DNA from: an uncultured Methanosarcinales archaeon | Lineage (GTDB): Archaea > Nanobdellota > Nanobdellia > Woesearchaeales > CAXGTL01 | DNA length: 64,000 bases | Direction of reading: 5' to 3' | Assembly: GCA_964535955.1 (NCBI GenBank) | Contig: CAZHVK010000007.1 | Location: 4,118 to 68,117 of the forward strand | Shown: piece after piece, positions 1-64,000 of the stretch | Position numbering within the stretch: the stretch's first letter is position 1 | Layout: the number at the start of each line of letters is the position of its first letter | Notes under the pieces: model-generated | The model's input: only the letters and a program-made list of their open reading frames with translations | Database searches by the model: none | What the model was told of the DNA's origin: nothing | Program-made: the position numbers and the translations under genes

Positions 1-24
1 AAACCAAACCTTTTTATACAACCT

Positions 25-246
25 ATGCAAAATACAAACTTCATGTCATTAGAAAAAAAAGTCAAAAAAGGAGATACATTAAAATGTCCTGATGGTCATA
101 ATGTTGTTATTGATTCATATAATTATGTTAATGATGATATTTCAGATAAAAATGGCGATACTATCCCTGGTAGAGGATTTTTCTGCCATGTATGTGAAAA
201 ACTATACACAACAAGAGAGCTTTATAATACTAAACAACTCTCTTAA
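25..246 (+). CDS. small zinc-ribbon-like protein (Cys/His pairs)
   Basis: 73-aa ORF with KCPDGH...CHVCEK Cys/His pairs; no recognizable family. Confidence 0.3.
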   Translation: MQNTNFMSLEKKVKKGDTLKCPDGHNVVIDSYNYVNDDISDKNGDTIPGRGFFCHVCEKLYTTRELYNTKQLS

Positions 247-1990
247 ACTTCTTCTCAAGATCATACTTTGTTAAGTTAATTATAGTAGGCCTGCCATGCG
301 CACATGCATAAGGGTCTTTGCACTGATACAACTTTCTAACCAGATTATACATCTGCTGCATCTCAATCCTATCACCTTGCTTAATAGACTTTCTGCAAGC
401 CATACGACGTATTACTTTGTCTTTTATCTGATCAATAAGTTTTGCTTTGTTTGCATTAAGTTCATCTAATATATCAAGTAACAATTCTTTTTTCTGTTGT
501 TTGTTCATTATTACTGGAGTTGATCTTATCAAGAAATCATTTGCACCAAAGTGTTCAACTATAAACCCATAGTTTGTTAATTGATTTATGTTAGCTAAAA
601 GTAATTGCGAGTCTGTTGGACTTAGTGAAATTGTTTCTGGCTGTAATAATTGCTGTGTTTTTATACCTTTGTCTTGATATTCTCTGTTGAGGGTTTCTAG
701 ATTAATTCTTTCTTCAGCAGCATGCATATCAATGATAGCAATTCCTTCAGGAGTTTCAGCTAATATGTAACAATCATGTGCTAATCCAAGTATATTTATA
801 TGTGGGAGATATTGTGTCTGTTCATCTGTTGTTATATATGTTTGTGTTTTTGCCAAAGTTTGCTGCATCACTGGCTCAATGATTTTCTCAGCTTTTAATG
901 ATTTTTGTTGTAATTGTTCTGTTATTGGTTGTATTGTTTCTGTTGTTTGAAAAAACTGTCTTTGTATTTCTTTATCAGTTATCATTCTTTCAGTTATCAG
1001 ATTATTTTCATCAAGTGTCTTTCTTACTGCCCCATATACTGCTTGATAGATAATGTTTTCTTTTGACAACCTAATTTCTTTTTTAGTTGGGTGCACATTC
1101 ACATCAATCATTGCAGGATCAATATTAATATTAATGACAACAAATGGATGTCTGTGCAACATTAACAATTCTTTGTAAGCATCATATATTGCTGATGATA
1201 TTGTTTTGTTTTTTATGTATCTTTTATTTACATACACAGACTGCTGGCCCTTATCAGCTCTTGTATAACTTGGTTTAGAAATAAAACCCATTACTTCTAT
1301 ATTATCATCAGAATAATTAATAGGTAGCAAGCTTTTACCTACATCTCTGCCATAAATATGCACAATATTAGATAATGTATCAGATGTTTGTGGTGAATTC
1401 ATTATTAAATTATCATTACTGATTAATTTAAAACCAACACTAGGATTTATCAATGCATATCTGATAACAATATCAGTTATATGTCTAGCTTCATTCTGCA
1501 TATTTTCTAGATACTTTTTTCTAGCAGGTGTATTAAAAAACAAATTAGAAACTTCGATGATTGTCCCATCAGCAGAACCAATCTTTGTCTGGTACTTTAT
1601 CACACCATTTTCGACTTCTAAAAAATTTCCTTCAATAGATTCTTTTGTTTTTGTTGTTATCTTTAGATTAGACACAGCTGCTATTGAAGATAATGCTTCA
1701 CCTCTGAAACCTAATGTATTTATCTTAAATAAGTCTTCAGTAAATTCAATCTTAGATGTAGCATGTCTATGAATACTAATCATTGCATCTTTTTCAGACA
1801 TACCATGACCATTATCTTGTACTTTTATGTAAGACTTACCACCTTCCTTAATCTCTAATAATATTTGGTCAGCACCAGAATCTAATGAATTCTCAATTAA
1901 TTCTTTTACAACACTAGAAGGCCTTTCTATCACTTCTCCTGCAGCAATCTTATTAATAAGGTCTTGGGATAGTATCTTGATTTTTTGCAT
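230..1990 (-). CDS. mutL: DNA mismatch repair protein MutL
   Basis: N-terminal GHKL ATPase motifs (ELIENSLDSGA, VQDNGHGM); 586 aa, typical MutL length. Confidence 0.9.
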   Translation of the reverse strand: MQKIKILSQDLINKIAAGEVIERPSSVVKELIENSLDSGADQILLEIKEGGKSYIKVQDNGHGMSEKDAMISIHRHATSKIEFTEDLFKINTLGFRGEALSSIAAVSNLKITTKTKESIEGNFLEVENGVIKYQTKIGSADGTIIEVSNLFFNTPARKKYLENMQNEARHITDIVIRYALINPSVGFKLISNDNLIMNSPQTSDTLSNIVHIYGRDVGKSLLPINYSDDNIEVMGFISKPSYTRADKGQQSVYVNKRYIKNKTISSAIYDAYKELLMLHRHPFVVININIDPAMIDVNVHPTKKEIRLSKENIIYQAVYGAVRKTLDENNLITERMITDKEIQRQFFQTTETIQPITEQLQQKSLKAEKIIEPVMQQTLAKTQTYITTDEQTQYLPHINILGLAHDCYILAETPEGIAIIDMHAAEERINLETLNREYQDKGIKTQQLLQPETISLSPTDSQLLLANINQLTNYGFIVEHFGANDFLIRSTPVIMNKQQKKELLLDILDELNANKAKLIDQIKDKVIRRMACRKSIKQGDRIEMQQMYNLVRKLYQCKDPYACAHGRPTIINLTKYDLEKKFKRVV

Positions 1991-2566
1991 GATATCAAGG
2001 ATTAGGTTCGAGGTTTATATATATTATTATTCTCTTGTATGTTTTAAATATGTGTATGGTAATGCATAATACTTGTATATTGCTTTTGTAAATTTCGCAA
2101 ACCTATATACTCCAGTATATAAATCAATATAAATCATAAAAACAGAGTATATAGTTAATATACAGTTATCTTCTATACAGAAACCAAGATCTATTTAAGA
2201 GGCTCCAATGAAGATAAAAAACCTGCTTAATAGGATGGAATGCAATATTTCACTTAAATCTAGTAAAAATACTATTGATGCTTGTTCTTCAGGTTTAAAA
2301 AATAAGAAAAAGGCAAAGATTAAATCAAAAATATACTTAGAATTTCAGAAATATTTAGAAGAACTGAAAAAAAAAGAAAAAGAATAGGAATTATTACTAA
2401 AGAGTAATAAAAACCCAAAGATTTATAAATTGCGAAATTTTGAGCTTAGGCTGTGAAATGGCAGAAATTAGTGTTTTTACTTTGTGTGAAATTATTCTTT
2501 CGTGAAATGTGAAAGTATTCGTAAAAACCAAAACATTTAAATATATGTTATAACATACAACATTAT

Positions 2567-3184
2567 ATGTTTCAAGATATAACTACAATTGATATGAAGA
2601 TATTAAGCTTGTATATCAAAGATTACAAAGCAAGCTATTCAATTAGAAAGATAACTAAAAAGCTTGACATAAACTACCCAAATGCCTTTAAAAGAGTAAA
2701 TAAGCTAGTTAAAAAGGACATTTTACTAAAACAAAAAAAAGGGCATGCAAATGATCTATCATTAAATATAAAAAATATTTGTACAATACAATTAATGAGT
2801 TATGTAGAGGAAACTGAAAAACTGAAAAACACAACTTTAAAATTATTAATTAAAGAAGTTATACAAATAGATTCTTTTGCTTGTATTGGAATATTTGGCA
2901 GCAGAGCATCAGGCAAAGCGAAAAAAGGCTCAGATTGGGACATATTCATAATAACGCAAAGAAAAAAAATAAAGAAGATGAACAAGATAATGAACAAATT
3001 TCCACATGCTAAAGATATACAATTACAAGTGTTTTCAGTAGAAGAGTTTGAACAGAGTTTGTTGACAAGAGAAGAAACAGTAGTCAAGCATATCATAAGA
3101 AATAAGAAAATTATTTATAATCCCCATCCTTTCTATAATATAATATATAATTTAGAGATGATTAAATATGCTCCAACACAATAA
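2567..3184 (+). CDS. minimal nucleotidyltransferase (MNT) domain protein with N-terminal extension
   Basis: GIFGSRASGKAKKGSDWDIFI motif (GS...D.D of Pol-beta-type nucleotidyltransferases); overlaps next ORF by 17 nt. Confidence 0.6.
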   Translation: MFQDITTIDMKILSLYIKDYKASYSIRKITKKLDINYPNAFKRVNKLVKKDILLKQKKGHANDLSLNIKNICTIQLMSYVEETEKLKNTTLKLLIKEVIQIDSFACIGIFGSRASGKAKKGSDWDIFIITQRKKIKKMNKIMNKFPHAKDIQLQVFSVEEFEQSLLTREETVVKHIIRNKKIIYNPHPFYNIIYNLEMIKYAPTQ

Positions 3185-3722
3185 GATAGAAGAAAATTAT
3201 AAAGAATTGGTGAAAGTTAAAGCTGTTAAAGAAGATTCTATTATTCAATCTCATCTTAAGTGGCAGAAAGCTGTAAATGATTTGTTACTGGCTGAGAAAT
3301 TACTACAAATTTCTACAAATAAAAAACTAAAAGAGGTATTAAGTCTCGGTGAAGACAATACTTTTTTTGATTGGGTTGTTGTTTGTTCTTATTTTTCTAT
3401 ATTTCATGCAACCCAAGCATTGTTAGGTTTGAAAAAGATCAAAATAATTAATAGATTGCATCATGCTACATTGACATCTTTTGCAAAACATTTTATTATC
3501 AATGATGAGTTAGCAGAAGAATTATTCTTTATTTATGAAGATGCTGAGACAAAAGCAAAAGACTTGTTAGACATACTTGAGGAAGAAAAAGGCAAGAGAG
3601 GATTGTTTCAATATCACAGATTGTCAAGACATAATCTTGATCCTGCAAAAGACTCTGTTGAAAATGCTAAGAAATTCCTCGCCACAGTACAAGAAGTTCT
3701 GAAGAAGAACAAGGTAATATAA
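3168..3722 (+). CDS. HEPN-like partner of the nucleotidyltransferase
   Basis: helical protein, HEPN-like FHATQALLGLKK segment and a C-proximal RGLFQYH (R-x5-H); translationally coupled to the MNT gene. Confidence 0.45.
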   Translation: MLQHNKIEENYKELVKVKAVKEDSIIQSHLKWQKAVNDLLLAEKLLQISTNKKLKEVLSLGEDNTFFDWVVVCSYFSIFHATQALLGLKKIKIINRLHHATLTSFAKHFIINDELAEELFFIYEDAETKAKDLLDILEEEKGKRGLFQYHRLSRHNLDPAKDSVENAKKFLATVQEVLKKNKVI

Positions 3723-3965
3723 TCACATTTTCACCCTTAATTTAAGCCCTGATTTTATCTAAAAAAATAACATATTTGAAAACACAGTAATTAGTATTTC
3801 TCGACTATAAAAATGAAAATAAGGGCTTAATTTTGCCCCTATAATAGAGATTTACCTAGTGGAGAATTAGGGTCTGAAAATGATTTGTGTTCTTGAAAAT
3901 GGCAATATTTATAAACTAAATAAAACACCTTAAATTAAAAAAAGAGTTCTGTTTAGATTAACTGC

Positions 3966-5171
3966 GTGATTGAAATGACAAAGCCTAAAACACTTTTTAT
4001 CCCACATGAACCAATAACATATGAATTAAAGGAGTATATGTTAAATAATGGTTTTGCTGAAAGTATTGAACCTTTTAAGTCAGATAAGTCACTCTACTCA
4101 GTTAGATACCCTTATAAAAAGAAAAACTATAAAGAAGTAATTTTTGGTAAACTATCAAGAGGGAAACATATATTTTTGCTGGGTACTGGATATATGCATG
4201 ATCTCACTTATTTTATATGTAAAGATTTTATCAACAGGCCTTTTACTTTGATTTATCTTGATGCGCATCTTGATGCTAAAGATAATGAAAGAATAGGAAA
4301 AGTAACTGGTGCAACAGTTCAAAAAAGATTTCCAGAGGGTACTGTTTGCTGTGAAAACCCATTATATCAAATACTCAAACATAATCCTAATTTAAGAAGA
4401 GCAATACATATTGGTTGCACAAGTGGAGCAGGAATTGAATATATTCATGATGAATTAGAAAGTCAAAAACTTGTAATGTTTCCTGAACAGGATTTTCATT
4501 ATAAAATCTCACCAGCTGAATATGTTAAAGGAGTGTTATTGAAATCAAGAGAATCATTATTTTCATCTATTTATTTAAAAGATCCAAATGTTTCAGGAGA
4601 AGATATTGGAAAATTAATATGGTATCTTCATAATTTAGGAACAAAAGATGAAAGATACAAAGAAATGTGGAGGAACATAAAAAGTGATGTTATAAATGTT
4701 GACAAAGGATGGGCAGAATTAGAAAGAGAGGACAAAACAAATGAAGTTGCATTAATTGTACGCACTGCAGTTAGTATGCTTGATGGTATGGAAATAGATG
4801 AAAAACAATTAGAACAAATGGTTCGAGAAGGTATGCCAATAAATTTAGAGGTTGCAAAGCAAAATATGACTAACGTCAGAACTGAGTACTTTAGTTATAA
4901 TGATATTATTAATGACCCCCCTTTAATGTTGGATCTAATAGAAGGTGATATTTATATAACTATTGACCTGGATGTTTTAAAAGGTTTTAATTGCCTCAGA
5001 GAATTTAGGCATGGAAAAATGGAATTAGATGAATTAATTCAGATTGTTGGCTTATTTTCTGACAGTAAAATAAGGGATGCTGATATTTGTGGTTTAGGGA
5101 ATTATTTATCAGATGTTAAATCATTTGAAAAAGTAGGGAGAGTTCATAATTCTTTGGAAAAAATAATGTAA
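3966..5171 (+). CDS. divergent arginase/deacetylase-fold (ureohydrolase-like) protein
   Basis: motifs YLDAHLDAKD (DAHxD-like) and ITIDLDVLKG (DxDxxDP-like) in ureohydrolase order; otherwise unrecognizable. Confidence 0.3.
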   Translation: MIEMTKPKTLFIPHEPITYELKEYMLNNGFAESIEPFKSDKSLYSVRYPYKKKNYKEVIFGKLSRGKHIFLLGTGYMHDLTYFICKDFINRPFTLIYLDAHLDAKDNERIGKVTGATVQKRFPEGTVCCENPLYQILKHNPNLRRAIHIGCTSGAGIEYIHDELESQKLVMFPEQDFHYKISPAEYVKGVLLKSRESLFSSIYLKDPNVSGEDIGKLIWYLHNLGTKDERYKEMWRNIKSDVINVDKGWAELEREDKTNEVALIVRTAVSMLDGMEIDEKQLEQMVREGMPINLEVAKQNMTNVRTEYFSYNDIINDPPLMLDLIEGDIYITIDLDVLKGFNCLREFRHGKMELDELIQIVGLFSDSKIRDADICGLGNYLSDVKSFEKVGRVHNSLEKIM

Positions 5172-5394
5172 AACCTCAAAACTTTACCTTTTCTTGACAA
5201 GATTTATATATCCTCCAAGCACATCTCAGATACGTAAACATGAACTAAAGCTCAACAGTTTTACAAACCTAAATTGAGCCGAGATGCTCAAAAACCCATT
5301 TCGCAAAAAATGAGGTCATATTTTACGAAAAAACGGCTAATATGACCAAATTCTAAGCGGAGAGGTTAGTCAGTACCTATAAGTAGTAACCTTT

Positions 5395-5412
5395 CCGAAA
5401 CATTTATAAATA
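5395..5412 (+). promoter_or_regulatory. archaeal BRE/TATA promoter element CCGAAACATTTATAAATA
   Basis: purine-rich BRE followed by TTTATAAA about 25 nt upstream of the 5433 start (leaderless geometry); identical 18-mer recurs at 38190. Confidence 0.55.
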
Positions 5413-5432
5413 CTTCTTATTTTCTATATAGT

Positions 5433-5621
5433 ATGACAATCTATATGGGAAGAGACATTTTTGATACAATAAGAACAGTTAGAGCTAAAAAAACTGTTAA
5501 AAAACTTGAAAATAACCTTTCACAAAGAGCAAAAGCTTATTTAGAAAAGATTGATGAATCTGAAAACTTTGGTGAAATGATTTCAAGCATGTATGAGTCT
5601 ATTAATTCTCAACTTAATTAA
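5433..5621 (+). CDS. hypothetical small protein
   Basis: 62-aa ORF directly downstream of the promoter motif. Confidence 0.25.
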   Translation: MTIYMGRDIFDTIRTVRAKKTVKKLENNLSQRAKAYLEKIDESENFGEMISSMYESINSQLN

Positions 5622-5623
5622 AA

Positions 5624-6220
5624 ATGAATATAAATCATATAATTTCAACAAGTAGTGGACCTGATTCTATTAAAAGAAGCTCTGGCAAAAAAACAAATTC
5701 TCAACCAAGAAGATTAGTAGCAATTAAAAGAACAACACAAGATGAAATAAATGATATTTTTAAAAGTTTTGAAGATAATTTAAACAATGAAGTAAAAAAT
5801 GGTAGTTATAATCCTGAACAAGCTAAAAGAGATCAAACAACTATTGAAGTTGGCATTGACTCAGACCTTGTTAAAGTATTAATTTATGAAACAGGATCTA
5901 TATTTACAAGTCAATATAGACAGGCAAACAAATATCCTTTAGAAATATCACAAAAGTATAATATACAAGGAGATTGGAATTCATTAAACAAACCAATAGC
6001 AATAAGCAGACTTAAATCCAACATAAGAGATATTACAAAGAATGATTTAATTTATTTTTCAGATGATGAAAAACAAATAGGAGTGGCAATTAAGATAAAA
6101 AGTCATGATCCGAAAATTCTTTTACAAAAAATTAAGATTGCATTCAACCAAACATTTGTAAGAGGAAGAGATGAAGACATTGTTGGTGGAATTTATAATA
6201 AAGATATAAGTATTTATTGA
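5624..6220 (+). CDS. hypothetical protein
   Basis: 198-aa ORF, 2-nt gap to the preceding ORF. Confidence 0.3.
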   Translation: MNINHIISTSSGPDSIKRSSGKKTNSQPRRLVAIKRTTQDEINDIFKSFEDNLNNEVKNGSYNPEQAKRDQTTIEVGIDSDLVKVLIYETGSIFTSQYRQANKYPLEISQKYNIQGDWNSLNKPIAISRLKSNIRDITKNDLIYFSDDEKQIGVAIKIKSHDPKILLQKIKIAFNQTFVRGRDEDIVGGIYNKDISIY

Positions 6221-8875
6221 TTATATATCACTCAACCTCATCTGTTTAGGTTCTTTATAATTATCCATTATACCTGATTGTAGTTTTTCTTTTTTTGGTT
6301 TTTCTTTATTTTCTTCTTCTGTTTCTTTATTTTCTGTTTTTTCTAGTTGTTTTTCTTGTTTGTTTTCATCTTTTTCTTGTGTTTTGTCTGTTTCTTGTGT
6401 TTTTGTTTCTTGTTTCTCTCTTTTCAATGGAGCATGCACCCTTTCAGCAATCTTATCTTCCATCTCCAACCTATTCATTATCTGCATAGAACGCTCAATA
6501 ACTTCTTTAGGCAATCCAGCCAACTTTGCAACCTGTATTCCATATGATCTGTCTGTGCCACCTTCTACAATCTTTCTAAGAAACACAATCTCATCTTGTT
6601 TTTCATGTATAGCAATATTATAATTCTTCACACCACTTAACTTCTCTTGCAACTTATTCATCTGATGATAATGTGTTGCAAACAATGTTTTAGCACCAAT
6701 CTTTTGATGAATATGTTCTGCAATTGACCATGCCAGACTAATTCCATCAAATGTAGATGTACCTCTTCCAATTTCATCAAGAATAATAAGTGATTTGTCT
6801 GTTGCATTATTAAGAATATTAGCAGCTTCATTCATTTCAACCATAAAAGTTGATTGACCATGTGTTAAATCATCATAAGCACCCACACGGGTAAAAATAC
6901 GATCCACCAAACATAAATTAGCTGTTTTTGCAGGCACAAATGAACCTAATTGTGCCATGAGTTGTATTAATGCAACTTGTCTCATTGCTACGCTTTTTCC
7001 GGACATATTTGGGCCTGTTATGATTAATAATCTATTGTTTTCATCAATAACAATATCATTAGGCACAAACACAGACTCAATTAATTCCACAACAGGGTGT
7101 CTTGAATCTTTTAACTCAATCTTACTATTTTCATTAATCAAAGGTCTAACATAATTATTATTCTTTGCCACAACAGAAAACGAAACCAACACATCTAACA
7201 TTGCAATCTGTTGAGAGATTTTCTGAATATTTGTTGTATCTTTTTTTATTTCTTCACATACATTAACAAATAAATCATATTCTAGATTATTAATCTTTTC
7301 TTCTGCATTCAGAATCAAAGACTCTTTTTCTTTTAATTCAGGTGTTATAAATCTTTCAGCATTGACTAATGTTTGTTTTCTAATGTAATTTTCTGGTACT
7401 TTGTCTAGATTTGCTTTTGATATTGTTATGTAATATCCAAACACTCTGTTAAAACCAATTCTTAATGAGCCAATTCCTGTTTTTTGTTTTTCTTCTGCTT
7501 CTAATGAAGCAATCCATTGTTTGGTGTTTGTTGTTATTGATCTTAGCTCATCTAATTCTTTATTATAACCAGATTTGATTATATTACCTTCTCTAACAGA
7601 AACATTAGGCTCTTCTTTGATTGATGTATTGATTAATTCTTTTATATTAGAAAGAGTTTTCATGTCTGATATTTGTTTTAATAAAACAGATGATGTCTTG
7701 GAAAGGTGTTTTTTAATCTCAGGTATTAATTGCAGTGACATCTTCAGAGCAACAACATCTCTTGCATTTGCATTACCATAATTAATCTTAGCAATTATCC
7801 TCTCAACATCATTTAACTGTTTTAATAGATGAATAAGATCTTCTGTCAACATAGAATTATTGACAAATTCTTCAACAGCATCTAAACGCCTACCAATCAT
7901 CTCAGCAGACAAAAGAGGTTGCAGTATTATCTTCTTCAACAATCTTCCGCCAACTGAGGTACTTGTTTTATCCAAAGTTGACAACAGTGTTCCTTTTGTG
8001 GAATTATCAAGAATATTCTTAAGTAATTCTAAATTACGTTGTGTACTAGAATCCAAGAGCATATAATTACTTGGTGAGAAAATATTTATTTTATTTATAT
8101 AATCTAGACTAGTCTTTTGTGTTTCTTTTAGATAATTAATAAGTGCACCTGCAGCATTTATTGATAAGTCGGATTTCTCTAGACCAAACCCTTTTAGATT
8201 AATTGTTTTAAAATGCTTCAGAAGACAATTATAAGCCATTTCTGTATTAAAATTATAATCAGAATAAGGATTTATGAATACAGAATTCTGTTCAAACATC
8301 TTTATTAAATCTTTATTAACTCTCAGACTCTCAGGAATAATAATTTCTTTTGGTTTAAACCTTGTAATTTCATTTAATAAATTATCTTCATCAACATACA
8401 TTATCAAGAATTCACCTGTGGACAAATCAATAATTGCCAAAGCATACTTTTCTAATTGTTGGTAGATAGAAAATAAATAATTATTAGACTTAGCATCCAG
8501 CATACTATCTTCAACAACAGTTCCAGGTGTAACAATCCGAGTAACAGCTCTTTTTACAATACGACCTTTCACAGTTCTTGGATCTTCTGTCTGCTCACAT
8601 ATTGCTACTTTGTATCCAGCATTTACAAGTTTTGGTAAATATGTATTCAGAGCATGATATGGAATCCCTGCTAAAGGTGCTCTTCCTTCTCCTTTACCCC
8701 TAGCAGTCAGAGTGATATCTAGAACCTTAGAAGCAGTCACAGCATCTTCATAAAATGTTTCATAAAAATCCCCCATTCTAAACAATACTACACAATCTTT
8801 ATGTTTTTCCTTAACATCCATAAACTGCTTCATTGCAGGTGTTAGCTTTGTCGCAGAACTTATACTCCCTACCAT
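6221..8875 (-). CDS. mutS: DNA mismatch repair protein MutS with Lys/Glu-rich C-terminal tail
   Basis: N-terminal mismatch-binding motif GDFYETFYEDA, Walker A GPNMSGKS, MutS signature FATHY; ~70-aa K/E/T/Q low-complexity C-terminus. Confidence 0.9.
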   Translation of the reverse strand: MVGSISSATKLTPAMKQFMDVKEKHKDCVVLFRMGDFYETFYEDAVTASKVLDITLTARGKGEGRAPLAGIPYHALNTYLPKLVNAGYKVAICEQTEDPRTVKGRIVKRAVTRIVTPGTVVEDSMLDAKSNNYLFSIYQQLEKYALAIIDLSTGEFLIMYVDEDNLLNEITRFKPKEIIIPESLRVNKDLIKMFEQNSVFINPYSDYNFNTEMAYNCLLKHFKTINLKGFGLEKSDLSINAAGALINYLKETQKTSLDYINKINIFSPSNYMLLDSSTQRNLELLKNILDNSTKGTLLSTLDKTSTSVGGRLLKKIILQPLLSAEMIGRRLDAVEEFVNNSMLTEDLIHLLKQLNDVERIIAKINYGNANARDVVALKMSLQLIPEIKKHLSKTSSVLLKQISDMKTLSNIKELINTSIKEEPNVSVREGNIIKSGYNKELDELRSITTNTKQWIASLEAEEKQKTGIGSLRIGFNRVFGYYITISKANLDKVPENYIRKQTLVNAERFITPELKEKESLILNAEEKINNLEYDLFVNVCEEIKKDTTNIQKISQQIAMLDVLVSFSVVAKNNNYVRPLINENSKIELKDSRHPVVELIESVFVPNDIVIDENNRLLIITGPNMSGKSVAMRQVALIQLMAQLGSFVPAKTANLCLVDRIFTRVGAYDDLTHGQSTFMVEMNEAANILNNATDKSLIILDEIGRGTSTFDGISLAWSIAEHIHQKIGAKTLFATHYHQMNKLQEKLSGVKNYNIAIHEKQDEIVFLRKIVEGGTDRSYGIQVAKLAGLPKEVIERSMQIMNRLEMEDKIAERVHAPLKREKQETKTQETDKTQEKDENKQEKQLEKTENKETEEENKEKPKKEKLQSGIMDNYKEPKQMRLSDI

Positions 8876-8921
8876 ATTTTAACCTCTTAATACATCAGAA
8901 TTCGTTTTATATATAAATAGA

Positions 8922-9578
8922 TTATTGTTCTTCATCACTAAAACTATTTCTACAATATTCACCAAAAACCTCAGCAATTTCAGTACATTTTTCACAAATA
9001 TTAGGATCATTCATAGCAATTGCAAGATTCATAAAACACTTTGCTTTATGATGTGGTTTTATTTCTAGTTTACATATTTCCACATTTTGTGTCTGAATAG
9101 CAATCTTTTCAACACAAAAAGCAGCTCTTTGACTATTTTCAATAAAAAAGCAAGGTTTTGTATTATTTGTAGCTACAGCAACATCAAAAAAACAATTAAG
9201 TCTATCCTCACTATATATTGTTTTAAAACAAAGTTCATAATCATTCAATTCAATTGCAACTTTTCTAAAACAAGGACTTTTCCATACTTCATGTTCAATA
9301 TTTTCACATATTGAAGCATCTTTATTCAAAATAGCTATTTCTTGTTCACAATAACTAACTGTTTTATCATTAGTAATTCTTTCATCATGACAAAGCTCAA
9401 TATCTTTTGCTTCTATTGCTTTATCAACATAACACTGAAGTACCATTCCAGGATCTTCATCACCTTGACAATTATCAAAGACAAACAATCCTGTGATCTG
9501 TTCTCTAAAAGAAAATAGTAAAATAAATACAATTACCCAGAATAATAATGCTTTCACCCAATTTTTTAATTTTCTCAT
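8922..9578 (-). CDS. secreted/membrane-anchored Cys-rich protein
   Basis: N-terminal hydrophobic segment then ~16 Cys in a repeated CxxxxxC pattern. Confidence 0.4.
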   Translation of the reverse strand: MRKLKNWVKALLFWVIVFILLFSFREQITGLFVFDNCQGDEDPGMVLQCYVDKAIEAKDIELCHDERITNDKTVSYCEQEIAILNKDASICENIEHEVWKSPCFRKVAIELNDYELCFKTIYSEDRLNCFFDVAVATNNTKPCFFIENSQRAAFCVEKIAIQTQNVEICKLEIKPHHKAKCFMNLAIAMNDPNICEKCTEIAEVFGEYCRNSFSDEEQ

Positions 9579-9681
9579 CTTTTATTCAATATAAATTTAA
9601 CACTTTAAAAATGTTATTGCAGTGCAATATATATAATAAATATATAATAATGATAAATATATAATAATAAATCAATATAAA

Positions 9682-10404
9682 TCAAAACAATTTACTAACA
9701 GCATCCATTGTAAACAAGATAACAGCTTTAGTCTGTTGAAAACTAGGTAGAAATAAGTCTTTTTTCTTATGAACAGATTCAATTCTTATATTATTTATCA
9801 AATGTATTTGTTGTGTTAATCCTGGGTCAAATCTTACTTCTAGGTCTTTTAATTTAGCAATCAATTTTCCTAGACCAAGGTTTGGAGATGTTTCCAGAAT
9901 ATCTTTTTTTGTTAAATCATAATATTTTCTGAATAAACATGTTTCAAGAATTCTACCACACAGAATAATTGTTGACCTATAACAACCAGCTTCATAACAC
10001 TTATTTAATTCATTTACATCTTCTAATATTTCATGTTTAACATCATCTGGTATATTGGTTGGTTTATTAAAAACACCAGACACAGATGAAGAAAGATTGA
10101 TTGATTTTATCAGCCTTTTTGCTTTATTAGCTTTTAATACTAAATCTGTTTTATCTCTGATCTTAGAAATATCAGTCAATGTTTCAATAAGACTAATCAG
10201 AGCTTCATCTTGTTTTAATTCCTGCTTAAGTTTAATATTCAAATCATCTACTTTGTTTGACAAATTAAACATTCTTTTTAAATAATATTCTTTTTGAGCT
10301 TCTACAAACTTGTTACTAGCTTTAGTATTTTCTCTATTCAAGAACTCGATTGCCATCTTTAAATTACTAAGATTTTTATCAATATCTTTGATAATTTGTT
10401 TCAT
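9682..10404 (-). CDS. HEPN-domain (Abi/DUF4145-like) protein with N-terminal coiled coil
   Basis: C-terminal IRIESVH (R-x4-H HEPN motif) after a helical LCGRILE segment; N-terminal K/E-rich coiled coil. Confidence 0.4.
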   Translation of the reverse strand: MKQIIKDIDKNLSNLKMAIEFLNRENTKASNKFVEAQKEYYLKRMFNLSNKVDDLNIKLKQELKQDEALISLIETLTDISKIRDKTDLVLKANKAKRLIKSINLSSSVSGVFNKPTNIPDDVKHEILEDVNELNKCYEAGCYRSTIILCGRILETCLFRKYYDLTKKDILETSPNLGLGKLIAKLKDLEVRFDPGLTQQIHLINNIRIESVHKKKDLFLPSFQQTKAVILFTMDAVSKLF

Positions 10405-10587
10405 ATTATATACTAAATCTTAAGATGTATTTATTTTTTGTGTTTTCAAGAAAAGTAGTAATTCTCGCTTTTTTTGATTAATTATGATGTTTTAAGTCTT
10501 ATTTAGCTAAGAAGAATTCAAAAAAAGCAAAGATATATAAATAAGTATCAATATGAATTAATCTGGATTAATAATTGTTTAAAATTA

Positions 10588-10652
10588 AAAATTTAGAGGT
10601 GAAAGGGATTGTAAACATTCTTTAACCTCAAAATCAAAATTTAGAGGTGAAA
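10588..10652 (+). promoter_or_regulatory. direct repeat AAAATTTAGAGGTGAAA x2 in the histone leader; second copy supplies the SD
   Basis: identical 17-mers at 10588 and 10636; second copy places GAGGTGA 7 nt before the ATG. Confidence 0.4.
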
Positions 10653-10657
10653 TAAAT

Positions 10658-10861
10658 ATGGCAAAAGCAATACCAGCAGCTCCTGCTGAAAGAATTCTTA
10701 AGAATGCTGGAGCAAAAAGAGTATCAGATCCTGCTAAAAAGGCACTTGCAGATGTATTAGAAGATATTGGATTACAAGTAGCTGAAAAAGCTGTTCAAAT
10801 AGCAAAGAATTGTGGTAGGAAAACTGTAACAGACGAAGACATTAAGATGGTAAGGTTGTAG
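10658..10861 (+). CDS. archaeal histone (HMf family)
   Basis: 67 aa; PIAP/RIIK-like N-terminus, GRKTV...EDI histone-fold signature typical of archaeal histones. Confidence 0.85.
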   Translation: MAKAIPAAPAERILKNAGAKRVSDPAKKALADVLEDIGLQVAEKAVQIAKNCGRKTVTDEDIKMVRL

Positions 10862-10877
10862 ATTTACATTAAAGGAG

Positions 10878-11112
10878 GTGGTCAATATCCAAATAACAAT
10901 AGATACAGCAAAAGATTCGCCAGAAGACAAACTCACTAACGTTCGTAGCCTTCAGGCTCATGCAAAGGGGTGGTCAATATCCAAATAACAATAGATACAG
11001 CAAAAGATTCGCCAGAAGACAAACTCACTAACGTTCGTAGCCTTCAGGCTCATGCAAAGGGGTGGTCAATATCCAAATAACAATAGATACAGCAAAAGAT
11101 TCGCCAGAAGAC
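10878..11112 (+). repeat. 92-bp tandem duplication (2 full copies plus 50 bp) spanning RBS, GTG start and first 17 codons of the downstream gene
   Basis: identical GTGGTCAATATCCAAATAACAATAGATACAGCAAAAGATTCGCCAGAAGAC at 10878, 10970 and 11062; first two followed by an identical 42-bp GC-richer segment containing the AGCCTTCAGGCT palindrome. Confidence 0.9.
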
Positions 11113-11361
11113 ATAAAAAAAGCAATAGAATTGCTTTCTTCTTTGACTAATTCTAGAGTTAGAAGTAATTCTGATTTATTTACTAATACTGAAACTGAAT
11201 CTTCTAGTTCTTCTTTTTCTAATACTACTTCTAGTTCCACTAACACACAAAGTAATAGTGGAGGGGTATTTAATATGTTTAATAATAATCCTAGTCAAGA
11301 AACAAAATCTCAGGAACAAGATGAACAAGAACCTTCTAAAGTTCAGGTATTAAAATATTAA
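11062..11361 (+). CDS. Ser/Thr/Asn-rich low-complexity protein
   Basis: 99-aa ORF with GTG start preceded by GGAGGT; 5' end is the third copy of the tandem repeat. Confidence 0.35.
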   Translation: MVNIQITIDTAKDSPEDIKKAIELLSSLTNSRVRSNSDLFTNTETESSSSSFSNTTSSSTNTQSNSGGVFNMFNNNPSQETKSQEQDEQEPSKVQVLKY

Positions 11362-11398
11362 ATATCAAAAAATATTAAGAAAAAATAAAAAAAATAAA

Positions 11399-12151
11399 TT
11401 ACTTAATTGTAAATTTATGATCTGCTGTGTATAACCACTTAGCGCCGTCAAAGAACTTAATTTTTAAATCCTTTTCTATTGTTAAATCTTTGAATGATCC
11501 ACTTTTTAGTTCAATAGTTTCTTCTATAATCTCTCCTTCACCTATTGAATATGAATCTTCAGCTCTAAGCAAATCTGATAATTCAGTTGTTTTTGAATCA
11601 AATGCATATACTTTTAATGTAAAGTCATCATATTCTTTTTTATTGTTCTCTACTTTGTATGTAACACCTGTAATTTTACCAAACTCTGAAGCCTTACCTT
11701 TGTTTTTTATTACTGTTTCAACATCTAAAATAGTATATTTTATTTGACCTTTTTTAGCAGTCATTGTTGTTGCTTCTTCTTCTGCTTTCAGTGCTGCTTC
11801 TTCTTCTGCTTTTTTAGCAGCTGCTTCTTCTTCAGCTTTCTTTGCAGCTTCTTTTACAGCTTCTTCTGCAGCTATTTCTTCTGCAGTTTTTTCTGTATCT
11901 TCTCCTGCATCATCACCTGTAGCACTTAACTCAGAGTCTGTATCATCTGTCCCACTATTATCCACAGCTGCTGCTGTTAAATCTGAATTACCAACACAAC
12001 TACCACATGTTAATCGTGGAAATGGATTGTGTACAAATAAGAAGAACAACAGCACAACAATAATTAGAATATAGAAAATCCTTTCAAGATTTCTAGGTTT
12101 TGGTATTTTTATTGTAAAATATTCCTTTTTTTTTTCAACATCTATTGACAT
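11399..12151 (-). CDS. membrane-anchored protein with Ala/Glu-rich (EEAAKKAEEEAA) repeats
   Basis: N-terminal TM segment, CGSC, acidic linker, ~33-bp DNA repeats encoding A/E/K heptad-like repeats, C-terminal globular domain. Confidence 0.45.
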   Translation of the reverse strand: MSIDVEKKKEYFTIKIPKPRNLERIFYILIIVVLLFFLFVHNPFPRLTCGSCVGNSDLTAAAVDNSGTDDTDSELSATGDDAGEDTEKTAEEIAAEEAVKEAAKKAEEEAAAKKAEEEAALKAEEEATTMTAKKGQIKYTILDVETVIKNKGKASEFGKITGVTYKVENNKKEYDDFTLKVYAFDSKTTELSDLLRAEDSYSIGEGEIIEETIELKSGSFKDLTIEKDLKIKFFDGAKWLYTADHKFTIK

Positions 12152-12266
12152 TTTTAATATCCTCCCATATTTTTGACATTATATTAAGTTATTTATATAT
12201 TATTTGATTAGTATTTATATACATTTCGGTTGATTTTAGGTTGATTTAAGGATAAAATATATATAT

Positions 12267-12722
12267 GTGGATGTAATTCTTAATTATATGGAAAAAACAA
12301 ACAAATACAAATTCCTGCCTCATACAGCAGATGCCAAATTCCAAGCATTTGGAAAGACATTAGATGAAGCTTTCTCAAACGCAGCTTTAGCAATGTTTAG
12401 TGTTATGTTTGAAACAGAGAAAATCAAGCCAAAACTTACAAAAACAATAGAAGTAAAAGCTAGTAACAAAGAATCATTATTATACAATTTCTTAGAAGAA
12501 CTTTTGTTCCACCTAGATACAAATACTTTCTTCCTACACAAAGTCAACACATTAAGAATCTCAAAGCATAATGGTGATTTGATCTTGTTTTCAGAAGTAG
12601 TTGGTGACACAAATCTAGATAAATATGCAATACATTCAGAAGTCAAAGCAGTAACATATAATGAGATGTTTATTAAAGAACAAAAAGATAAGGTTGTTGT
12701 GCAGGTTGTTGTTGATTTGTGA
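12267..12722 (+). CDS. archease (RtcB activator)
   Basis: FLPHTADAKF...EAFSNAALAM archease signature; 151 aa; 0.6 kb upstream of rtcB. Confidence 0.85.
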   Translation: MDVILNYMEKTNKYKFLPHTADAKFQAFGKTLDEAFSNAALAMFSVMFETEKIKPKLTKTIEVKASNKESLLYNFLEELLFHLDTNTFFLHKVNTLRISKHNGDLILFSEVVGDTNLDKYAIHSEVKAVTYNEMFIKEQKDKVVVQVVVDL

Positions 12723-12725
12723 AAT

Positions 12726-13025
12726 GTGATAGCAATGAATAAAAAAGAAGACCTAAAAAGCAAAATTCTTAAAGAATTCAGTGAGTATGGTATAAGATTA
12801 TTTACAATAGGACATCAAGATGATAAACATTATTTTCAAATATTTTATAATCCAAGAAATAATGAAAATGGAATTGGTGTAAAACAAGCAATCATTAAAA
12901 ACGAATTAAGAAAAGTATATGGTGATAATGCCAGTTTGACTATGTTAAACACTGATCAACTTCCTGAAAACATTGAACATCCTGATATTGAGGTTGTTTA
13001 TGATAAAAGATGGTTGGAAAGGTAA
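12726..13025 (+). CDS. hypothetical protein
   Basis: 99-aa ORF between archease and rtcB. Confidence 0.3.
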   Translation: MIAMNKKEDLKSKILKEFSEYGIRLFTIGHQDDKHYFQIFYNPRNNENGIGVKQAIIKNELRKVYGDNASLTMLNTDQLPENIEHPDIEVVYDKRWLER

Positions 13026-13062
13026 AACTTTATAAACTTCTTTTCACACACCTTATCTAGAG

Positions 13063-13260
13063 GTGATTATTATGTCAATTGATTCTGAATTAGAAAAAGA
13101 AAGAGAGGAACAAACAAAAAATCAGACAAATCACAAACCCAGGAAAAAACCAAGTTCTAAACTAATTACTATTGACGAAATCCCTTTGGGTTTATGTGCA
13201 AGGTATACAAATAGGGAATTATATTATAGAGGTCAAATTGAGACTTATGAATTGGTTTGA
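13063..13260 (+). CDS. hypothetical small protein
   Basis: 65-aa ORF. Confidence 0.2.
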   Translation: MIIMSIDSELEKEREEQTKNQTNHKPRKKPSSKLITIDEIPLGLCARYTNRELYYRGQIETYELV

Positions 13261-13314
13261 TTAGTAAACTTTATATATTAACTGCTTGTTTCTTTGTTTA
13301 ATTAAGAAAATTAG

Positions 13315-14745
13315 GTGGGGATAAATATGGAACCAAAAAAAATAAATGAATTTACATGGCAGATAGATAAAACAGGTAATATGAAAGTACCTGCAATTAT
13401 TTATGCTTCTGACAAATTAATGAATCTAATTAAAAAAGATAAAACTTTACAACAAGTACAGAATGTTGCATGTCTTAAAGGCATACAAAAAGCTTCATAT
13501 GCAATGCCTGATGCACATCAGGGTTATGGCCTACCAATCGGCGGTGTTGCAGCATTTGACATGGATGAAGGAATTATAAGTCCAGGTGGTGTTGGTTATG
13601 ATATTAATTGTTCTGTTAGATTATTATCCACAAATATAAGTATAAAACAAATGATGGATAAGAGAAAAGAGGTAATCAACTTATTATTTGACAACATTCC
13701 AGCAGGTGTTGGTAAAAAAGGAAAAAAACGTTTCACCAAAGATGAATTAACAGAAGTATTAGCAGGTGGCACAAAGTGGGCTGTAGAAAATGGATATGGT
13801 GTTAAACAAGATTATGAACACACAGAAGATCAAGGTTGTTTACCAAATGATCCAAATACTGTAAGTGAAAGAGCAATGCAAAGAGGAATGCCTCAATTAG
13901 GTTCATTAGGAGCTGGTAATCATTTTCTAGAAATACAAAAAATAGATCAAATCTATAAACCAGAACTTGCTAAGACTTTTATGCTAGATAATAAAGATAA
14001 TGTGACAATAATGGTGCACTGTGGTTCAAGAGGATTAGGTCATCAAGTTGCTTCTGATTATATAAAAGAAATGGAACAAAAGTTTGGTATAGCAAATTTA
14101 CCAGACAGGCAACTGATAAATGCTCCATTACAATCAGATTTAGGTAAAAAGTATCTTAATGCAATGGGTGCTGCTGCTAATTTTGGCTTTGCAAATAAAC
14201 AAATGATAACTCATTGGATTAGGGAAAGTTTACAAAAGATATTCTGTGAGAGTGTAGAAGCAAATGTAGTTTATGATGTTTGTCATAATATTGCAAAGAT
14301 TGAGAAACACAAGATAGATGGTCAGATGAAAGAAGTTTGTGTACATAGAAAAGGTGCAACAAGATCATTTGGTCCTGGTAGAGAAGAATTACCTTCCACA
14401 TACCAATCAACAGGCCAACCAGTTCTTATTCCAGGTTCAATGGGAACAGCATCTTATGTATTGGTTGGAACAGAGGAAGCAGAAGAATTATCATTTGCAT
14501 CAACAGCACATGGTGCAGGCAGAGTTGCATCAAGGTCAGCTATGCTAAGAAACTATAGAGGAGAGGAAATACAAAAACAAATGCAAGCAAAAGACATATT
14601 CTTAAAAGGCGCATCATGGAAAGGTATTGCAGAAGAAGCACCACAAGCATACAAAGATATTGACGAAGTTATTCGTGTGTCTGATTCTTTAGGCATTGGC
14701 AAGAGTGTTGTTAGGGTTGTTCCTTTGGGTGTTATTAAAGGTTAA
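13315..14745 (+). CDS. rtcB: RNA-splicing ligase RtcB
   Basis: HQGYGLPIGGV, GAGNHFLE, HCGSRGLGHQVA, HRKGAT motifs; 476 aa. Confidence 0.9.
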   Translation: MGINMEPKKINEFTWQIDKTGNMKVPAIIYASDKLMNLIKKDKTLQQVQNVACLKGIQKASYAMPDAHQGYGLPIGGVAAFDMDEGIISPGGVGYDINCSVRLLSTNISIKQMMDKRKEVINLLFDNIPAGVGKKGKKRFTKDELTEVLAGGTKWAVENGYGVKQDYEHTEDQGCLPNDPNTVSERAMQRGMPQLGSLGAGNHFLEIQKIDQIYKPELAKTFMLDNKDNVTIMVHCGSRGLGHQVASDYIKEMEQKFGIANLPDRQLINAPLQSDLGKKYLNAMGAAANFGFANKQMITHWIRESLQKIFCESVEANVVYDVCHNIAKIEKHKIDGQMKEVCVHRKGATRSFGPGREELPSTYQSTGQPVLIPGSMGTASYVLVGTEEAEELSFASTAHGAGRVASRSAMLRNYRGEEIQKQMQAKDIFLKGASWKGIAEEAPQAYKDIDEVIRVSDSLGIGKSVVRVVPLGVIKG

Positions 14746-14760
14746 AGGAGGTATTAAAAA

Positions 14761-15003
14761 ATGGAAGCAGATGAAAGATTAGTAGATATACGTCAAGAAA
14801 TGAAAGCACTAGAACAAGGTTATAAAACTGTAACTGATAATTTGAGATTATTATTGCCTACTTTGATTTCAATAGTTCTAAAACCTGAAGAAAGAACTGA
14901 ACTTTTAGTAAAAGTAGAATTAAAAAAAAAATTAATCAAAGAATGGATAAGTTACAGTAGAGGAGCTGAAAAGAATGTGTTAAAATTGATAAAACAATTT
15001 TGA
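14761..15003 (+). CDS. hypothetical small helical protein
   Basis: 80-aa ORF 16 nt after rtcB with GGAGGT RBS. Confidence 0.3.
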   Translation: MEADERLVDIRQEMKALEQGYKTVTDNLRLLLPTLISIVLKPEERTELLVKVELKKKLIKEWISYSRGAEKNVLKLIKQF

Positions 15004-15084
15004 TTATAATAAAGGGATAAAGCATATATTATATATACCAACATAGAAATCTTTTTAAATCCAGTCTAACTTCTATATATAATC

Positions 15085-15987
15085 ATGAGTCATGAAGAAG
15101 TAGAAATGCAAAAAATAGTACAAAAAGGATGTTTTTCAGATGAATTCTCAGTATCAGACAAAAGTATTATTGAATATTGTCAAGCAATCAAAGATGCTAA
15201 TCTAGGTTCTGCTGAAGATCATGAAAGAAAAGTACATCCACCACTTGTTCCTGGAAACCAAACTGCATCACTAGGTTTTGTATTTAGTGAAGAAGTTTAT
15301 AGGTCTAAAGTTTTTCATAAATTATTAGAACATTATGAATTTCATTTTAGAATTGGTGATTTTATTACTAATGATGTTCCAATGAGTATTTCTTTGGATC
15401 TGGACAAAGCAGGTGAAAAAAAACAAAACTTTATGGAGATCAAAGCAGTTGATAAATTAAAAGGTTTAGAAGGTAAATTAATTGAAAAAAGATCACTTTG
15501 TGCAGATGAAATTACAGAAGATTATTTTGAACTACCTTTTATTCAAATTAAAGAAAAAGATGTTGCTAAATTAGTACAAAGTTTAAGTATTGTTAAATAT
15601 AATGAAAAAACAGTACAAGACCAAAATCCTGTTTACAAATTATTATTAGGTTATACTTCATGGGCACTTAAACAATCAAAAGATATGTTAGATTTACACA
15701 TGGACCCTGAAAAAAGATATATTTATCTAAATCAAGTATTTAATATCTTTCCTGAAATCATGGATAAAAAAATAGGAGATAAAATAATATATTTTGTAAA
15801 AGCTCCTGCACTAAGCAAAAGAGCAGGAAAAAGGTTTTTCAATGGAAAATATAGTGTAATTATACGTGACACACGTGGTAATGATTTAGCTCAAGTTAAA
15901 TCAATATTAAAAGGCATTGATGCAGGAAGATCACAAGGTGCTGTTATTGGTAAACTTTGTGATAATTATTGGAAAAAATTAAAATAA
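15085..15987 (+). CDS. hypothetical protein
   Basis: 300-aa ORF, no recognizable motif. Confidence 0.4.
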   Translation: MSHEEVEMQKIVQKGCFSDEFSVSDKSIIEYCQAIKDANLGSAEDHERKVHPPLVPGNQTASLGFVFSEEVYRSKVFHKLLEHYEFHFRIGDFITNDVPMSISLDLDKAGEKKQNFMEIKAVDKLKGLEGKLIEKRSLCADEITEDYFELPFIQIKEKDVAKLVQSLSIVKYNEKTVQDQNPVYKLLLGYTSWALKQSKDMLDLHMDPEKRYIYLNQVFNIFPEIMDKKIGDKIIYFVKAPALSKRAGKRFFNGKYSVIIRDTRGNDLAQVKSILKGIDAGRSQGAVIGKLCDNYWKKLK

Positions 15988-16008
15988 AGATATCATAAAA
16001 CAAAAGAG

Positions 16009-16296
16009 GTGGTTAAGATCAAAATGTTATATAATAATACTGAATGGTGGGGATTAGGAGTAAGTGAAGTTGAAGAATTTCCTGTTTGTTCTTATACATT
16101 AAAAAGAATAATAAAAGAAAAAAGAAAAGAAAATCTAAAAAAAAGAAAAAGATTTCCACCACAGATTCCTGACATATTTGGATTAGGAGCGCATTATGAT
16201 GGTAGGTCTTTAGACACATTAGCTAGTGGTTCTGATTATAAAATAAATGATGAAGACTTGTCTTATCTAAGTGATGTATTGTTTAGAATTTATTAG
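16009..16296 (+). CDS. hypothetical protein
   Basis: 95-aa ORF with GAGGTGG RBS. Confidence 0.25.
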   Translation: MVKIKMLYNNTEWWGLGVSEVEEFPVCSYTLKRIIKEKRKENLKKRKRFPPQIPDIFGLGAHYDGRSLDTLASGSDYKINDEDLSYLSDVLFRIY

Positions 16297-16913
16297 ATCT
16301 CAATGATCTTCCCTTTCTTACCAACATTAATAACTTTAGTATTTCCAATCTTTTCTTCAATACCTTCTGCTTCATGTACATGTGAACAAAGTAATATGTT
16401 TGGTTTAAAAGTATCAATTGCTTTTTTAACAGCATCACTTGGTGGCACAAAATCTGATAATTGACCCATCAATGATTCAGAAGGATGCATATGTGTAACC
16501 ATTATCTTTTTTTGCAGACCTTTAATCTTTTCATGACCTTTATTTAATAAAGAAAACATTTCTTCTTCAGAAAATAGAGGTGCTGGTCCAACATTTGTTG
16601 CACCGCCTGCTCCAAATATACCTACATCATTTGCAGTGATTGCATAACCATGCAGGTTCTTTATTCCATATAACTCAGCTAAGAACCCGGTTGTAGCAAT
16701 TGATTCATGATTACCTGGTATAATAAACACTTTAAGATTATTCTCAACAAAAGGCTTTATCAAGTGCTGTGTTGACATGTCTGCAAATGTTATGTCACCG
16801 CATATGATGACATAGTCTACATTATTCTGAACAGCTTTTTCAGCTAATTCTTTTGCTAAATTTAGGTCGCCGTGTATGTCACCGGCTGCTAGTATTTTCA
16901 TGTTGGATTCCAC
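16293..16913 (-). CDS. calcineurin-like metallophosphoesterase (MJ0936/YfcE-like)
   Basis: GDIHGD, GDITF, GNHE, HVHE motifs in canonical order. Confidence 0.75.
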   Translation of the reverse strand: MESNMKILAAGDIHGDLNLAKELAEKAVQNNVDYVIICGDITFADMSTQHLIKPFVENNLKVFIIPGNHESIATTGFLAELYGIKNLHGYAITANDVGIFGAGGATNVGPAPLFSEEEMFSLLNKGHEKIKGLQKKIMVTHMHPSESLMGQLSDFVPPSDAVKKAIDTFKPNILLCSHVHEAEGIEEKIGNTKVINVGKKGKIIEI

Positions 16914-17013
16914 CTTTTATTATTAGCTTTCAACATGAAAGCTACGAACGATAGTGAGTATGTTTTCATTTTGTATCTTGGTATCCTACCTTATTTATAA
17001 ATTATGTGTTTAA

Positions 17014-17403
17014 TCATACCACTCTTATAATTGGTCCTTCTGAATCTGCCAGCTCATATCCAATATCTTTAAATTCTTTCATAATTTGTTCAAAACCTGC
17101 ATTTGTTATATACCTTGGGTGCAAACGCAACTTATCAACTTCTGAATGATAAGGCGACCTTGATTCATATATTTCTTTTGGTCTTTCTTTACCTAAAAGT
17201 ATGTGGTAACCTTTTCGTCCTTTAAGATCAGCAATAAACCTTTCTCCATTTATATCTCCAAAATTAATAGCTATTTCATCCATATCATCACTTTCATGAT
17301 AAATACAACAAGGTTCATCATCTAACATTATTTCTAAAAGAGTTTTTTCAACAATTTTACTTGTTTTTTCATCTTTTATCCAGTATTGTCTGTTCATTTT
17401 CAT
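17014..17403 (-). CDS. hypothetical protein
   Basis: 129-aa ORF overlapping upstream gene by 4 nt. Confidence 0.35.
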   Translation of the reverse strand: MKMNRQYWIKDEKTSKIVEKTLLEIMLDDEPCCIYHESDDMDEIAINFGDINGERFIADLKGRKGYHILLGKERPKEIYESRSPYHSEVDKLRLHPRYITNAGFEQIMKEFKDIGYELADSEGPIIRVV

Positions 17404-18962
17404 GCATAACCTCCTATCAATCCATTAACCCTTGTTTTCCACCCAAAATAATCTTTATTAGGATCATGATATATTCTTCCCATATAACCAATTGCTCTTG
17501 TTCTTATGATCTGGCTTCTTGTCAAATCAGTATTAGGATCAAACTTATCACTTTGGAACATATAAGTTGCATTTCCTTCATAATTATATTCAACAAATGT
17601 TATTCCATTTTTTCTGAATGCCACATATTCTCCACCAGATGCAAAAAAACTACCACCATAGATTTCAGGTTTTAGTGGATTTAACACTTTTTTTAAATAT
17701 TTTTGTGGTTTAGTCCTTAATTTAGGTTGATATGATTGTGTTTTTGGTTTTCTAGGCTTTGTCAAGTTTCTAACTCTTGTTTCTAAAGATTCATTCCAAT
17801 CTATGAACCTTCTGATTATTGCCTTTCCTTTTTTAGCCTGATCAAAGACAAACTTTGCTATTTTTTTGTCTTTGCCTCTTAAGACTGCACCGTCAGAAGT
17901 TACTATTGATCCTTCTCTAAGATACTTTTTTTCCAGATCCTCAAAACCACCAGAATAATCATATGGTTTTAATTTCAAAAGTCTATTCTTATTTGTCTCA
18001 TATAATTGATAAAACTTTCCTTTAGAATAAAGAAGAACTTTAGCATAATGTTTTGTCATAAGTGAATATTCATTACAAAATTTTTTTATATCAAGGCCAA
18101 AACCATCACTATACTTATCACTTAATTTATTATATTTTCTTGCGATTCTATGTAAAAACTTAAGATTATGTTCACAAACTTGTTTACTTTTTTTCTGTGT
18201 CCTTTTGTCTTTAAAAATTGGATCTGGATCATATCCTGTCTCTTGTAATATCTTTTGGAATAATCTTTTACTCTGGTTTTTCCTTGTTTCTAAATTATTT
18301 AAAGTGTGGATATAAGATTTTAATTCTCTTTCTCTTTTTTCTAGATTAAATCTTAGTTGATATTTATCTGAATTTTTTTTCATCATATCTTCGAGTTTTA
18401 ATCTAATATTTTTTCCAAAAATAGGATACTTATTAACAAACTTTCTTGATTTTTCGATTAGAAACGTTCCCTGAGAATATTCTCTTGCTAAGAAAATTAA
18501 ATAATCTCCAGATTTTTCAATAGCTTTGTTATCCAAGGGAAAGTTACATTTTACTGATTGAACACGTATTCTTTTACATCTTCCATTACTTAGTAATTGA
18601 AACATTTCTCTATTATAAATTGTACGCTTAAAAAAGAGAACAGCATATTTTTCAGGAATACTTGATAATAATGCTTGCCTGCTTTTATAATATAATTCAT
18701 TTATTTGATCACTGGTAATCCCACTAATCACTTGATGTATTCTTTGTTTTTCTTTTTTTAATGCATCATCATATGTTGATATCTCTTCCTCAACTGCTTC
18801 TACTTTAGACATAAGATCATCTAAAGCATTATAATATTCTTCAGAAAAAGCTATTTCTTTAGAATTATCCCTAATACACCCACCTAATCTTGCTATCTCT
18901 TGCTCTACTTCCTGCTTATCATAAATACCTTTTGCTAGTCTTTTAAGTATCTCTTCTAACAT
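17400..18962 (-). CDS. hypothetical Lys-rich large protein
   Basis: 520-aa ORF, coiled-coil N-terminus, no family motif; promoter motif 28 nt upstream. Confidence 0.45.
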   Translation of the reverse strand: MLEEILKRLAKGIYDKQEVEQEIARLGGCIRDNSKEIAFSEEYYNALDDLMSKVEAVEEEISTYDDALKKEKQRIHQVISGITSDQINELYYKSRQALLSSIPEKYAVLFFKRTIYNREMFQLLSNGRCKRIRVQSVKCNFPLDNKAIEKSGDYLIFLAREYSQGTFLIEKSRKFVNKYPIFGKNIRLKLEDMMKKNSDKYQLRFNLEKRERELKSYIHTLNNLETRKNQSKRLFQKILQETGYDPDPIFKDKRTQKKSKQVCEHNLKFLHRIARKYNKLSDKYSDGFGLDIKKFCNEYSLMTKHYAKVLLYSKGKFYQLYETNKNRLLKLKPYDYSGGFEDLEKKYLREGSIVTSDGAVLRGKDKKIAKFVFDQAKKGKAIIRRFIDWNESLETRVRNLTKPRKPKTQSYQPKLRTKPQKYLKKVLNPLKPEIYGGSFFASGGEYVAFRKNGITFVEYNYEGNATYMFQSDKFDPNTDLTRSQIIRTRAIGYMGRIYHDPNKDYFGWKTRVNGLIGGYA

Positions 18963-18987
18963 ATTCTATATAGAGAACTCATTACCC

Positions 18988-19002
18988 TTTATAAATGTTT
19001 CG
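18988..19002 (-). promoter_or_regulatory. BRE/TATA promoter (CGAAACATTTATAAA on minus strand)
   Basis: reverse complement of the recurrent promoter consensus, ~28 nt upstream of the 18962 start. Confidence 0.5.
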
Positions 19003-19025
19003 ATTAATTCACCACTAAACAGTAA

Positions 19026-19592
19026 CTAATCTTCATGCAAATAAACAACCTTACTAGGCTTACCTTTTTTCTCGCCTTCATATATAGCAAAATGGCATAT
19101 TCTTTTTAATTGTACATCTAAATTCTCTAAAGAAGTCATAAAATTCTTACCAGTAACATTCGCAGGCGGAGTCACAATCGGAACTCCAAGCTCTGAGATC
19201 ATCTTCTGCATCCAATGAGCAGGCATTCTGACACCAATTGTAGCATTATTATCTCTTGGATTAACATGTTTAGAAACAGCTTTTGGATTTTTTAATTTAA
19301 GAAATAATGTATATGCACCTGGCAGCTTGTCAACCCATTCTTCAGCATGTTTAGGCACAACACAGTTTTCATATATCCATTTTTTGCTTGGTGCAATAAC
19401 AGCAAAAGATCTTTCTTCACTGTTTTTTGTTTCTCTTATTTTTTTTACTGCATTATCATCTAAAGCATTGCATCCTATTCCATATATTGTATCTGTTGGA
19501 TAAATAAAAATCTCACCAGAATGAATCTTATTACTTATCCGAAATTTCTCATGCCTTACTTCAGATTTAGTATATGTCTTCATAATATACAC
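19026..19592 (-). CDS. tsaC: L-threonylcarbamoyladenylate synthase, YrdC/TsaC type
   Basis: YPTDTIYGIGCNA...ETKNSEERSFAV YrdC/Sua5 core; 188 aa (short, no Sua5 C-domain). Confidence 0.75.
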   Translation of the reverse strand: MYIMKTYTKSEVRHEKFRISNKIHSGEIFIYPTDTIYGIGCNALDDNAVKKIRETKNSEERSFAVIAPSKKWIYENCVVPKHAEEWVDKLPGAYTLFLKLKNPKAVSKHVNPRDNNATIGVRMPAHWMQKMISELGVPIVTPPANVTGKNFMTSLENLDVQLKRICHFAIYEGEKKGKPSKVVYLHED

Positions 19593-19688
19593 TAATGTTC
19601 TTAGAGTTTATATATTTTTTGTTTTCAAAGAATATAATATATATACTAAATCACAAATAGTTATACTGCTTTATATTAGTTTAATATT

Positions 19689-20540
19689 TTAATAATCTAA
19701 AATACCATACCAATACAACAATAATCTGTCAACAGCTTTTGTTAATTCTTTTTCTTTACCAGAAACAATAACACAATTATCTTTTAATTCTACTTTTGTT
19801 TGATTATCATATTTTATAAATATCACTGCTTTATCAGTATTATCACATGTAATGATTGGTCTATCCTTACAAGAAACTGTAAAATTCTCTGCACATGCAG
19901 AAACAATGTCTCTATTGATTGCTTGTTTTAGATTAAGGCTCAACTCAGCAGAAGCTAGTGTAACATAAGTCAATCTTTCTGTAAACCCATCCATTGGTTC
20001 AAAAGTAATATAAACTTGATCATCATTAATAAAAGCATCATTTAATTTACCTTCTAAAGGAACATCAATAACTTCTCTTGGTCCAAAATGTAGTGGAATA
20101 TTATAATCCCTTCCTGTTCTGTCATTATGCAGAGTAAAGTACCACAAACTTTCAATATATTTGAATTCAATATTTTTAAACACATAACTATCTTCAACAA
20201 CTCCTTTAATATTCCTGCCTGTTATTGCACTATCAAAATCCTCAAGTTTGCTTGCAACAAAAAATTGATTATAATAAACTAAACCTAGTATTAGAATAAC
20301 AATGATTATTAAAGAAAACACAACATTTTTAGAACTTTTATCAGAACTTTGTTTTTTATTGTTTGTTTCTGTATCTGGTTTTTCTTCAGTTTTTTCTTGA
20401 TTATTTGTTTCTTGTTGATTATCTTTGTCTTTTTGTCTATTTGTTTCTATATTTTCTTGTTTTTCTTCAGAATTACTAACTATATCTGTATTTCCAATAG
20501 AAACAAATTCTTCTTTACTATCACTTTGCTCTTTTTCCAT
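19689..20540 (-). CDS. membrane protein with low-complexity cytoplasmic N-terminus
   Basis: K/E/Q/T-rich N-terminus, one TM (FSLIIIVILILGLVYY), ~190-aa C-terminal domain. Confidence 0.4.
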   Translation of the reverse strand: MEKEQSDSKEEFVSIGNTDIVSNSEEKQENIETNRQKDKDNQQETNNQEKTEEKPDTETNNKKQSSDKSSKNVVFSLIIIVILILGLVYYNQFFVASKLEDFDSAITGRNIKGVVEDSYVFKNIEFKYIESLWYFTLHNDRTGRDYNIPLHFGPREVIDVPLEGKLNDAFINDDQVYITFEPMDGFTERLTYVTLASAELSLNLKQAINRDIVSACAENFTVSCKDRPIITCDNTDKAVIFIKYDNQTKVELKDNCVIVSGKEKELTKAVDRLLLYWYGILDY

Positions 20541-20610
20541 ATTAAATAGTGAAGTAATGTGATTATTTAAAAGTATTTCTATAGTTTTGAATATAATAGA
20601 AGTAACTTAA

Positions 20611-21312
20611 TCAAAACAAACTTCTAACATCAATATAATCACCAATAGAATCATCCATAAGCATCTTATTCATCAGATCTGCAAACACAGCCTTTATCTG
20701 ATAAAGCAAATTTTTCTGTAGAATAGTAGTTTTATTTAATTCTTTGACAATGATATTTTGTTTATCAATCTTTAATCTTAAAAAATATTTTTCACCTAAA
20801 CAATCATTAAGAATATCAACAAATTTATCATGTTCTTTTTGAAAATCTTTAACAAAATTAGAAAACATCTTTACTTCAACACTCATATCAACAAGGTTCC
20901 AATCTTTTTTATCCACAAATCTTTTTATAATTTCAGCAGCTTTTCTGCCATCTTTTGTCAAAAAAGTAACCTTTAACTCAGCTAAATAATGTGCCAACCC
21001 AATTAGATTAACATTAATCAGTTGTTTTTCATTAACAAGATCAAGCAATTTATTTAATTTTTTAATTTGGGAATTAATTTTTTTTTTATCAACCAAATTA
21101 ATATCTTGTAGGTAAGAAAAGTCTTTATTAGTATTTGATTTGATTGGTTTAATCAACAACTTATTAAATTTATAAACCAATTTCTCAATATCTTCTAATT
21201 CATCAGAATCCTTCTTAAGCTGTCGAATATCTTTAATATCCTCTGACTTAATACTTGTTTCAGATATTTTTATAAGGAAATCATTTACTTTCATATTTTC
21301 ACACAAACCCAC
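20611..21312 (-). CDS. hypothetical protein downstream of and overlapping polB
   Basis: 233-aa ORF overlapping polB stop by 14 nt (likely co-transcribed). Confidence 0.4.
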   Translation of the reverse strand: MGLCENMKVNDFLIKISETSIKSEDIKDIRQLKKDSDELEDIEKLVYKFNKLLIKPIKSNTNKDFSYLQDINLVDKKKINSQIKKLNKLLDLVNEKQLINVNLIGLAHYLAELKVTFLTKDGRKAAEIIKRFVDKKDWNLVDMSVEVKMFSNFVKDFQKEHDKFVDILNDCLGEKYFLRLKIDKQNIIVKELNKTTILQKNLLYQIKAVFADLMNKMLMDDSIGDYIDVRSLF

Positions 21313-23746
21313 TCAACTTACTCTGACTCTGTTCTTCCAACAACTCCAACACATTATAACCCAATACTTCAAATATCTTCTCTACAGAAGGTATCACCTG
21401 ATTCTTTATATAATATTCAGCATCATAATCTTCCTGCTTTATTTCATCAGGCAGCCTAGCTTTATCTCTTATCCTACCTTTACCCATACCCACAATATAC
21501 TTTATCATTGAACCTGGTCCAACATCATATCCTCTTTCTATTAAACGCTTAGCAACAGCAACATGCGGCCCAATTGATTCATAATCCTTTATTCTTTTTT
21601 GTAATTGTGTATAGATAACAACCTTATCCTTAGGAATTTTTTTTAATCTAAGATTTTTAACAACATCTTTAACATAATTAAATGCCTTATTAGAATCACC
21701 TTCAATTAAAACAATATTCAATACATTTTCTTGAGTCTGTTTAGCAATAAAACTTACATTTCTACGAATACTTTCAAAACCTTTTACTTTTATCACACCA
21801 TCTTCTCTTAACAATGCATATCTTTTCTTTGCCCCATATGAACCATGTTTTACAGATACAAATATTCCTGTAGGAAAATAATCTTCATATTCCAGTTCCA
21901 TTAATTCTGGCAAATCTTTATTAATCTCTTTGCAAAAATCTTTAACATCTTGTTTAGTTTTATCTTTTAATAATATAAAAACAGAATCATTGTCAGAATA
22001 TAATATTCCAAAGCCTGTATTTTGTGCTTTTTCAATCACATTTTTAATATAATCTCTGCCAAATGCAGTTATACTTTCTGCACACTGTAAACTATACCAT
22101 CTTGCAGATGAAAATGCCAAATATCCATAGAATGAATTTGATAAATCTTTTAATGCTTGAACCCTTGCAGATAACAACTTTTTATCTTGGTCAGAGGTTT
22201 TAAGGATCTCTTTTACCCTCATTCTTCTTGTTATTATCTCTTCTAGAATAGATGAGATAAAACCTTTCTTATTTTCACAAAACCAATATTTTTTATCATC
22301 AACAATAATTGTGTTTTTAGAATCTTCACAACATGAGCAATTTAATGTTCCAAGGGATATGTTATGTGAAACCAAGATAGATGGCCAAAAACTTCTAAAA
22401 TCAATAATAGCAATATCTTTGTATAACCCAGGTTTTGGTTGATAAACAGAAGATCCTTTGTAAGTATTCATTAATCTGTCTTTTTTTAATTGATAATGAG
22501 GCTTGTTAGGAATTAATTCATTAAAATCAACTGTCCTTTTCATGATAAAAGTTTCAACCATTTGTGAATGGCTCATTCTTGTCACTCTAAACAATGGCAT
22601 ACTTACAATTTTAACAAGTTCTTCAATATTAGGATATATTTTATTAAATAATTTTAATGTTAACTCAGCATCCTGAAGATTATATTTACAAAATATTTCA
22701 ATCTCTTGCGGATTCTTATCCCAAGTTTGTGATAATTCACCAATATCAACTTCCAACTTGCCAACACCAAGAATTTCCTTTGAAACTTCATCTAAAGAAT
22801 AAGTATCTGTCTCCAATGACCGAGACATAACTCTTTTTATGAATTTGAAAATGTCAACATGCACAACCCCAATAATCCTTGCAACCTTATTTGTTCCTCT
22901 TCCAATCCTTATTCCAGAATGATCCAATCCAAGATCCAAACGAAGATTATATTTTTCAGCTCTTGTTTTTATGTATGGAATATCAAAACCATCTGAAAAA
23001 TAGCCTGTTATCACATCAGGCCTGTAGTTATTAATAATCTCATTGAATCTCTGTAAGAGGTTGGATTCACTATCAACAAACTCTATATATTCTAAATCTG
23101 TTTTAAACCGTTTCCAGCATAGAACTTTTTTAAAATCTTTGCAAGAAAAACCAATCATCAGAATCGGGTTTTTTTCTGGCATGATTGACTTGCCAAATGG
23201 TGAATAAGTTTCAATATCAATTGATAACACTCTTAAATTATCTATGGTATCATTACTTATTTGTTCAATCTTTTCAATTAAAAAGCTAGGTGATTTAAAG
23301 TTTTTATTAACAAACTCACCTTCTGCTTGTGTCAAACACAGTGGTGTTAGTTTTTTATCAATTATATATCTATTAACAAATCTTATATCTGATTCAAAAA
23401 CAAGTTTTGTATCTTTATAATCTTTAAAATATCTAGCAATAATTGGAATTTGTTTAGGTGTTCTTGATGTTATTCTCAATGTTTCAATTTGTTTATCCAT
23501 ATAATTCTTACTAACAATTTGAATATTTTTAATTTCAGCCTCATCAATAATCTTTCCATTAAACTCTTTTATAAATTCATCAACATTAACACCTGGTCTT
23601 AGCACCAGATAAAAATATGGATTAAAACTTCTATCTATGATACAGATAGGGTCGCCTGAGATTGTCTTACCAAATACAAGTATTTCTGGCCTACCATCTA
23701 TTACTTTGTAAGTAAAGTCCATTGGATAGAATTGTATTTTTGCCAT
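21299..23746 (-). CDS. polB: family B DNA polymerase
   Basis: Exo I (LSIDIETY), motif A (IDFRSFWPSIL), motif C variant (YSDNDS), KxY-like region; 815 aa. Confidence 0.9.
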   Translation of the reverse strand: MAKIQFYPMDFTYKVIDGRPEILVFGKTISGDPICIIDRSFNPYFYLVLRPGVNVDEFIKEFNGKIIDEAEIKNIQIVSKNYMDKQIETLRITSRTPKQIPIIARYFKDYKDTKLVFESDIRFVNRYIIDKKLTPLCLTQAEGEFVNKNFKSPSFLIEKIEQISNDTIDNLRVLSIDIETYSPFGKSIMPEKNPILMIGFSCKDFKKVLCWKRFKTDLEYIEFVDSESNLLQRFNEIINNYRPDVITGYFSDGFDIPYIKTRAEKYNLRLDLGLDHSGIRIGRGTNKVARIIGVVHVDIFKFIKRVMSRSLETDTYSLDEVSKEILGVGKLEVDIGELSQTWDKNPQEIEIFCKYNLQDAELTLKLFNKIYPNIEELVKIVSMPLFRVTRMSHSQMVETFIMKRTVDFNELIPNKPHYQLKKDRLMNTYKGSSVYQPKPGLYKDIAIIDFRSFWPSILVSHNISLGTLNCSCCEDSKNTIIVDDKKYWFCENKKGFISSILEEIITRRMRVKEILKTSDQDKKLLSARVQALKDLSNSFYGYLAFSSARWYSLQCAESITAFGRDYIKNVIEKAQNTGFGILYSDNDSVFILLKDKTKQDVKDFCKEINKDLPELMELEYEDYFPTGIFVSVKHGSYGAKKRYALLREDGVIKVKGFESIRRNVSFIAKQTQENVLNIVLIEGDSNKAFNYVKDVVKNLRLKKIPKDKVVIYTQLQKRIKDYESIGPHVAVAKRLIERGYDVGPGSMIKYIVGMGKGRIRDKARLPDEIKQEDYDAEYYIKNQVIPSVEKIFEVLGYNVLELLEEQSQSKLSGFV

Positions 23747-23770
23747 TGTATTGTTAGGCTACGTTAAATG

Positions 23771-23786
23771 CCCTCTATAAAGAGGG
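23771..23786. promoter_or_regulatory. perfect 6-bp-stem palindrome CCCTCTATAAAGAGGG between operon end and polB promoter
   Basis: inverted repeat; AT-rich TATA-like box lies just promoter-proximal on the minus strand. Confidence 0.3.
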
Positions 23787-23878
23787 TCATTTTAGCCTTT
23801 TTAGTGTATGGGTGAGTTTTATGGTATATAAATATATCTATGTTGTTGTATGTTTTTCTTATCCTATTTCTTTTTCAC

Positions 23879-24463
23879 TTATTTCTCTTTAGTCTTTAGA
23901 TAACCAAAATCACCAATATCTCCTGGATTAGTTCCATCTAATATATGCTCTGCAATTTTCTTCATTGTATACTGTCCACCACAATCAGCTTTGATCAATT
24001 CTATTGCATAACTTCTATGTGCAACTTGTTCTTTCTTATACATATCACAATGACAGCACACTAGTGTTATGTCTTTTCCTCTTTCTCCTGTTTTCCAATC
24101 ATGGTTAATCATTCCAGCTGCTTGAAGTGACTGGTCTAATGCATTTGTTCCTGCATATACAAACACATGTTCAATAAGGTCAGCATCTTGTCTAAGATTG
24201 AATTGTTCATAAAACTCATCAACAACTCTTTGTGCTTGTTCTCTTTTTCCTTCATTTGACCTATCATGACCTTCCCATCCATAGATGATGAGTCTTCCAT
24301 CTCCATAAACACCTGGCCTAAAGTCTTCAACACGTCTGTATGTCATTAGAACAATTGCTTTTTTTCCATTCTGTTTTAGCATTTGTTCTAGGTTTTGCTT
24401 ATCTACCACTCTTCCATTGTATTTTGGTTCTTGTTTTTTTTCTTTTTCTTTGTTTTCTTCCAT
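23879..24463 (-). CDS. hypothetical protein, paralog of the C-terminal domain of the upstream gene (conserved HVFxYxGxNA / CxCHxD motifs)
   Basis: 194 aa; aligns with residues ~190-330 of the 24470-25531 product (MTYxRV, GxLxIY, RVxDxFY, HVFVY, HD, CCHCD). Confidence 0.5.
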   Translation of the reverse strand: MEENKEKEKKQEPKYNGRVVDKQNLEQMLKQNGKKAIVLMTYRRVEDFRPGVYGDGRLIIYGWEGHDRSNEGKREQAQRVVDEFYEQFNLRQDADLIEHVFVYAGTNALDQSLQAAGMINHDWKTGERGKDITLVCCHCDMYKKEQVAHRSYAIELIKADCGGQYTMKKIAEHILDGTNPGDIGDFGYLKTKEK

Positions 24464-24469
24464 TTTTAT

Positions 24470-25531
24470 TCACCTTGTTCTATTTCTTATCCCTCTTGTC
24501 TTTTTCCATCTCCTTTTTTTTCCATTACCAATCTTTCCAACACCTTTTTTCTTGTTTGTTTTATAATCTTCAACAATCATGTTAGCAATTGTCTGCAGAT
24601 CACTTTCATATATCAGATCCATGTCATGAGCATCTGCAGTCTTTTTCTTCTCATCATAATGACAACCGCACGAAGCTAGTGACACTTTACCATGTAGGTC
24701 ATGTTGTATGTACAAAGCAGCATCTAACATTTCTTTCCAAGCATTTAACCCAGAATACAAAAACACATGTGCAATCTCATCACCACGCTGTCTAAGATTA
24801 TCAAAATCATCATAAAACTGGTCAATTACTCTTTTCGCAATACCAACAGCATGATCACCACCAAACTCCACACCAGAGATCTTTGCATCATATATTCTTA
24901 GTTTTCCACTACAATGTACACCATAACAAGGTTTGACTCGATTGTAAGTCATGATAACAATAGCTCCATCAGCATCAACTAATCCTCCATACTTAAGTAT
25001 TAATTCTATATCTTTTCTTTTACTGTTCAAACTACCTTTCTTATACCTTACAGAAGTATGTAATTCACCATAAACATCAAATTCATATTTATGCGGATTC
25101 CAAGGCATTGTAAATCTTGTACCACTTACTTGTTCATAATCTATTGATTGTTTTTTATAATCAATTGGAATAATATTTCTAATGTTTTCAAACATGTCAC
25201 TTAATTTCTTAGCATTTTCAGCACTTTCAATATCCTGTCCAAATAATATTCCATCTATTGCTGAATAATCAATCCCATTACAAGGTTTCCCATCTAAACA
25301 ATCTTCTAAACATGGAAGCCTGACTACCTTGACTTTCATCTTAGTTTGATTACTATTATTATGCCTGCCTGGTTGTTTAAATTCATAAACATCTGATAAA
25401 AGTTTATGAAAACCACGTTTTTCCATGCTTTGTTCATCAGGCTCAGCACTTATCAAACCAAGCACATATTCATATTTTATTTGTTCAATTTGTTTTTTTA
25501 ATTCTGATTCATTTATTGACATTTTATTCAC
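24470..25531 (-). CDS. hypothetical protein, N-terminal Cys-containing domain plus the paralogous His/Cys-motif domain
   Basis: 353 aa; C-terminal half paralogous to 23879-24463; Arg/Lys-rich tail. Confidence 0.5.
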   Translation of the reverse strand: MNKMSINESELKKQIEQIKYEYVLGLISAEPDEQSMEKRGFHKLLSDVYEFKQPGRHNNSNQTKMKVKVVRLPCLEDCLDGKPCNGIDYSAIDGILFGQDIESAENAKKLSDMFENIRNIIPIDYKKQSIDYEQVSGTRFTMPWNPHKYEFDVYGELHTSVRYKKGSLNSKRKDIELILKYGGLVDADGAIVIMTYNRVKPCYGVHCSGKLRIYDAKISGVEFGGDHAVGIAKRVIDQFYDDFDNLRQRGDEIAHVFLYSGLNAWKEMLDAALYIQHDLHGKVSLASCGCHYDEKKKTADAHDMDLIYESDLQTIANMIVEDYKTNKKKGVGKIGNGKKRRWKKTRGIRNRTR

Positions 25532-25971
25532 CTTTTATATTCCTCTACATACATCTCTACCAAATCTTTTAATTTGAATGTTATTTCTTTTGTTTTAACA
25601 ATTTCTTGTACTTGTGATTTAACAAAACTTCTCACATCTTGAGGTGATCCGCTTGTATAGATAATTGGAATCTTGTCATCAATATCTCTTATGTCACTTA
25701 ATGTCTGTGGACCTTGTGCAATACCCTTGTATGCATCATTATCAAGCACAACCAATGAATAACACTCTGTTTCGATTTCATCAACAGCTTGGTCTTGTTT
25801 ACAATAAATAATCTCGATTCCATAATCTTTTTTTATTGCTTCTGAAAATGAAGTTTCATAAATAAGATCATCATCTACCCAAAGTATCTTTACAATGACA
25901 TCTACTGAAAGCTTTGCATCTTTAACATATTTTACATCTTCAAACTTCCCAAAATAATCATCATCAATCAT
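25528..25971 (-). CDS. receiver (REC) domain protein with N-terminal DYFGKFEDVKY motif
   Basis: ILWVDDD, LVVLDNDA, IPIIYTSG, K in CheY-like order; start placed at internal Met (MIDDDYF) so that the overlap with the LRR gene is removed. Confidence 0.5.
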   Translation of the reverse strand: MIDDDYFGKFEDVKYVKDAKLSVDVIVKILWVDDDLIYETSFSEAIKKDYGIEIIYCKQDQAVDEIETECYSLVVLDNDAYKGIAQGPQTLSDIRDIDDKIPIIYTSGSPQDVRSFVKSQVQEIVKTKEITFKLKDLVEMYVEEYKR

Positions 25972-25972
25972 T

Positions 25973-26473
25973 TTATATGTAAAACTGCACCCCTCTGTCA
26001 CATAATTTTTTGAGTTCTCTTTTAATGTCAGGATCTTTATTATCAATCAGATTTCCTACTAAATTCAGTCCTCGTAGTTCTTCTAAATCATCTAAATGTC
26101 TTATTTTTTTGATTTGATTGCGTACTAAATGCAGATATTGTAATCTGCTTAATTCAGCTATTTCTCTAGGGATCTCTTTTAGTCCTTGATTATCCAAGTC
26201 TAACCTGACGACATGTTTATTTTCAATTATCACATTAACATCATTATCATCTGCAGGAGGTTTATTAAAATATTCTTTAACATCTTTACCAAAATATTTC
26301 TGAGTCATAAACTGTAATACAGTATATTCATATGGATCCAGCCTGCTTCCATGAATATCAATAATTTCTTTTTTATCATAACCAATCTTAATTACAGGAA
26401 GTTCTGAATCTTCAACAAATTTCACTTTCCTAAATCTTTTAAAATATTCATCAAACATTTTTGTTACCTCCAA
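25973..26473 (-). CDS. leucine-rich-repeat protein with N-terminal EYFKRFRKVKF motif
   Basis: LxxLxLxxNxI repeats (LDLDNQGLKEIP, LQYLHLVRNQI, LRGLNLVGNLI). Confidence 0.6.
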   Translation of the reverse strand: MEVTKMFDEYFKRFRKVKFVEDSELPVIKIGYDKKEIIDIHGSRLDPYEYTVLQFMTQKYFGKDVKEYFNKPPADDNDVNVIIENKHVVRLDLDNQGLKEIPREIAELSRLQYLHLVRNQIKKIRHLDDLEELRGLNLVGNLIDNKDPDIKRELKKLCDRGVQFYI

Positions 26474-26530
26474 AATATTCTATTTTGATGGTCCATCAAA
26501 TTGTTTCTCAATTTGAGTTTCCTCCATCAA

Positions 26531-27244
26531 TCATTCTTTGTTCCTCAAAACTTTGTAATCCACGCAATGCACAATTGTTTTTTTAATATCAATATTATTT
26601 TCTTCAAAATAAGGTTTTAGATCATGAAGCACTTTGTTAAAACTATGTTTACTAGCAGCAGCAATCCTTATTGTACCATTACTCAGTATCCTAAACTCAG
26701 GTATTTTTTCCATTGTATGTGCAATATTTTTTTCATACAATTCTGTTGAAACAATATCACTTATCTCATGAGTCTTGGTATCAATCATCCTAATTCCTTT
26801 TCCTTTTTTGCTTATTCCACACGCAATTATCTTGTTATACTGTTTACCAACCACATTGCCAAGGACAACAGGCAGTATATCAGACACACAAATATCCAGA
26901 TTATATATTTCCTCAACAAACAACTGCAGATTAGCAAGATCAACAACCTTTGTAGTCAAGTAATACAAATGTCCATGAGACTTTTGTGTTCCTGTTCCAA
27001 TGTACAGTTCACCTAGGGTATTATCTTTTTTATTAGGAAGTATTCCTACAATATTTATCCTGCTCAAACATGTTCTTCCATAAGGAAGTGTAAAACTAAT
27101 ATCTTTGCCAAGATAAACATTAGCATTATCAATCCTTATTATTTGTTTCAGAGGCATGAATACTGAAGCTGTTTTCTTGCCTTTACCAGCAGCAACTTCA
27201 TGTTCAAGCTTTCCAAATCTATTAAAATAATTGTCTTGTGTCAT
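26531..27244 (-). CDS. hypothetical protein, member of a 3-paralog family in this operon
   Basis: shares DILPVVLG, GTG...Y, GIRMI blocks with 29521-30273; N-terminal NYFNRF. Confidence 0.5.
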   Translation of the reverse strand: MTQDNYFNRFGKLEHEVAAGKGKKTASVFMPLKQIIRIDNANVYLGKDISFTLPYGRTCLSRINIVGILPNKKDNTLGELYIGTGTQKSHGHLYYLTTKVVDLANLQLFVEEIYNLDICVSDILPVVLGNVVGKQYNKIIACGISKKGKGIRMIDTKTHEISDIVSTELYEKNIAHTMEKIPEFRILSNGTIRIAAASKHSFNKVLHDLKPYFEENNIDIKKTIVHCVDYKVLRNKE

Positions 27245-28797
27245 TTTAGATTTACATTTACCTCTCCAATTATAATATTAGGAATATCTTTAGGTTCTCT
27301 TACATGGTATATCATGAAATCAGCATCATTAAACTGTTCTTGATAATGTTCAACATCATATCTTCCAGTATAAACAACACAGACCCTGTTCACATCAGGC
27401 AGATTTTTAAGATAATTAAAAAACATATCCAACCCACTTATCTCAAGATCAGACACAACAACAATGTCTAGTTCTTTTTCAGACTCAGTAACAATCTTTT
27501 TCAATTTTTCAAGATTTTTATTATCAATAACAGTTCCGCCATTGTTTGACTTTGTAAGACCAGAAAATATACTCAATTGATCAGTCTGAAAACTTTTTTC
27601 TAATTCTATGTCATCAACAACTGCATTAAACAGATAAACACCTACTTTTGATTCATTCTCTAGATAAGCTTTTGCAGTTGCAACACAAGCAGCTTCTGCA
27701 TAAGGCTCGCAATGTGTCATACTTCCTGATATATCCTTGATTATCAATACATTTGGCACCTGGTCAGAATCTTTGTAAGCAATTCCTTGTTCTTTTATCC
27801 ATGTTTTACCCAAACCAGGACAAAATGGTTTTCCAAGTGAAGCAAAAACATCTACATCAAGCGGATTATCATCTATTTCATACTCTTTGTGTGAATAAGG
27901 AAACATTGACCCATTTTCATGTATTTTTCTTTTCCTTATCTCAGGCCTGTAGTTTTCAGCAAGATTCTCAAAATAAATAATGTCTCTTAATTTATTATCA
28001 CCAACCATATTACCAGGCAGTATACCATTTGCAACAAGACGACCCACAATTTTATCAAATTCATCTTTGTCTTTTGAACATGCTAATTGTTTCAAAGCTT
28101 TCTTGATTTCATTTTTATCATATGCTTTTTCTCCAAACACTCCAAAACCAGGCATACCCATTGACAAATCTTCTGGCTTCATACCATAAAGATTCATGAT
28201 ATCAACAATTATTCTTGTAAATCTTTTAACATTTCTTACTTCATTTTTTGCATCAAAATAATCAATTGTTGACAATCTCTCTACTTGTTTTTTCAGGAAT
28301 TTATCTAATTTATTTTGTTTTAATCCAAGATCTTTTTTTATTGCATTCTGCATATATGCTTTGATAACTTTCATAACAGGATTGTTTGGTTTGATAACCC
28401 TTAGAAAGTCAGTGATTTCATCAACATTTTTCTTTAGTATTAGATCTAGGTTAACACAAACATCAGAATAAATTCTTGAAGCCTGCAGCCCAATATTTTC
28501 ATCAACTTTTAGACCAGCTTGATCCATTAAAATAGCTCTAAAAAGATCATACGGATTATACAGATAATGATCAATTTCATGTGACAATAATCCTGTAAAT
28601 ATTGTATCATATGATAATCCTTTTCCATGTAATTCTTGAACAAATGCATCACATACTTCTATTTGATGATCCCTCATATCAATTGAAGCTGTTTGAGTCT
28701 CATCAAAACCTACTAACATTGGCCTTGGCAAATTAGGAAAATAAAACTTTTTTCTTACTAATTTCCAGTTTTCCAGCATTATTTGTTCTAGGTTCAT
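27241..28797 (-). CDS. von Willebrand factor A (vWA) domain protein
   Basis: C-terminal MIDAS motif DISGSMT followed by an alpha/beta pattern; start set at Met-13 giving ATGA overlap with the upstream gene. Confidence 0.55.
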   Translation of the reverse strand: MNLEQIMLENWKLVRKKFYFPNLPRPMLVGFDETQTASIDMRDHQIEVCDAFVQELHGKGLSYDTIFTGLLSHEIDHYLYNPYDLFRAILMDQAGLKVDENIGLQASRIYSDVCVNLDLILKKNVDEITDFLRVIKPNNPVMKVIKAYMQNAIKKDLGLKQNKLDKFLKKQVERLSTIDYFDAKNEVRNVKRFTRIIVDIMNLYGMKPEDLSMGMPGFGVFGEKAYDKNEIKKALKQLACSKDKDEFDKIVGRLVANGILPGNMVGDNKLRDIIYFENLAENYRPEIRKRKIHENGSMFPYSHKEYEIDDNPLDVDVFASLGKPFCPGLGKTWIKEQGIAYKDSDQVPNVLIIKDISGSMTHCEPYAEAACVATAKAYLENESKVGVYLFNAVVDDIELEKSFQTDQLSIFSGLTKSNNGGTVIDNKNLEKLKKIVTESEKELDIVVVSDLEISGLDMFFNYLKNLPDVNRVCVVYTGRYDVEHYQEQFNDADFMIYHVREPKDIPNIIIGEVNVNLK

Positions 28798-29528
28798 AGT
28801 TCTGACAACCTCATCATCGGCCTCCACCTGCATGCAAAATAAGGATATTGCAGATATTTGTTAATCACCATTGCCATGTCATTTCTTTCTGCCAAGACAA
28901 CTTGAACCCTTTCTGCCGTCATTGAATCATGCTTATATGTTGAACCAGTTGAATAAACAGTGATAAAATCATTTGGAATATCATAATTATAAATACGCAC
29001 TAAAAAAGTTTCCAAAGAGTTTGCATGATCAATAACCTCTTCTTTACCATATAATCCTGAAAAATAAACTACTTTCTCAACTTCTTTAAATTCTATATCA
29101 TCTTTAAAATCACTAGTCAATTTTTCAAAGTGATAAGCAATACAATTTGAAACATCTTTTCTATGACCATGATCAGGTCTATAATCTAATGTAATATATC
29201 CTTCATCAAGATACATAAATGGATCATACATCAAAAGCTCATCTGTCTTGATCCTATTATCAACTTCAATCATCTTTGAAAATTGTTTCATCAGCTTTGA
29301 AAGCTTTGAATAATATTGTATTTCATTAATACCAGGCGCAATAATATCATTTACCAAATTATATAACATAGGATATTGCTTAGCATGTTTATGATTAACC
29401 CTCACAAAATCCAAAGCCTCATAAGTCACAACAATCAATTTTGGTTTTAGTTTCTCAATTACCAATTCCTTTATATCTTTAAATTCCACATCCTTGAATT
29501 TTTCAAAATATTCATTCATTTTAATCAA
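28794..29528 (-). CDS. hypothetical protein with N-terminal MIKMNEYFEKFKDVEFKD motif
   Basis: 244 aa; N-terminal 25 aa nearly identical to the next gene product. Confidence 0.5.
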   Translation of the reverse strand: MIKMNEYFEKFKDVEFKDIKELVIEKLKPKLIVVTYEALDFVRVNHKHAKQYPMLYNLVNDIIAPGINEIQYYSKLSKLMKQFSKMIEVDNRIKTDELLMYDPFMYLDEGYITLDYRPDHGHRKDVSNCIAYHFEKLTSDFKDDIEFKEVEKVVYFSGLYGKEEVIDHANSLETFLVRIYNYDIPNDFITVYSTGSTYKHDSMTAERVQVVLAERNDMAMVINKYLQYPYFACRWRPMMRLSEL

Positions 29529-30273
29529 CTCTCTTGATAAGGTAATAATTTTTACAATACTCCAGTGTTTTTTCCAAACTTATAGCATGCTTTTTAAGAT
29601 AAGAACCAAGATCAACTAAGTTCTCACTCCTAATACAATTATCATCAAAGACCATCTTAAGCAAGATCTTGTTTTGATCATTATCAATCATAAAACTAGG
29701 TACAAAACCAGTTGGAAATGGTTCTAGTTTCTTGTATTCTTTGTTTGATATTATATCAGTAATAACATTATCACTACACTTGATCATTCTCAATCCTTGA
29801 GAATACATGCTTCTTCCACACACAAGCAAATGTTCTGAAGGATAGCCCTCAAACAGTTCTTCATCTTCAAGCACAACAGGCAAAATATCTTTTACAAAAA
29901 CATCTACTGAACTTATTCTCTTAAGATATATCTCATTTTCTGATGTATCTTTATTTTGTTTTAATCCAAATGTATAGATATTACCCATAGCGCAGTCTCC
30001 TGTTCCTGCATAAATCCTTGTTGCATCATCAAAATATTCTCTATCAATATAAGTACCACAGACATTAATCCTATGACAAGGACCCAAAGGATTATATTTT
30101 GCTTTGACAGGAACTTCAAACATTAGTTTATTGTCTAAATATACTTTTTTGTCATTGTAACTCAGCCTATTCACAAACACTGGTTTTTGATTTGGTTTTT
30201 CAGCTAGTAAAATCCCTATCTCTTTATATTCCACATCCTTAAACCTGTCAAAATAATCATTCATTTTAATCAA
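29521..30273 (-). CDS. hypothetical protein with N-terminal MIKMNDYFDRFKDVEYKE motif, paralog of 26531-27244
   Basis: 250 aa; conserved blocks DILPVVLE, GTGDCAMGNIY, GLRMIKC. Confidence 0.5.
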   Translation of the reverse strand: MIKMNDYFDRFKDVEYKEIGILLAEKPNQKPVFVNRLSYNDKKVYLDNKLMFEVPVKAKYNPLGPCHRINVCGTYIDREYFDDATRIYAGTGDCAMGNIYTFGLKQNKDTSENEIYLKRISSVDVFVKDILPVVLEDEELFEGYPSEHLLVCGRSMYSQGLRMIKCSDNVITDIISNKEYKKLEPFPTGFVPSFMIDNDQNKILLKMVFDDNCIRSENLVDLGSYLKKHAISLEKTLEYCKNYYLIKRVD

Positions 30274-30274
30274 C

Positions 30275-31636
30275 TCATTCTGACTGACCCTGATCTAGTG
30301 CTTCTAATCTTGTATCTCTTTCTAATTCAGGAAATATTGGATGATTCTTATCACTAGCATATTCAGCTGCCTTGCTTATCAAACCTTGTTTTCTAAAACA
30401 CACATAATTCTTAACAAAAGCAGCTTGATCTCTAAATCTGTCTGAAATACCTTTTGCAAGTTTCTGCATTGCATAAAGATTAAGTACCATTGCTTGTTGA
30501 TCTTTTTCAAGCCCAGTCAAATAACTAGACTGCATTTCAGCTTTGTGCCAAGTCACATAAGGCAGTACTTTATACATGTGCTCAATATTTACTTCATCAG
30601 CACCAGTATACCATGCAAGTGCTCTTGCATATTTTTTCCATGCTTTTAATGTTCTTGCTGATAATGGATTCTTTATATTCTGACAAGCAAAATCACTCCA
30701 ATGACATTCATTTGAAAAACATTTGTCATTTTTTCTTTTTACTCCAAGCCTATGCTGGCATGTTGACAATTCTGTGTCAGCAAATATAAAATACAGTTCA
30801 GCATCATCATTAATTCTTATATCCTTGATTTCTTCTTCAGCTTTTTTTAATTCTTCATAACCTAGTAATTGAATTCCAAGCCCTTCTCCCAATTTCCACT
30901 TAAACTGTTCAATAATTACCTTGACTTCTTGCATTTTTTCTTGGTAAGACTTGCCTTTTGCATTATAGATGCCAAATATTTGGTTTGCAACAACAGCATT
31001 TTCTAATAATTTATGCGCGCCATTATCCATCTCAGAGATCCTGCTTCTTTGGGTAACACTTGGTGACATTGATTCTGTTGCAATGTCAAACCTTTCAACA
31101 ATAACTTCTGTCAAAGCTTGGTTAGACCTGTCAGCCCAGTTACAAGTAGCAAACAATGGAAAATCTCCTGTTCTGATCATTCCAGATAAATATTTCCAAT
31201 TACCTCTATCGATTCCGTCTACAAACAAGTTTAGTTTTGATCCAGGAAACCTACTAAGCTCATCAATTATTTTTGCTCTGTTAAGAACAAAATAAGTCCA
31301 TATAATTGTTTCATCTCCTAGTTTTGTCAAGTCACCAAGATGCGGCCTTGCAATTGTTTTTTCTTCTGTCTGCTCAGCATGTCCTCTTATTTCTGACGCA
31401 AGCACAACTTCTCTTGGCAGACCATACATCAAGCTGACAACACTTTCACATGAAGTCGTCTTTCCAAGACCATACTCTCCATAGATCATGTGCTTTCCAT
31501 TCACAATGCATGACAAGATCTCAAACAATAATGATGAGTTAAACTCTTTATCATCTATCATAATGTCAGGCACACACAAGTACAGATTTTTTTTTGCATA
31601 ATCATATATTTCATTGACTTTTTCTCTAAGTTCCAT
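30275..31636 (-). CDS. P-loop NTPase (AAA/MoxR-like?)
   Basis: Walker A GEYGLGKTT, downstream LNLFVDGIDRG (Walker B-like) and LNRA segment; long helical C-terminal region. Confidence 0.5.
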   Translation of the reverse strand: MELREKVNEIYDYAKKNLYLCVPDIMIDDKEFNSSLLFEILSCIVNGKHMIYGEYGLGKTTSCESVVSLMYGLPREVVLASEIRGHAEQTEEKTIARPHLGDLTKLGDETIIWTYFVLNRAKIIDELSRFPGSKLNLFVDGIDRGNWKYLSGMIRTGDFPLFATCNWADRSNQALTEVIVERFDIATESMSPSVTQRSRISEMDNGAHKLLENAVVANQIFGIYNAKGKSYQEKMQEVKVIIEQFKWKLGEGLGIQLLGYEELKKAEEEIKDIRINDDAELYFIFADTELSTCQHRLGVKRKNDKCFSNECHWSDFACQNIKNPLSARTLKAWKKYARALAWYTGADEVNIEHMYKVLPYVTWHKAEMQSSYLTGLEKDQQAMVLNLYAMQKLAKGISDRFRDQAAFVKNYVCFRKQGLISKAAEYASDKNHPIFPELERDTRLEALDQGQSE

Positions 31637-32402
31637 TTTTATACCTCTTTGTAAATACCTCTTTTAATTTTGCTTCAACATAAAAAGTGACTTTTTCATC
31701 AATATCATATTTTCCATGTTCTATTTCTGCAAAAAATATACGAAAATATGCATCAGTTTCTAAACTAGGATCTATCTCACAAATTTTTTCATAGACTTCA
31801 GAAGGTTTCACACCTATATCTTTTAGATCTAATAAATTATCTACAAGTTCTTTTTTAGGAACAGGAAGTTCAATACCAGGTATTGGTTGAACACCTACTT
31901 CAACCTGTCTTGCAAGGTTATAACCTTGCACAAGTATGTCTAATGCAAGGGCTTGTTCATCAATTGGTTTGTCCTTGTTTTTGTATTTTAGAAACTCTTC
32001 TCTAGGATTATCACTTTTCACAAGTATTTCAAGCATTTTCATGTAGTGATCTTTACCAACATTCTTTGAAACAGCAATATCAATTACATCTTTATCAAAC
32101 TCTGCTTCATTTCCACCAGTATTACCAAATATAGGAACATCATAAACATGTTTTACAGCTTTTGCTAGACAATTACCTTCATTTCCTTGTTTTAGAATAC
32201 TTTTATTATCATCAACAGGCATATCTTTGTCAGTTATGATTGCATCTGGTCTTTCAGCTAATGCTTTTTCAATACCTTGATCAGCATTTTCAGCAGTGAT
32301 TATCTCTAAGTTATGGTCAATCTTTTTCAGATACTTGACTACTTTATCAAGATATTTTTTATCATCATCTACAACCAGGATTTTCTTTTTTTGTTTATTC
32401 AT
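31626..32402 (-). CDS. receiver (REC) domain protein with unknown C-terminal domain
   Basis: KKILVVDDD..., IITDKDMP (phospho-Asp position), conserved Lys; 258 aa. Confidence 0.6.
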   Translation of the reverse strand: MNKQKKKILVVDDDKKYLDKVVKYLKKIDHNLEIITAENADQGIEKALAERPDAIITDKDMPVDDNKSILKQGNEGNCLAKAVKHVYDVPIFGNTGGNEAEFDKDVIDIAVSKNVGKDHYMKMLEILVKSDNPREEFLKYKNKDKPIDEQALALDILVQGYNLARQVEVGVQPIPGIELPVPKKELVDNLLDLKDIGVKPSEVYEKICEIDPSLETDAYFRIFFAEIEHGKYDIDEKVTFYVEAKLKEVFTKRYKNGT

Positions 32403-32404
32403 TT

Positions 32405-32788
32405 TTATCTCCCCGCATATCTTGGATTTTTTTCAACAGCAGACTCAAGCATCCTACCTAGACAACCTAATTCTCTTCCCAAATACTTTCTCTCATTAGG
32501 AAGTTCATTCATATAATTGCTCAACCCAATCAAATAATTAGCAAGACTTCTAGTTGGTACTCTTGGTTCAGGCAATACATGAGCATATTTCCCATCATAA
32601 GTCCATATTGCATCAATAAAACAGTCAACAATATCATACTCAAAATCTTCAAAGTCTTTGTCCATCACAAAATCAGAATCTCTTGCCAAGTCTTCTAAAA
32701 GTTTGATATAATTTTCAAATACCCTAACTGCTTTTTTTGCAATAAACTGTTTATAGTATTCCAAGTTTTCTTTTTGTTCTGGTTTCAT
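32405..32788 (-). CDS. hypothetical helical protein
   Basis: 127-aa ORF, 2-nt gap from the REC gene. Confidence 0.4.
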   Translation of the reverse strand: MKPEQKENLEYYKQFIAKKAVRVFENYIKLLEDLARDSDFVMDKDFEDFEYDIVDCFIDAIWTYDGKYAHVLPEPRVPTRSLANYLIGLSNYMNELPNERKYLGRELGCLGRMLESAVEKNPRYAGR

Positions 32789-33093
32789 TTTAATTCATCC
32801 TCCAACATTCTTAATTTTTTCTCAACATCACCTAACAAGATACATGAATCAAAATCAAATATCTTTAACATTTTTTCATAATCACCTATGTCGTGTTTGA
32901 TTATTTCAGAACCTCTTTTTCTATCATCAATTGCAAACACACAATCATATTCATTCTTATTATACACAAGCAATTTCTTAACATCACCATACCTACAAGC
33001 ATGAATTTCCATATTTTCAAACAATCCAAGCACTTGCTTTAGACTATGTCTTTGTTGCTTATTTTCTGAAACAACCAATATTTTGTATTCCAT
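32785..33093 (-). CDS. small degenerate receiver-like protein
   Basis: YKILVVSEN...VFAIDD pattern reminiscent of REC but lacking canonical acidic pocket. Confidence 0.35.
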   Translation of the reverse strand: MEYKILVVSENKQQRHSLKQVLGLFENMEIHACRYGDVKKLLVYNKNEYDCVFAIDDRKRGSEIIKHDIGDYEKMLKIFDFDSCILLGDVEKKLRMLEDELK

Positions 33094-33113
33094 TTTATCT
33101 TATCCACGTCCTC

Positions 33114-33437
33114 CTAATCCTCTTTTTCATCTGGTTTTTTGTAAGGATCTTTTGGATCATAGCCATAAGGCCATTGATCTGCATAAGGGGATTTATCTAA
33201 AACAGCCTCTTTTTTAGGCCTTTTCCCATCACGCATTTCCTTGATAATTTGATAAATCTCTTTGACTATTTTATCAATCTGAGAATCTTCATCTTCAAAA
33301 TCACCAATATAATTCTTCTCCATTAAATCATAAACAATCTTATCAAACGCTTTCTTACGTTTAACAGGATCAGATTCTAGAACAATCCTTACTAAATAAC
33401 TTTCATCTTTATCTTCATTGTCTTTCATTGGTCTCAC
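33114..33437 (-). CDS. hypothetical acidic/basic small protein (first gene of operon)
   Basis: 107-aa ORF; 160-bp AT-rich divergent promoter region upstream. Confidence 0.35.
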   Translation of the reverse strand: MRPMKDNEDKDESYLVRIVLESDPVKRKKAFDKIVYDLMEKNYIGDFEDEDSQIDKIVKEIYQIIKEMRDGKRPKKEAVLDKSPYADQWPYGYDPKDPYKKPDEKED

Positions 33438-33599
33438 CCATATACTTTATATTATACATCATAATCACAATAAAACCATGATTCTTGTTGTACTTACTAT
33501 ATAGTAGGGATGAAACAACTATTAATATGTTTTTCATATTATTAATATTAATAATATTAAACCGAAAGATTTATATAGAGCAAGCACAATCACAATAAT

Positions 33600-34526
33600 A
33601 TGATAAAAAGAAAACTCATCAAACAAGGATTGGGTGGATTTACAATATATCTGCCTAAGAAATGGATAGACCACTACAAACTAAGACCAGGAGATGAGAT
33701 AAACATATTAGAAGTAGAGAATAATCTCTTGTTATCAGCAAAAGCAAGACATGAAACAAAACAGATAACACTTAATTTTACACAAGAACACATAGATAAG
33801 ACATTGATCAGGATAAGCTTGAATGATGTATATAGACTAGGATATGACAAGATCACAGTCAATTACAAGACAGCTGAACAAAGAAAAAGAATTCTAAAGA
33901 TCGTTGATGAATATTTGCTTGGGTTTGAAGTGACAGAAGAGAAAAGAGATAAATTTGTAATTGAAAATGTGACAGAGCCAAGTGAAGAAAAGCAAGAAAC
34001 AATTGTCAAGAGAATGTTTTATCTTATCAAAGAGAGTTTTAAGACAGTAAATAAACACATGGCAAAAAATGAATTCAAAAGAATAGATAAGATGAGCCAA
34101 TTAACAAAAAAAGTCGATAGATATAATAATTACTGCAGAAGAAATATTTCTAAAAAAAGGTTTCAGAATGAAAGAGTGTATTTTTATTGGGGTCTTTATA
34201 TCCAGCTTTTATTGATACAACACAGCTTGTTTTATTTTTATAGGGTAATGCATGATACAAAAAAGATAAAGATCAAAACAAGCATAATAAAAATATTCAA
34301 GCAACTGCAGTCTAATTTTGATGAACTGACAACTGCATTTTTTAAAAAAGATTGTAATGAAATAGGAAAGATAAACAACAGGACAAACAAATATTTCTAC
34401 AACCATATACAAAAACAGATCATCAAGTCAAAAGGCAAAGATTCTTTATTATTATATTATCTTGGAGAACTCGGTAGAGTGATCTATCTCTCAACATCAC
34501 CTATGCTTGGGATCTTGTTTGAGTAA
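33600..34526 (+). CDS. AbrB/SpoVT-type swapped-hairpin N-domain regulator with PhoU-like helical C-domain
   Basis: N-terminal LIKQGLGGFTIYLPKKWIDHYKLRPGDEINI matches AbrB-type DNA-binding fold; helical remainder as in archaeal AbrB-PhoU regulators. Confidence 0.45.
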   Translation: MIKRKLIKQGLGGFTIYLPKKWIDHYKLRPGDEINILEVENNLLLSAKARHETKQITLNFTQEHIDKTLIRISLNDVYRLGYDKITVNYKTAEQRKRILKIVDEYLLGFEVTEEKRDKFVIENVTEPSEEKQETIVKRMFYLIKESFKTVNKHMAKNEFKRIDKMSQLTKKVDRYNNYCRRNISKKRFQNERVYFYWGLYIQLLLIQHSLFYFYRVMHDTKKIKIKTSIIKIFKQLQSNFDELTTAFFKKDCNEIGKINNRTNKYFYNHIQKQIIKSKGKDSLLLYYLGELGRVIYLSTSPMLGILFE

Positions 34527-34551
34527 AGTATGAACTAGATTATTGAATAGA

Positions 34552-36474
34552 CTAATTTTGATAAAGATAATCAAATACAGTGTCAGCTACATCAAGATAA
34601 TTCTTTACAACACTATTATCATATTCATATGACATTTCAACAAACCTTGCTAATCTAAGACTTTCTGTAAACACACGTTCAATTGATCTCTTTGTAAAAG
34701 TATTCTTAACAACAAAATCATTATCAAAATGATTTCTCAGCTTGACATAATTACCAACATATTCAATTACTTTGCCAATATCACACCCAGATTCTAACTC
34801 AAAACCTTGGTCAAGCAAAGCCCTTGCAATATCTTTATACTCTGCACCAGCAGCAGCTCCTGAATAATCACCTAAAACTTCTGAATCAAACCAATTATCA
34901 TCTTTAGTATCATTGTGCGCAACTGTTCTTTTTTCATAATGCTCTGAATTCTTTGAAATATTTTCATACAATCTTTTGTATTTTTCAAAATCCTGTTCTT
35001 GTTCTATTGTATCACACAAACCCATTTTCAATTTATTAAAACTAAAGAATTCTGCATAAGTTCTTTTATTAAAAAGCACATCATCAACATGGTTTTTCAT
35101 CTCAGTATGAAACATTGACAAAACATACATTCTATGGTTATATTTATCATCTTCAATACCCAGCTTATCAAATAATTCTTGTTTAACATGATCAAGTGTT
35201 TTTTCATTGTCTTTTGTATTTTTTGTTTTCTCATTTGCTTCATCTTTTCTATCTTGACCAATGATCTTAGTGCACACAATAAACAAATTTTCATTATCAA
35301 GACTACCACCATTATTAAAATTATAAACTTTTGTTGTATATTTTGCTAACTGATCATTTTTACTAGCTATTTGTGAGACTAATTTTTCTTTTTCATATAA
35401 TGATCTTCCCATACAAACTTTTGGAAAAAAATCTTTTGTACCTAGGATAGCACCATGACTAGCGATCAGCTCTTTCTCATGATCCTGAAAACCATCTAGG
35501 TTGTGTCCTGACAAATAAAGTATTGGAACCTTTTTATTGAATCTTTTCAATAATCCGCTTACTTCTCTTAATGTTTCAATACCAGTGCCTAATGCAGGCC
35601 CACACACCCAATTATTATCAATAAATATTGCAGCACAATTTTCAAAATCCTCTTCCTTAGGATAATAAGCAAAATCATGCACAATTACTTTTTCATTTGC
35701 ATAAGGTCTATTATCTCCTAGATTCAGAAACTCTTTATCACTTAACACTAAAAAATGATAATTCATCCTTGTCTGCATATTACCAGCACGCAGTGATTTA
35801 TCAATATAAGGTAAAAATTTTTTCCACATATCATTTTTATAACTATGCTGCCATCTTGATAATGAATAACTAGGCACCATTGTTCCTGTCAATTGATAGA
35901 ATAAGATATGCATCATCGTAGGAAAATTCTCAAAATCAGTCATCTGTGCATCTGAATATACTTTTGCAAATTCTGACCCATACAATGTTGAAAGACCTTT
36001 GATCAAAGCCATTTCACTCATATGACCATTATGATTAGATTTATAATTTATGATTTTTATTCCAGGAAAATCTTTTCTTAATTTTTCAGCAGTCAATAAT
36101 TTTTCACCAACCTTGCATATTCCTCCAAAACTTTTTCTTTTATTAATCTTAACAACAGCAAAACTTGGTTTTTGCAGACCTCTGGATTTGACACTTCTTA
36201 AGATACTTTTATATTTCTGATTTCCTTTCATAACTTCTTCATGAGAAAAGTCAACAAGCAAAAGATCTATCCCATTGTGCTTGATAAACTCCTTACATTC
36301 ATCTTCAGCATAAGCATGTAAGACATAATCAGAAGGATAATAATCATTTACCTTCCAACAAGAATCATCAACTACAATGATTGTTCCTTTTTTCTCAGTT
36401 AATATCTTTTCTATTTCTTGATCTAGTGAAACTTTCTTTTTCTTAATATCTACACCATTATCTACATTAGCCAT
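34552..36474 (-). CDS. large hypothetical protein with REC-like N-terminus
   Basis: GTIIVVDDS...IDLLLVDFSHEE receiver-like; central region with CGPALGTG and LYLSGHNLDG motifs; 640 aa. Confidence 0.4.
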   Translation of the reverse strand: MANVDNGVDIKKKKVSLDQEIEKILTEKKGTIIVVDDSCWKVNDYYPSDYVLHAYAEDECKEFIKHNGIDLLLVDFSHEEVMKGNQKYKSILRSVKSRGLQKPSFAVVKINKRKSFGGICKVGEKLLTAEKLRKDFPGIKIINYKSNHNGHMSEMALIKGLSTLYGSEFAKVYSDAQMTDFENFPTMMHILFYQLTGTMVPSYSLSRWQHSYKNDMWKKFLPYIDKSLRAGNMQTRMNYHFLVLSDKEFLNLGDNRPYANEKVIVHDFAYYPKEEDFENCAAIFIDNNWVCGPALGTGIETLREVSGLLKRFNKKVPILYLSGHNLDGFQDHEKELIASHGAILGTKDFFPKVCMGRSLYEKEKLVSQIASKNDQLAKYTTKVYNFNNGGSLDNENLFIVCTKIIGQDRKDEANEKTKNTKDNEKTLDHVKQELFDKLGIEDDKYNHRMYVLSMFHTEMKNHVDDVLFNKRTYAEFFSFNKLKMGLCDTIEQEQDFEKYKRLYENISKNSEHYEKRTVAHNDTKDDNWFDSEVLGDYSGAAAGAEYKDIARALLDQGFELESGCDIGKVIEYVGNYVKLRNHFDNDFVVKNTFTKRSIERVFTESLRLARFVEMSYEYDNSVVKNYLDVADTVFDYLYQN

Positions 36475-36641
36475 ATATCTATATATAGGTGATTTAGAGT
36501 TTATAAATCTTTCTATTATTTTACTACTTTTAAGTGACTATTCTACAAATAACCACAACAACACTTCTATTATAAAAGAACAATATTTATATATAAGTAA
36601 GGGTTGTCATTGAATATAAAACAACAAAAGGTGGTAGCTAT

Positions 36642-38111
36642 ATGAAAAAGATAAACACATTATTGGTGATAGAAATATTCTTAATAATCTTATTTGCAAC
36701 ATCTGTCTTAGCAGTAAAAGATTCAACAGGTGCCTTTGACGTTGAGATCAAACCAGTTACAGACAAGATCACAGTTTATGGAACAGCAAAATTTACAATA
36801 ACAGTTAACAATCATCTTTCAAAAGAAGATACTTACACATTAAAGTTTGGAGATTATACTAATTGGAAAATATATTATACAGAGCCTCACACAGATTATA
36901 TGTCTGGGTTTGAAGTAGGGGCAGGTAGTTCTTATACAACAAAAGCATTTTTCAGACCAGATAAAGAGATTGGCAAAGGTTATAAAGTAATTGAAATGAC
37001 TATTAAATCAGAATCAACAGGTGAAAAATTAGAATTTGCAGTTCCTGTTTATATGATTTCATTAGATGCAGCACAAAAACAATATCTTCCAAATGTAAAA
37101 GTGGATGTAGATTTCCCTGAAAAAATAGACCCAAGAGATGAACTAAATCTTAAAGTAACATTAAGAAACTTAAACATAAAAAACATAAGTAGCTTAGAGG
37201 TTTATGTTGAAAGTGATTCAATCAATGAATACCAGCTAACATCATTAGAACCTGAACAAGAAAGAGTAATCAATTTTCCAATTCAGTTAGATCCATTACA
37301 TCCTCCTGAAAAAGATATTCTAAAGGTTAAAGCAATCACAGAACCATATGAATTTACAGCCTCAAGACAAGAATTTGAGATCATTGATTATACTTCAGTA
37401 TTTGACAAACAAGAAGAATTAACAACATCTTTATTTAAGAAAACAAAAACAATTGTCTATAAAAACATTGGCAATGTAGATAAAAGCCAGACAGTTAGAG
37501 TAGTAGCACCAATATGGAAAGTTTTCCTTTTTTCAGTATCACCAAAGGATTACTCAGTTGTCAAAGAAGAAGGAATAAGATATTATTCATGGGATCTTAA
37601 ATTAAACCCAGATGAAGAACAGCAAATTATTGTTGTTACAAATTACAGGGTCATATTCTATTTCTTTCTTTTGATTATCATTGGTTTTATTTCTTACAAT
37701 ATGTTTAGAAGTCCTGTACAGATAACAAAATTAGCAAAAAATATTGAACTTCATAAAGGTGTTATTTCAGAAGTCAAAGTAATGCTTAACATAAAAAACA
37801 TTAGCAATAAGCAGCTAGGAAACATAAAAATCTTAGATAAGATACCAAACATGGCAAACATTACACAAGACTTTGACATTGGCACTGTAAAACCATCTAA
37901 GATAATGAAACATGAATCACAAGGTTACACAGTTGTAAGATGGGACTTAGATGAATTAGACCCAAATGAAGATAGGCTTATTACTTACAGAATGAAGTCA
38001 AGGCTAAGTATATTTGGCAATTTTGACTTGCCTAGAGCAAAAGTCAAGTACAAGACAAGTGCTGGTAAGAAAAGAGTTGTAAGGTCAAATAAATTGGTTA
38101 TACATGCTTAG
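36642..38111 (+). CDS. secreted protein with C-proximal TM anchor (surface protein)
   Basis: signal peptide (LLVIEIFLIILFATSVLA), beta-rich body, TM IFYFFLLIIIGFISY near residue 340. Confidence 0.45.
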   Translation: MKKINTLLVIEIFLIILFATSVLAVKDSTGAFDVEIKPVTDKITVYGTAKFTITVNNHLSKEDTYTLKFGDYTNWKIYYTEPHTDYMSGFEVGAGSSYTTKAFFRPDKEIGKGYKVIEMTIKSESTGEKLEFAVPVYMISLDAAQKQYLPNVKVDVDFPEKIDPRDELNLKVTLRNLNIKNISSLEVYVESDSINEYQLTSLEPEQERVINFPIQLDPLHPPEKDILKVKAITEPYEFTASRQEFEIIDYTSVFDKQEELTTSLFKKTKTIVYKNIGNVDKSQTVRVVAPIWKVFLFSVSPKDYSVVKEEGIRYYSWDLKLNPDEEQQIIVVTNYRVIFYFFLLIIIGFISYNMFRSPVQITKLAKNIELHKGVISEVKVMLNIKNISNKQLGNIKILDKIPNMANITQDFDIGTVKPSKIMKHESQGYTVVRWDLDELDPNEDRLITYRMKSRLSIFGNFDLPRAKVKYKTSAGKKRVVRSNKLVIHA

Positions 38112-38189
38112 GTGTGTGTTTTTATTTTTCTTATTGTTTTTTTTTTCTTTGTCTTTTGGGTTTATAACCACTCACAAGTAACAAATAAA

Positions 38190-38207
38190 CCGAAACATTT
38201 ATAAATA
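38190..38207 (+). promoter_or_regulatory. BRE/TATA promoter CCGAAACATTTATAAATA (identical to 5395 copy)
   Basis: 18-bp identity with the 5395 element, 66 nt upstream of the 38273 ATG. Confidence 0.5.
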
Positions 38208-38272
38208 AGAACAACCCCACCACTATATATTACTAAGATTACTAAATCAACCAATACTGAGGTGTATTAAAT

Positions 38273-39418
38273 ATGAATAAAGATTCAGAAAAAAGAAAAA
38301 TATCAAAACCAGCAAAAATAGCTGGAACAGTGCTTGGAATCCTATTAAGTATTGCAGGAATAAAAGCAAATGCTCAACCAATGAATTATGGTAATGACTT
38401 AGACCAAATGAGAGCAGCAGCAGATGCATACTGGGGTGGAAATTCAAGTTCATCTAGAGGATATGGTTATTCAGGTTCAAGAGGAAGAACAGACCAAGAA
38501 GTAAACAGCATGGGTGTTAAATGGGAACATGGCAGTGCTAATTATATACAAACAAATGACAGAAGAGGAATGGTTGGTAGAGAAAAAACAACTTATGGAG
38601 TATCTGGAACAAGAAAAGGAAAACCATGGAGTACCTCTATTACATTCAAAGGAGATCTTAACAAATTATTAGGATTACAAATCATGGATGAATACACATT
38701 AGACCATTTAGATATGGAATTCTGGGAAAAAACATACAGAACAAATTCAAGAGGTGGTTTATTTTGGGATAGAAGATCTTCAGGCGGATGGGAACATCAT
38801 TCACCAAAAGAAAAAGGAAGATTTTATGTTGAAGATCCATTAAGAGCAAGCATTGAATTACAAGAACAAGCAGACAGGATCTATAGACTTGATGATGGTT
38901 CTTTATTAGGAGTTAAATATGCACCTTATGGAACAAAAAAAGCAAGACAAAAAGAACAAGATTTTAATAAAAAAACAGCTAATACAGATCCAAATCAAAA
39001 ATCAAGATTTAGTGATCCAAATAGAAGAGAAAGACTTAGAATAATTCCAGCTGGTGAAGAAGATCATGTTAAATATGATATTGAACACATTCTTATAGAC
39101 GAGACTGCATTAGCAAATGGTAAAGATCTTATGTATTTTGGTGAAGAAGTTGAAGCAGAGCCAGGAACATTTTATTATACTTTTAACCCATCAGCATTAA
39201 TGCAAAGAGCAAGAGCAAAGAGAAAAGAATACAATTCACAGTTTGTTGTAAGTGATATTTTAGAAGAAATAAAAAACAGAAACCCAGAAACAGACTTAGA
39301 TGAAGCAGAAACAGCAGACTTTATAATCAGATACCATGGAATGTTTGAGCCTGGTGTTGGATACAAGATTGCTCTAAACGAACAAAAAGCACAAGAATTA
39401 ATAGCAGAAGAAGAATAA
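38273..39418 (+). CDS. secreted hypothetical protein
   Basis: signal peptide (AGTVLGILLSIAGIKANA); Gly/Ser/Arg-rich region; 381 aa. Confidence 0.45.
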   Translation: MNKDSEKRKISKPAKIAGTVLGILLSIAGIKANAQPMNYGNDLDQMRAAADAYWGGNSSSSRGYGYSGSRGRTDQEVNSMGVKWEHGSANYIQTNDRRGMVGREKTTYGVSGTRKGKPWSTSITFKGDLNKLLGLQIMDEYTLDHLDMEFWEKTYRTNSRGGLFWDRRSSGGWEHHSPKEKGRFYVEDPLRASIELQEQADRIYRLDDGSLLGVKYAPYGTKKARQKEQDFNKKTANTDPNQKSRFSDPNRRERLRIIPAGEEDHVKYDIEHILIDETALANGKDLMYFGEEVEAEPGTFYYTFNPSALMQRARAKRKEYNSQFVVSDILEEIKNRNPETDLDEAETADFIIRYHGMFEPGVGYKIALNEQKAQELIAEEE

Positions 39419-39585
39419 GAGTAATTCTTTTTTTATTATTTTTTATTATTTATGATTTTTTTATCTTTAATTATTAATTTTATATTCTATGTTTTTCATA
39501 TTCCACATTTTTCCTAATTTTACTTGATTTCCACCTCTCTAAAACAGATAAGTTTAAAAACAATTTCTTATTTATTATTCTATAT

Positions 39586-39735
39586 CCCTACCTAGCTCAA
39601 TTGGTCAGAGCGCACGGCTGTTTTCCTTATACAGGAAGGCTAAAGATGTGTTCGCTATTTGACTGGGTGCATACCTTGGATGAAAAATAGTCAGCCGGTA
39701 CCGTGAGGTTCCTGGTTCGAGTCCGGGGGTGGGGA
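39586..39735 (+). tRNA. intron-containing tRNA, probably tRNA-Asn(GUU), ~76-nt intron in the anticodon loop
   Basis: acceptor CCCTACC/GGTGGGG, D-arm GCTC..GAGC, anticodon stem CACGG/CCGTG interrupted 39624-39699, T-arm CCTGG TTCGAGT CCGGG. Confidence 0.5.
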
Positions 39736-39737
39736 TT

Positions 39738-39767
39738 AGCCAGGCTAAGTCCTGGCTTTATTCTTTT
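39738..39767 (+). terminator. hairpin AGCCAGG-CTAAGT-CCTGGCT followed by T-rich tract after the tRNA
   Basis: 7-bp stem plus TTATTCTTTT. Confidence 0.4.
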
Positions 39768-39821
39768 AATAGTTAATTTTATTAACCTGTTGTTTTTTAT
39801 CCCCTCTAAAAGAGGTTTTGT

Positions 39822-40582
39822 ATGAGAATAAAAAAACTTAAACAAGGTTACAAAAAGTTAACAAAAGAAAAAGTTAGAATAATAGCTCATTTAATTGGTG
39901 ATGGATATATAGGTATAAGTAAACATGATTATAATATTAAATATGAAGTTTCTGATGAAGAATCATTAAACTCCTTTAAAAGTGATTTAGTTGAAGTATA
40001 TGGTCTTAAACCTACAATTGGAACAAATCCCTCTGGCAAAACAGGCAAACCAATTCCTTTTATTAGATTAAGGTCAAAATTAGCTTATGAGGATTTGTCA
40101 AGAACCACCGGTCAATAGACCGGTGGCATGAAGCGAAAGCTTCATAACAGCCTATAATGACCAGTGGTTCTTGATCATGCTCAGTATTCCACCAGTCAAT
40201 AGACTGGTGGTATACTGACATATTAAAATATGCAACATATTATTCTAAAGATTGGAAGATTCATAAATCATTGCTCTTAGCTTCTGCTGATATTAAAATA
40301 GAATTTCTTAAAGCATTATTTGATGATGAAGGAAGTGTTATTCCTACTGGTAAGAATGGCATTATTAGATTATATTCTATAAATTTAGAAGGACTAAAAC
40401 AAATCCAAACCATTTTAATAGACTTTAAAATAGAATCTAAAATTGTGAAGGGCTTTGGTTGCAGAAGAAATGTTTATGCTTTAGTAATTAAAAACCTAAA
40501 ATTATTTAGAGAGAGGATAGGTTTCAATTTAAAAAGAAAACAAAAAAAATTGAATGATCTAATTATAAATCAATTAAAATGA
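39822..40582 (+). pseudogene. LAGLIDADG homing endonuclease split in two by a ~110-bp palindromic insert
   Basis: first half carries LIGDGYIG (LAGLIDADG motif 1), second half FLKALFDDEGSV (motif 2); halves in frames 0 and 2, insert length congruent 2 mod 3; stop codon lies inside the insert. Confidence 0.65.
40098..40213. repeat. hairpin-rich MITE-like insert: CCACCGGTC-AATA-GACCGGTGG, GNRA hairpin ATGAAGC-GAAA-GCTTCAT, inverted copy of left arm, CCACCAGTC-AATA-GACTGGTGG
   Basis: three perfect hairpins, long inverted repeat TCAAGAACCACCGGTC / GACCAGTGGTTCTTGA. Confidence 0.7.
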
Positions 40583-40608
40583 TTAATATCAAGGGGGGAT
40601 GCTTTTTA

Positions 40609-41232
40609 TTATTCTTTTAACAAACCATGCTCTTTACCATCAATAACAACAGAATAAAACTTAAACACTTCATCATCAAACTCTCCTTTTAATGTGATTG
40701 CATTTTTATTACCATCCCATCTTCTTTTTTGTAATAATTCAGCAACATATTTTTCTTTATCAACATCAAGAGGACGCGCAGCTCTTATTCTAAAAAGAGA
40801 ACCATCAATGCAGTATGATCTTGCTTTTAAAACATCTTCATCACAGCCTCTAAAAGTGATTTCAAATACACCATCAAATCTGCGAATTTCTTTTTCACGA
40901 TAATTGTCACTAATACCATGGTATGAAAGTTTTTTAATTTTACTAAAATCAATCATATAAGGAACAACACTTATTTCAGCAAACTCTCCATCATGTTCAT
41001 CTACAACTTGTTCTAATCTGCCTTGTTCAACAGCTTGTGCAATATTAATACTAGCTTTAATTTCAGGCATTTCAATAGGATCTCTCATAGCTAAACATGT
41101 CATATAAGTTAACCAAGAAAAAGTCAATAATGTAAGACCCATAAACTTATACCTATCCATAACAGTCATATGCTTTAACATAATACATAAAGAGAACCAC
41201 AACCAGTATAAAAATCTTTCTATTTTCACCAC
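40609..41232 (-). CDS. membrane protein (2 N-terminal TM) with soluble C-terminal domain
   Basis: 207-aa ORF; hydrophobic N-terminal 60 aa. Confidence 0.4.
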   Translation of the reverse strand: MVKIERFLYWLWFSLCIMLKHMTVMDRYKFMGLTLLTFSWLTYMTCLAMRDPIEMPEIKASINIAQAVEQGRLEQVVDEHDGEFAEISVVPYMIDFSKIKKLSYHGISDNYREKEIRRFDGVFEITFRGCDEDVLKARSYCIDGSLFRIRAARPLDVDKEKYVAELLQKRRWDGNKNAITLKGEFDDEVFKFYSVVIDGKEHGLLKE

Positions 41233-41408
41233 TAAAGAAAGATAACAAAATAAAAATAAACATTTTCTACTGAAAAAACCAAAACCTTTATAAATAGAAA
41301 AAGTTGCTACCTATACAATGGTAAAGGTGCTTTCTGAAGGAAAAAACAACTATTTATAGAGTCTTTTCTCTCATGAAACACCTTAAGGCAACAATAGACC
41401 GCATAATG

Positions 41409-41554
41409 CCTTGGTGGTGTAGTTGGTCTATCATGGGGCCCTGTCGAAGCTTTATAAAGCAAAAACAGTTTTAAATAGACTGTTTTAGCTCATTGCGGAT
41501 AGGCCCCGACTCGGGTTCAAATTCATTTTATGATGAAAGTCCCGGCCAGGGCGT
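41409..41554 (+). tRNA. tRNA-Asp(GUC) with two introns (54 nt in anticodon loop, ~18 nt in T-loop region)
   Basis: acceptor GCCTTGG/CCAGGGC, D-arm GTG-TAGTTGGTCTAT-CAT (Glu/Asp-type), anticodon stem GGGCC/GGCCC with loop CTGTCG-A, BHB-compatible pairing CTGT/GCGG; T-arm TCGGG TTCAAAT [insert] CCCGG. Confidence 0.6.
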
Positions 41555-41646
41555 TAAATAACAAAAAATCAAGGCTGATAAGACATTTCAGCCTAATAAT
41601 AGGGCAGTGGTGGCTAAGATTTCATAAACCTCACTAGCCCTACAAT

Positions 41647-41757
41647 GGGCTGGTGGCTCAGTCTGGATTTATACAGATATGAAGGACAATAGAGCACTCC
41701 ACTTTTAATGGAGTGGTCGCGGGTTCGAAAACAACATCGAAAATCCCGTCCGGCCCA
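41647..41757 (+). tRNA. tRNA-Lys(UUU) with two non-canonical introns (24 nt in D-loop, ~14 nt in T-loop region)
   Basis: acceptor GGGCTGG/CCGGCCC, D-stem GCTC/GAGC separated by 32 nt, anticodon arm CTCCA CTTTTAA TGGAG, T-arm GCGGG TTCGAAA [ACAACATCGAAAAT] CCCGT. Confidence 0.6.
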
Positions 41758-41787
41758 CTTATATTTAATAAAAGGTAAAAATTCAAT

Positions 41788-42039
41788 ATGGCAAAACGAA
41801 AAAAGAAAATAAAAATAGTCATTAAAAAACATTTCTTAATGCCAGAACATTCAAAGTTAAATGATAAAGACAAAAAGAAACTTCTTGAAAAATACAATAT
41901 AACTCTTCAAAACTTACCAAAAATACTGAACACAGATGCTGCTTTACAAACATTAAAAGTAAAACCAGGAGATGTTATCAAGATAATAAGAAAGAGTTCT
42001 ACTGCTGGAACTTCAATTTTTTACAGGTGCGTAATATAA
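41788..42039 (+). CDS. rpoH: DNA-directed RNA polymerase subunit H (Rpb5-like)
   Basis: LMPEHSKL...KPGDVIKIIRKSSTAGTSIFYRCV RpoH signature; first gene of rpo operon. Confidence 0.85.
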   Translation: MAKRKKKIKIVIKKHFLMPEHSKLNDKDKKKLLEKYNITLQNLPKILNTDAALQTLKVKPGDVIKIIRKSSTAGTSIFYRCVI

Positions 42040-42040
42040 A

Positions 42041-43546
42041 ATGGAAGAACACACACTCAAAAAACAATTTGGAATAAGTTTGCTTAAAAAATTTTTCCAA
42101 GAAAAAAGCTTTGTTGATTCAGACATAGCATCTTTTAATTATTTGGTTGAGAATGTACTTCAAAAAATAATTGAGGATAGTAAAGAAATAGAACCAACAA
42201 TAATTCCTCATGACATTGATGAATTCAAAATAAGATTAGACAAAATCTGGATAACTACTCCGGAAATAACAGAAGCAGATGGTGCAAAAAGACCAATCTA
42301 TCCATGCGAAGCAAGGTTAAGAAAAATAACTTATGCCGCTCCAATATATCTAGAGGTTTCAGCACACATAAATGGAATACAAAGAGAAAGTTTTACAACA
42401 CAAATAGGAAATTTACCAATAATGTTAAAAAGTAAATTCTGTCATTTATACACTCTTTCAAGAGAGGATTTAATCAAACATGGCGAAGATCCAGACGATC
42501 CTGGTGGATACTTTGTTGTTAATGGTTCTGAAAAAGTATTGATAGATGTGGAAGATCTTTCACCTAATAGGTTGCTTATTGAAAAAAAAAAAGTAGGTCC
42601 AAGTAAATTTATTGGGAAATTATTTTCAGAAAGAGGATCTTATAAAATACCACACACAGTTGAAAAATTAAAAGATGGTATTTTTTATTTAACATTTACA
42701 AAAGTCAAAAGGATACCAGCAGTGGTTATAATTAAGGCATTAGGAATTTTAAAAGACGAAGAAATAATGAAAGCAATATATGAAAAAGAACAATTTGATG
42801 AAATATTTATTAACCTTTATGAATTCATTGATATAAAATCAGAAGAAGATGCTCTTGATTATATTGCTAAAAAACTAGGAATTACACAGTCAAAAGATAT
42901 AAGGGTTGGACGTATGAGAGAAATTTTACACAAATATTTTTTCCCACACATTGGTACAAACCCAGAAGATAATTTATCTAAGGCGCTTAATCTTTGCAAA
43001 GTTATTAAAAAATTCATATTGGTTTCAAATGGAAAACTTCCTTTGGATGACAAAGATCATTACATGAACAAAAGATTAAAGTTAAGTGGAGACCTATTAC
43101 AAGATTTAATAAGAGTAAATCTTAAGGTTTTGATAAATGATTTATTATATAATTTTCAAAGAATAGTTAAAAGAGGTAAATTCCCATCTATCAAAGTAAT
43201 AATAAGAGAAAAACTGCTTACATCCAGAATTTACAGTGCAATGGCAACCGGAAACTGGATAGGTGGAAGAAAAGGTATTTCCCAAAGAATGGCCAGAATT
43301 AATTTCATGGATACAATATCACATTTACAAAGAGTAGTAAGTCCATTAAGTACTTCACAAGAAAATTTTGCAGCAAGAGCACTTCATTGTACACACTTTG
43401 GAAAATTATGTCCTGTTGAAACTCCTGAAGGTGGAAACATAGGACTTAGAAAAAATTTATCATTATTTGCTAAAATCTCACAAGAAGAAAATGAAGAAGA
43501 GGTTATTAATTCATTGAGAGGTTTAGGTTTGAGAATAATCAAATAA
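42041..43546 (+). CDS. rpoB2: RNA polymerase subunit B'' (N-terminal half of RpoB)
   Basis: Rpb2 N-terminal homology; split arrangement. Confidence 0.9.
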   Translation: MEEHTLKKQFGISLLKKFFQEKSFVDSDIASFNYLVENVLQKIIEDSKEIEPTIIPHDIDEFKIRLDKIWITTPEITEADGAKRPIYPCEARLRKITYAAPIYLEVSAHINGIQRESFTTQIGNLPIMLKSKFCHLYTLSREDLIKHGEDPDDPGGYFVVNGSEKVLIDVEDLSPNRLLIEKKKVGPSKFIGKLFSERGSYKIPHTVEKLKDGIFYLTFTKVKRIPAVVIIKALGILKDEEIMKAIYEKEQFDEIFINLYEFIDIKSEEDALDYIAKKLGITQSKDIRVGRMREILHKYFFPHIGTNPEDNLSKALNLCKVIKKFILVSNGKLPLDDKDHYMNKRLKLSGDLLQDLIRVNLKVLINDLLYNFQRIVKRGKFPSIKVIIREKLLTSRIYSAMATGNWIGGRKGISQRMARINFMDTISHLQRVVSPLSTSQENFAARALHCTHFGKLCPVETPEGGNIGLRKNLSLFAKISQEENEEEVINSLRGLGLRIIK

Positions 43547-43558
43547 GGTGAAAAAATT

Positions 43559-45361
43559 ATGACTGAGGTTTATTTAAACTTTAAATTCGTTGGAACTGTT
43601 GAAAATGCAGAAGAGTTTGTCCAGAAAGTAATAGATGAAAGAAGAAAGAATGTAATCTCAAAAAAAGTCAATATTTTCTATGAACCAATTGCAGACGAAG
43701 TTTTTATTTCCTGCAGCAGAGGTCGACCAAGAAGGCCGTTAATAGTTGTAAAAGATGGTAAACCACTCTTAACAGATTCTCATTTAAAACAGATTGAGAA
43801 AGGAGAATTATCATTTAATGATCTTGTAAATCAAGGAATTATTGAATACCTAGATACATCAGAAGAAGAAAACATTTTCCTTGCAATGTATCCTTATGAA
43901 TTAACAGAACATCATACTCATCTTGAAATTAACCCAATTAGTATTCTTGGTTTAATATCATCATTAGTTCCTTTTGGTAATTTCAGTCCAGGAAGAATGA
44001 ATATTATTGGAACAAAGAACCAAAGACAAGCAATTGGTTTTTATGCTGCAAACTTCTCAGTTAGGTTGGACACAGATGTTAATTTATTAACAAGTCCTCA
44101 AATTCCTATTGTAACAACTTTAACAAATGAAATATGTGATTATGATAAACATCCTTGCGGACAAAACATAGTTGTTGCTGTGCTAAGTTATGAGGGGTAT
44201 AACATGGAAGATGCAATTATTCTTAACAAAAGCTCAATTGACTTAGGATTTGCAAGAAGTGCATATTTTAGAATTGCTTCTTCAGAGGAACTAAGATATT
44301 CAGGTGGTTTAGTTGATGATATTTGCATTCCTGACAAAGAAGTAAAAGGTTATAAAACAGAAAATGATTATAGATTATTAGAAGATGATGGAATTATCTA
44401 TCCTGAAGCAGGTGTTTCAGAAACAGATGTAATAATTGGAAAAACTTCTCCACCAAGATTCTTAAGCACAAGCGATGAATATAATTTAACAGCAAACATC
44501 AGAAGAGAATCTTCTATCACAATGCCTCACGCAGAAAAGGGTGTTGTTGATTTTGTTGTTATAACTGAAAATGAAGAAGGAAACAAGCTGGTTGCAGTAA
44601 GAATGCGTTCTTTAAAGATTCCAGAGATAGGTGACAAATTTATCAGCAGATATGGACAAAAAGGAGTTGTAGGCATGATAAAAAAACAAGAAGACATGCC
44701 TTTCTCAGCCTCAGGTATTATTCCAGACTTGATATTTAGTCCTTACAGTATACCTTCAAGAATGACTATTTCTCATTTATTAGAAATTATAGGTGGTAAA
44801 GCAGGTTCATTATCTGGAAGATTTGTTGATGGAACAACATTTAGTGCTGAACCTGAAAAAGAAATAAGAGCAGATTTATTATCCATGGGTTTTAGAGATA
44901 ATGGTACAGAAACAATGTATAATGGTAGAACAGGTGAACAATTCAAAGTTAAAATTTATATTGGTAACATGTTTTATTTAAAATTAAAACACATGGTATC
45001 AAACAGGATCCAGTCAAGAGCAATGGGTCCTATTCAATTATTAACAAGGCAGCCAACAGAAGGCCGTGCTAAAGAAGGTGGATTAAGATTAGGAGAAATG
45101 GAGAAAGATTGTTTTGTAGCTCATGGTGCATCTTTATTATTAAAAGAAAGATTTGATAGTGATAGAACAATTGTTCCTGTTTGTGAAGAATGCGGATTAA
45201 TAGCTGTTTATAATGAATTCAAGAACAAATCATACTGTTCTGTGTGTGGTGATGGTGTTGATATAAGCAATATTGAAATAAGTTATGCATTCAAATTATT
45301 ATTAGATGAATTTAAATCATTAGGAATTTATCCACAATTACAACTAAAAAATAAATATTAG
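43559..45361 (+). CDS. rpoB1: RNA polymerase subunit B' (C-terminal half of RpoB)
   Basis: conserved GEMEKD, HGAS, C-terminal Cys4 zinc ribbon. Confidence 0.9.
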   Translation: MTEVYLNFKFVGTVENAEEFVQKVIDERRKNVISKKVNIFYEPIADEVFISCSRGRPRRPLIVVKDGKPLLTDSHLKQIEKGELSFNDLVNQGIIEYLDTSEEENIFLAMYPYELTEHHTHLEINPISILGLISSLVPFGNFSPGRMNIIGTKNQRQAIGFYAANFSVRLDTDVNLLTSPQIPIVTTLTNEICDYDKHPCGQNIVVAVLSYEGYNMEDAIILNKSSIDLGFARSAYFRIASSEELRYSGGLVDDICIPDKEVKGYKTENDYRLLEDDGIIYPEAGVSETDVIIGKTSPPRFLSTSDEYNLTANIRRESSITMPHAEKGVVDFVVITENEEGNKLVAVRMRSLKIPEIGDKFISRYGQKGVVGMIKKQEDMPFSASGIIPDLIFSPYSIPSRMTISHLLEIIGGKAGSLSGRFVDGTTFSAEPEKEIRADLLSMGFRDNGTETMYNGRTGEQFKVKIYIGNMFYLKLKHMVSNRIQSRAMGPIQLLTRQPTEGRAKEGGLRLGEMEKDCFVAHGASLLLKERFDSDRTIVPVCEECGLIAVYNEFKNKSYCSVCGDGVDISNIEISYAFKLLLDEFKSLGIYPQLQLKNKY

Positions 45362-45427
45362 GTAGTTAAAATCGAAGATTTTAAATACCTCCAAAAATTT
45401 AAAATTTTTGATAGGTGAAAACATAAT

Positions 45428-47998
45428 ATGACAATAAATAGACATTCATTCAAAAAAGTAAATTCAATTGTTTTTGGAGTTTTGTCTCCTAAAATGATTA
45501 AAAAGATGTCTTCTGTTAAGATTGTTACTCCTGAACTTTATGATAAAGAAGGTTATCCTGTTGATGGAGGACTTATGGATATAAGGCTTGGTGTTATTGA
45601 TCCTGGATTAAGGTGTAAAACTTGCGGTTCAAAACTCAAAGAATGTATTGGACATTTTGGATATATCGAACTAGCTCGTCCAACAATCCATTTTAAATTT
45701 GTTGCACAAATACTAAATTTATTACGAACAACTTGTAGAGATTGTGGAAGAGTTTTAATGAATCAGAAAGACCTTAAAATAAATTTAAAAAAATTAGAAA
45801 AATTAGAAACTTTATTTGGTCTGCAAGAAAGAAGAATTTTAACAAAAAAATTAATAACAAAAATAAGAACAGTTAACAAGTGTCCTCATTGTAGTGCTCG
45901 TCAACAAAAGATATCATTAGACAAGCCTACAACATTCCTAGAAAATGATAAAAGAATTTCTCCAATAGAAGTAAGAACAAGATTAGAAAAGATTCCTGAT
46001 GAAGATTCCGAATTACTTGGTTTAAAACCAAAATTTATTAGACCAGAATGGATGGTTTTAACTCTTTTAGCTGTGCCACCAGTAACAATGCGTCCAAGTA
46101 TAACATTGGAATCTGGTCAAAGAGCTGAAGATGATTTAACTCATAAACTTGGTGATATAGTAAGGATTAATCAGAGATTATTTGAAAATATAAATGCTGG
46201 TGCACCAGAAATAATTGTAGAAGATCTATGGGACCTGCTACAGTATCATGTAACAACTTTCTTTGACAACAAGGTAGCTCAGCTTCCACCTGCAAGACAT
46301 AGGGGAGGCCAGCCTCTTAAAACAATCACAGAAAGGATAAGAAGTAAAGAAGGCCGTATAAGGCACAACTTAGCAGGAAAAAGAACAAATTATTCTTCAA
46401 GAACAGTTATTAGTCCAGACCCAATGCTTCATTTAAATGAAGTAGGAGTGCCATTTATTGTTGCAAAAAAACTTACAATTCCTGAAAGAGTTACAGAATG
46501 GAACATAGATTATTTAAAAAAGTTTGTTGAGCGAGGCACAAAAACTTATCCTGGTGCAAACTATGTAATAAGACCAGATGGAAAAAAGAAAACAATAACA
46601 GATGAGACAAAAGAGCAGTTATTAGAAGATATTCAACCAGGATTCATGGTTGAAAGACATCTTATGGATGGTGATATTGCAATTTTCAACAGGCAGCCAA
46701 GCCTGCATAGAATGTCTATGATGTGTCATAGGATAAAAGTTCTTCCTTATAAGACCTTCAGAATAAACCCTGCAGTATGTTTTCCTTATAACGCAGACTT
46801 TGACGGTGATGAAATGAATCTTCACATTCCTCAATCAGAAGAAGCAAGAGCAGAAGCTGAAATTTTGATGCTTGTTGAGACACAAATAGTTTCACCAGCA
46901 TATGGTTTAAGTATTATAGGTTGTTTAATGGATTCAATTTCAGGAAATTATCTATTAACAAAGAGACTACAATATTCAAGAAAAGAAGCTATTGACATAC
47001 TTTTCCAATCAGGGGTAGAAGATTTTTCAAGATTACCAGGTAAAAGCACAATAAATGGGAAAGAAATCTTTTCTGCAATCCTACCAAAGGATTTTAATTT
47101 TGAATCAGAAACAATATCCAATGAAAAAATCAAGATTAAAAAAGGAGACCTTGTTGATGGTCACCTTGATAGTATATCCATTGGACGTGGTTCTGGTCTT
47201 ATGTTCAGAATTTTGCATAGAAAATATGGTGTAGATAAAACAGTTGATATTCTTGTAAAAACAACAAAGTTAGGTATAGAAATCTTACGTAGAATGGGCC
47301 TTACAACTGCAATCTCTGACACAGACATTCCAGTCAATGCATTACACAAGATTGAAGAAGCATTAGAAGACTCTTATAAAGATGTTAATAAATATATCAA
47401 AGATTGGAAAGAAAATAAGCTTGATGCATTACCTGGAAGAACTATTAAAGAAACACTAGAACTAATGATTTTAAAAAGATTAAATAAAGCAAGAGAAGAT
47501 ACAGGACAGATCGTGCTTGCTTCTGCTGATAGAAAATCTGGAACAGCAATCATGGCTGATTCAGGTGCTCGAGGTAAACCAGTTAATCTTGCCTCTATGG
47601 CAGGAACAGTAGGACAATTAGCTGTCAAAGGAAAAAGAATAAACAAAGGTTATTACCATAGAACTTTACCTATATTTAATAAACATGATTTATCACCTGC
47701 ACCTCATGGATTTATAAGATCCAATTATAAAAAAGGCATGAAACCTGAAGAATTTTTCTTTGTAACAATGACTGGCCGTGACAGTTTAATGGATGTTGCT
47801 TTGAGAACACCTAAATCAGGTTATTTATACAGAAGACTTGCTAATGCAATGCAGGATCTAAGAGTAGAATATGATGGAACAGTTAGAGATGCATCTGGAA
47901 AAATAGTTCAATTCGAATATGGTGAAGATAGTATAGATGTTTCAAAATCAGAAAATGGCATATTAAATATTAAAAGTGTTTTGGAGGTTAGTAAATGA
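45428..47998 (+). CDS. rpoA1: RNA polymerase subunit A'
   Basis: N-terminal zinc motifs, catalytic NADFDGDEMNLH. Confidence 0.9.
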   Translation: MTINRHSFKKVNSIVFGVLSPKMIKKMSSVKIVTPELYDKEGYPVDGGLMDIRLGVIDPGLRCKTCGSKLKECIGHFGYIELARPTIHFKFVAQILNLLRTTCRDCGRVLMNQKDLKINLKKLEKLETLFGLQERRILTKKLITKIRTVNKCPHCSARQQKISLDKPTTFLENDKRISPIEVRTRLEKIPDEDSELLGLKPKFIRPEWMVLTLLAVPPVTMRPSITLESGQRAEDDLTHKLGDIVRINQRLFENINAGAPEIIVEDLWDLLQYHVTTFFDNKVAQLPPARHRGGQPLKTITERIRSKEGRIRHNLAGKRTNYSSRTVISPDPMLHLNEVGVPFIVAKKLTIPERVTEWNIDYLKKFVERGTKTYPGANYVIRPDGKKKTITDETKEQLLEDIQPGFMVERHLMDGDIAIFNRQPSLHRMSMMCHRIKVLPYKTFRINPAVCFPYNADFDGDEMNLHIPQSEEARAEAEILMLVETQIVSPAYGLSIIGCLMDSISGNYLLTKRLQYSRKEAIDILFQSGVEDFSRLPGKSTINGKEIFSAILPKDFNFESETISNEKIKIKKGDLVDGHLDSISIGRGSGLMFRILHRKYGVDKTVDILVKTTKLGIEILRRMGLTTAISDTDIPVNALHKIEEALEDSYKDVNKYIKDWKENKLDALPGRTIKETLELMILKRLNKAREDTGQIVLASADRKSGTAIMADSGARGKPVNLASMAGTVGQLAVKGKRINKGYYHRTLPIFNKHDLSPAPHGFIRSNYKKGMKPEEFFFVTMTGRDSLMDVALRTPKSGYLYRRLANAMQDLRVEYDGTVRDASGKIVQFEYGEDSIDVSKSENGILNIKSVLEVSK

Positions 47999-49119
47999 AG
48001 ATTCCAAAAAAACTAAAAGAGGAAATTCCTGCACAAGTTCTTGAAAATTTTAAAAAAGAATTAGGCAAGGTATCTGAAAAAAAGTTCAGTAAAATGCTTG
48101 TTAATCTTAATAAGGCATATGGTGAAGTAAAAGTCGAACCAGGAGAATCTGTTGGTTTAATTAGTGCAGAATCTTTAGGAGAACCAGGTACACAGATGAC
48201 TTTGGATACAAAACACTTTGCAGGTTTCTCAGAAATGGATATAAGCTCTGGTTTGCCTCGTGTTATAGAAGTTTTTGACGGAAGAAAAACAATCAAAACA
48301 CCCTCAATGGAAATCTTCTTAAAATCACCTTATAACAAAGGAAAAGATATAAAGAAAATTGCACTTTCAATAAAAGAATTAAAACTTGCAGAGATTGTTT
48401 CAGAATTTATAATAAGTGTAGCAGATTCAGTCATTGAAATAATTCTAAATCCTGCTAAATTAAAAGAATTCCATCTTAAATCTGCTGATATTGCAAAAAC
48501 AGTTAAAAAATCCACAAAAGGTATTACTGTTAAATTAAAAGACGATACTCTAATTTTAAATGTAAAAACAAAAGAAGATAGTCTTAACTTAATTTACAAA
48601 ATCAAAGAAAAGTTAAAAGATCTTTATATTAGTGGTATTAAAAAAGTTTATCAAGTACTACCTGTTAAAATTGGTGATGAATATGTAATAAAAACAGCAG
48701 GAACTAACCTTGCAGAAATCTTATCACTAAAATATGTAGATACAGAAAGAACATTTTCTAATGATATTTATGAAGTTACAGAAGTATTAGGAATTGAAGC
48801 AGCAAGACAATTAATCATCAATGAAGCTTCCAAGGTGTTTGAAAACCAAGGAATAAATGTAAATGTAAGACATTTTATGTTGGTATCAGACACAATGACT
48901 CATTCAGGACAAATAAAAGGGATTACAAGATATGGTGTTGTTAGTGAAAAGTCAAGTGTATTAGCAAGAGCTTCTTTTGAAACTCCTATTAAACATATTA
49001 TTGCAGCTGCATTACTTGGAGAAATAGATCAATTAAATTCAGTTATTGAAAATGTTATGTTAAATCAACCAGTACCTGTTGGCACAGGATTGCCTGGATT
49101 GGTCACAAAAATTAAGTAA
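47995..49119 (+). CDS. rpoA2: RNA polymerase subunit A''
   Basis: Rpb1 C-terminal (trigger loop) homology, overlaps rpoA1 by 4 nt. Confidence 0.9.
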   Translation: MKIPKKLKEEIPAQVLENFKKELGKVSEKKFSKMLVNLNKAYGEVKVEPGESVGLISAESLGEPGTQMTLDTKHFAGFSEMDISSGLPRVIEVFDGRKTIKTPSMEIFLKSPYNKGKDIKKIALSIKELKLAEIVSEFIISVADSVIEIILNPAKLKEFHLKSADIAKTVKKSTKGITVKLKDDTLILNVKTKEDSLNLIYKIKEKLKDLYISGIKKVYQVLPVKIGDEYVIKTAGTNLAEILSLKYVDTERTFSNDIYEVTEVLGIEAARQLIINEASKVFENQGINVNVRHFMLVSDTMTHSGQIKGITRYGVVSEKSSVLARASFETPIKHIIAAALLGEIDQLNSVIENVMLNQPVPVGTGLPGLVTKIK

Positions 49120-49132
49120 GAGGGATTGAATA

Positions 49133-49423
49133 ATGACAAAAGCAAAGTCTATGGGCAAAAACATTGAAGAAATAAGAAATGCACTTAAAAAGAATAACTT
49201 AGTTATTGGCTCAAAACAAACAATAAAGATGCTTAAACAAAGCAAAATTGAAAAGGTTTTTTTAACAACAAATTGTCCTGAGCAAGTAAGAGAAGACATT
49301 GAAAATTATTCAAAGATAAATAAAGTGGAATTAGTAAATTTAAGTTATCCTAATGATGAATTAGGGGTTTTTTGTAAAAAACAATATTCTATTTCTGTAG
49401 TTGGAATTCCAAAAGGTGCTTAA
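49133..49423 (+). CDS. rpl30e: ribosomal protein L30e
   Basis: 96 aa, L30e/L7Ae fold pattern (LVIGSKQTIKMLKQSK...ELGVFCKK). Confidence 0.8.
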   Translation: MTKAKSMGKNIEEIRNALKKNNLVIGSKQTIKMLKQSKIEKVFLTTNCPEQVREDIENYSKINKVELVNLSYPNDELGVFCKKQYSISVVGIPKGA

Positions 49424-49844
49424 TTTGATTAAAATAAAATATAATGTAGATGTTATGAAATTTATGTCTATCTTTGATACCATGACAAAAGCTAAACTAA
49501 AAGATTGTTTATTAATCGAGGATGTTATTTATTTTATTGTTGAACCAGCACAAATTGGTAAAGCAATAGGTAAAAAAGGGGTAAACATCAAAAGATTAAA
49601 ATCATTATTAAAAAATAAAGAATTCAGGATTTTTGAATTTAACCCAAACATATTGCAATTTGTTAAGAATTTATTTTATCCAATACAGATAAAAGAGATT
49701 GAACAAAAAGATGATAAGATTATAATCACACCCCCTGATCATAAAACAAGGGGTTTATTAATTGGAAGAAGTGCTAAAAACCTAAGAAACTATGAACAAA
49801 TCATTAATAGATATTTTAGTATTAAGGAAATAAGGGTTATTTGA
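49401..49844 (+). CDS. nusA: archaeal NusA-like KH-domain protein
   Basis: two KH-like GxxG segments (IGKAIGKKGVNIKRL; GLLIGRSAKNL); canonical operon position. Confidence 0.8.
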   Translation: MEFQKVLNLIKIKYNVDVMKFMSIFDTMTKAKLKDCLLIEDVIYFIVEPAQIGKAIGKKGVNIKRLKSLLKNKEFRIFEFNPNILQFVKNLFYPIQIKEIEQKDDKIIITPPDHKTRGLLIGRSAKNLRNYEQIINRYFSIKEIRVI

Positions 49845-49853
49845 GTTATTTCA

Positions 49854-49947
49854 ATTTCAGATACATTTATACAATAAAAATTTAAAGAATTTTTAAGCAT
49901 AAATGTACTAAAATTTTTTAAAAAAATTTCAGATACATTTATAAATA
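49854..49947 (+). promoter_or_regulatory. duplicated promoter element ATTTCAGATACATTTATA (copies at 49854 and 49926) upstream of rps12
   Basis: 18-bp direct repeat 72 bp apart, each with BRE/TATA-like ACATTTATA; distal copy 22 nt before ATG. Confidence 0.5.
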
Positions 49948-49968
49948 AAACAAAGTTTTTCTATTACA

Positions 49969-50406
49969 ATGGGAAAGAAAACAAAAGGAATAAACGCAGC
50001 AAAAAAATTACACAAGAGAAGAGCTAAATCTAGGTATCTTGATAAAGATTACATGAAAAAAGTAAAAGGATTAAAAAAGATTTCAGACCCATTAGAAGGT
50101 TCTTCTCAAGCAAAAGGTATTGTTCTGGAAAAAGTACAGATAGAAGCAAAACAACCAAATTCAGCAATGAGAAAATGCTGCAGAGTGCAATTAATCAAAA
50201 ATGGTAAACAGATTACAGCTTTTATGCCAGGAGACGGTGCTCAAAAACTAATTGATGAACATGATGAAGTAATGGTAGAATGCATTGGTGGAAAAAAAGG
50301 CAGAGCAAAGGGAGATATTCCAGGTGTCAGATGGCATGTTATCAAGGTTAATGATCAATCACTAAAAGATTTAAGAAAAGGTAAATTAGAAAAAGCAAGA
50401 AAATAA
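49969..50406 (+). CDS. rps12: ribosomal protein S12 (uS12)
   Basis: [22 protein letters not shown] signature. Confidence 0.9.
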
Positions 50407-50424
50407 GGTTATGAAACTATTAAA

Positions 50425-51024
50425 ATGACTGAAATAAAAGTATTCAACAAATGGGGCACAGAAGGAATCGAAGTAACAGATCCAGGTTTAAAACCCTATA
50501 TTTGTTTAAAAGCAAAAATAGTTCCAAGAACAAATGCAAAACATATTAATAACAGATTCCATAAATCAAAATTATTTATTGTTGAACGTTTGATTAATAA
50601 GATTATGGTTCCTGGTCATAAAGGAAAAACTCATTTTAAATCATCTAGCCATATAACAGGAAAAGCACATACAGCTTATGACATTGTTGAAAGGGCATTT
50701 AACATTGTTGAGATGCGAACTAAAGAAAATCCTCTTAAAGTTTTTGTAAAAGCAATTGAAAATGGTGCACCAAGAGAAGAAATCATAACAATTGCATATG
50801 GTGGTGCTAATTATCCAAAAGCTGTTGAATGTGCACCTCAAAGAAGGGTTGACATTGTTTTAATACATATTTCTCAAGGCGCATATCATAAAGCATTCAA
50901 CACAAAAAAACCAATTGAAATGTGTTTAGCAGAAGAAATCATAAATGCATATAAACTAAGTTCTCAATCAATTATTATTTCTAAAAAGCATGAATTAGAA
51001 AGACAAGCTGATTCTAGTAGGTAA
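50425..51024 (+). CDS. rps7: ribosomal protein S7 (uS7)
   Basis: S7 family pattern, operon position after S12. Confidence 0.85.
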   Translation: MTEIKVFNKWGTEGIEVTDPGLKPYICLKAKIVPRTNAKHINNRFHKSKLFIVERLINKIMVPGHKGKTHFKSSSHITGKAHTAYDIVERAFNIVEMRTKENPLKVFVKAIENGAPREEIITIAYGGANYPKAVECAPQRRVDIVLIHISQGAYHKAFNTKKPIEMCLAEEIINAYKLSSQSIIISKKHELERQADSSR

Positions 51025-51161
51025 TTTTTCTAGTATATATTTTTCTTACTAAACACAAACTTATAACAGTAAAGTTTATATATATATATACTTTAAATTA
51101 TAATATTAACTTATTTAACTTATAATATAGACTTACATTAAAATAAAAAGAGGGCTAATAT

Positions 51162-53639
51162 ATGAAAAAATCAATATTTTTCACTATCTTAAGTTTGATG
51201 ATTCTTTCACTAGTTTATTTATTTGGCACAAATATTGGTACATTTAATGTAATCACAGGATTTGATACAGCTGCTTTAGATAATGCAGAGGTCACACCTT
51301 GTGGTTTAACAGACCAATTTACAAATGATTGTTTAGTAACAGCTTCTGAAACATGTCACAAAGCTAATCTAACAACAAACATAACTTCAGAAGTATTTGG
51401 TTTTTTTAATTTGACCACAATTAAGCTGCATAAAATACTTGGTTTAGAATCAGGAAAATGTGTGTTTTATTCTGGAATTTTGGATTTATACGGGCATTAT
51501 ACACCAGAAGCAAAAGAATTTTTAATAAAAGCAGCAGCTCAAAAAGGAATAAGTGAGAATGTATTCACACAAACAATAAATGATGTAGAAAACAGTTTTA
51601 ATACAAGACTAGCTACATTAAAACAAGAAAACATAACTTGTAAATTTGACACAGACAATGATCCAAAAGATTTAACAGTAATGCTAAACAAATGGAAAGC
51701 AGGAAATATTGATTTAGGTGAAATCTCTTGCACTACAAATACTGACAACAAACTAGTATGCACTATACAAGATGATAATGATGATGGTAATTATGATTAT
51801 GCAAATGCAGAATGTGAAGTAGATTCAACAGGAACCAAAATAAAAGACATTTTAACATCTCAACCACCAATCATAATAATAAATAATGTAAATAATAAAA
51901 CATATCAAGCAGGATTACAGACAAAAAGAAAGATCTATGTAAATATTTCTATTAATGAACAAGGAAACTGCAGAATAAACACAAATGATACTGGTTATGA
52001 CAATATGTCTATTGATTGTGAAACAAAACCAGACAATACTAAACTTTGTTCACTTGATTTAAAGACAACTGGCACACGTAATTTATATTTAACATGCAAT
52101 GATAATTATGGAAACAATCATACATCTGCTGCCAAAACATTATCATTAGATGTAGAGCCAGTGCATAATATGGTTATTACAAAATTTGATAGCCAAACCT
52201 CTGGAGCTTTTAAAACAGATAAATTAGTTCATAACCTAAACCTGCAGATTAGCAGTACTTCTCCATGCAGTGTGTGCAGAATATCAAATGAAAATAAAAA
52301 ATACAGTGATATTACAAATCCTACAAACTGTAAATTTGACGGATTCATAACAGCCTGCAATTCTATGGGTAGCACACTCAAAGCAGGAAGAAGATTCAAA
52401 TGTCAATATACAGAACCAAATGAAATACAAAACAAAGAAAACCCAAATGGTGATTATGCATTATTTCTTGTTTGCAAATCTGTTCAAGACAGTTTAGAAA
52501 CAATAAAAGTTATTAATTATACAATATACATACCAGTCCCAGACTACACTGATCCAAGAATCACAAGTGTTAATCCAAAAGATCTAAAAAATGATACTAC
52601 AAAATTAACATGGAACACAGACGAAGACAGCAACTCAACATTATTCTACGGCAAAAATCAGTCAATGTTTGACAAGACAATAAAAACAAGTACATATAAA
52701 AAAGCACATTCAATAGAATTAACAAATTTAAAACCAAAAACAGAATATTTCTACAATATTACAGTATGTGATAAAAGTAATAATTGTAATTATAATAATG
52801 GTACATTTAAATTTACAACAAAAAAAACACCAAAAGATACAGATTCTCCAGTTATATACAACCATTCATTTCTAAAAGAGACAAACACATCTGTATTAAT
52901 ATCATGGACAACAGATGAAAACAGTATATGTAATCTTATTTATGGTATAAACAAGACAAATATGAGCTTGACAGTACAAAAGACAACATTTGCAAAGTCT
53001 TATAAAATAAACTTGTCAAATCTTAACAAAAATAAATTTTATTATAAGATGAATTGTAGTGATTTCTGGAATAACTCAATTGTAAGCAAGAGGTATGACT
53101 TCACATTATCACCTCCGGGATCCTGTTCATTTGAATTTGTATGTGGTGATTGGTCTGAATGTGTTGATGAAGTTCAGATAAAGACCTGCAAAGACAAGAA
53201 AAAGTGTAAAAAAGATACAAAACAAACAAGACCTTGTGAAGAACAAGGTGGTGATAGTACATTAGGAGGAACTGCAAATGCAACAACTGACCAAAGTACA
53301 ACCACAACAACAGGAGATGACCAAGACATTGATGTGGATAAAGATAAATCATATATGGGATTAGTTATTTTGCTAATAATTTTTATTATTATCATCCTAG
53401 GATTCGGTGCAACATATTTCATATATGAACAAGGAAAACTTCCACAATTAGATCCAATAATGGAAAAAATAGGTTTATTAAAATTACCAAAACCACCTAA
53501 ACCAAGCAAACCAATAAAAATAGATCCATTAAAAGCTTATATCCTGGAAATGCGAAAACAAGGCTATTCAAAAGATCAAATATATCACAATCTTATTAAT
53601 CATGGCTATAGGCCTGACCAGATTAATAAGTATTTTTAA
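51162..53639 (+). CDS. large Cys-rich surface protein with FN3-like repeats and C-terminal TM anchor
   Basis: signal peptide, many Cys, two FN3/PAPS-like modules (TWNTDEDSNSTLFYG; ISWTTDENSICNLIYG), Thr-rich linker, TM segment, PKPPKPSKP tail. Confidence 0.5.
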   Translation: MKKSIFFTILSLMILSLVYLFGTNIGTFNVITGFDTAALDNAEVTPCGLTDQFTNDCLVTASETCHKANLTTNITSEVFGFFNLTTIKLHKILGLESGKCVFYSGILDLYGHYTPEAKEFLIKAAAQKGISENVFTQTINDVENSFNTRLATLKQENITCKFDTDNDPKDLTVMLNKWKAGNIDLGEISCTTNTDNKLVCTIQDDNDDGNYDYANAECEVDSTGTKIKDILTSQPPIIIINNVNNKTYQAGLQTKRKIYVNISINEQGNCRINTNDTGYDNMSIDCETKPDNTKLCSLDLKTTGTRNLYLTCNDNYGNNHTSAAKTLSLDVEPVHNMVITKFDSQTSGAFKTDKLVHNLNLQISSTSPCSVCRISNENKKYSDITNPTNCKFDGFITACNSMGSTLKAGRRFKCQYTEPNEIQNKENPNGDYALFLVCKSVQDSLETIKVINYTIYIPVPDYTDPRITSVNPKDLKNDTTKLTWNTDEDSNSTLFYGKNQSMFDKTIKTSTYKKAHSIELTNLKPKTEYFYNITVCDKSNNCNYNNGTFKFTTKKTPKDTDSPVIYNHSFLKETNTSVLISWTTDENSICNLIYGINKTNMSLTVQKTTFAKSYKINLSNLNKNKFYYKMNCSDFWNNSIVSKRYDFTLSPPGSCSFEFVCGDWSECVDEVQIKTCKDKKKCKKDTKQTRPCEEQGGDSTLGGTANATTDQSTTTTTGDDQDIDVDKDKSYMGLVILLIIFIIIILGFGATYFIYEQGKLPQLDPIMEKIGLLKLPKPPKPSKPIKIDPLKAYILEMRKQGYSKDQIYHNLINHGYRPDQINKYF

Positions 53640-53675
53640 TTATTTGTAATTAAATTAAATAAAAAAAAGAATTAA

Positions 53676-54176
53676 TCATTCATCTTCGTCTTCTTCATCA
53701 CTTTCTCTTCTAATCACTTTCACAGCATCCATACTAACTGTGATAGGAATTGGAACAGCTGATTCAAGTAATTCAACAACAACTTCTTCTTTTTGTGTAT
53801 CTATTCTAGTGACTTTTGCATTTTCACGCTTAAAAGGCCCAGAGATTAATTCAACAATATCATACTTCTTGATATTTATTTCTCTTTTTACTTGCTCAAG
53901 CATGTGCTCAATTTCTCTATAATCAATTGTTTTAGGTAAAATACCTCTAGCATAAGGAACATTAAAAGCAGCTCTTTCAGCTTCTGATCTTGACAATGCT
54001 TCAAGAAAGATATAACCACGCATACCATGCGGCCTTATTATTGAATAAACTTCTATCACTTTTTTAACAACATTTGAACTAACAAAGTCCATTACTTGAT
54101 CTTCTCTATTTGCAGTTGTTCTAAGAGCAAAAATTAATGGTTGTCCTGCTTGTTCTTGTTGTTCTTTTTCAGTCAT
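53676..54176 (-). CDS. spt5: transcription elongation factor Spt5 (archaeal NusG)
   Basis: NGN domain plus KOW motif (IVELISGPFKRENAKV). Confidence 0.85.
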   Translation of the reverse strand: MTEKEQQEQAGQPLIFALRTTANREDQVMDFVSSNVVKKVIEVYSIIRPHGMRGYIFLEALSRSEAERAAFNVPYARGILPKTIDYREIEHMLEQVKREINIKKYDIVELISGPFKRENAKVTRIDTQKEEVVVELLESAVPIPITVSMDAVKVIRRESDEEDEDE

Positions 54177-54195
54177 ATTATTTCCACCTAATTAC

Positions 54196-54384
54196 CTAAA
54201 CATTTATCATTTTTACAAAAGTTGCAATTATCATTACTAAAAAACCAATCAAACCAATCAATATCATGCCTAATCCAGACACTTTCATAATTGTCTTAAA
54301 TTCCATTGAAGTTGGTTTTTTTGTAACTATTAATACTCTTTTACATTCAGTTAAAAACCTTTTAAATTTTGTCCATAATGTCAT
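54196..54384 (-). CDS. secE: protein translocase subunit SecE/Sec61-gamma
   Basis: 62 aa, single C-terminal TM, conserved position upstream of spt5; promoter AATATTTATAAATA on minus strand at ~54398-54412. Confidence 0.75.
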   Translation of the reverse strand: MTLWTKFKRFLTECKRVLIVTKKPTSMEFKTIMKVSGLGMILIGLIGFLVMIIATFVKMINV

Positions 54385-54467
54385 GTTCTAATATATATTT
54401 TCTAGTGTTATTTATAAATATTTGTGTTTTTTATATATACATAGTGTCTAATAGTGTATAATAGTGT

Positions 54468-55685
54468 CTACTCAACAAACTCAATACCCAGCTCTGATTC
54501 CATTGCTTTTTTCTTCTTAGTAACTCCTACCCCTTCTGATTCATCTTCTTCTTGATCTTTGCCAAATATCTGTGCAGATCTTACACCTGTTATTATCAAC
54601 ATTGCTCTTATTGTTCTATCAAAATCTTCATAAATCTGTGCTCCCCATATAATCTTAGCATCATCATCAAGCCTTCTTGAAACAGATTCAACAACATCTT
54701 TTGCTTCTTCTAGTGTCATATCTGTACCACCAGCAATATTAATTAAAGCACCTGTTGCTCCACTAATATCAACATCTAATAAAGGATTTTCAATTGCTCT
54801 TTCAACAGCTTCTAATGATCTATTTTCTGAATCACTTTCTCCAACACCAATAAGAGCTAAACCTCCATTACCCATTACAGTCCGAATATCTGCAAAATCA
54901 AGATTAACTAGTCCAGCTTTAGTAACTAATTCAGCAATTCCTTTTACAGCATTTGTTAATATTTCATCAGCAACTTTAAAAGCAGTATGCAATGGCAGAT
55001 CAGGTGCTAATTCAAGTAATTTATCATTAGGTATTACTATTAAAGTATCAACATTATTTTCAAGTCTTTCCAAACCATAGATAGCATTCTCATACCTTCT
55101 ATGTCCTTCCATATTAAACGGCATTGTAACAATACCAACAGTCAGAGTACCCATTTTTCGGCATAGTTCTGCAATTACTGGTGCACTGCCTGTTCCAGTA
55201 CCACCACCTAAACCACAAGTAATAAAAATCATATCAGCACCTGCAACAGCATCTTTTATCTCACGTTCACTTTCATGTGCTGCTTCTTCACCTTTTTTAG
55301 GTATTGAACCTGCACCCAAACCCTTAGTTGTTTCTCTTCCAATCAAGATTTTTTTATCAGAAACAGTGTATAATAAATCTTGTGCATCTGTGTTCACAGC
55401 AATAGAATCTGTTCCTTTGATACCAACTTCATTTATCCTATTCAAAGTATTATTACCAGCTCCTCCACAACCAACAACCTTAATTTTTGCTTTTTGTATT
55501 GATAACAAAGATTCAAGTTCTGTATCAATATCTTGTTGTTTTAAAACAGAATTTGTTTGAGGAATTGGCTCTTCAAAACTTACATCTTCTGTAACCATTT
55601 TTATTTCGTCTGACTCTTGTGGTCCGACTTTTTCTATTTGTTCAATTTCTTGTACAGCTTTAATAAAAGTTTCCATGCTACCCAC
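54468..55685 (-). CDS. ftsZ: cell division GTPase FtsZ
   Basis: [26 protein letters not shown] tubulin signature. Confidence 0.9.
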
Positions 55686-55789
55686 CTATTACCTTTTTTA
55701 TTATTAATAATAAATCTGTCCTCTTTTTTTATCAGCTTAATATGTTAGTATACCATCAGCCTATTGACTGTTGGTTCTTTACATTATAA

Positions 55790-56746
55790 TTATGTATCAG
55801 TTGTTTCTGATTTAGCAGTTTTATCTTCTTGCGCTTTGTTTTCTTTTGTTTTTGCTTCTTCTTTTTCTTCTGGTTTTTTACTTTGTTCTGTTTCTTTATT
55901 TACTTTTTCTTCTTCTTTTTTACTTTGTTCTGTTTCTTTATTTACTTTTTCTTCTGGTTTTTTACTTTGTTCTGTTTCTTTATTTACTTTTTCTTCTTCT
56001 TTTTTACTTTGTTCTGTTTCTTTATTTACTTTTTCTTCTTCTTTTTTACTTTCTTCTTTCACTTCTGTTTTCACTTCTTTCTTCTCTTGTTCTTCAACAA
56101 ACACAATTTTACTAATATCATCAATTAATCCCGTTAATTTGTCACTTATTTTATCTTTTGAGTCTTTTATTATATTAAAGTTTATTTTCTTGATAATAAC
56201 TTTTGCAGTACTATCTTTAATTTCAATTTTTTCAGGCTTAAAACCAAACTCTAACAAGATAAATGATTCAATTTTTTTAACATTGTCTGTGATTAATTTA
56301 TTAATCTTAACTATGTAAACAAGATCTTTACTAGACAAAGGATGGTTAAAATCAACAATAACCCTTCCACCTGTAACAGTTCTGATTACTCCAACAACTC
56401 CATCAATATTAACTTGTAAACCAGGCATTGGCTGAATATTTTGTTTTTTAAACACTCTAGTAGGAACTATTTTCAGAAGTTTTGCACTTTTCTTGCCAAA
56501 AGCTTGTTCAGCTTTTATATCAAATGTATATTCCTTATCAACTTCTTTACCTATTATTTGCTGATCTAAACCCTTGATCAACTGTCCTTGACCAACACAA
56601 ATAACAAGTGGCTGATATTTCATTTGTTCATTATAAATATTATTATCTTTTGCAGTTTTTTCATTTGTTGTATCAAATATTAGGTCCTCTTCTTTTGTTT
56701 TACCAGTATAATCAATTTCAATGAAATCCTTATCTTTTATTGTCAT
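55790..56746 (-). CDS. FKBP-type peptidyl-prolyl isomerase with C-terminal EEKVNKETEQSKK(P/E) tandem repeats
   Basis: N-terminal FKBP fold segments (DFIEIDYTG...; VIVDFNHPL), IF-like insert, 14-aa repeats x4.5. Confidence 0.65.
   Translation of the reverse strand: MTIKDKDFIEIDYTGKTKEEDLIFDTTNEKTAKDNNIYNEQMKYQPLVICVGQGQLIKGLDQQIIGKEVDKEYTFDIKAEQAFGKKSAKLLKIVPTRVFKKQNIQPMPGLQVNIDGVVGVIRTVTGGRVIVDFNHPLSSKDLVYIVKINKLITDNVKKIESFILLEFGFKPEKIEIKDSTAKVIIKKINFNIIKDSKDKISDKLTGLIDDISKIVFVEEQEKKEVKTEVKEESKKEEEKVNKETEQSKKEEEKVNKETEQSKKPEEKVNKETEQSKKEEEKVNKETEQSKKPEEKEEAKTKENKAQEDKTAKSETTDT
55871..56060. repeat. 42-bp tandem repeat x4.5 within the FKBP gene
   Basis: units TGG/TTC-TTTTTTACTTTGTTCTGTTTCTTTATTTACTTTTTCTTC on plus strand. 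Confidence 0.85.
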
Positions 56747-57047
56747 TTTTACCTCTCACTTCTAACATATTAACATAAATAGAAGTAAATATGGAGTTCT
56801 ATAGTATATATATAAAGTTATCGGACAAATATAACACATCCCTTACAAAATACAAGGATTATCACGGTTTTTTCTTGTTTATCCATATAAACCTTACAAC
56901 CACACTCAATCTAAACAATAGTTAGGATATGTATAGACTATAACATATATGTTACTGTATAGTGACCATGCATAGAAAGCTTTATAAAGTATATTTCACC
57001 CCTAAACACTAAAACAAAGGGGTGACAAGTTTGGGGTTTGATTCAAT

Positions 57048-58025
57048 TTGTCAAAAAAATACAAAAGATTATTATACGCACTTCCTTTGTCAATTGCTTT
57101 AGTTTTTAGTTCTATAGGTGCAAAAGCTGATGATAATTCAGAAAGACAGAGACAATTACAAAAAAAACATGATGAATTACTTCATAAGGTTCAAAATACA
57201 AATGTTCCTGATATTGAAAATTATGTAAGATATATAAATTACCATAATAAGACAGGAACTTATTTTCCAAATCAAATTCCTATTTCTAAATTAGATAATA
57301 AAACAGATGAACTTGTTTTAAGAGCTTTTGTTGATGATTATTTAAATCAAAAAAAATATTATCAAGATAAAAAACAAAAAAAGCCAGTAGATAGACATGA
57401 AAAACCTTGGGAAAGTGATTCAAATATTGGCAACAATACTGGTTATTTCTTAGGGGCTTTTTCCACTAAAGATTTGAAAAGACCATTATCTGAATTATGT
57501 GAATTAAGGATTCCAAAAATACATTATCAAAGTACAGAATTAATTTCACCAGGTCATACTTTAGAACAATTACTTGGTAAAGAACAAGAAACAAAGATAT
57601 ATGAAATAAGTGCATTACATTTAAGAGATTATCTTAATAAGATTTCTCAGTTAAGAAACAAAGATCCTTTATTACCTAAACCTGATAAAGAAATTGGAAC
57701 ATCAGTAGCACATTTCTTTATGTCGTGGACAGGTAAAAAATCATTAGGTGAACAATTAAACAGGATAAGTGTTACAAAATATGAAAATGGATATACACTT
57801 GAATTACAACCTTTAGCAATAAGTAAAAGAGGCAAACAAGATTATGATTCTAAAGTACTTATTGCATCTGGTGATGTTTCTAAACTAAGTTTAATTATGA
57901 AATGTATCAAAGAAGTAGAACCAGAACCTTTTGCACAGATTCCAACTAAGTATGAAAGATTTAAAAAAGCTATGTATGCTTTGATAGGTACTAAAATTAT
58001 GACTTGGTTTATGAAAAAAAATTAA
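57048..58025 (+). CDS. secreted hypothetical protein
   Basis: signal peptide LLYALPLSIALVFSSIGAKA; 325 aa. Confidence 0.4.
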   Translation: MSKKYKRLLYALPLSIALVFSSIGAKADDNSERQRQLQKKHDELLHKVQNTNVPDIENYVRYINYHNKTGTYFPNQIPISKLDNKTDELVLRAFVDDYLNQKKYYQDKKQKKPVDRHEKPWESDSNIGNNTGYFLGAFSTKDLKRPLSELCELRIPKIHYQSTELISPGHTLEQLLGKEQETKIYEISALHLRDYLNKISQLRNKDPLLPKPDKEIGTSVAHFFMSWTGKKSLGEQLNRISVTKYENGYTLELQPLAISKRGKQDYDSKVLIASGDVSKLSLIMKCIKEVEPEPFAQIPTKYERFKKAMYALIGTKIMTWFMKKN

Positions 58026-58849
58026 GTTTTTGCTTTGATTTCTATTTTATTTTCAGTTTCTAGTTTGGCTTCAACAAGCTCTTCTCTTTTAGCTAATACA
58101 ATCTCAATCTCCCCAAAATGATTTTCCTGGTTAAGATCTATTTTTCTTTGATTAGTTAGATGAAGAAGAGGAATAAAAGTAAAGACTTTGTCTTCTTTAC
58201 TAGCCTCATCAGGAAGCAATCCTGAAAAACTTAATTTATTTTTACCACCAGACACCTTTAAAAAAAACATTTTTATTCTTCCATAAACATCTCTTATTAC
58301 TTGCGTTATATCTATTTTCTTCTCTGGTAATTCTATGTCTGGTTCATCATTTACATGCCTTACTGCTCTTCTTTTTTTAACATCCATTGCTTTTTCCAAA
58401 GACCCAATTAAATCATAAATAGAAACTTTTCTTGTTCTTGGTTGAGGTGTTCTTGGTATTAGCTTTATAAATTCTCCAATCCCTTGTTTTCTATGATGTT
58501 TAAAAAAATCATTCCATTCTTGTAAATAAGACACATCATATTCTGGTTCGTCAACAGACGCAAACAATGCATCTAAGTTATCTAAATCTTTACCAACCAA
58601 TCTTCTAGACTTTATCCTTAAAAGAATTGCAGCTGCTAATACAATCTTTCCACTCAGTTTAAAATCAAGTTCTTTTAATCTTGTTAACATGTCTAGATAT
58701 CTTTTTGTTATAAGTGTCACATTAATATCCCATGGATCCATCTTCTCTGTCTTTACCAAATCATATAGAATAGTCTGCCAAGTAATCTCTTCTTCTTTTA
58801 TTAGCATGTCAAAGATTTTGTTTTGAGTCTCTTGGAGTGATTGTGTCAT
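58022..58849 (-). CDS. scpA: segregation and condensation protein A (ScpA kleisin)-like
   Basis: N-terminal TWQTILYDLVKTEKMDPWDINVTLITKRYL...LSGKIVLAAAILLRIKS pattern typical of ScpA. Confidence 0.55.
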   Translation of the reverse strand: MTQSLQETQNKIFDMLIKEEEITWQTILYDLVKTEKMDPWDINVTLITKRYLDMLTRLKELDFKLSGKIVLAAAILLRIKSRRLVGKDLDNLDALFASVDEPEYDVSYLQEWNDFFKHHRKQGIGEFIKLIPRTPQPRTRKVSIYDLIGSLEKAMDVKKRRAVRHVNDEPDIELPEKKIDITQVIRDVYGRIKMFFLKVSGGKNKLSFSGLLPDEASKEDKVFTFIPLLHLTNQRKIDLNQENHFGEIEIVLAKREELVEAKLETENKIEIKAKT

Positions 58850-58947
58850 ATTTATAATTAAATTGATAGAATATATAAATGTATTGCAAACCTCAGATTT
58901 GTAGACATTTATGCTTAAAAATCTCTTGGATTTTTATTGTATAAATC

Positions 58948-59901
58948 TTACTCAACAAACTCTATCTTTTTTATTTTATTCCCATCAACATCAACAACAA
59001 CATACTTTCCTTCATAACCAGCGCCTGAGTTAATACATATTACTCCATTCAACCTAATCTTTGCAAAGTGTTCATGCATGTGCCCACCCACACAAAACAA
59101 TATTTTTTTATTAAACTTTTCAATAATCTTTCTAGTTACTAAAGAACCAAAATGTTTTCCATATGCAGGTGACTTTTTCCAAGTGATTTTGTCTATCTTG
59201 GTATTATGCGGGACATTATGGCTTAAGAAAATTGTGAATTTTTTTGACTTTTTGAATAATTTTGTTGTTTTTCTTAATTGTTTAATATATTCCTTTTTTC
59301 TTTTTATTAATTCTTTTTTTGTTAAACCTTTTTTGTATTCTTTTAATTGTGGTACTTCAGGTGATGAGTTAATTCCATACCCTATAATATTAAACTTGCC
59401 AAACTTTACAAGTTTATTATGACAATTTTTTACATTTTTCAAATTTTTTATTAAAGATTTATTATAATAATTTATAGATTCCTTTTTCCAACCATGTTCT
59501 TTTGAACAATAATCCCCATTTCCAGGGATAATATAAACTGGTATGTTATAATTATCTAATTTATTAAGAATCTGTTTTCCTGTTTTTAGGTCATTTTTAA
59601 TTAAATTCCATGCTTTTTTTTTACCTATTAAATCAAACCATTGTGTTTTTAATTGAGGATCTTTTTTCTTCATAAATAAGATTTTCATCTTATAAACTCT
59701 TGTTTTTGCATCACAAAAATCACCGCAGCTAACAATAGCATCACAATTTTTCAAATCCTGTTTCTTTATTCCTTTGAAAGTGCCATGAAGGTCTCCTATT
59801 AGGATGAGTTTCATTATATACTCTAAAAGAGATGAATAATTTATAAAGGTAATGCCTAAATAAACACCCTTATCACATACAGAAATTAGAGTAGCAAACA
59901 A
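58948..59901 (-). CDS. metallophosphoesterase
   Basis: GDLHG, GDFCD, GNGDY, GGHMHE motif order. Confidence 0.7.
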   Translation of the reverse strand: MFATLISVCDKGVYLGITFINYSSLLEYIMKLILIGDLHGTFKGIKKQDLKNCDAIVSCGDFCDAKTRVYKMKILFMKKKDPQLKTQWFDLIGKKKAWNLIKNDLKTGKQILNKLDNYNIPVYIIPGNGDYCSKEHGWKKESINYYNKSLIKNLKNVKNCHNKLVKFGKFNIIGYGINSSPEVPQLKEYKKGLTKKELIKRKKEYIKQLRKTTKLFKKSKKFTIFLSHNVPHNTKIDKITWKKSPAYGKHFGSLVTRKIIEKFNKKILFCVGGHMHEHFAKIRLNGVICINSGAGYEGKYVVVDVDGNKIKKIEFVE

Positions 59902-59983
59902 CGCTATATATACATATAAAATACAAGCATTTATAAATAGGAGTTGAATTATAGTCTATATTAACATTTAGGAGGTTAAACCA

Positions 59984-60178
59984 ATGGAAGGAACAGTAAA
60001 ATTTTTTAATGAAAGAAAAGGTTTCGGATTCGTTATTGATGATGAAACTGGAAAAGATTTTTTTGTACATCAATCAGCCTTAGATGAAGGTGTTGTATTG
60101 CGTGATGGCGATAAAGTTACATTTGATGTAGAACAAGGAGATCGTGGACCAAAAGCAGTTAATGTAAAATTAGTTTAA
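59984..60178 (+). CDS. cspA: cold shock protein (CspA family, bacterial type)
   Basis: [15 protein letters not shown] (RNP1) and FVHQSAL (RNP2); RBS GGAGGT. Confidence 0.9.
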
Positions 60179-60335
60179 TAATAAAACTTATTTCTAAGTT
60201 TATTTTTTAAATTATTTGATTGATTTGTGTTAGTTTTTATTCTTTTTTTTGTTTTCTTTATTTTAATTTATATTAGTTTTTATTATTTTCTATAGTAATT
60301 ATAATAGAAATATATCTTTAATCTAAAAATAAAGA

Positions 60336-60596
60336 CTGCGGCAGCCGAGACTTTCGATGGAGGCCAATAAATTGAATTAGTGCATTTAGAATACACCTTG
60401 GACCAAAGTTTGAGCCACATTTCGAATTTTCGAATACTCAGCCTTTGAGAGTATTTCTCGAATTGCAACCGTGGCAGGGTTGCGTCCTCTATGGCGATCC
60501 TTATTTTCAGTGTGGGACTAAGTGAGCATAGCGAGCGCATGTCGCACTATCCCAATCGATCCTGATAAGGATCGTAGCCATTAGACTACTGCCGCA
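60336..60596 (-). ncRNA. candidate structured ncRNA of unknown class (GC-rich island with terminal helix GCGGCAG/CTGCCGC)
   Basis: local GC well above flanks; multiple perfect hairpins (GCAACC..GGTTGC, GATCC..GGATC, AATACTC..GAGTATT, GCGA..TCGC); T-rich tract follows on minus strand; overlapping 85-aa ORF judged spurious. Confidence 0.4.
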
Positions 60597-60629
60597 TTAG
60601 ATAAATATAAATGCCACAAAATCATTGCA

Positions 60630-60719
60630 TGGGTCTGGCCGGACTCGAACCGGCGATTAACGCCTATCTTTTCCTAATGGAATGTAAGGGCGCTGTCATA
60701 GCCACTAGACCACAAACCC
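60630..60719 (-). tRNA. tRNA-Val(UAC) with ~17-nt anticodon-loop intron
   Basis: reverse complement: GGGTTTG TG GTC-TAGTGGCTAT-GAC A GCGCC CTTACA[intron]A GGCGT TAAT GCCGG TTCGAGT CCGGC CAGACCC A. Confidence 0.7.
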
Positions 60720-60778
60720 AATTATATATAGAAAACAAACCACATATATAAAAAGGTTACTGTAAAAAGCTTTATATA

Positions 60779-61591
60779 TTGTCTTGTTTTATTCTTATTA
60801 TCATGTACACACTAAACCTAAACCCAACACTACTTGAACTCGGACAATTAGAAATAAGATGGTATGGTTTGATATATGCATTTGGTTTTATCTTATTTTA
60901 TTTGACAATGTATTATGTTTCTAAAAAGAATCTTATTGAAAATCTAGATAAGAATAATGTTGACAATTATGTTTTATACATAATTCTTGGTGTTGTTATC
61001 TGTGCAAGGTTTTTTGACTTTGTATTTTATAATTTTAAAACAATATTTACAGATCCATTAGAGATTCTAAAGATCTGGCACGGTGGACTAAGTTTTCATG
61101 GAGCATTAATAGGATTTATTCTTGGCACATGGTTATTCTGCAAAAAATATAAAATCAATATCTGGAAAACATTAGATGTTTCAGCCATTGTTGTAATTTT
61201 TGCTGTAATGCTAGGCAGAATTGGAAACTTAATTAATGCAGAATTAATTGGAACCCCATTTAATGGATCATGGTGTGTTATATTTCCAAACTATGATACA
61301 GTTTGTAGACACCCTTATCCAATCTATGCAGCTCTATCCCATTTATTATTGTTCTTATATTTAATCTTTTTACTTTACAAAAACAAAGAGAATATCAAAG
61401 ACTATCTGGGTAAGAGGAATTTAACAATTAGTTTTTTCATAGGTTATGGAATCTTAAGAATAATTACAGATATATGGAAAGTTGATAATATAGTACTAGG
61501 AATCAAGACAGGACAATGGTTAAGTTTGGTAATGGTCTTGATTGGTATTTTATTAATTATATTCAACAAAAGAAAACAAAAACCTTTATAA
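60779..61591 (+). CDS. lgt: prolipoprotein diacylglyceryl transferase (Lgt)-like membrane protein
   Basis: EIRWYGLIYAFGFILFY N-terminal motif and Lgt signature GRIGNLINAELIGTP; 7 predicted TM. Confidence 0.65.
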   Translation: MSCFILIIMYTLNLNPTLLELGQLEIRWYGLIYAFGFILFYLTMYYVSKKNLIENLDKNNVDNYVLYIILGVVICARFFDFVFYNFKTIFTDPLEILKIWHGGLSFHGALIGFILGTWLFCKKYKINIWKTLDVSAIVVIFAVMLGRIGNLINAELIGTPFNGSWCVIFPNYDTVCRHPYPIYAALSHLLLFLYLIFLLYKNKENIKDYLGKRNLTISFFIGYGILRIITDIWKVDNIVLGIKTGQWLSLVMVLIGILLIIFNKRKQKPL

Positions 61592-61619
61592 ACAAAGATA
61601 TTTCCTTTTATATTGTTAC

Positions 61620-61715
61620 GGGCCTGTAGCTGAGTCTGGCCAACTTTATCAAGTTGGATCAGGATGGCGCGACATTGCGTTCGCTCTTCTCACTTCAGTC
61701 CCGCAATAAAACATC
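61620..61715 (+). other. tRNA-like 5' segment (duplicate of the tRNA-Ile 5' end) with embedded 7-bp hairpin; pseudo- or split-tRNA candidate
   Basis: first 12 nt GGGCCTGTAGCT identical to the downstream tRNA; no matching 3' acceptor strand before the next gene; hairpin CCAACTT-TATC-AAGTTGG. Confidence 0.35.
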
Positions 61716-61849
61716 GGGCCTGTAGCTTAGTCTGGTGGAGCGCCGGTCTTATATGGCAGTGTTCCCAACAACTGGCTTAAGTTAGCCGGTGGTCGTGCGA
61801 GGATAACATTATCAGTGTTGTTCCACGAATTCAAATCGCGCCAGGCCCA
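61716..61849 (+). tRNA. tRNA-Ile(UAU) candidate with two 30-nt introns (anticodon loop 37/38 and T-arm)
   Basis: acceptor GGGCCTG/CAGGCCC, D-arm GCTT..GAGC, anticodon stem CCGGT/GCCGG, loop CTTATA|intron|A with BHB pairing CTTA/TAAG; T-stem GTGCG [30-nt insert] TTCAAAT CGCGC. Confidence 0.5.
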
Positions 61850-61953
61850 TTTTTTTTAAGAAACATCAAAAATACAGAGTATTTTTGTGGCTTTGAAATT
61901 CCATAAGAATTTCAAAAGGTTTTTAAACAAATATCAAATAATTTAAATATACT

Positions 61954-62028
61954 GCCCCGTTGGTGTAGTCCGGCCAATCATCTTGCCCTTTCGAGGCAAG
62001 GACTCGGGTTCAAATCCCGGACGGGGCA
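61954..62028 (+). tRNA. tRNA-Glu(UUC), intronless
   Basis: GCCCCGT TG GTG-TAGTCCGGCCAAT-CAT C TTGCC CTTTCGA GGCAA GGAC TCGGG TTCAAAT CCCGG ACGGGGC A. Confidence 0.8.
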
Positions 62029-62098
62029 TTTATTATTCTCAATCATAGATAACTTTTTAAGTGCAATACGAATTCTCAGTTTATTAAAACAAAAATAG

Positions 62099-64000
<1,902 letters not shown>

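Follow-up and report, generated by a model that had tools for sequence, protein, structure and literature searches.

Our analysis makes it very probable that a LAGLIDADG homing endonuclease gene in the window (the whole 64,000-nucleotide stretch of DNA that was analyzed, which is AT-rich with a GC content of 30%) has been disrupted by a 125-bp, transposase-less IS200/IS605 derivative of the PATE/MITE kind, inserted antisense in the gene. The insertion is an ordinary recent gene disruption, the element is an IS200/IS605-derived MITE and thus of a known type, and the host is a DPANN, Woesearchaeota-like archaeon. The features concerned are as follows:

39585..39736, plus strand: tRNA with a GUN anticodon (His-GTG according to ARAGORN), with a 76-nt anticodon-loop intron at 39622-39697, 85 nt upstream of the LAGLIDADG gene.
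39822..40096, plus strand: N-terminal part of the LAGLIDADG gene (residues 1-91 and the first two bases of codon 92), with the motif LIGDGYIG, based on ORF translation and homolog alignment.
40097..40221, minus strand: non-autonomous IS200/IS605-family element (PATE/MITE), with copies of the same length and the same ends in loci L007 and L046.
40097..40176, minus strand: right end (RE) of the element, in which a closing stem pairs 40097-40108 with 40164-40175; the top strand ends in TTGAC.
40116..40118, plus strand: in-frame stop codon TAG, which ends the N-terminal ORF, located in the loop of an RE hairpin, 19 nt into the element.
40177..40221, minus strand: left end (LE) of the element, consisting of the 11-nt arm ATGTCAGTATA and then the conserved hairpin (40189-40210), prolonged into a stem of about 17 bp.
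40222..40226, minus strand: target TTAAT, directly 5' of the LE, corresponding to codons L92-L93-K94 of the original gene.
40222..40582, plus strand: C-terminal part of the LAGLIDADG gene, from the last base of codon 92 to the stop, with the second motif FLKALFDDEGSV.
55742..55782, plus strand: second copy of the element in the window, 41 bp, composed of the LE arm, one degenerate hairpin and the RE tail (TTCTTTAC), with TTAAT at 55737-55741.

Translation confirmed that both LAGLIDADG motifs named in the first-pass annotation, which was made from the letters alone, are present in ORFs in different frames: LIGDGYIG within the ORF at 39822..40118 (frame 0, 98 aa), and FLKALFDDEGSV within the ORF at 40271..40582 (frame 2), whose frame is open, with no stop, from 40175. 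Once joined, the two halves match Pfam LAGLIDADG_3 (PF14528; 1.7e-11), and the joined protein has 133 homologs (best E = 4e-84), mostly of 200-215 aa and from Woesearchaeota and Nanoarchaeota, with no sequence relatives in the PDB at E <= 0.01. Over its whole length, the joined protein can be aligned with more than 100 full-length homologs of about 206 aa (50-69% identity), and this alignment is colinear over the break, where RLRSKLAYEDL continues directly into LKYATYYSKDW; a BLAST search with the rejoined protein had been suggested as a check, and its outcome is that the halves belong to one gene. Since the alignment places the junction, 125 nt must come out. The insert, described at first as 110 bp, is therefore longer according to both the homolog alignment and the comparison of copies, and the original frame arithmetic was still right because 125 and 110 are both congruent to 2 mod 3. 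It should be noted that the protein alignment allows borders from 40095-40098 to 40219-40222 and does not by itself separate 40097-40221 from 40098-40222; the borders 40097..40221 were set by comparison with other copies of the element. The pre-insertion gene then reads GAG GAT TTA TTA AAA TAT (E D L L K Y), in agreement with the homolog consensus, and the empty-site junction is GAGGATTT joined to ATTAAAATATG.

Because the insertion shifts the frame and brings in the TAG, which lies, as initially proposed, inside the first hairpin (40105-40126), the gene is disrupted at the DNA level. Translation would end at this codon, and we infer that endonuclease function is likely lost. Of the columns that are invariant in 23 homologs, the gene has kept all 37, and of those with a conservation of 90% or more it has kept 63 of 64. 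Judging from the undecayed state of the rest of the gene, the insertion is its sole lesion and the event is recent, in support of the earlier suggestion of a recently inactivated free-standing homing endonuclease, here split by a mobile element. Twelve contigs, which come from several samples, carry exactly the same 98-aa N-terminal ORF, and four fetched contig copies are identical to the window over the tRNA, the gene and the insert. Given that the interrupted allele recurs in independent assemblies, it is not an assembly artifact; the fetched contigs, being identical across the region, consequently cannot reveal whether selection acts on the two halves. Upstream of the tRNA, a 381-aa ORF (38273-39418) accounts for every one of the 58 differences seen when five 3.3-kb contigs of different samples, otherwise identical, are compared, and this ORF may encode a fast-evolving surface or secreted protein.

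The insert proved as hairpin-dense as had been described. As RNA, its fold has a z-score of -9.5, and 0 of 200 shuffles fold as well, while single-stranded DNA of the window minus strand, which is the top strand of the element, gives a z-score of -12.35. A 22-nt hairpin (CCACCRGTCTATTGACYGGTGG) is found twice in the insert, near both ends, with 0 expected in shuffles; the two copies, CCACCGGTCAATAGACCGGTGG and CCACCAGTCAATAGACTGGTGG, are direct repeats, distinguished by a single compensatory pair. The top strand has the form 5'-ATGTCAGTATA-hairpin-...-hairpin-TTCTTGAC-3' and reads, with its flanks, ttaat, ATGTCAGTATA, the hairpin at 40210..40189, AATACTGAGCATG ATCAAGAACCAC and onward to CATG, the hairpin at 40126..40105, TTCTTGAC and aaatcc. 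The LE was assigned on the basis of sequence, pattern search, ssDNA fold and comparison with the LE of the insertion sequence (IS) copies in loci L003 and L047. In the RE, two hairpins lie within the closing stem, the conserved one (40105-40126) and one with a GAAA loop (40128-40145), an architecture common to tnpA-bearing IS copies and to MITEs of other genomes. The element has neither terminal inverted repeats (termini ATGTCAG... and ...CTTGAC) nor an ORF. No target-site duplication is observed, and the right flanks differ between copies.

Two copies of the element were seen within the 64-kb window. The second, detected by a blastn search of the insert against the window, is intergenic, located between the genes for an FKBP-type PPIase and ftsZ, 8 nt past the PPIase stop; its terminal TTGAC is mutated to TTTAC, and its flanks match the sequence at the two ends of the insert. 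Outside the window, loci L007 (Woesearchaeota SI047_bin3) and L046 (SI074_bin25) carry 125-bp copies that are 87-88% identical and occupy unrelated sites, and in both the similarity begins exactly after TTAAT and ends exactly after TTGAC. Each of the five subfamily copies has TTAAT in front of its LE, namely the gene copy, the second window copy and those in L007, L046 and L067. A separate observation concerns the PPIase, the C-terminal part of which (55829-56128) is a tandem array of EEKVNKETEQSKK-like repeats.

A scan of one genome per GTDB species detected the hairpin pattern in at least 116 loci, 112 of them archaeal among the matches listed. Those matches comprise 50 loci in Woesearchaeota, 19 in Methanosarcinales, 18 in unclassified archaea, 12 in Thermoplasmata, 5 in Nanoarchaeota, 4 in Aenigmatarchaeota, 3 in Altiarchaeota, 1 in Pacearchaeota and 4 in Bacteria, the bacterial ones probably being chance or unrelated occurrences. 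A single Woesearchaeota genome (JACPNA01) accounts for 24 loci among the matches listed, with near-identical elements of about 149 bp whose flanks are all different. The architecture is constant across subfamilies and, in the plus-strand sense of the window, is composed of GTCAA, a closing stem, the conserved hairpin, CATG, a variable hairpin and the return strand of the closing stem, followed by a second stem with another copy or variant of the hairpin and an A/T-rich tail; the sequence of the closing stem differs between subfamilies and its pairing is kept. We found no description of the hairpin sequence in the searchable literature.

The other copies of the family are overwhelmingly intergenic, and a scan for ORFs that rejoin after deletion of the element gave no convincing case of a second genic insertion. 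Locus L006 was considered as a gene-interrupting copy and rejected, as it contains two adjacent genes, with a HIT-family protein beginning 11 codons past the junction, and the remaining loci flagged as rejoining ORFs failed with near-border deletions.

The link to an IS200/IS605 transposase comes from the clustering of all ORFs that have 150 aa or more and lie no farther than 2.5 kb from a hairpin; this gave one small recurrent family (L003, L047 and L101), from three other archaeal genomes. Its members match Pfam Y1_Tnp (PF01797) with values of 8e-27, 4e-22 and 3e-8, respectively; with NCBIfam transpos_IS200 (NF033573, cut-off 55 bits), L003 scores 98 bits and L101 scores 33 bits, which is below the cut-off. 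In L003 and L047, the conserved hairpin is present on both sides of tnpA and on the same strand, the order, with tnpA on the top strand, being TTTAA, a short arm, the hairpin CCACCRGTCTATTGACYGGTGG, tnpA and an RE that ends in TTGAC. This RE consists of a closing stem with a variable hairpin, CATG and the hairpin, and is built like the RE of the window element. L101 follows the same plan with a variant hairpin, and in JACPNA01 the RE of the MITE aligns with that of a tnpA-bearing IS in the same genome. No tnpA was found by tblastn within the 64-kb window, and the element is therefore non-autonomous here. Additionally, L101 (JACPNA01) was seen to contain two tandem, divergent IS200-type tnpA genes (2-220 and 355-786), the second of which runs off the locus.

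In IS608 and ISDra2, TnpA binds hairpins on single-stranded DNA and cuts 3' of the left-flank target (TTAC for IS608, TTGAT for ISDra2) and of the right terminus; the top strand is circularized and reinserted 3' of another target, and excision reseals the donor precisely. By analogy with these systems, we infer that a Y1 HUH transposase (TnpA), supplied in trans, would recognize both subterminal hairpins on the single-stranded top strand and would cut on the 3' side of both the flanking TTAAT and the terminal TTGAC. The element would move as a single-stranded circle ("peel and paste") and would be pasted 3' of another TTAAT without target duplication; the target in this case was the antisense-strand TTAAT of codons L92-L93-K94 (originally GAT TTA TTA AAA). 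Precise TnpA-mediated excision would exactly restore the gene and, as this type of excision is typical of the IS200/IS605 family, the disruption is potentially reversible. Nothing suggests removal at the RNA level.

Removal from RNA is what the other possibility raised by the first-pass annotation entails, namely that the insert is a small archaeal bulge-helix-bulge (BHB) intron of the mRNA, taken out by the tRNA splicing endonuclease and a ligase so that a full-length endonuclease is made. It is true that taking out 125 nt restores the frame exactly and yields a protein colinear with its homologs, that tRNA introns, some of them non-canonical, abound in the genome, that the gene has no other decay, and that the interrupted allele persists in several samples. 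However, the search for BHB geometry (a 4-bp central helix flanked by 3-nt bulges, plus outer or inner helices) gave no frame-restoring motif at 40095-98/40219-23, in a strict scan that recovered, as a control, the canonical 30-nt intron of the tRNA at 61716-61849 (score 14) and that can miss relaxed motifs, since it failed to recover the intron of the neighboring tRNA at 39585. The candidates found at the endonuclease gene would remove 79, 90, 135 or 141 nt, none of which restores the ORF at the junction, and the best of them removes 79 nt and then runs into a stop. Moreover, an insert at residues 92/93 is present in none of about 60 close homolog loci, drawn from metagenomes and assemblies and checked by tblastn, three of which have simple frameshifts or truncations at other positions. 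The insert also belongs to a family of DNA transposons, being an IS200/IS605 derivative that is mostly intergenic, and the L006 element is antisense to both adjoining genes, and is therefore a poor fit to a dependence on sense-strand RNA removal. Taken together, these results leave the intron reading very improbable. A paper on circular IS200/IS605 omega-RNAs in archaea describes no BHB motif at those RNAs.

We give even less credence to an element that removes itself from RNA, by ribozyme or IStron-like self-splicing, and whose insertion into genes would be harmless. Its relation to IS200/IS605, its very high degree of structure and the RE closing stem that varies between subfamilies while remaining paired speak for this, but the region 39500-40300 has no match to a ribozyme or intron family in Rfam, either at the gathering threshold or at E <= 10, and 125 nt is far below the size of a group I intron. 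The antisense position of the L006 element counts against this idea as well, as does the lack, apart from the window copy, of a convincing genic insertion in our scan, which is expected if such insertions are harmful. A C/D-box sRNA, a hammerhead and other ribozymes were also considered for the insert and rejected, with no box or core consensus by eye and no support from Rfam. Single-motif LAGLIDADG enzymes act as dimers, and it could be argued that two half-proteins with one motif each are both made and reassemble into a functional two-piece endonuclease. Both halves are intact and the allele occurs in several samples, but the C-terminal half lacks an ATG and could start at the earliest with a TTG at 40271, inside the domain, and the persistence of the allele is uninformative on selection because the fetched contigs are identical over the region; we consider this possibility highly unlikely. 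Disruption of the gene by a transposase-less IS200/IS605 derivative is hence the reading that we prefer.

The intron-bearing tRNA reported upstream of the gene is that at 39585..39736. It was called by ARAGORN with the intron option and missed by Rfam and by default ARAGORN, and its precise anticodon is uncertain, as the borders of the intron may be shifted. A free-standing endonuclease beside a tRNA had been regarded as unusual; the association is a real pattern, and it is conserved across many genomes, members of this LAGLIDADG family being found almost always beside a tRNA gene. The loci covered were the window (39585-40582), L117, L119 and L121-L176. A co-oriented tRNA with a 46-84-nt anticodon-loop intron was detected upstream by ARAGORN in 29 of the 49 testable close-homolog loci, with about 30-260 nt, and usually 70-100 nt, between the end of the tRNA and the endonuclease gene. 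On visual inspection, a tRNA is likewise present in most of the other loci, in some cases with extra introns and in some on the opposite strand. The ARAGORN calls of the linked tRNAs are mostly His, Asn, Asp or Tyr, all with GUN anticodons, and the differing identities may reflect only sliding intron borders. The neighborhoods of the linked loci differ, with RpoH/RpoB in one and a cation ATPase and DMRL synthase in another.

In four loci (L157, L164, L165 and L166), the ORF begins about 15 nt after the tRNA 5' exon. In three of these, which hold more divergent homologs, ARAGORN run for long introns placed the LAGLIDADG ORF inside a 695-707-nt anticodon-loop intron (L157 2429-3198, L165 557-1323 and L166 2445-3225). 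Since Rfam detected no group I intron at these long-intron loci, they look like protein-spliced tRNA introns carrying an endonuclease gene. In more distant relatives (27-29% identity), the gene follows an intron-less tRNA-Met at a distance of about 35 nt. Our search, with incomplete coverage of the searchable literature, found no description of the tRNA-LAGLIDADG linkage, and on endonucleases in archaeal tRNA introns it returned only work on archaeal rRNA group I introns and bacterial tRNA group I introns.

One tentative explanation, which we think somewhat doubtful, is that the tRNA-linked LAGLIDADG lineage of DPANN archaea forms a two-part homing unit, in which the endonuclease would cut intron-less tRNA alleles and the short intron would protect the host copy; some genomes have the ORF within an anticodon-loop intron of roughly 700 nt in a GUN-anticodon tRNA, and others, the window among them, have it about 85 nt downstream of such a tRNA, which retains an ORF-less intron of 50-84 nt. 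In phages, collaborative homing of this sort pairs a free-standing endonuclease with a group I intron that has no ORF. If the two-part model is true, the transposon hit would be a natural knock-out and would show that the cell can do without the endonuclease. The tRNA-tied lineage also bears on the movement of archaeal protein-spliced introns.

Several further observations were made at these loci and at other tRNAs of the window. A fragment resembling a tRNA T-arm or 3' acceptor directly follows the endonuclease stop in L153 (3134-3165), L158 (3134-3175) and L170 (2261-2295), in addition to the complete upstream tRNA, and may have been left behind when a tRNA gene was duplicated or served as an insertion site. 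The short tRNA introns (39622-39697; L117 3830-3978; L119 3772-3916) have common motifs (AAAGATG.., ..TGAC.., GGATGA.. and ..GTCAGCC) that, as sequences, are loosely reminiscent of C/D-box or kink-turn elements. In L160, the usual place of the tRNA, directly upstream of another member of the LAGLIDADG family, is taken by an IS200-type tnpA (246-632) on the opposite strand, which is 27-30% identical to those of L003 and L047. Elsewhere in the window, the tRNAs at 61716-61849 and 60629-60720, on whose identities ARAGORN and Rfam disagree, are further intron-bearing ones: one has a 31-nt intron in its anticodon loop and a second intron, of 37 nt, in its T-arm (Rfam score 31.5 bits), and the other has a 17-18-nt intron.

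With these results, a candidate archaeal mRNA intron is removed and a routine transposon insertion is put in its place, and for annotation purposes the two ORFs become one pseudogene and a mobile element. They also define a widespread archaeal IS200-type family, characterized by the 22-nt hairpin CCACCRGTCTATTGACYGGTGG, the TTGAC terminus and an A/T-rich target, all of which could be used to annotate MITEs in genomes of DPANN archaea, Thermoplasmata and Methanosarcinales.

The element resembles IS200, IS608, ISDra2 and the haloarchaeal PATEs in that its autonomous relatives encode a Y1 HUH TnpA. As in the IS200/IS605 family, near-identical subterminal hairpins are located at both ends on one strand, inverted repeats and target duplication are absent, and insertion takes place 3' of a fixed pentanucleotide, here TTAAT, that flanks the left end only. 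Similar to PATEs and other IS200 miniatures, the element is small, multi-copy and ORF-less. It differs from the known IS200/IS605 members in its lineage, which is DPANN and wider archaeal, the 22-nt hairpin being nearly invariant across Woesearchaeota, Nanoarchaeota, Aenigmatarchaeota, Altiarchaeota, Thermoplasmata and Methanosarcinales. Compared with the standard ends of IS608 and ISDra2, the RE is more elaborate, with a closing stem that holds two hairpins, and the autonomous copies seen have tnpA only, with no adjacent tnpB.

BHB introns are known in an archaeal protein-coding gene, the cbf5 of Crenarchaeota, and the present case is similar in that a short insert lies in an archaeal ORF and its removal restores the frame; in contrast to the cbf5 introns, it has no BHB motif at its borders, is not conserved in orthologs and is a member of a DNA transposon family. 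IStrons, which are chimeras of IS200/IS605 elements and group I introns found in Clostridia, share with it the IS200/IS605-related ends and the insertion in a gene, whereas the window element has no group I ribozyme core (no Rfam match) and measures only 125 nt. Finally, the bacterial REP/RAYT (TnpA-REP) systems likewise have short, high-copy and mostly intergenic hairpin repeats that are related to IS200/IS605 ends; unlike these, the archaeal family has kept both LE and RE, with defined termini and a target site, and its protein matches canonical IS200 TnpA (NF033573).

Follow-up and report, generated by a model that had tools for sequence, protein, structure and literature searches.

The locus at 39,822 to 40,582 of the window, as the whole 64-kb stretch of DNA analysed here is called, raises the question of what splits an otherwise conserved LAGLIDADG gene: a piece of mobile DNA, a structured RNA, or an intron-like sequence removed from the transcript. 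The window is archaeal and DPANN-like, with a split rpoB followed by rpoA and with intron-rich tRNA genes, and its closest protein relatives carry the source label Woesearchaeota or Nanoarchaeota. Introns are long or multiple in several tRNA genes, and some of them seem to lie in the T-loop region (61716-61849, 60629-60720 on the minus strand, 41410-41560 and 41640-41765). A search for BHB motifs finds two in the gene at 61716-61849 and two in the tRNA-Glu gene at 60629-60720, and these paired motifs therefore imply a splicing endonuclease of broad specificity. A tandem repeat at 10871-11113 consists of 2.6 copies of a 92-nt unit at 99% identity, with a period that is not a multiple of three.

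The interrupted gene and the ends of the insert

A single LAGLIDADG protein is encoded in two pieces, by the open reading frames 39822-40118 (98 aa) and 40271-40582 (103 aa, Pfam LAGLIDADG_3). The 5′ frame reads into the insert and ends at a TAG (40116-40118) in the loop of the first core palindrome, the effect of the insert being a stop after 98 codons and a frame shift of +2. A search with the joined protein retrieves 133 relatives, most of them uninterrupted and 200-215 aa long, at identities of up to 69%. All 16 homologues that were aligned (55-69% identity) read ...AYEDL/LKYATY... across the junction, with a 27-column gap exactly opposite the extra sequence of the window. Excision of 125 nt restores the frame and yields ...AYEDL-LKYATY... 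with no gap against these homologues, the 3′ part being intact. The gene is a conserved one of about 206 aa, and the insertion lies in the linker between its two domains (Table 1).

The feature that the preliminary description placed at 40098-40213 is real, but the true insert has 125 nt (40097-40221) rather than 116 nt. Excising the shorter span would leave three extra residues, and its 3′ boundary falls 8-9 nt short, the third hairpin being the core of a longer stem-loop of 45 nt. The boundaries are uncertain by 1-2 nt, excision of 40098-40222 being equivalent to that of 40097-40221. There is no target duplication: the protein aligns without gaps once exactly these 125 nt are taken out, and the insert has no flanking direct repeat.

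The same split into 98 aa and 103 aa occurs in all six assemblies of the population, on six contigs from at least five samples that are identical to the window over 3 kb, which rules out an assembly artefact or a rare variant. No empty-site allele was found among the six assemblies, and no intact allele in the protein database exceeds 69% identity; the predicted empty site is GAGGATTTATTAAAATATGC (or ...GATTTGTTAAAA...). The putative mobility of the window copy rests on the comparison with homologues. Neither half of the gene shows further decay, which fits a recent insertion and equally a tolerated one.

The LAGLIDADG_3 gene has a recurrent neighbour. In all three genomes examined, it lies ~85-100 nt downstream of a tRNA gene with an intron of ~85 nt (tRNA and LAGLIDADG gene at 39586-39736 and 39822-40582 in the window, at 3766-3918 and 4001-4624 in locus L128, and at 3756-3905 and 4001-4624 in locus L130). 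It is 55-69% identical across Woesearchaeota and Nanoarchaeota MAGs, and the tRNAs beside it are missed by ARAGORN and by Rfam at the gathering threshold. The position beside a tRNA suggests a domesticated or tRNA-linked gene and not a free homing endonuclease.

Table 1. Features of the interrupted gene and its insert, in window coordinates.
Feature	Position	Strand	Sequence or basis
5′ part of the LAGLIDADG_3 gene, first LAGLIDADG domain	39822-40096	+	
Whole element, non-autonomous, IS200/IS605 type (PATE, probable), 125 nt	40097-40221	-	LAGLIDADG alignment; block conserved among copies
RE module	40097-40175	-	Fold; repeats I2 and I5
Core palindrome 1, G-C variant	40105-40126		CCACCGGTC-AATA-GACCGGTGG
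Small inner hairpin	40128-40145		ATGAAGC-GAAA-GCTTCAT; GNRA loop
LE module, 45-nt stem-loop	40177-40221	-	MFE and centroid folds; inverted repeat I3
Core palindrome 2, A-T variant	40189-40210		CCACCAGTC-AATA-GACTGGTGG
Target or transposon-adjacent motif TTAAT (ATTAA on plus)	40222-40226	-	Conserved flank in copies
3′ part of the LAGLIDADG_3 gene, second domain	40222-40582	+	PF14528, E = 2e-9

Hairpins, modules and target motif

The three perfect hairpins reported earlier are all present in the sequence given for them (Table 1). The two outer ones are 22-mers that differ at two positions and share the same orientation; with up to three mismatches allowed, these are the only two sites in the 64 kb, against 0 expected from 100 shuffles. 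The reported 16-nt inverted copy of the left arm exists as well, although it is imperfect: TCAAGAACCACCGGTC (40098-40113) faces GACCAGTGGTTCTTGA (40159-40174) with one mismatch (C40109/A40163), and a repeat search extends this inverted repeat (I2) to 20 nt at 90%. The impression of a GC-rich, highly structured insert is borne out. Its GC content is 45.6%, that of the window 30.1% and that of the gene halves on either side 24-27%, and positions 40070-40240, folded as RNA, reach -69.8 kcal/mol vs. -34.9 ± 4.3 kcal/mol for shuffled sequences (z = -8.2), none of the 200 shuffles folding as stably. The single-strand fold of the element comprises two long stem-loops, 40097-40175 and 40177-40221. The GAAA (GNRA) loop of the small inner hairpin is not conserved in the family, other subfamilies having different small hairpins at the same position.

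The two stem-loops correspond to the RE and LE modules. The outer stem of RE, P1 (40098-40108 / 40164-40174), holds the first palindrome, a conserved CATG (40127-40130) and the small hairpin, and the module terminates in TTGAC on the minus strand (40101 to 40097). In LE, the outer stem ATG.CTCAGTAT / ATACTGA.CAT encloses the second palindrome. The top strand of the element, that is, the tnpA-sense strand of its autonomous relatives, probably corresponds to the minus strand of the window; this orientation is taken from the presence of tnpA in three related loci (L003, L045 and L097, described below). Read on that strand, with slashes at the element ends, the order is TTAAT / ATGTCAGTATA-palindrome ... 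palindrome-TTCTTGAC /. The 22-mers lie 8 and 11 nt from the ends in direct orientation, the tips share only a 4-nt GTCA/TGAC symmetry, and there is no real terminal inverted repeat at the window element. With 125 nt the element is too short for a transposase gene, and copies in the family have 82-300 nt and no ORF.

An alignment of five copies, four of them at other sites (L007, L044, L055 and L064), delimits a conserved block equivalent to window positions 40096-40226. The flank on the LE side is conserved in 23 copies at different sites: position +2 is T in all 23, +1 is A or T, and +6 is A in 18, which gives the plus-strand consensus W-T-K-W-W-A, a TTAAT-like motif on the top strand of the element. 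The opposite flank, on the RE side, is unspecific in these 23 copies except for a preference for T/A at -1. The LE-side motif, conserved in the alignment of element copies, encodes conserved host residues in the window. Because positions 40222-40226 are host coding sequence (codons TTA AAA, Leu-Lys), the motif is the target and not part of the element.

Related copies and transposase-bearing relatives

A scan with the 22-nt pattern CCACCRGTCAATAGACYGGTGG against one genome per prokaryotic species finds it in more than 117 stretches elsewhere, and the element is thus neither unique nor unconserved. Among the 117 matches listed, 114 are archaeal and come from about 40 assemblies, mostly DPANN, with labels that include Woesearchaeota, Nanoarchaeota, Pacearchaeota, Aenigmatarchaeota, Altiarchaeota, Thermoplasmata and "Methanosarcinales"; at least 25 of the loci listed belong to a single Woesearchaeota assembly, JACPNA01. 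The three bacterial matches lack the surrounding architecture. The archaeal ones share a single two-hairpin, non-coding architecture of 80-300 nt. In the orientation of the window it starts with GTCAA, a stem strand that varies between subfamilies, the 22-mer, CATG and a small hairpin, and continues with the complementary stem strand ending in TTGA, a short GAGCATGCTCAG-like linker and a second stem-loop, often around a second 22-mer. An A/T-rich flank follows (for instance ATTAA, TTGAA or ATTTTA). Related copies occupy different sites in different genomes: those in two other Woesearchaeota (L007 and L044) are 88% identical over the whole element and lie at unrelated sites. A metagenome scan for the subfamily of the window gives four matches, two of them at the L007 and L044 sites, and a search of viral contigs for the element gives none.

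Relatives that lack the 22-nt palindrome (ATGTCAGAAATC...GATTTCTGAGCATGATCAAAAACAC...GTGTTTTTGACA) lie just upstream of the tRNA-LAGLIDADG pair in L128 (3596-3658) and L130 (3630-3720), which means that the palindrome scan underestimates the size of the family. Small insertions are nested in the palindromes or inner hairpins of family members in L013, L076, L105, L111 and L034, in L045 (6303-6343) and, on the reverse complement, in L003 (~150-105) and L097 (~1020-985). Examples are TATAGCGAAC...GTGAGCGGT in the palindrome loop and CACAAGAAAT... hairpin units after GGTGG, and they recall small mobile repeats that have been reported to target PATE palindromes in Haloquadratum. The "uncultured Methanosarcinales" MAG CAYHXT01 encodes a class II aminoacyl-tRNA synthetase (L013, 1551-2849) that is 76% identical to that of the Woesearchaeota MAG JACPCC01 (L084, 1202-2551), and its label is probably wrong on this sequence comparison. 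Since MAG labels are unreliable, spread into the Methanosarcinales is not claimed, and the claim is limited to DPANN and Thermoplasmata-labelled MAGs.

When all ORFs of the 117 loci listed are clustered by BLAST, tnpA is the sole recurrent transposon gene beside the palindrome. L003, L045 and L097 have an ORF of ~160 aa near it, which matches Y1_Tnp (PF01797, IS200-like transposase) at E = 1e-26 in L003 and at E = 4e-22 in L045; the ORF of L097, which has the same ends, is assigned by BLAST clustering with these two and not by Pfam. The autonomous tnpA copies contain HUH and Tyr motifs. In tnpA sense, the left end of all three consists of the target motif (TTTAA in L003), ~10 nt and the palindrome, followed by tnpA; beside its target, the LE module of L003 reads TTTAA/AGAGAGAATT-CCACCAGTCTATTGACTGGTGG. 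After the stop codon of tnpA, the right end brings the P1 stem, the small hairpin, CATG, the palindrome and P1′, and ends in ...TTGACA. As far as sequence comparison goes, the window element is the LE and RE modules of such an IS200-type (tnpA-only) element, fused. The 64-kb window itself has no tnpA (tblastn with the three TnpA proteins).

The consensus of the core palindrome is CCACCRGTC-AATA-GACYGGTGG, and the scan pattern leaves one base free in each arm (R and Y). In 120 occurrences among the matches listed, this position is A-T in 70, G-C in 42, A.C in 4 and G.T in 4. Watson-Crick pairs make up 112 of the 120, vs. ~63 expected from the marginal base frequencies, the copies being related by descent and not independent events. 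Other compensatory variants are CCACTGGTC/GACCAGTGG in L044 and CCACCCGTC/GACGGGTGG in L127, and the sequences of the P1 stem differ completely between subfamilies but are still complementary. The hairpin structure is, to judge by these patterns, under selection.

The distribution of copies relative to genes was assessed by excising each complete copy in silico and asking for a healed ORF with at least 50 codons on each side. By this test, 3 of the 36 complete copies are located in an ORF when the exact ends are used, and 7 when any of seven end offsets is accepted, vs. 58% of random positions in the same loci. Because complete copies are so strongly depleted in ORFs, and because at least one in-gene copy is antisense, the family is read as selfish DNA, disfavored by selection within genes, and not as intron-like. 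The antisense copy (L017, minus strand, 3627-3769) lies within a RelE-like toxin gene, and its excision heals the frame to ...LSKRIY-TKKTVSAKENPFHFFERLEGRGDYKLRVGDYRVI.... Given this behavior of the family, the window copy is best read as a disruption that most likely inactivates the LAGLIDADG gene.

Identity of the element and competing explanations

PATEs have been defined by the absence of terminal inverted repeats (TIRs), near-terminal palindromes, the absence of a target duplication and a length that leaves no room for a gene (PMC3119063), and corresponding criteria have been given for IS200/IS605 elements with their PATEs (PMC10055086). The window element has no target duplication, no real TIR, a target motif on one side only, too little length to code and near-terminal palindromes, and for these reasons we assign it, with a probability of about 0.9, to the PATEs as a 125-nt non-autonomous derivative of the IS200/IS605 type. 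The term "MITE-like" in the preliminary description was apt for a mobile insert that is short and non-coding and recurs in multiple copies at many unrelated sites and in many genomes; it does not extend to a classical MITE with TIRs and a target-site duplication. The family to which the element belongs seems to be undescribed.

Described PATEs comprise those of haloarchaea, such as HqIRS46 of Haloquadratum walsbyi (PMC3119063), and PATE-like elements of Geobacillus stearothermophilus (PMC10055086). Like the window element, they are non-coding, measure ~50-300 nt and carry near-identical palindromes near both termini in direct orientation, HqIRS46 with an exact 22-bp duplication and the window element with a 22-mer that differs at two positions. 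They also share the absence of TIRs and of a target duplication, a short conserved target oligonucleotide at one end, ends in common with transposons of the IS605 type, and palindromes that often contain nested insertions. Compared by described features, the window family differs from the published PATEs in its palindrome sequence and in its host group (DPANN-type, 30% GC). The autonomous partners found for it are IS200-type (tnpA only) instead of IS1341/tnpB-type, and its RE forms a three-way junction (P1, palindrome, CATG and small hairpin).

With IS608 and ISDra2 the family shares subterminal LE and RE hairpins, insertion 3′ of a target of 4-5 nt without duplication and, in its autonomous copies, a Y1_Tnp gene with HUH and Tyr motifs, whereas the window element has no genes. 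The targets are TTAC and TTGAT in IS608 and ISDra2, respectively, and TTAAT-like here, and the right-end motif is TCAA in IS608 vs. TTGAC here. The palindromes of the window are perfect, in contrast to the IS608 hairpins with their asymmetric bulge, and its extended stems reach the very ends of the element, unlike those of IS608 and ISDra2. Inspection for a guide/cleavage-site pairing of the IS608 kind, in which bases 5′ of the hairpin foot would pair with the target motif, gives no convincing rule across subfamilies. REP/BIME sequences and their RAYT proteins in bacteria (PMC2817692) likewise combine GC-rich, mostly intergenic palindromes with a Y1 HUH transposase. REPs are single palindromes of 20-40 nt, often in alternating orientation, around a single domesticated RAYT gene (PMC2817692). 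Membership in that group was rejected, as the units here have two distinct ends, LE and RE, plus a target motif, and these same ends enclose the tnpA copies as in IS200. Rejected too were the IS605 elements and PATEs that bear omega RNAs (TnpB/IscB), since the 117 loci listed show no association with tnpB or iscB, L045 and L003 having tnpA only.

IS200/IS605 elements move by a single-strand "peel and paste" mechanism that uses a transposon-adjacent motif (PMC10055086). By analogy with IS608 and ISDra2, a Y1 HUH transposase TnpA encoded elsewhere in the genome would recognise the hairpins of the window element on single-stranded DNA and cut at their feet, after TTAAT and after TTGAC. The element would then be excised as a single-stranded circle and re-inserted immediately 3′ of a short A/T-rich target (TTAAT here, on the minus strand) with no target duplication. 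It would be moved in trans, presumably as single-stranded DNA. If TnpA excision is seamless, as the analogy predicts, it could restore the LAGLIDADG gene.

A classical MITE, mobilised by a DDE transposase and equipped with terminal inverted repeats and a target-site duplication, would match the loosely inverted ends (GTCA...TGAC), and the copy in L007 can indeed be read as TA/ATATGTCA...TGACATAT/TA. The apparent inversion is explained, however, by the palindrome itself, which recurs in direct orientation and forms the hairpin at each end. Neither the window copy nor that in L044 is flanked by a direct repeat, no extra bases are left when the 125 nt are taken out, and Y1 TnpA is the only transposase gene that recurrently adjoins the palindrome among the 117 loci listed; an origin of this kind is already largely refuted and must be considered exceedingly improbable. 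The gene itself invites another explanation, namely that an intron-like element, for example a mobile archaeal BHB intron cut by the tRNA-splicing endonuclease, is removed at the RNA level and leaves the LAGLIDADG gene functional. The host is rich in tRNA introns, including ones at non-canonical positions and several in one tRNA; the gene is conserved, regains its frame on removal and has two intact halves, and the insertion is fixed across the six assemblies. With splice sites placed at the ORF-restoring junctions and the motif defined by two 3-nt bulges with a 4-bp helix between them, a strict search recovers the motifs in tRNA genes of the window, which serve as a positive control, but finds none at 40096-40099 / 40222-40224, even when relaxed. 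Moreover, family copies are strongly depleted in ORFs, the L017 copy is antisense to the gene that it breaks, and the same ends flank tnpA genes, all of which leaves a BHB intron the slenderest of chances. Translational bypass was discarded by sequence inspection: the sequence offers no take-off codon with a landing codon to match, and no stop immediately follows a take-off site.

A functional small RNA or regulatory hairpin cluster (an omega-RNA-like guide, a terminator or an sRNA), with selection acting on RNA and not on DNA, would accord with the very stable predicted fold and with the conserved three-way junction of RE, which is more elaborate than a simple TnpA hairpin and has covarying P1 stems; bacterial PATEs, in addition, often carry omega RNAs (PMC10055086). 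Covariation, though, is equally expected for single-stranded DNA hairpins. Across the window only tRNAs pass the gathering score of Rfam 15, and the best match in 39300-40700, to the RsaJ terminator hairpin, reaches 25.3 bits, the gathering score being 100. In the autonomous relatives found, tnpA is the only gene encoded, and no ORF of tnpB or iscB size recurs beside the palindrome in the 117 loci listed. The suggestion of a compact structured RNA, which finds only sub-threshold chance matches in Rfam while the same hairpins flank tnpA genes, is accordingly very unlikely. A related question is whether the in-gene copy does more than knock out its host gene, in that the RE junction is transcribed and works as a guide, antisense or regulatory RNA, the 125 nt drop out or are bypassed at the level of RNA, or insertion into the linker has produced a tolerated two-piece gene. 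We consider this quite unlikely; if true, any of the three options would explain why the insertion is fixed and its halves undecayed in every assembly of the population.

As a PATE, the element represents mobile DNA of an ordinary kind. No other IS family is as widespread in archaea as IS200/IS605 (PMC13343696), and one more hairpin element derived from IS200/IS605 is in itself of small importance. The IS200-type PATE family is common in DPANN-type archaea, and its main value may lie in annotation. The family, marked by CCACCRGTCAATAGACYGGTGG, is abundant in MAGs of the Woesearchaeota, Nanoarchaeota, Aenigmatarchaeota and Altiarchaeota type, and where a copy splits a gene, pipelines call two ORFs, here of 98 aa and 103 aa, only the second of which is recognised on its own as LAGLIDADG. 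The family also documents active-looking mobile DNA with a Y1 transposase in the very small genomes of DPANN archaea. Its near-identical palindromes may be useful as markers to trace how these lineages exchange DNA, provided that the taxonomy labels of the MAGs are checked.

Follow-up and report, generated by a model that had tools for sequence, protein, structure and literature searches.

The window, which is the whole 64,000-nucleotide stretch of DNA analysed here, carries adjacent genes for tRNA-Asp(GUC) and tRNA-Lys(UUU). We are highly confident that both are functional and that each contains two protein-spliced archaeal introns. The splice motifs, their register, the restored cloverleafs, and the conservation and covariation among relatives were all observed directly. 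The tRNA-Asp(GTC) gene occupies positions 41408-41553 of the forward strand (146 nt unspliced, 74 nt spliced) and reads GCCTTGG TG GTGT AGTTGGTCTA TCAT G GGGCC CTGTCG (54 nt) A GGCCC CGAC TCGGG TTCAAA (18 nt) T CCCGG CCAGGGC G, with the inserts in brackets. The tRNA-Lys(TTT) gene occupies positions 41647-41757 of the same strand (111 nt unspliced, 74 nt spliced) and reads GGGCTGG TG GCTC AGTCTGG (23 nt) TA GAGC A CTCCA CTTTTAA TGGAG TGGTC GCGGG TTCGAA (14 nt) T CCCGT CCGGCCC A. The original prediction had placed the pair at 41409-41757; the end was correct, and tRNA-Asp begins one base earlier, at 41408. It had also proposed an insert in the anticodon region or D-loop and a second insert of 14-18 nt in the T-loop region of each gene, and this was found to be the case, with inserts of 54 and 18 nt in tRNA-Asp and of 23 and 14 nt in tRNA-Lys. 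Three lines of evidence bore out the existence of two introns per gene: the geometry of the bulge-helix-bulge (BHB) motifs, the ARAGORN results for the spliced constructs, and the comparison with orthologous loci, about 65 in number.

To begin with the spliced products, removal of the inserts at 41447-41500 and 41522-41539 yielded a perfect 74-nt tRNA-Asp(gtc) cloverleaf in ARAGORN, and removal of the inserts at 41667-41689 and 41730-41743 yielded a perfect 74-nt tRNA-Lys(ttt) cloverleaf. Both lengths fall within the 73-75 nt expected for the mature molecules. The D-loops of the spliced products contained GG, and the T-loops were TTCAAAT (Asp) and TTCGAAT (Lys). When only the T-loop insert was removed from tRNA-Asp, ARAGORN recognised the remainder as an ordinary tRNA whose one intron, of 54 nt, is canonical. 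Every other single removal, including that of either Lys insert alone, gave no tRNA in ARAGORN, so the simpler single-intron solution that could have spoken against the original prediction does not exist for either gene among the spliced and half-spliced constructs. In each gene the exons follow one another in their normal order on a single stretch, of 146 nt for Asp and 111 nt for Lys, which rules out a split or permuted tRNA gene.

The unspliced DNA gave a different picture. ARAGORN and the Rfam tRNA covariance model reported nothing in 41300-41850, even at permissive thresholds; ARAGORN with intron options and lowered thresholds recovered neither gene from the raw window and returned only noise at -ps80; and an E-value scan of 41300-41850 against Rfam gave chance matches only (E > 1). 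This rejection by standard detectors would be expected if the two were pseudogenes, that is, tRNA genes inactivated by random insertions, and rearrangements do occur here, as is shown by the degenerate copy of part of the 5' end of tRNA-Lys just upstream of that gene. We nevertheless regard inactivation as very unlikely. The exons are intact and yield perfect cloverleafs, no further Asp or Lys tRNA gene was detected within the 64-kb window by ARAGORN or the Rfam tRNA model, and random insertions would not be expected to bear a BHB motif in exact register four times out of four, or to keep their positions with compensatory changes in dozens of genomes, as described below.

The junctions were evaluated by the BHB rule. 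Helix H forms between bases -6 to -3 of the exon and bases -6 to -3 of the intron; the cleavage sites lie in two 3-nt bulges, which are flanked by the outer helices h and h'. For each insert, the geometry was scored in the predicted register and in eight registers shifted from it. The results indicated that helix H was fully paired (4/4) in all four inserts only at the register required for a canonical tRNA, and that at most three of four pairs formed at the eight neighbouring registers. As the probability of such a match is about 2% for each insert, its occurrence in all four is not due to chance. The first Asp intron (41447-41500, forward strand, 54 nt) lies at the canonical position 37/38, with CTGT/GCGG as helix H, bulges CG|A and AT|A, and the anticodon stem as helix h; it is of the strict type. 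The second, TTCATTTTATGATGAAAG (41522-41539, forward strand, 18 nt), lies in the T-loop between A59 and U60 and is of the strict hBHBh' type, with TTCA/TGAA as helix H, the 5-bp T-stem as h, bulges AA|T and AG|T, and an h' of 4 bp. The first Lys intron (41667-41689, forward strand, 23 nt) lies in the D-loop between G19 and U20; it is also strict, with GTCT/GGAC as helix H (4/4), bulges GG|A and AA|T, and an h' of 6 bp, and its outer helix h is the D-stem, reached only past an A14/A21 mismatch. The second Lys intron, AACAACATCGAAAA (41730-41743, forward strand, 14 nt), lies in the T-loop between A59 and U60, with TTCG/CGAA as helix H (4/4), the T-stem as h, and a 3' bulge AA|T; its 5' bulge is merged into the loop, so that it alone among the four inserts is of the relaxed hBH type. 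The precursors folded far more stably than shuffled sequences (z = -4.5 and -4.8), and the Lys T-loop hBH structure was present exactly in the unconstrained minimum free energy (MFE) fold. The Lys D-loop and Asp T-loop BHB motifs were absent from that fold, in which local hairpins compete. Constraining the cloverleaf stems and both BHB motifs cost 6.7 kcal/mol for Asp and 4.7 kcal/mol for Lys relative to the MFE.

To place the two genes among their relatives, a search with RpoB'' was used to collect related loci with tRNA-Asp and tRNA-Lys ahead of rpoH-rpoB, the synteny being anchored by rpoH. The best 80 were nearly all labelled Woesearchaeota, Nanoarchaeota or Nanoarchaeia, or were mislabelled metagenome-assembled genomes (MAGs). 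The mature Asp and Lys sequences were aligned with the 1-kb region preceding rpoB, long target gaps being allowed, each gap was refined to its best BHB register, and the spliced product was tested again with ARAGORN, which recognised 138 of 140 products as tRNA cloverleafs. Intron counts rest on the clean genes, comprising 63 Asp and 68 Lys genes from about 65 Woesearchaeota and Nanoarchaeota genomes. Zero, one, two, three and four introns were found in 3, 30, 25, 4 and 1 of the Asp genes and in 5, 29, 17, 16 and 1 of the Lys genes, respectively, which corresponds to means of about 1.5 and 1.7 introns per gene. The Asp introns lay at 59/60 (52/63), at 37/38 (32/63) and in the D-loop (7/63), and the Lys introns in the D-loop (33/68), at 37/38 (38/68), at 59/60 (30/68) and in the anticodon stem at about 30-32 (9/68). 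The claim that several introns per tRNA are rare thus holds across archaea overall, but not within this lineage, where 1.5-1.7 introns per Asp or Lys gene are the norm. The Asp 59/60 intron is apparently ancient in this woesearchaeotal order. In the two closest relatives among the best 80 loci (L001 and L002), tRNA-Lys has three introns, in the D-loop, at 37/38 and at 59/60. The window tRNA-Lys, unlike these, has no 37/38 intron, which points to rapid intron turnover between close relatives.

The orthologous introns also bear on whether the inserts might stay in unusual mature tRNAs as expansions of the D-loop and T-loop. Their interiors were hypervariable in length (13-212 nt) and without sequence conservation, and the last six intron bases were kept (YGRA-AG|T at the 3' end). 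The helix H of the T-loop introns covaried with the exon (TTCA/TGAA, TTCG/CGAA, TCCG/CGGA), and the variants of the Lys D-loop helix H were compensatory (GCCT/GGGC, GTCT/GGAC, CCTG/CAGG). Spliced orthologues kept 96.3% (Asp) and 98.3% (Lys) of the cloverleaf pairs, and compensatory double changes were found at 5 of 21 pairs (Asp) and 7 of 21 pairs (Lys), including T-stem pairs that bracket the intron. Retention of the inserts therefore appears extremely unlikely: length and sequence vary freely and only the splice-motif bases are kept, an insert of 18 or 14 nt at 59/60 would destroy the interaction between the T-loop and the D-loop, and orthologues free of any insert are canonical tRNAs. At the same position, such intron-free orthologues scored 54-56 bits (Asp) and 71-73 bits (Lys) with the Rfam tRNA model, so that, as far as the Rfam model and these orthologues reach, the rejection of the cloverleafs by covariance models, which the original prediction had named as evidence against it, did not occur. 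The inserts are of the BHB intron class, with bulge-helix-bulge junctions, a canonical cloverleaf restored upon removal, and a kept splice motif around a variable interior.

The second Asp intron contains the hexamer TGATGA (41531-41536), which had been described as resembling a C box. The hexamer is present, but it lies on the 3' arm of the BHB and is a by-product of BHB pairing rather than a C box: TGA pairs with the intron TCA in h', and TGAA pairs with the T-loop TTCA in H. If the insert encoded or contained a C/D box (K-turn) guide RNA element, the hexamer would fit the C-box core, and the relative L002 carries CTGATGAAAG at the same place. There is also a precedent, as euryarchaeal tRNA-Trp introns carry C/D box guides. 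We give this reading almost no credence and rejected the C/D box candidate, because an intron of 18 nt leaves no room for C, D and guide elements together, a CUGA D box is missing both inside and beside it, both halves of the hexamer are explained by the BHB pairing, and no Rfam C/D match rose above noise in 41300-41850. Among 52 Asp T-loop introns, moreover, the hexamer recurred only in L002, the closest relative holding this gene, and the remaining 50 of the 51 introns from other genomes lacked it.

On the preferred reading, which takes the four inserts as protein-spliced introns, each insert in the precursor RNA would fold with its flanking exon bases into a BHB motif, in which bases -6 to -3 of the exon and of the intron form a 4-bp helix with a 3-nt bulge at either end. 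Cleavage by the tRNA splicing endonuclease EndA would fall behind the second base of each bulge. The exons would then be sealed by a ligase of the RtcB type, and the excised introns would probably leave as circles. After trimming of the ends by RNase P and RNase Z, the products would be 74-nt tRNAs. We infer this cleavage and ligation from what is established for tRNA splicing in archaea. For the relaxed T-loop motif of tRNA-Lys, an EndA of broad specificity would be needed as well.

The surroundings of the two genes identify the host as a DPANN archaeon of the Woesearchaeota group. The G+C content of the window is 30.1%. The rpoH gene for RNA polymerase subunit H/Rpb5 (41788-42039, forward strand, from the open reading frame (ORF) list; Pfam RNA_pol_Rpb5_C, E = 3e-28) begins 30 nt 3' of tRNA-Lys and heads an rpoH-rpoB''-rpoB'-rpoA'-rpoA'' cluster. 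The split rpoB''/rpoB'/rpoA'/rpoA'' genes 3' of both tRNAs are an archaeal arrangement, and RpoB'' is 87% identical to that of a Candidatus Woesearchaeota MAG. A TATA-like box, ATTTATAGAG (41352-41361, forward strand), lies about 50 nt 5' of tRNA-Asp; it is a possible promoter of the tRNA transcript, and TTTATAGAG was kept in the aligned upstream region of L002. No oligo-T was present directly 3' of tRNA-Asp, and the two tRNAs are possibly made on one co-transcript. The spacer between them contains a hairpin read from the sequence, AGGCTGA-TAAGACAT-TTCAGCCT (41572-41594, forward strand); in the MFE fold of the spacer, its 5' arm was instead paired with D-loop bases of tRNA-Lys. The hairpin sits in the part that processing of an Asp-Lys co-transcript would discard.

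Interruption of tRNA genes was also observed elsewhere in the window, which holds seven tRNA genes with eleven inserts in all. A His-like tRNA (39585-39736) has an insert of 76 nt, for which no clean BHB was located. On the complementary strand, tRNA-Gly(GCC) (c60595-60337) has inserts of 87 nt in the D-loop, 22 nt at 53/54 and 78 nt at 59/60, and tRNA-Val(TAC) (c60720-60629) has a 17-nt insert. The tRNA-Ile(UAU) gene (61716-61849) has inserts of 30 nt at 37/38 and 30 nt at 53/54, and the tRNA-Glu gene (61953-62029) has none.

A partial copy just upstream of tRNA-Lys had been noted as resembling the 5' end of that gene. This copy, GGGCAGTGGTGGCTAAG (41602-41618, forward strand), aligned with GGGC--TGGTGGCTCAG at a local alignment score of 19, and since none of 2000 spacer shuffles reached this score against tRNA-Lys nt 1-15, the resemblance is real. 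The copy proved to be part of a larger recurrent element. It is complementary to the motif CCTCACTAGCCCTACAAT (41629-41646, forward strand), with which it pairs in the MFE fold; the first 12 positions of this stretch (41629-41640), just 5' of the gene, are CCTCACTAGCCC. The motif is common to the 3' part of the element family. Similar stretches are CTCACTTAGTCCCACA in the D-loop intron of tRNA-Gly (shuffle p ~0.05) and, with a weaker resemblance, CTCACTTCAGTCCCGCAAT ahead of tRNA-Ile (shuffle p ~0.23). At tRNA-Ile(UAU), a 19/20 copy of the first 20 nt (61620-61639) is followed by 76 nt and then by the complete gene, so that copy and element together span 61620-61715. In L002, the Asp-Lys spacer is 201 nt long and folds at z = -4.5; a 25-nt exact repeat, consisting of 13 nt of flank and Lys nt 1-12, brackets a structured insert of 108 nt upstream of tRNA-Lys. 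The intervening sequences were homologous to each other and to the D-loop intron of the window tRNA-Gly (nhmmer E = 1e-17 to 1e-20). The family shares a core, GGGAYRGYGCGRC...GYCCCRCA, and a hairpin in which the TTATCA loop is constant and the stems covary (CGATCC/GGATCG, CCAACT/AGTTGG).

The state of this element differed between genomes. In a marine metagenome contig with the synteny lgt - tRNA-Ile - tRNA-Glu (L086, the same as L090), a pattern scan located the element in the orthologous tRNA-Ile(UAU), where it is a true D-loop intron, and the element core appeared again inside the 59/60 intron of the same gene. Two further loci (L088 and L092) carry the element in tRNA-Gly and have neither intron nor copy at tRNA-Ile. 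When metagenome and viral sequences were scanned for the element core, L086 was the one true locus, and the six other matches were due to chance and lay in unrelated, mostly high-GC sequence. Searching the other 78 rpoB-flank loci with an nhmmer profile of the element turned up no copies. Judged by sequence homology, one family of predicted introns sits in different tRNA genes of this sub-clade, and its members are found either as an intron or as a copy of the 5' exon plus the element ahead of an intact gene. Two readings of the copies were dropped. In L002 and at tRNA-Ile, the copy does not serve as a real first exon, because the would-be intron would end in the exon copy and no BHB is possible. 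An H/ACA guide, considered for the ACA after the element stem, was set aside because the short L086 versions are a mere 19-nt hairpin.

We tentatively suggest, at low confidence, that the copies and the element were left behind by a mobile family of BHB introns, the 5' exon being duplicated when such an intron moves or is lost. In two cases the duplicated stretch begins at tRNA position +1, and in the third (L002) it begins at -13, which hints at a mechanism defined by RNA ends or at a long target duplication. Accounts of several kinds can be given for the same arrangement. The copy and element could be the relic of an intron-bearing allele, the 3' part of which was replaced by an intron-less copy starting at the RNA 5' end. 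They could also reflect the insertion of a small element with a target duplication of 15-25 nt. Alternatively, the element upstream of the tRNA could be a co-transcribed small RNA that depends on pre-tRNA processing for its release. In the manner of an att site, a direct repeat of part of the tRNA flanks the inserted DNA (15/17 nt at Lys, 19/20 nt at Ile(UAU), 25 nt in L002); a Pfam search of the flanking ORFs found no integrase or recombinase domain.

A 5' fragment of tRNA-Thr upstream of an intron-gaining gene, with a 1.8-kb recombinase element between them, has been described in Caldiarchaeum (Sugahara et al. 2012, PMC3293823). The window Lys and Ile genes are similar in that a tRNA 5' fragment lies upstream of an intact intron-bearing gene. 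They differ in that the DNA between fragment and gene, with L002 included, is only 28-108 nt long, non-coding and homologous to a tRNA intron, and in that the neighbouring ORFs screened with Pfam held no integrase, unlike in Caldiarchaeum. In Thermoproteales, tRNA intron transposition was described by Fujishima et al. (2010), as cited in PMC4090602; the presence of one intron family in different tRNA genes here (Gly in the window, Ile(UAU) in L086/L090) is comparable.

Non-canonical tRNA intron sites on record include 20/21, 53/54 and 59/60 (PMC4090602). In ARMAN-2, pre-tRNA-Cys contains a 13-nt hBH intron at 59/60 that is cut in vitro by its own EndA, and tRNA-Pro has introns at 53/54 and 59/60 (PMC3239211). 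The window genes share with ARMAN-2 the DPANN affiliation, the T-loop site 59/60 and the size class (13 nt versus 14-18 nt); the relaxed hBH motif is matched by the window Lys and the strict hBHBh' motif by the window Asp, and the 53/54 and 59/60 pair also occurs in the window tRNA-Gly. ARMAN-2 differs in belonging to another phylum-level lineage than Woesearchaeota/Nanoarchaeota and in having an epsilon2 EndA, and its splicing was demonstrated in vitro, whereas splicing of the window introns is predicted from sequence. In Thermoproteales, up to three introns per tRNA gene have been reported, with a mean of 0.84 and with 71 introns in 46 tRNA genes in P. calidifontis (PMC8450103); the multi-intron genes were described by Sugahara et al. 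(2007/2008), as cited in PMC4090602 and PMC8450103. As in the window, these genes contain several BHB introns (up to three) at recurring sites such as 20/21, 53/54 and 59/60, and the densities are comparable (71 in 46 genes in P. calidifontis versus 11 in 7 genes in the window, and a mean of 1.5-1.7 in the Asp and Lys genes of the relatives). Thermoproteales, however, are hyperthermophilic Crenarchaeota with an (alpha-beta)2 EndA, whereas the window host belongs to a DPANN lineage with 30% GC and small genomes. DPANN lineages, including one Woesearchaeota genome, have been reported to possess an alpha4 EndA with an "L3" insert together with markedly more tRNA gene disruption, and the tRNA sets of such genomes are incompletely predicted (PMC5829648).

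In summary, BHB introns at non-canonical sites are a known archaeal kind, as in ARMAN-2 and Thermoproteales, and are routine in this lineage; their density in these Woesearchaeota is the less appreciated aspect. The present analysis adds well-supported BHB introns in the D-loop and T-loop from Woesearchaeota, and the comparison of about 65 genomes indicated that such introns in tRNA-Asp and tRNA-Lys are the rule in this order. Because ARAGORN and the Rfam tRNA model miss the interrupted genes, the tRNA complements of DPANN archaea are probably under-called, which affects inferences about completeness and codon usage for DPANN genomes. The 5'-exon copy with its element is the sole part of the finding with real potential for novelty, and if it does mark a mobile intron family, it would provide a concrete mechanistic clue to both the gain and the loss of archaeal tRNA introns. 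With its rapid turnover of intron presence and absence and its 5'-exon copies, the clade is a good natural system for the study of archaeal tRNA intron movement.

The tRNA-Gly(GCC) gene occupies positions 60337-60595 of the window on the minus strand, where its 259 nt are interrupted by three introns: an 87-nt D-loop intron (60575-60489, minus strand), with a 4-bp central bulge-helix-bulge (BHB) helix (H) of ATGG/CCAT and a 10-bp outer helix on the intron side (h'), a 22-nt intron at 53/54 (60456-60435, minus strand) and a 78-nt intron at 59/60 (60428-60351, minus strand). The unspliced gene escaped both ARAGORN and Rfam. Once its introns were spliced out, the 72-nt product was recognized by ARAGORN as a clean tRNA-Gly. 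The tRNA-Ile(UAU) gene (61716-61849) carried introns at 37/38 (61754-61783; H, CTTA/TAAG) and 53/54 (61800-61829; H, CGTG/CACG; h', 8 bp, ending in a TTATCAG loop). The label Pro(tgg) assigned to this gene by ARAGORN with intron search was rejected as wrong. The use of an isoleucine tRNA with a UAU anticodon fits an AT-rich DPANN genome.

At 39585-39736, ARAGORN reported a tRNA-His(gtg) whose anticodon is interrupted by a 76-nt insert. This solution places U at position 37 and gives an odd 8-bp acceptor stem beginning with T/C, and a search of every junction of this tRNA-His-like gene found no clean BHB. The gene is followed by a hairpin, AGCCAGG-CTAAGT-CCTGGCT, and just 3' of the gene lie two neighbouring short ORFs (39822-40118 and 40271-40582), which look like two halves of a single LAGLIDADG homing endonuclease. 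The second ORF matched Pfam LAGLIDADG_3 (E = 1e-9), and a G+C-rich hairpin at 40102-40131 (CCACCGGTC-AATA-GACCGGTGG) was found between the two. Neither ORF lay within any definable intron, and together they may represent a free-standing homing endonuclease gene that has been broken in two. The large ORFs that precede the tRNA cluster (639, 489, 381 and 206 aa; 34552-39418 and 40609-41232) yielded no Pfam family above threshold, with only a weak DUF11 match for one of them; this is a region of lineage-specific genes between conserved genes and the tRNA/rpo cluster. Elsewhere in the window, a 92-nt unit is repeated in tandem (2.6 copies, 99% identity) at 10871-11113, largely inside an apparently non-coding gap separating short ORFs, and the 3' end of the repeat is overlapped by ORFs 11028-11246 (minus strand) and 11062-11361 (plus strand).

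Immediately 5' of the intact tRNA-Ile, positions 61620-61715 hold a copy of tRNA-Ile nt 1-20 (19/20 identical) followed by a 76-nt element. This element was homologous to the D-loop intron of tRNA-Gly, to an insert lying between 25-nt repeats 5' of tRNA-Lys in the rpoB-flanking locus of a close relative (L002 3456-3599), and, in a marine metagenome contig (L086/L090), to the tRNA-Ile(UAU) introns of the D-loop and T-loop; two further relatives, L088 and L092, carry the element in tRNA-Gly. The element may represent a family of mobile introns, with duplications of the 5' exon left behind.

The lgt-flanking loci of related genomes (L088, L090 and L092) were compared with the window. All three kept the gene order Gly(-), Val(-), lgt, Ile(UAU), Glu, whereas the intron sets varied gene by gene among the genomes. 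As read by eye, Glu, which is intron-free in the window, carried 37/38 and 59/60 introns in the related loci, and Val apparently had several introns in L088 compared with one in the window. Such gene-by-gene differences indicate that introns are gained and lost very fast.

Follow-up and report, generated by a model that had tools for sequence, protein, structure and literature searches.

Archaeal tRNA genes are documented to carry introns at positions 20/21, 53/54 and 59/60; a single gene may hold as many as three, and their lengths span 11-129 nt, with a median of 12-25 nt (PMC4090602). In DPANN archaea, including Woesearchaeota, disruption of tRNA genes is marked and predicted tRNA sets are incomplete, and several DPANN lineages whose tRNA genes are heavily disrupted are reported to have an L3-loop alpha4-type EndA (PMC5829648). 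ARMAN-2 and Nanoarchaeota combine disrupted tRNA genes with splicing endonucleases of broad specificity, and disrupted tRNA genes that have escaped detection are explicitly predicted for Woesearchaeota and related genomes (PMC3239211, PMC5829648). As summarised in PMC4090602, an archaeal tRNA-Trp intron carries a box C/D guide RNA (Omer 2000; Clouet d'Orval 2001; Singh 2004), and the same source describes intron transposition in Thermoproteales. Archaea also have stand-alone BHB cassettes, among them the processing stems of rRNA and further circular RNAs flanked by a BHB (PMC7714728, PMC12558985).

One such hidden disrupted gene is found at 60337-60595 on the minus strand of the window, by which we mean the whole 64,000-nt stretch of DNA that was analysed. 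Judging from its sequence and that of its relatives, we put a probability of about 0.93 on this locus being a tRNA-Gly(GCC) gene of a Woesearchaeota-like DPANN archaeon, with four exons and three BHB introns. Its introns total 185 of 259 nt (71%): the D-loop intron has 85 nt, the one at position 53/54 has 30 nt and the one at 59/60 has 70 nt. The gene resembles the BHB-intron tRNA genes of other archaea in the positions of its introns, in having three of them, in their presumed removal by endonuclease and in being recognisable only after in-silico splicing; it differs in its AT-rich, Woesearchaeota-like host and in the share of its length given to introns (PMC4090602). Two of the introns are much longer than the usual median of 12-25 nt, yet fall within the documented 11-129 nt (PMC4090602). 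With the disrupted tRNAs of ARMAN-2 and Nanoarchaeota it shares the superphylum, a relaxed BHB and non-canonical intron positions, and in the literature on disrupted DPANN tRNAs (PMC3239211, PMC5829648) we found no description of this architecture with its conserved introns. The locus is no novel class of RNA. It is an ordinary tRNA masked by three introns, of an already-known gene type and extreme only in degree.

A first-pass annotation had reported a structured RNA of ~260 nt and unknown class at 60336-60596, where the minus strand reads GCGGCAGTAGTCTAATGGCTAC ... GTCTCGGCTGCCGCA. The element is there, and it is a structured non-coding gene; its true ends, however, each lie 1 nt further inside, and in place of an unknown class we find a gene that splices in silico to a 74-nt tRNA-Gly. 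All of the sequence features on which that annotation rested were borne out. The region is GC-richer than its flanks (0.38-0.50 versus 0.11-0.30, with a window mean of 0.30), and it is closed by a perfect 7-bp helix, in which GCGGCAG starts at 60595 and CTGCCGC-A ends at 60337 (minus strand). Perfect or near-perfect hairpins are formed by CGATCC/GGATCG, CAACC/GGTTG, AATACTC/GAGTATT and GGTGTATT/AATGCACT. A T-tract (TTTATTTTT, 60333-60325) follows on the minus strand and is likely an archaeal oligo-T terminator. The 5' end had been called tRNA-like, and indeed the terminal helix is a tRNA acceptor stem. The predicted fold is unusually stable, with a minimum free energy of -90.4 kcal/mol compared to -67.1 +/- 4.7 for 200 dinucleotide shuffles (z = -4.98), none of which was as stable.

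The absence of RNase P and SRP signatures was likewise corroborated: the unspliced 60337-60595 has no Rfam match, at the gathering threshold or at E <= 10, so that for the unspliced sequence all curated families are ruled out, and this extends to the tRNA model itself (RF00005). The tRNA model fails because 185 nt of introns interrupt it. ARAGORN, in its default and long-intron modes, did not find the unspliced gene either. The neighbouring tRNA genes have introns of their own. Upstream, 34 nt from tRNA-Gly, lies the previously noted tRNA-Val(TAC) (60630-60719, minus strand), with a canonical 17-nt intron, and tRNA-Ile(TAT) (61716-61849, plus strand) has two introns, one of them in the T arm at 53/54, the position of intron 2 in tRNA-Gly. 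These introns pointed to an archaeon with non-canonical tRNA introns.

Exon 1 (GCGGCAGTAGTCTAATGGCTA, 60575-60595, 21 nt; all parts of the gene are on the minus strand) provides the 5' strand of the acceptor stem (GCGGCAG), U8 and A9, the 5' strand of the D-stem (GUCU) and the D-loop AAUGGCUA with G18 and G19. It is followed by intron 1 (60490-60574, 85 nt), which interrupts the D-loop at about position 20/21 and which we term the D element. Exon 2 (60457-60489, 33 nt) contains the 3' strand of the D-stem (GGAC), the anticodon arm (CAACC-CTGCCAC-GGTTG, with the anticodon GCC at 60473-60475), the variable loop (CAAT) and the 5' strand of the T-stem (TCGAG). Intron 2 (60427-60456, 30 nt, position 53/54) separates it from the 6-nt exon 3 (TTCGAA, 60421-60426), which corresponds to T-loop positions 54-59. 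Intron 3, or T element (60351-60420, 70 nt), lies at position 59/60. Exon 4 (TCTCGGCTGCCGCA, 60337-60350, 14 nt) completes the gene with U60, the 3' strands of the T-stem and acceptor stem and the discriminator A73, so that the tRNA ends in CUCGG-CUGCCGC-A. From the window alone the T arm could not be resolved, and it was the relatives that settled the pairing TCGAG/CTCGG with two T-arm introns. The alternative pairings CGAGA/TCTCG and CTGAG/CTCGG were rejected: they disrupt G53-C61 or place a surplus base ahead of the acceptor stem.

Removing the three introns at the sites predicted from the BHB motifs yields GCGGCAGTAGTCTAATGGCTAGAGGACGCAACCCTGCCACGGTTGCAATTCGAGTTCGAATCTCGGCTGCCGCA, a 74-nt cloverleaf that ARAGORN calls tRNA-Gly(gcc). 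The spliced product has U8, A14, G18G19, U33, G53-C61, the T-loop UUCGAAU and A73; this T-loop and the D-arm are formed only by splicing. Its D-loop is long (10 nt), and the splice register there is possibly off by one.

All three junctions of the gene can be drawn with a 4-bp central helix and two 3-nt bulges on opposite strands, cleaved 2|1, and the standard cut after the second bulge nucleotide gives exactly the exon joins of the 74-nt tRNA. For intron 1, the central helix is UGGC/GCCA and the bulges are UA|C and UA|G, with a perfect inner helix of 9+3 bp (GATCCTTAT/ATAAGGATC). Intron 2 has the helix UUCG/CGAA, the bulges AG|A and AA|U and a perfect inner 7-bp hairpin (AATACTC/GAGTATT). Intron 3 has the same central helix, UUCG/CGAA, with bulges AA|A and AG|U and the T stem as its outer helix. 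The inner helix of this last motif is weak, with 3-5 pairs and mismatches, making it a relaxed-type motif for which a broad-specificity endonuclease would be needed. The T-loop sequence recurs at the 3' end of each T-arm intron (..UUCGAAAA|UUCGAA|A..CAUCGAAAG|U). UUCGAA is a palindrome and can pair with its own repeat, from which the central BHB helix of introns 2 and 3 is built. Intron 2 recruits T-stem nucleotides for its BHB, a conformation that is incompatible with the T stem on which intron 3 relies for its outer helix. This competition implies that splicing is ordered or makes use of a relaxed motif. When the fold was constrained to contain all of the proposed helices, its energy was -79.3 kcal/mol, compared to -89.7 for the unconstrained minimum; by this model the proposed structure is thermodynamically reasonable.

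The locus adjoins an Lgt gene (60779-61591, PF01790) whose homologues, with identities of no more than 67%, assign the organism to Woesearchaeota/Nanoarchaeota. Three of these homologues gave access to the syntenic loci (L001/L002, L003/L004 and L005). In L001, L003 and L005 the gene order is tRNA-Val, tRNA-Gly, Lgt, tRNA-Ile, tRNA-Glu, and the relatives' tRNA-Gly is flanked by tRNA-Val/Lgt on one side and by metallophosphoesterase/ScpA genes on the other. Eight further loci with Lgt homologues were left out, as their synteny with the tRNA cluster was lost or their flank was too short. A fifth lineage, L084, came from a genome scan with a loose DNA pattern (16 specified bases), among the listed matches of which only L084 was genuine, and it carries the same tRNA-Gly gene. 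A metagenome scan returned a duplicate of L003, one chance match and no new lineage, and two scans of viral contigs returned nothing genuine. The comparison set hence consists of five lineages: the window, L001, L003, L005 and L084.

The first-pass annotation had named conservation and covariation in relatives as a check on its proposal, and we find the locus conserved and covarying in the four other lineages. ARAGORN assigns the genes of L001, L003 and L005 to tRNA-Gly(gcc) once they are spliced in silico. Without splicing, it fails to detect three of the four genes (window, L001, L003, L005); for L005 its intron mode calls tRNA-Gly(gcc) with one 81-nt intron, at a position unlike the two that we removed. 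Paired changes are seen in the acceptor stem (G3-C70 to A3-U70) and in the anticodon stem (CAACC/GGTTG to GTACC/GGTAT), while the T stem takes the forms TCGAG/CTCGG, CAGGG/CCCTG and CGGGG/CCCCG. The same holds for the splice motifs. The outer helix of intron 3 is UCGAG/CUCGG, CCGAG/CUCGG or CAGGG/CCCUG, and for intron 1 the window and L001 share the central helix UGGC/GCCA, where L005 has CGGC/GCCG and L003 has UGGU/AUCA. Comparative support for the BHB is therefore good for introns 1 and 3, with none for intron 2, which occurs only in the window lineage and is absent at the same place in L001, L003 and L084. Gene length in four lineages is 259, 218, 162 and 174 nt. The L003 gene has a D-loop intron of 23 nt, and the L005 gene has a canonical 37/38 intron and no T-loop intron. 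Exons that stay intact while intron content varies by lineage are as expected of real introns. Among these close lineages, the locus displays several stages of intron evolution: gain at 53/54, expansion of the D-loop intron, a fossil in a leader and a stand-alone cassette.

The expansion concerns the D element. This intron opens with a hairpin whose loop, UUAUCA, is constant and whose stem covaries; GGGAUAG comes next, followed by a 7-bp stem that holds a variable insert. In the window, the hairpin (hp1, CGATCC-TTATCA-GGATCG) occupies 60557-60574 and the second stem (stem S, GUGCGAC ... GUCCCAC, 6/7 pairs) 60512-60547, both on the minus strand. Across five copies, 5/7 predicted pairs of the hp1 stem show compensatory changes, with the loop TTATCA held constant. 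The long D-loop introns repeat the 3' arm of the hairpin (AGGATCG ... AGGATCG), and the L003 site has the 23-nt hairpin intron alone. From this arrangement, the D element looks like an insertion into an older, short hairpin intron.

A second copy of the D element is located 1 kb away, at 61640-61711 on the plus strand (local alignment score 68; the highest score among shuffles was 33). In this copy stem S reads GCGCGAC/GUCCCGC, a U-A to C-G change. Ahead of it, at 61620-61639 (plus strand), the first 20 nt of tRNA-Ile are duplicated almost exactly, so that the D element is bracketed by two copies of that segment. In the relatives a promoter-like box, TTTATAAAC, stands before tRNA-Ile; in the window it is found upstream of the first of these copies. 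No helix complementary to the upstream exon-1 duplicate exists from which a BHB could be built, and in L003 tRNA-Ile has a proper D-loop intron of the D-element family. We therefore read 61620-61715 (plus strand) as a probable fossil, an exon 1 with its D-loop intron that stayed behind in the 5' leader of tRNA-Ile(TAT) when the intron was lost. A third, diverged member of the family is probably the intron of the tRNA-His/Asn gene discussed below, with an alignment score of 29 that 3 of 500 shuffles reach. The presence of the family in tRNA-Gly and beside tRNA-Ile suggests intron mobility. As in the Thermoproteales transposition summarised in PMC4090602, related introns are found in different tRNAs and are present or absent among close relatives; the D element differs from what that summary covers in its phylum, in its insertion into a pre-existing hairpin intron and in having one copy as a fossil in a 5' leader.

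The T element behaves differently. It occurs as one copy per lineage (nhmmer), and its mean pairwise identity is 0.82, near that of the exons (0.87). Other orthologous introns in the same genomes are at 0.42 (tRNA-Val, 37/38), 0.72 (tRNA-Ile, 37/38) and 0.37 (tRNA-Ile, T-arm), and the spacer between tRNA-Val and tRNA-Gly is at 0.61. The first ~25 nt of the intron (AUGUGGCUCAAAYUUUGGUCAAC) are almost invariant in the five lineages. In L005 the T arm of tRNA-Gly is uninterrupted (CGGGG-TTCGAAT-CCCCG), and the T element is instead found 8 nt downstream of the gene, in a perfect 11-bp stem of its own (CACCAACCAGA/TTTGGTTGGTG) with an intact BHB. Like the known stand-alone cassettes (PMC7714728, PMC12558985), this one combines a long perfect stem with a BHB, from which release and probable circularisation would be expected. 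It differs in that its stem resembles a tRNA minihelix, with an acceptor-like and a T-arm-like part and the loop UUCGAAA once the intron is excised, and in that its cargo is an RNA of ~65 nt of no assigned class. Excision from the L005 cassette would leave a hairpin like a tRNA minihelix. Taken together, the conservation of the T element and the L005 cassette suggest selection on the intron RNA itself. A comparison can be made with the tRNA-Trp intron, as relayed in PMC4090602, which is also long (~65 nt) and conserved across species, presumably since its RNA is useful. Introns 1 and 3 differ from that intron in that neither has a properly spaced set of C, D, C' and D' boxes, and no guide-target complementarity was found.

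Several searches were made for a recognisable function. By inspection of the sequence, intron 3 has neither a C box (RUGAUGA) nor a D box (CUGA), and no Rfam snoRNA/sRNA match overlaps the gene. Nor does intron 3 show H/ACA features: there is no K-turn or K-loop, and UCA/CAU stands at the expected ACA site. In intron 1, inspection gave a lone CUGA and the C-box-like but degenerate GGGAUAG, with no C'/D' boxes. No C/D, H/ACA or K-turn interpretation of intron 1 or intron 3 was kept, with boxes absent or mis-spaced and features not common to all copies. The only antisense match to the conserved T segment in the window was to T itself, and RNAduplex gave no convincing conserved duplex between D and T. 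A peptide-coding role for intron 3, which begins with AUG and whose L001 copy is free of stops in all frames, was also rejected, as indels put the lineages in different frames and UAA triplets occur in the copy of the window.

Three readings dispute that the locus is a tRNA-Gly gene. Rfam and ARAGORN do not detect it, inserted sequence makes up 71% of it and a fossil exon with its intron lies only 1 kb away, upstream of tRNA-Ile; it might thus be a degenerate tRNA-Gly pseudogene wrecked by three insertions, with BHB motifs that are coincidental. We regard this as very improbable, given that all three insertions are flanked by correctly phased motifs of a 4-bp helix and 3-nt bulges, that precise excision restores every invariant tRNA nucleotide, and that compensatory changes keep the exons and BHB helices in four other lineages. 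Furthermore, no second tRNA-Gly(GCC) was seen at the syntenic loci, and the window has other essential tRNAs with the same kind of split. The strong folding z-score, the GC-rich island and the closing helix with its many hairpins are what one would also see in a single structured RNA of ~260 nt from a class that is new or has gone undetected, for instance a divergent RNase P, SRP or other ribonucleoprotein RNA. Such an RNA is scarcely credible here: no Rfam family matches even at E <= 10, orthologue length varies from 162 to 259 nt with exactly the tRNA exon blocks conserved, and internal blocks are gained and lost between lineages, as introns are. Finally, the 85-aa minus-strand open reading frame listed by the first-pass annotation does exist (60283-60540), and a frame of that length could be taken to encode a protein. 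This we consider close to excluded. Pfam has no match to it, it begins within intron 1 and crosses tRNA exons, single-nucleotide indels between lineages (GGTC-AAC versus GGTCCAAG; CTCAA-C versus CTCAAAT) break the frame, and the translations diverge past ~6 residues.

A further reading accepts the tRNA-Gly gene and adds to it, taking the T element to be a functional, probably circular small RNA for which the T-loop, or the stand-alone BHB hairpin, is the processing vehicle. The T element might then be an undescribed RNA of Woesearchaeota, selected for its own sake and released by the tRNA splicing machinery, and the D element may be a second, mobile family of intron-borne RNA spreading among tRNA genes. 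The near-exonic identity of the T element (other introns span 0.37-0.72), the almost invariant segment at its start and the L005 stem with its intact BHB, which looks maintained and not decaying, all speak for this idea. We nevertheless hold it to be rather unlikely. No C/D or H/ACA boxes and no K-turn are recognisable by inspection, Rfam has no match at E <= 10, and no complementary target is present in the window. The element folds as an irregular hairpin whose predicted stems are invariant and thus show no covariation, and the need for a BHB at both ends explains part of the conservation. In addition, the comparison covers only five lineages, to which the metagenome scan added none and the genome scan at least L084, and the cassette of L005 could be a recent leftover of a tRNA duplication. 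Were the T element functional, archaeal tRNA introns would be known to house just two kinds of useful RNA, of which it would be the second.

Given the tRNA-Gly reading, a route from the gene to the mature tRNA can be proposed. The locus would be transcribed, possibly jointly with tRNA-Val 34 nt upstream, and transcription would end at the oligo-T tract. In the precursor, each pair of exon-intron boundaries would form the 4-bp helix with two flanking 3-nt bulges, and the archaeal splicing endonuclease would cleave past the second bulge nucleotide on both strands. An RtcB-type ligase would join the exons and would probably circularise the released introns. Circularisation of excised introns is usual in archaea. 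CCA is not encoded in the gene, where GTC follows the 3' end instead, and would be added post-transcriptionally. The anatomy of the gene, its in-silico product and its comparative support are established from sequence; we infer transcription, cleavage, ligation and circularisation on the basis of established archaeal tRNA biology (PMC4090602).

The tRNA-Gly gene is in keeping with the other tRNA genes of the window, 6/7 of which are split, by 11 introns in total; all of the split genes splice in silico to tRNAs. Two introns each are found in tRNA-Asp(GTC) (41408-41553) and tRNA-Lys(TTT) (41647-41757). At 39586-39735 there is a gene with one intron of 76-77 nt, whose ambiguous splice register allows tRNA-His(GTG) or Asn(GTT). 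The window's other GC-rich islands turned out to be these split tRNA genes, which Rfam misses even at E <= 1. In AT-rich genomes, such islands offer a cheap route to missing tRNA genes. Artefacts of tools blind to introns may account for apparent tRNA deficits in DPANN genomes and for metabolic and translational conclusions based on them. A scan of the relatives' 13 loci at Rfam gathering thresholds gave 0 matches, while L001, L003 and L005 hold four tRNA genes each (0/12). In the window itself, Rfam thresholds detect 3/7 tRNA genes and default ARAGORN 2/7, and the latter mislabels tRNA-Val(TAC) as Glu.

Every tRNA gene in the syntenic loci of three relatives (L001, L003 and L005, four tRNA genes in each) is split, and the tRNA-Val gene of L001 contains three introns. 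A scan of these loci plus ten others from relatives (13 loci, 75 kb) at Rfam gathering thresholds returned no match. A fifth lineage also has the tRNA-Gly gene of the window, its two long introns in place, on contig CAYWFN010000006.1 (L084). There, the anticodon loop reads CGGCCA, placing G at position 33. The GC content of this contig is 28%, and the MAG that holds it is labelled 'uncultured Methanosarcinales archaeon'; the contig is probably mis-binned.

Within the window, tRNA-Val(TAC) (60630-60719, minus strand) was labelled 'Glu(ttc)' by ARAGORN in its default run, and tRNA-Ile(TAT) (61716-61849, plus strand) was labelled 'Pro(tgg)' in the long-intron run. We assigned both identities from orthologues and in-silico splicing, i.e. 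removal of the proposed introns; the ARAGORN labels for these two split genes are unreliable.

Other parts of the window hold further split genes on the plus strand. tRNA-Asp(GTC) (41408-41553) carries introns of 53 nt at 37/38 and 18 nt at 59/60. The unspliced sequence gave neither an Rfam match at E <= 1 nor an ARAGORN call, and ARAGORN recognised the gene once it had been spliced in silico. On its 5' side (41318-41388, plus strand) lies a GC-rich stem, AAGGTG...CACCTT, which encloses ~50 nt containing the motifs CUGA and AUGAAA and was without a match in an Rfam search. tRNA-Lys(TTT) (41647-41757) has introns of 23 nt in the D-loop and 14 nt at 59/60; here too, ARAGORN recognised nothing but the sequence spliced in silico.

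For a third hidden gene (39586-39735, plus strand), in-silico splicing gave two possible products. The anticodon-loop intron is 76-77 nt long and its splice register is ambiguous, as the central helix can be drawn as GGCU/AGCC or as GCUG/CAGC; one register yields tRNA-His(GTG) and the other tRNA-Asn(GTT). The tRNA has an unusual first pair, C1-G72, and a predicted U37. Its intron resembles the D-element family, named for the element carried by the D-loop intron of tRNA-Gly.

Sequence comparison revealed another copy of the D element just upstream of tRNA-Ile. The first 20 nt of this tRNA are duplicated near-exactly, the duplicate is followed by the D-element copy (together 61620-61715, plus strand), and the pair adjoins the 5' end of the real gene. 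This arrangement looks like a fossil exon 1 and D-loop intron, left as a remnant in the tRNA-Ile 5' leader. A hairpin directly upstream of tRNA-Lys, UAGGGCAGUGGUGGCUAAG...CCUCACUAGCCCUA (41603-41643, plus strand), contains a near-copy of the tRNA-Lys 5' exon (GGGC..TGGTGGCT.AG), which recalls the duplicate at tRNA-Ile.

Many introns that look unrelated to one another, both in the window (60557-60574, 61640-61657, 61806-61826 and 39622-39636) and in L003 and L005, contain a hairpin whose loop is UUAUCA(G) or UUAUACA. The stems of these hairpins covary, and the hairpins could reflect either a common origin or a protein-binding loop. In L005, a copy of the 59/60 intron stands alone downstream of the tRNA-Gly gene (3420-3520, minus strand of the locus), enclosed by a perfect 11-bp stem and furnished with its own bulge-helix-bulge motif. 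Once excised, this copy would leave behind a hairpin similar to a tRNA minihelix, CACCAACCAGA-TTCGAAA-TTTGGTTGGTG.

The spacer between tRNA-Val and tRNA-Gly (60596-60629, minus strand; 32-67 nt across lineages) contains a box, TTTTGTGGCATTTA, that is conserved in all lineages compared. The hexamer UGUGGC occurs both in this box and at the start of tRNA-Gly intron 3. The box lies too near the tRNA-Gly 5' end to pass for an obvious TATA box. On the other side, a convergent gene for a 64-aa cold-shock-domain protein (59984-60178, plus strand; PF00313, E = 7e-22) adjoins the tRNA-Gly terminator.
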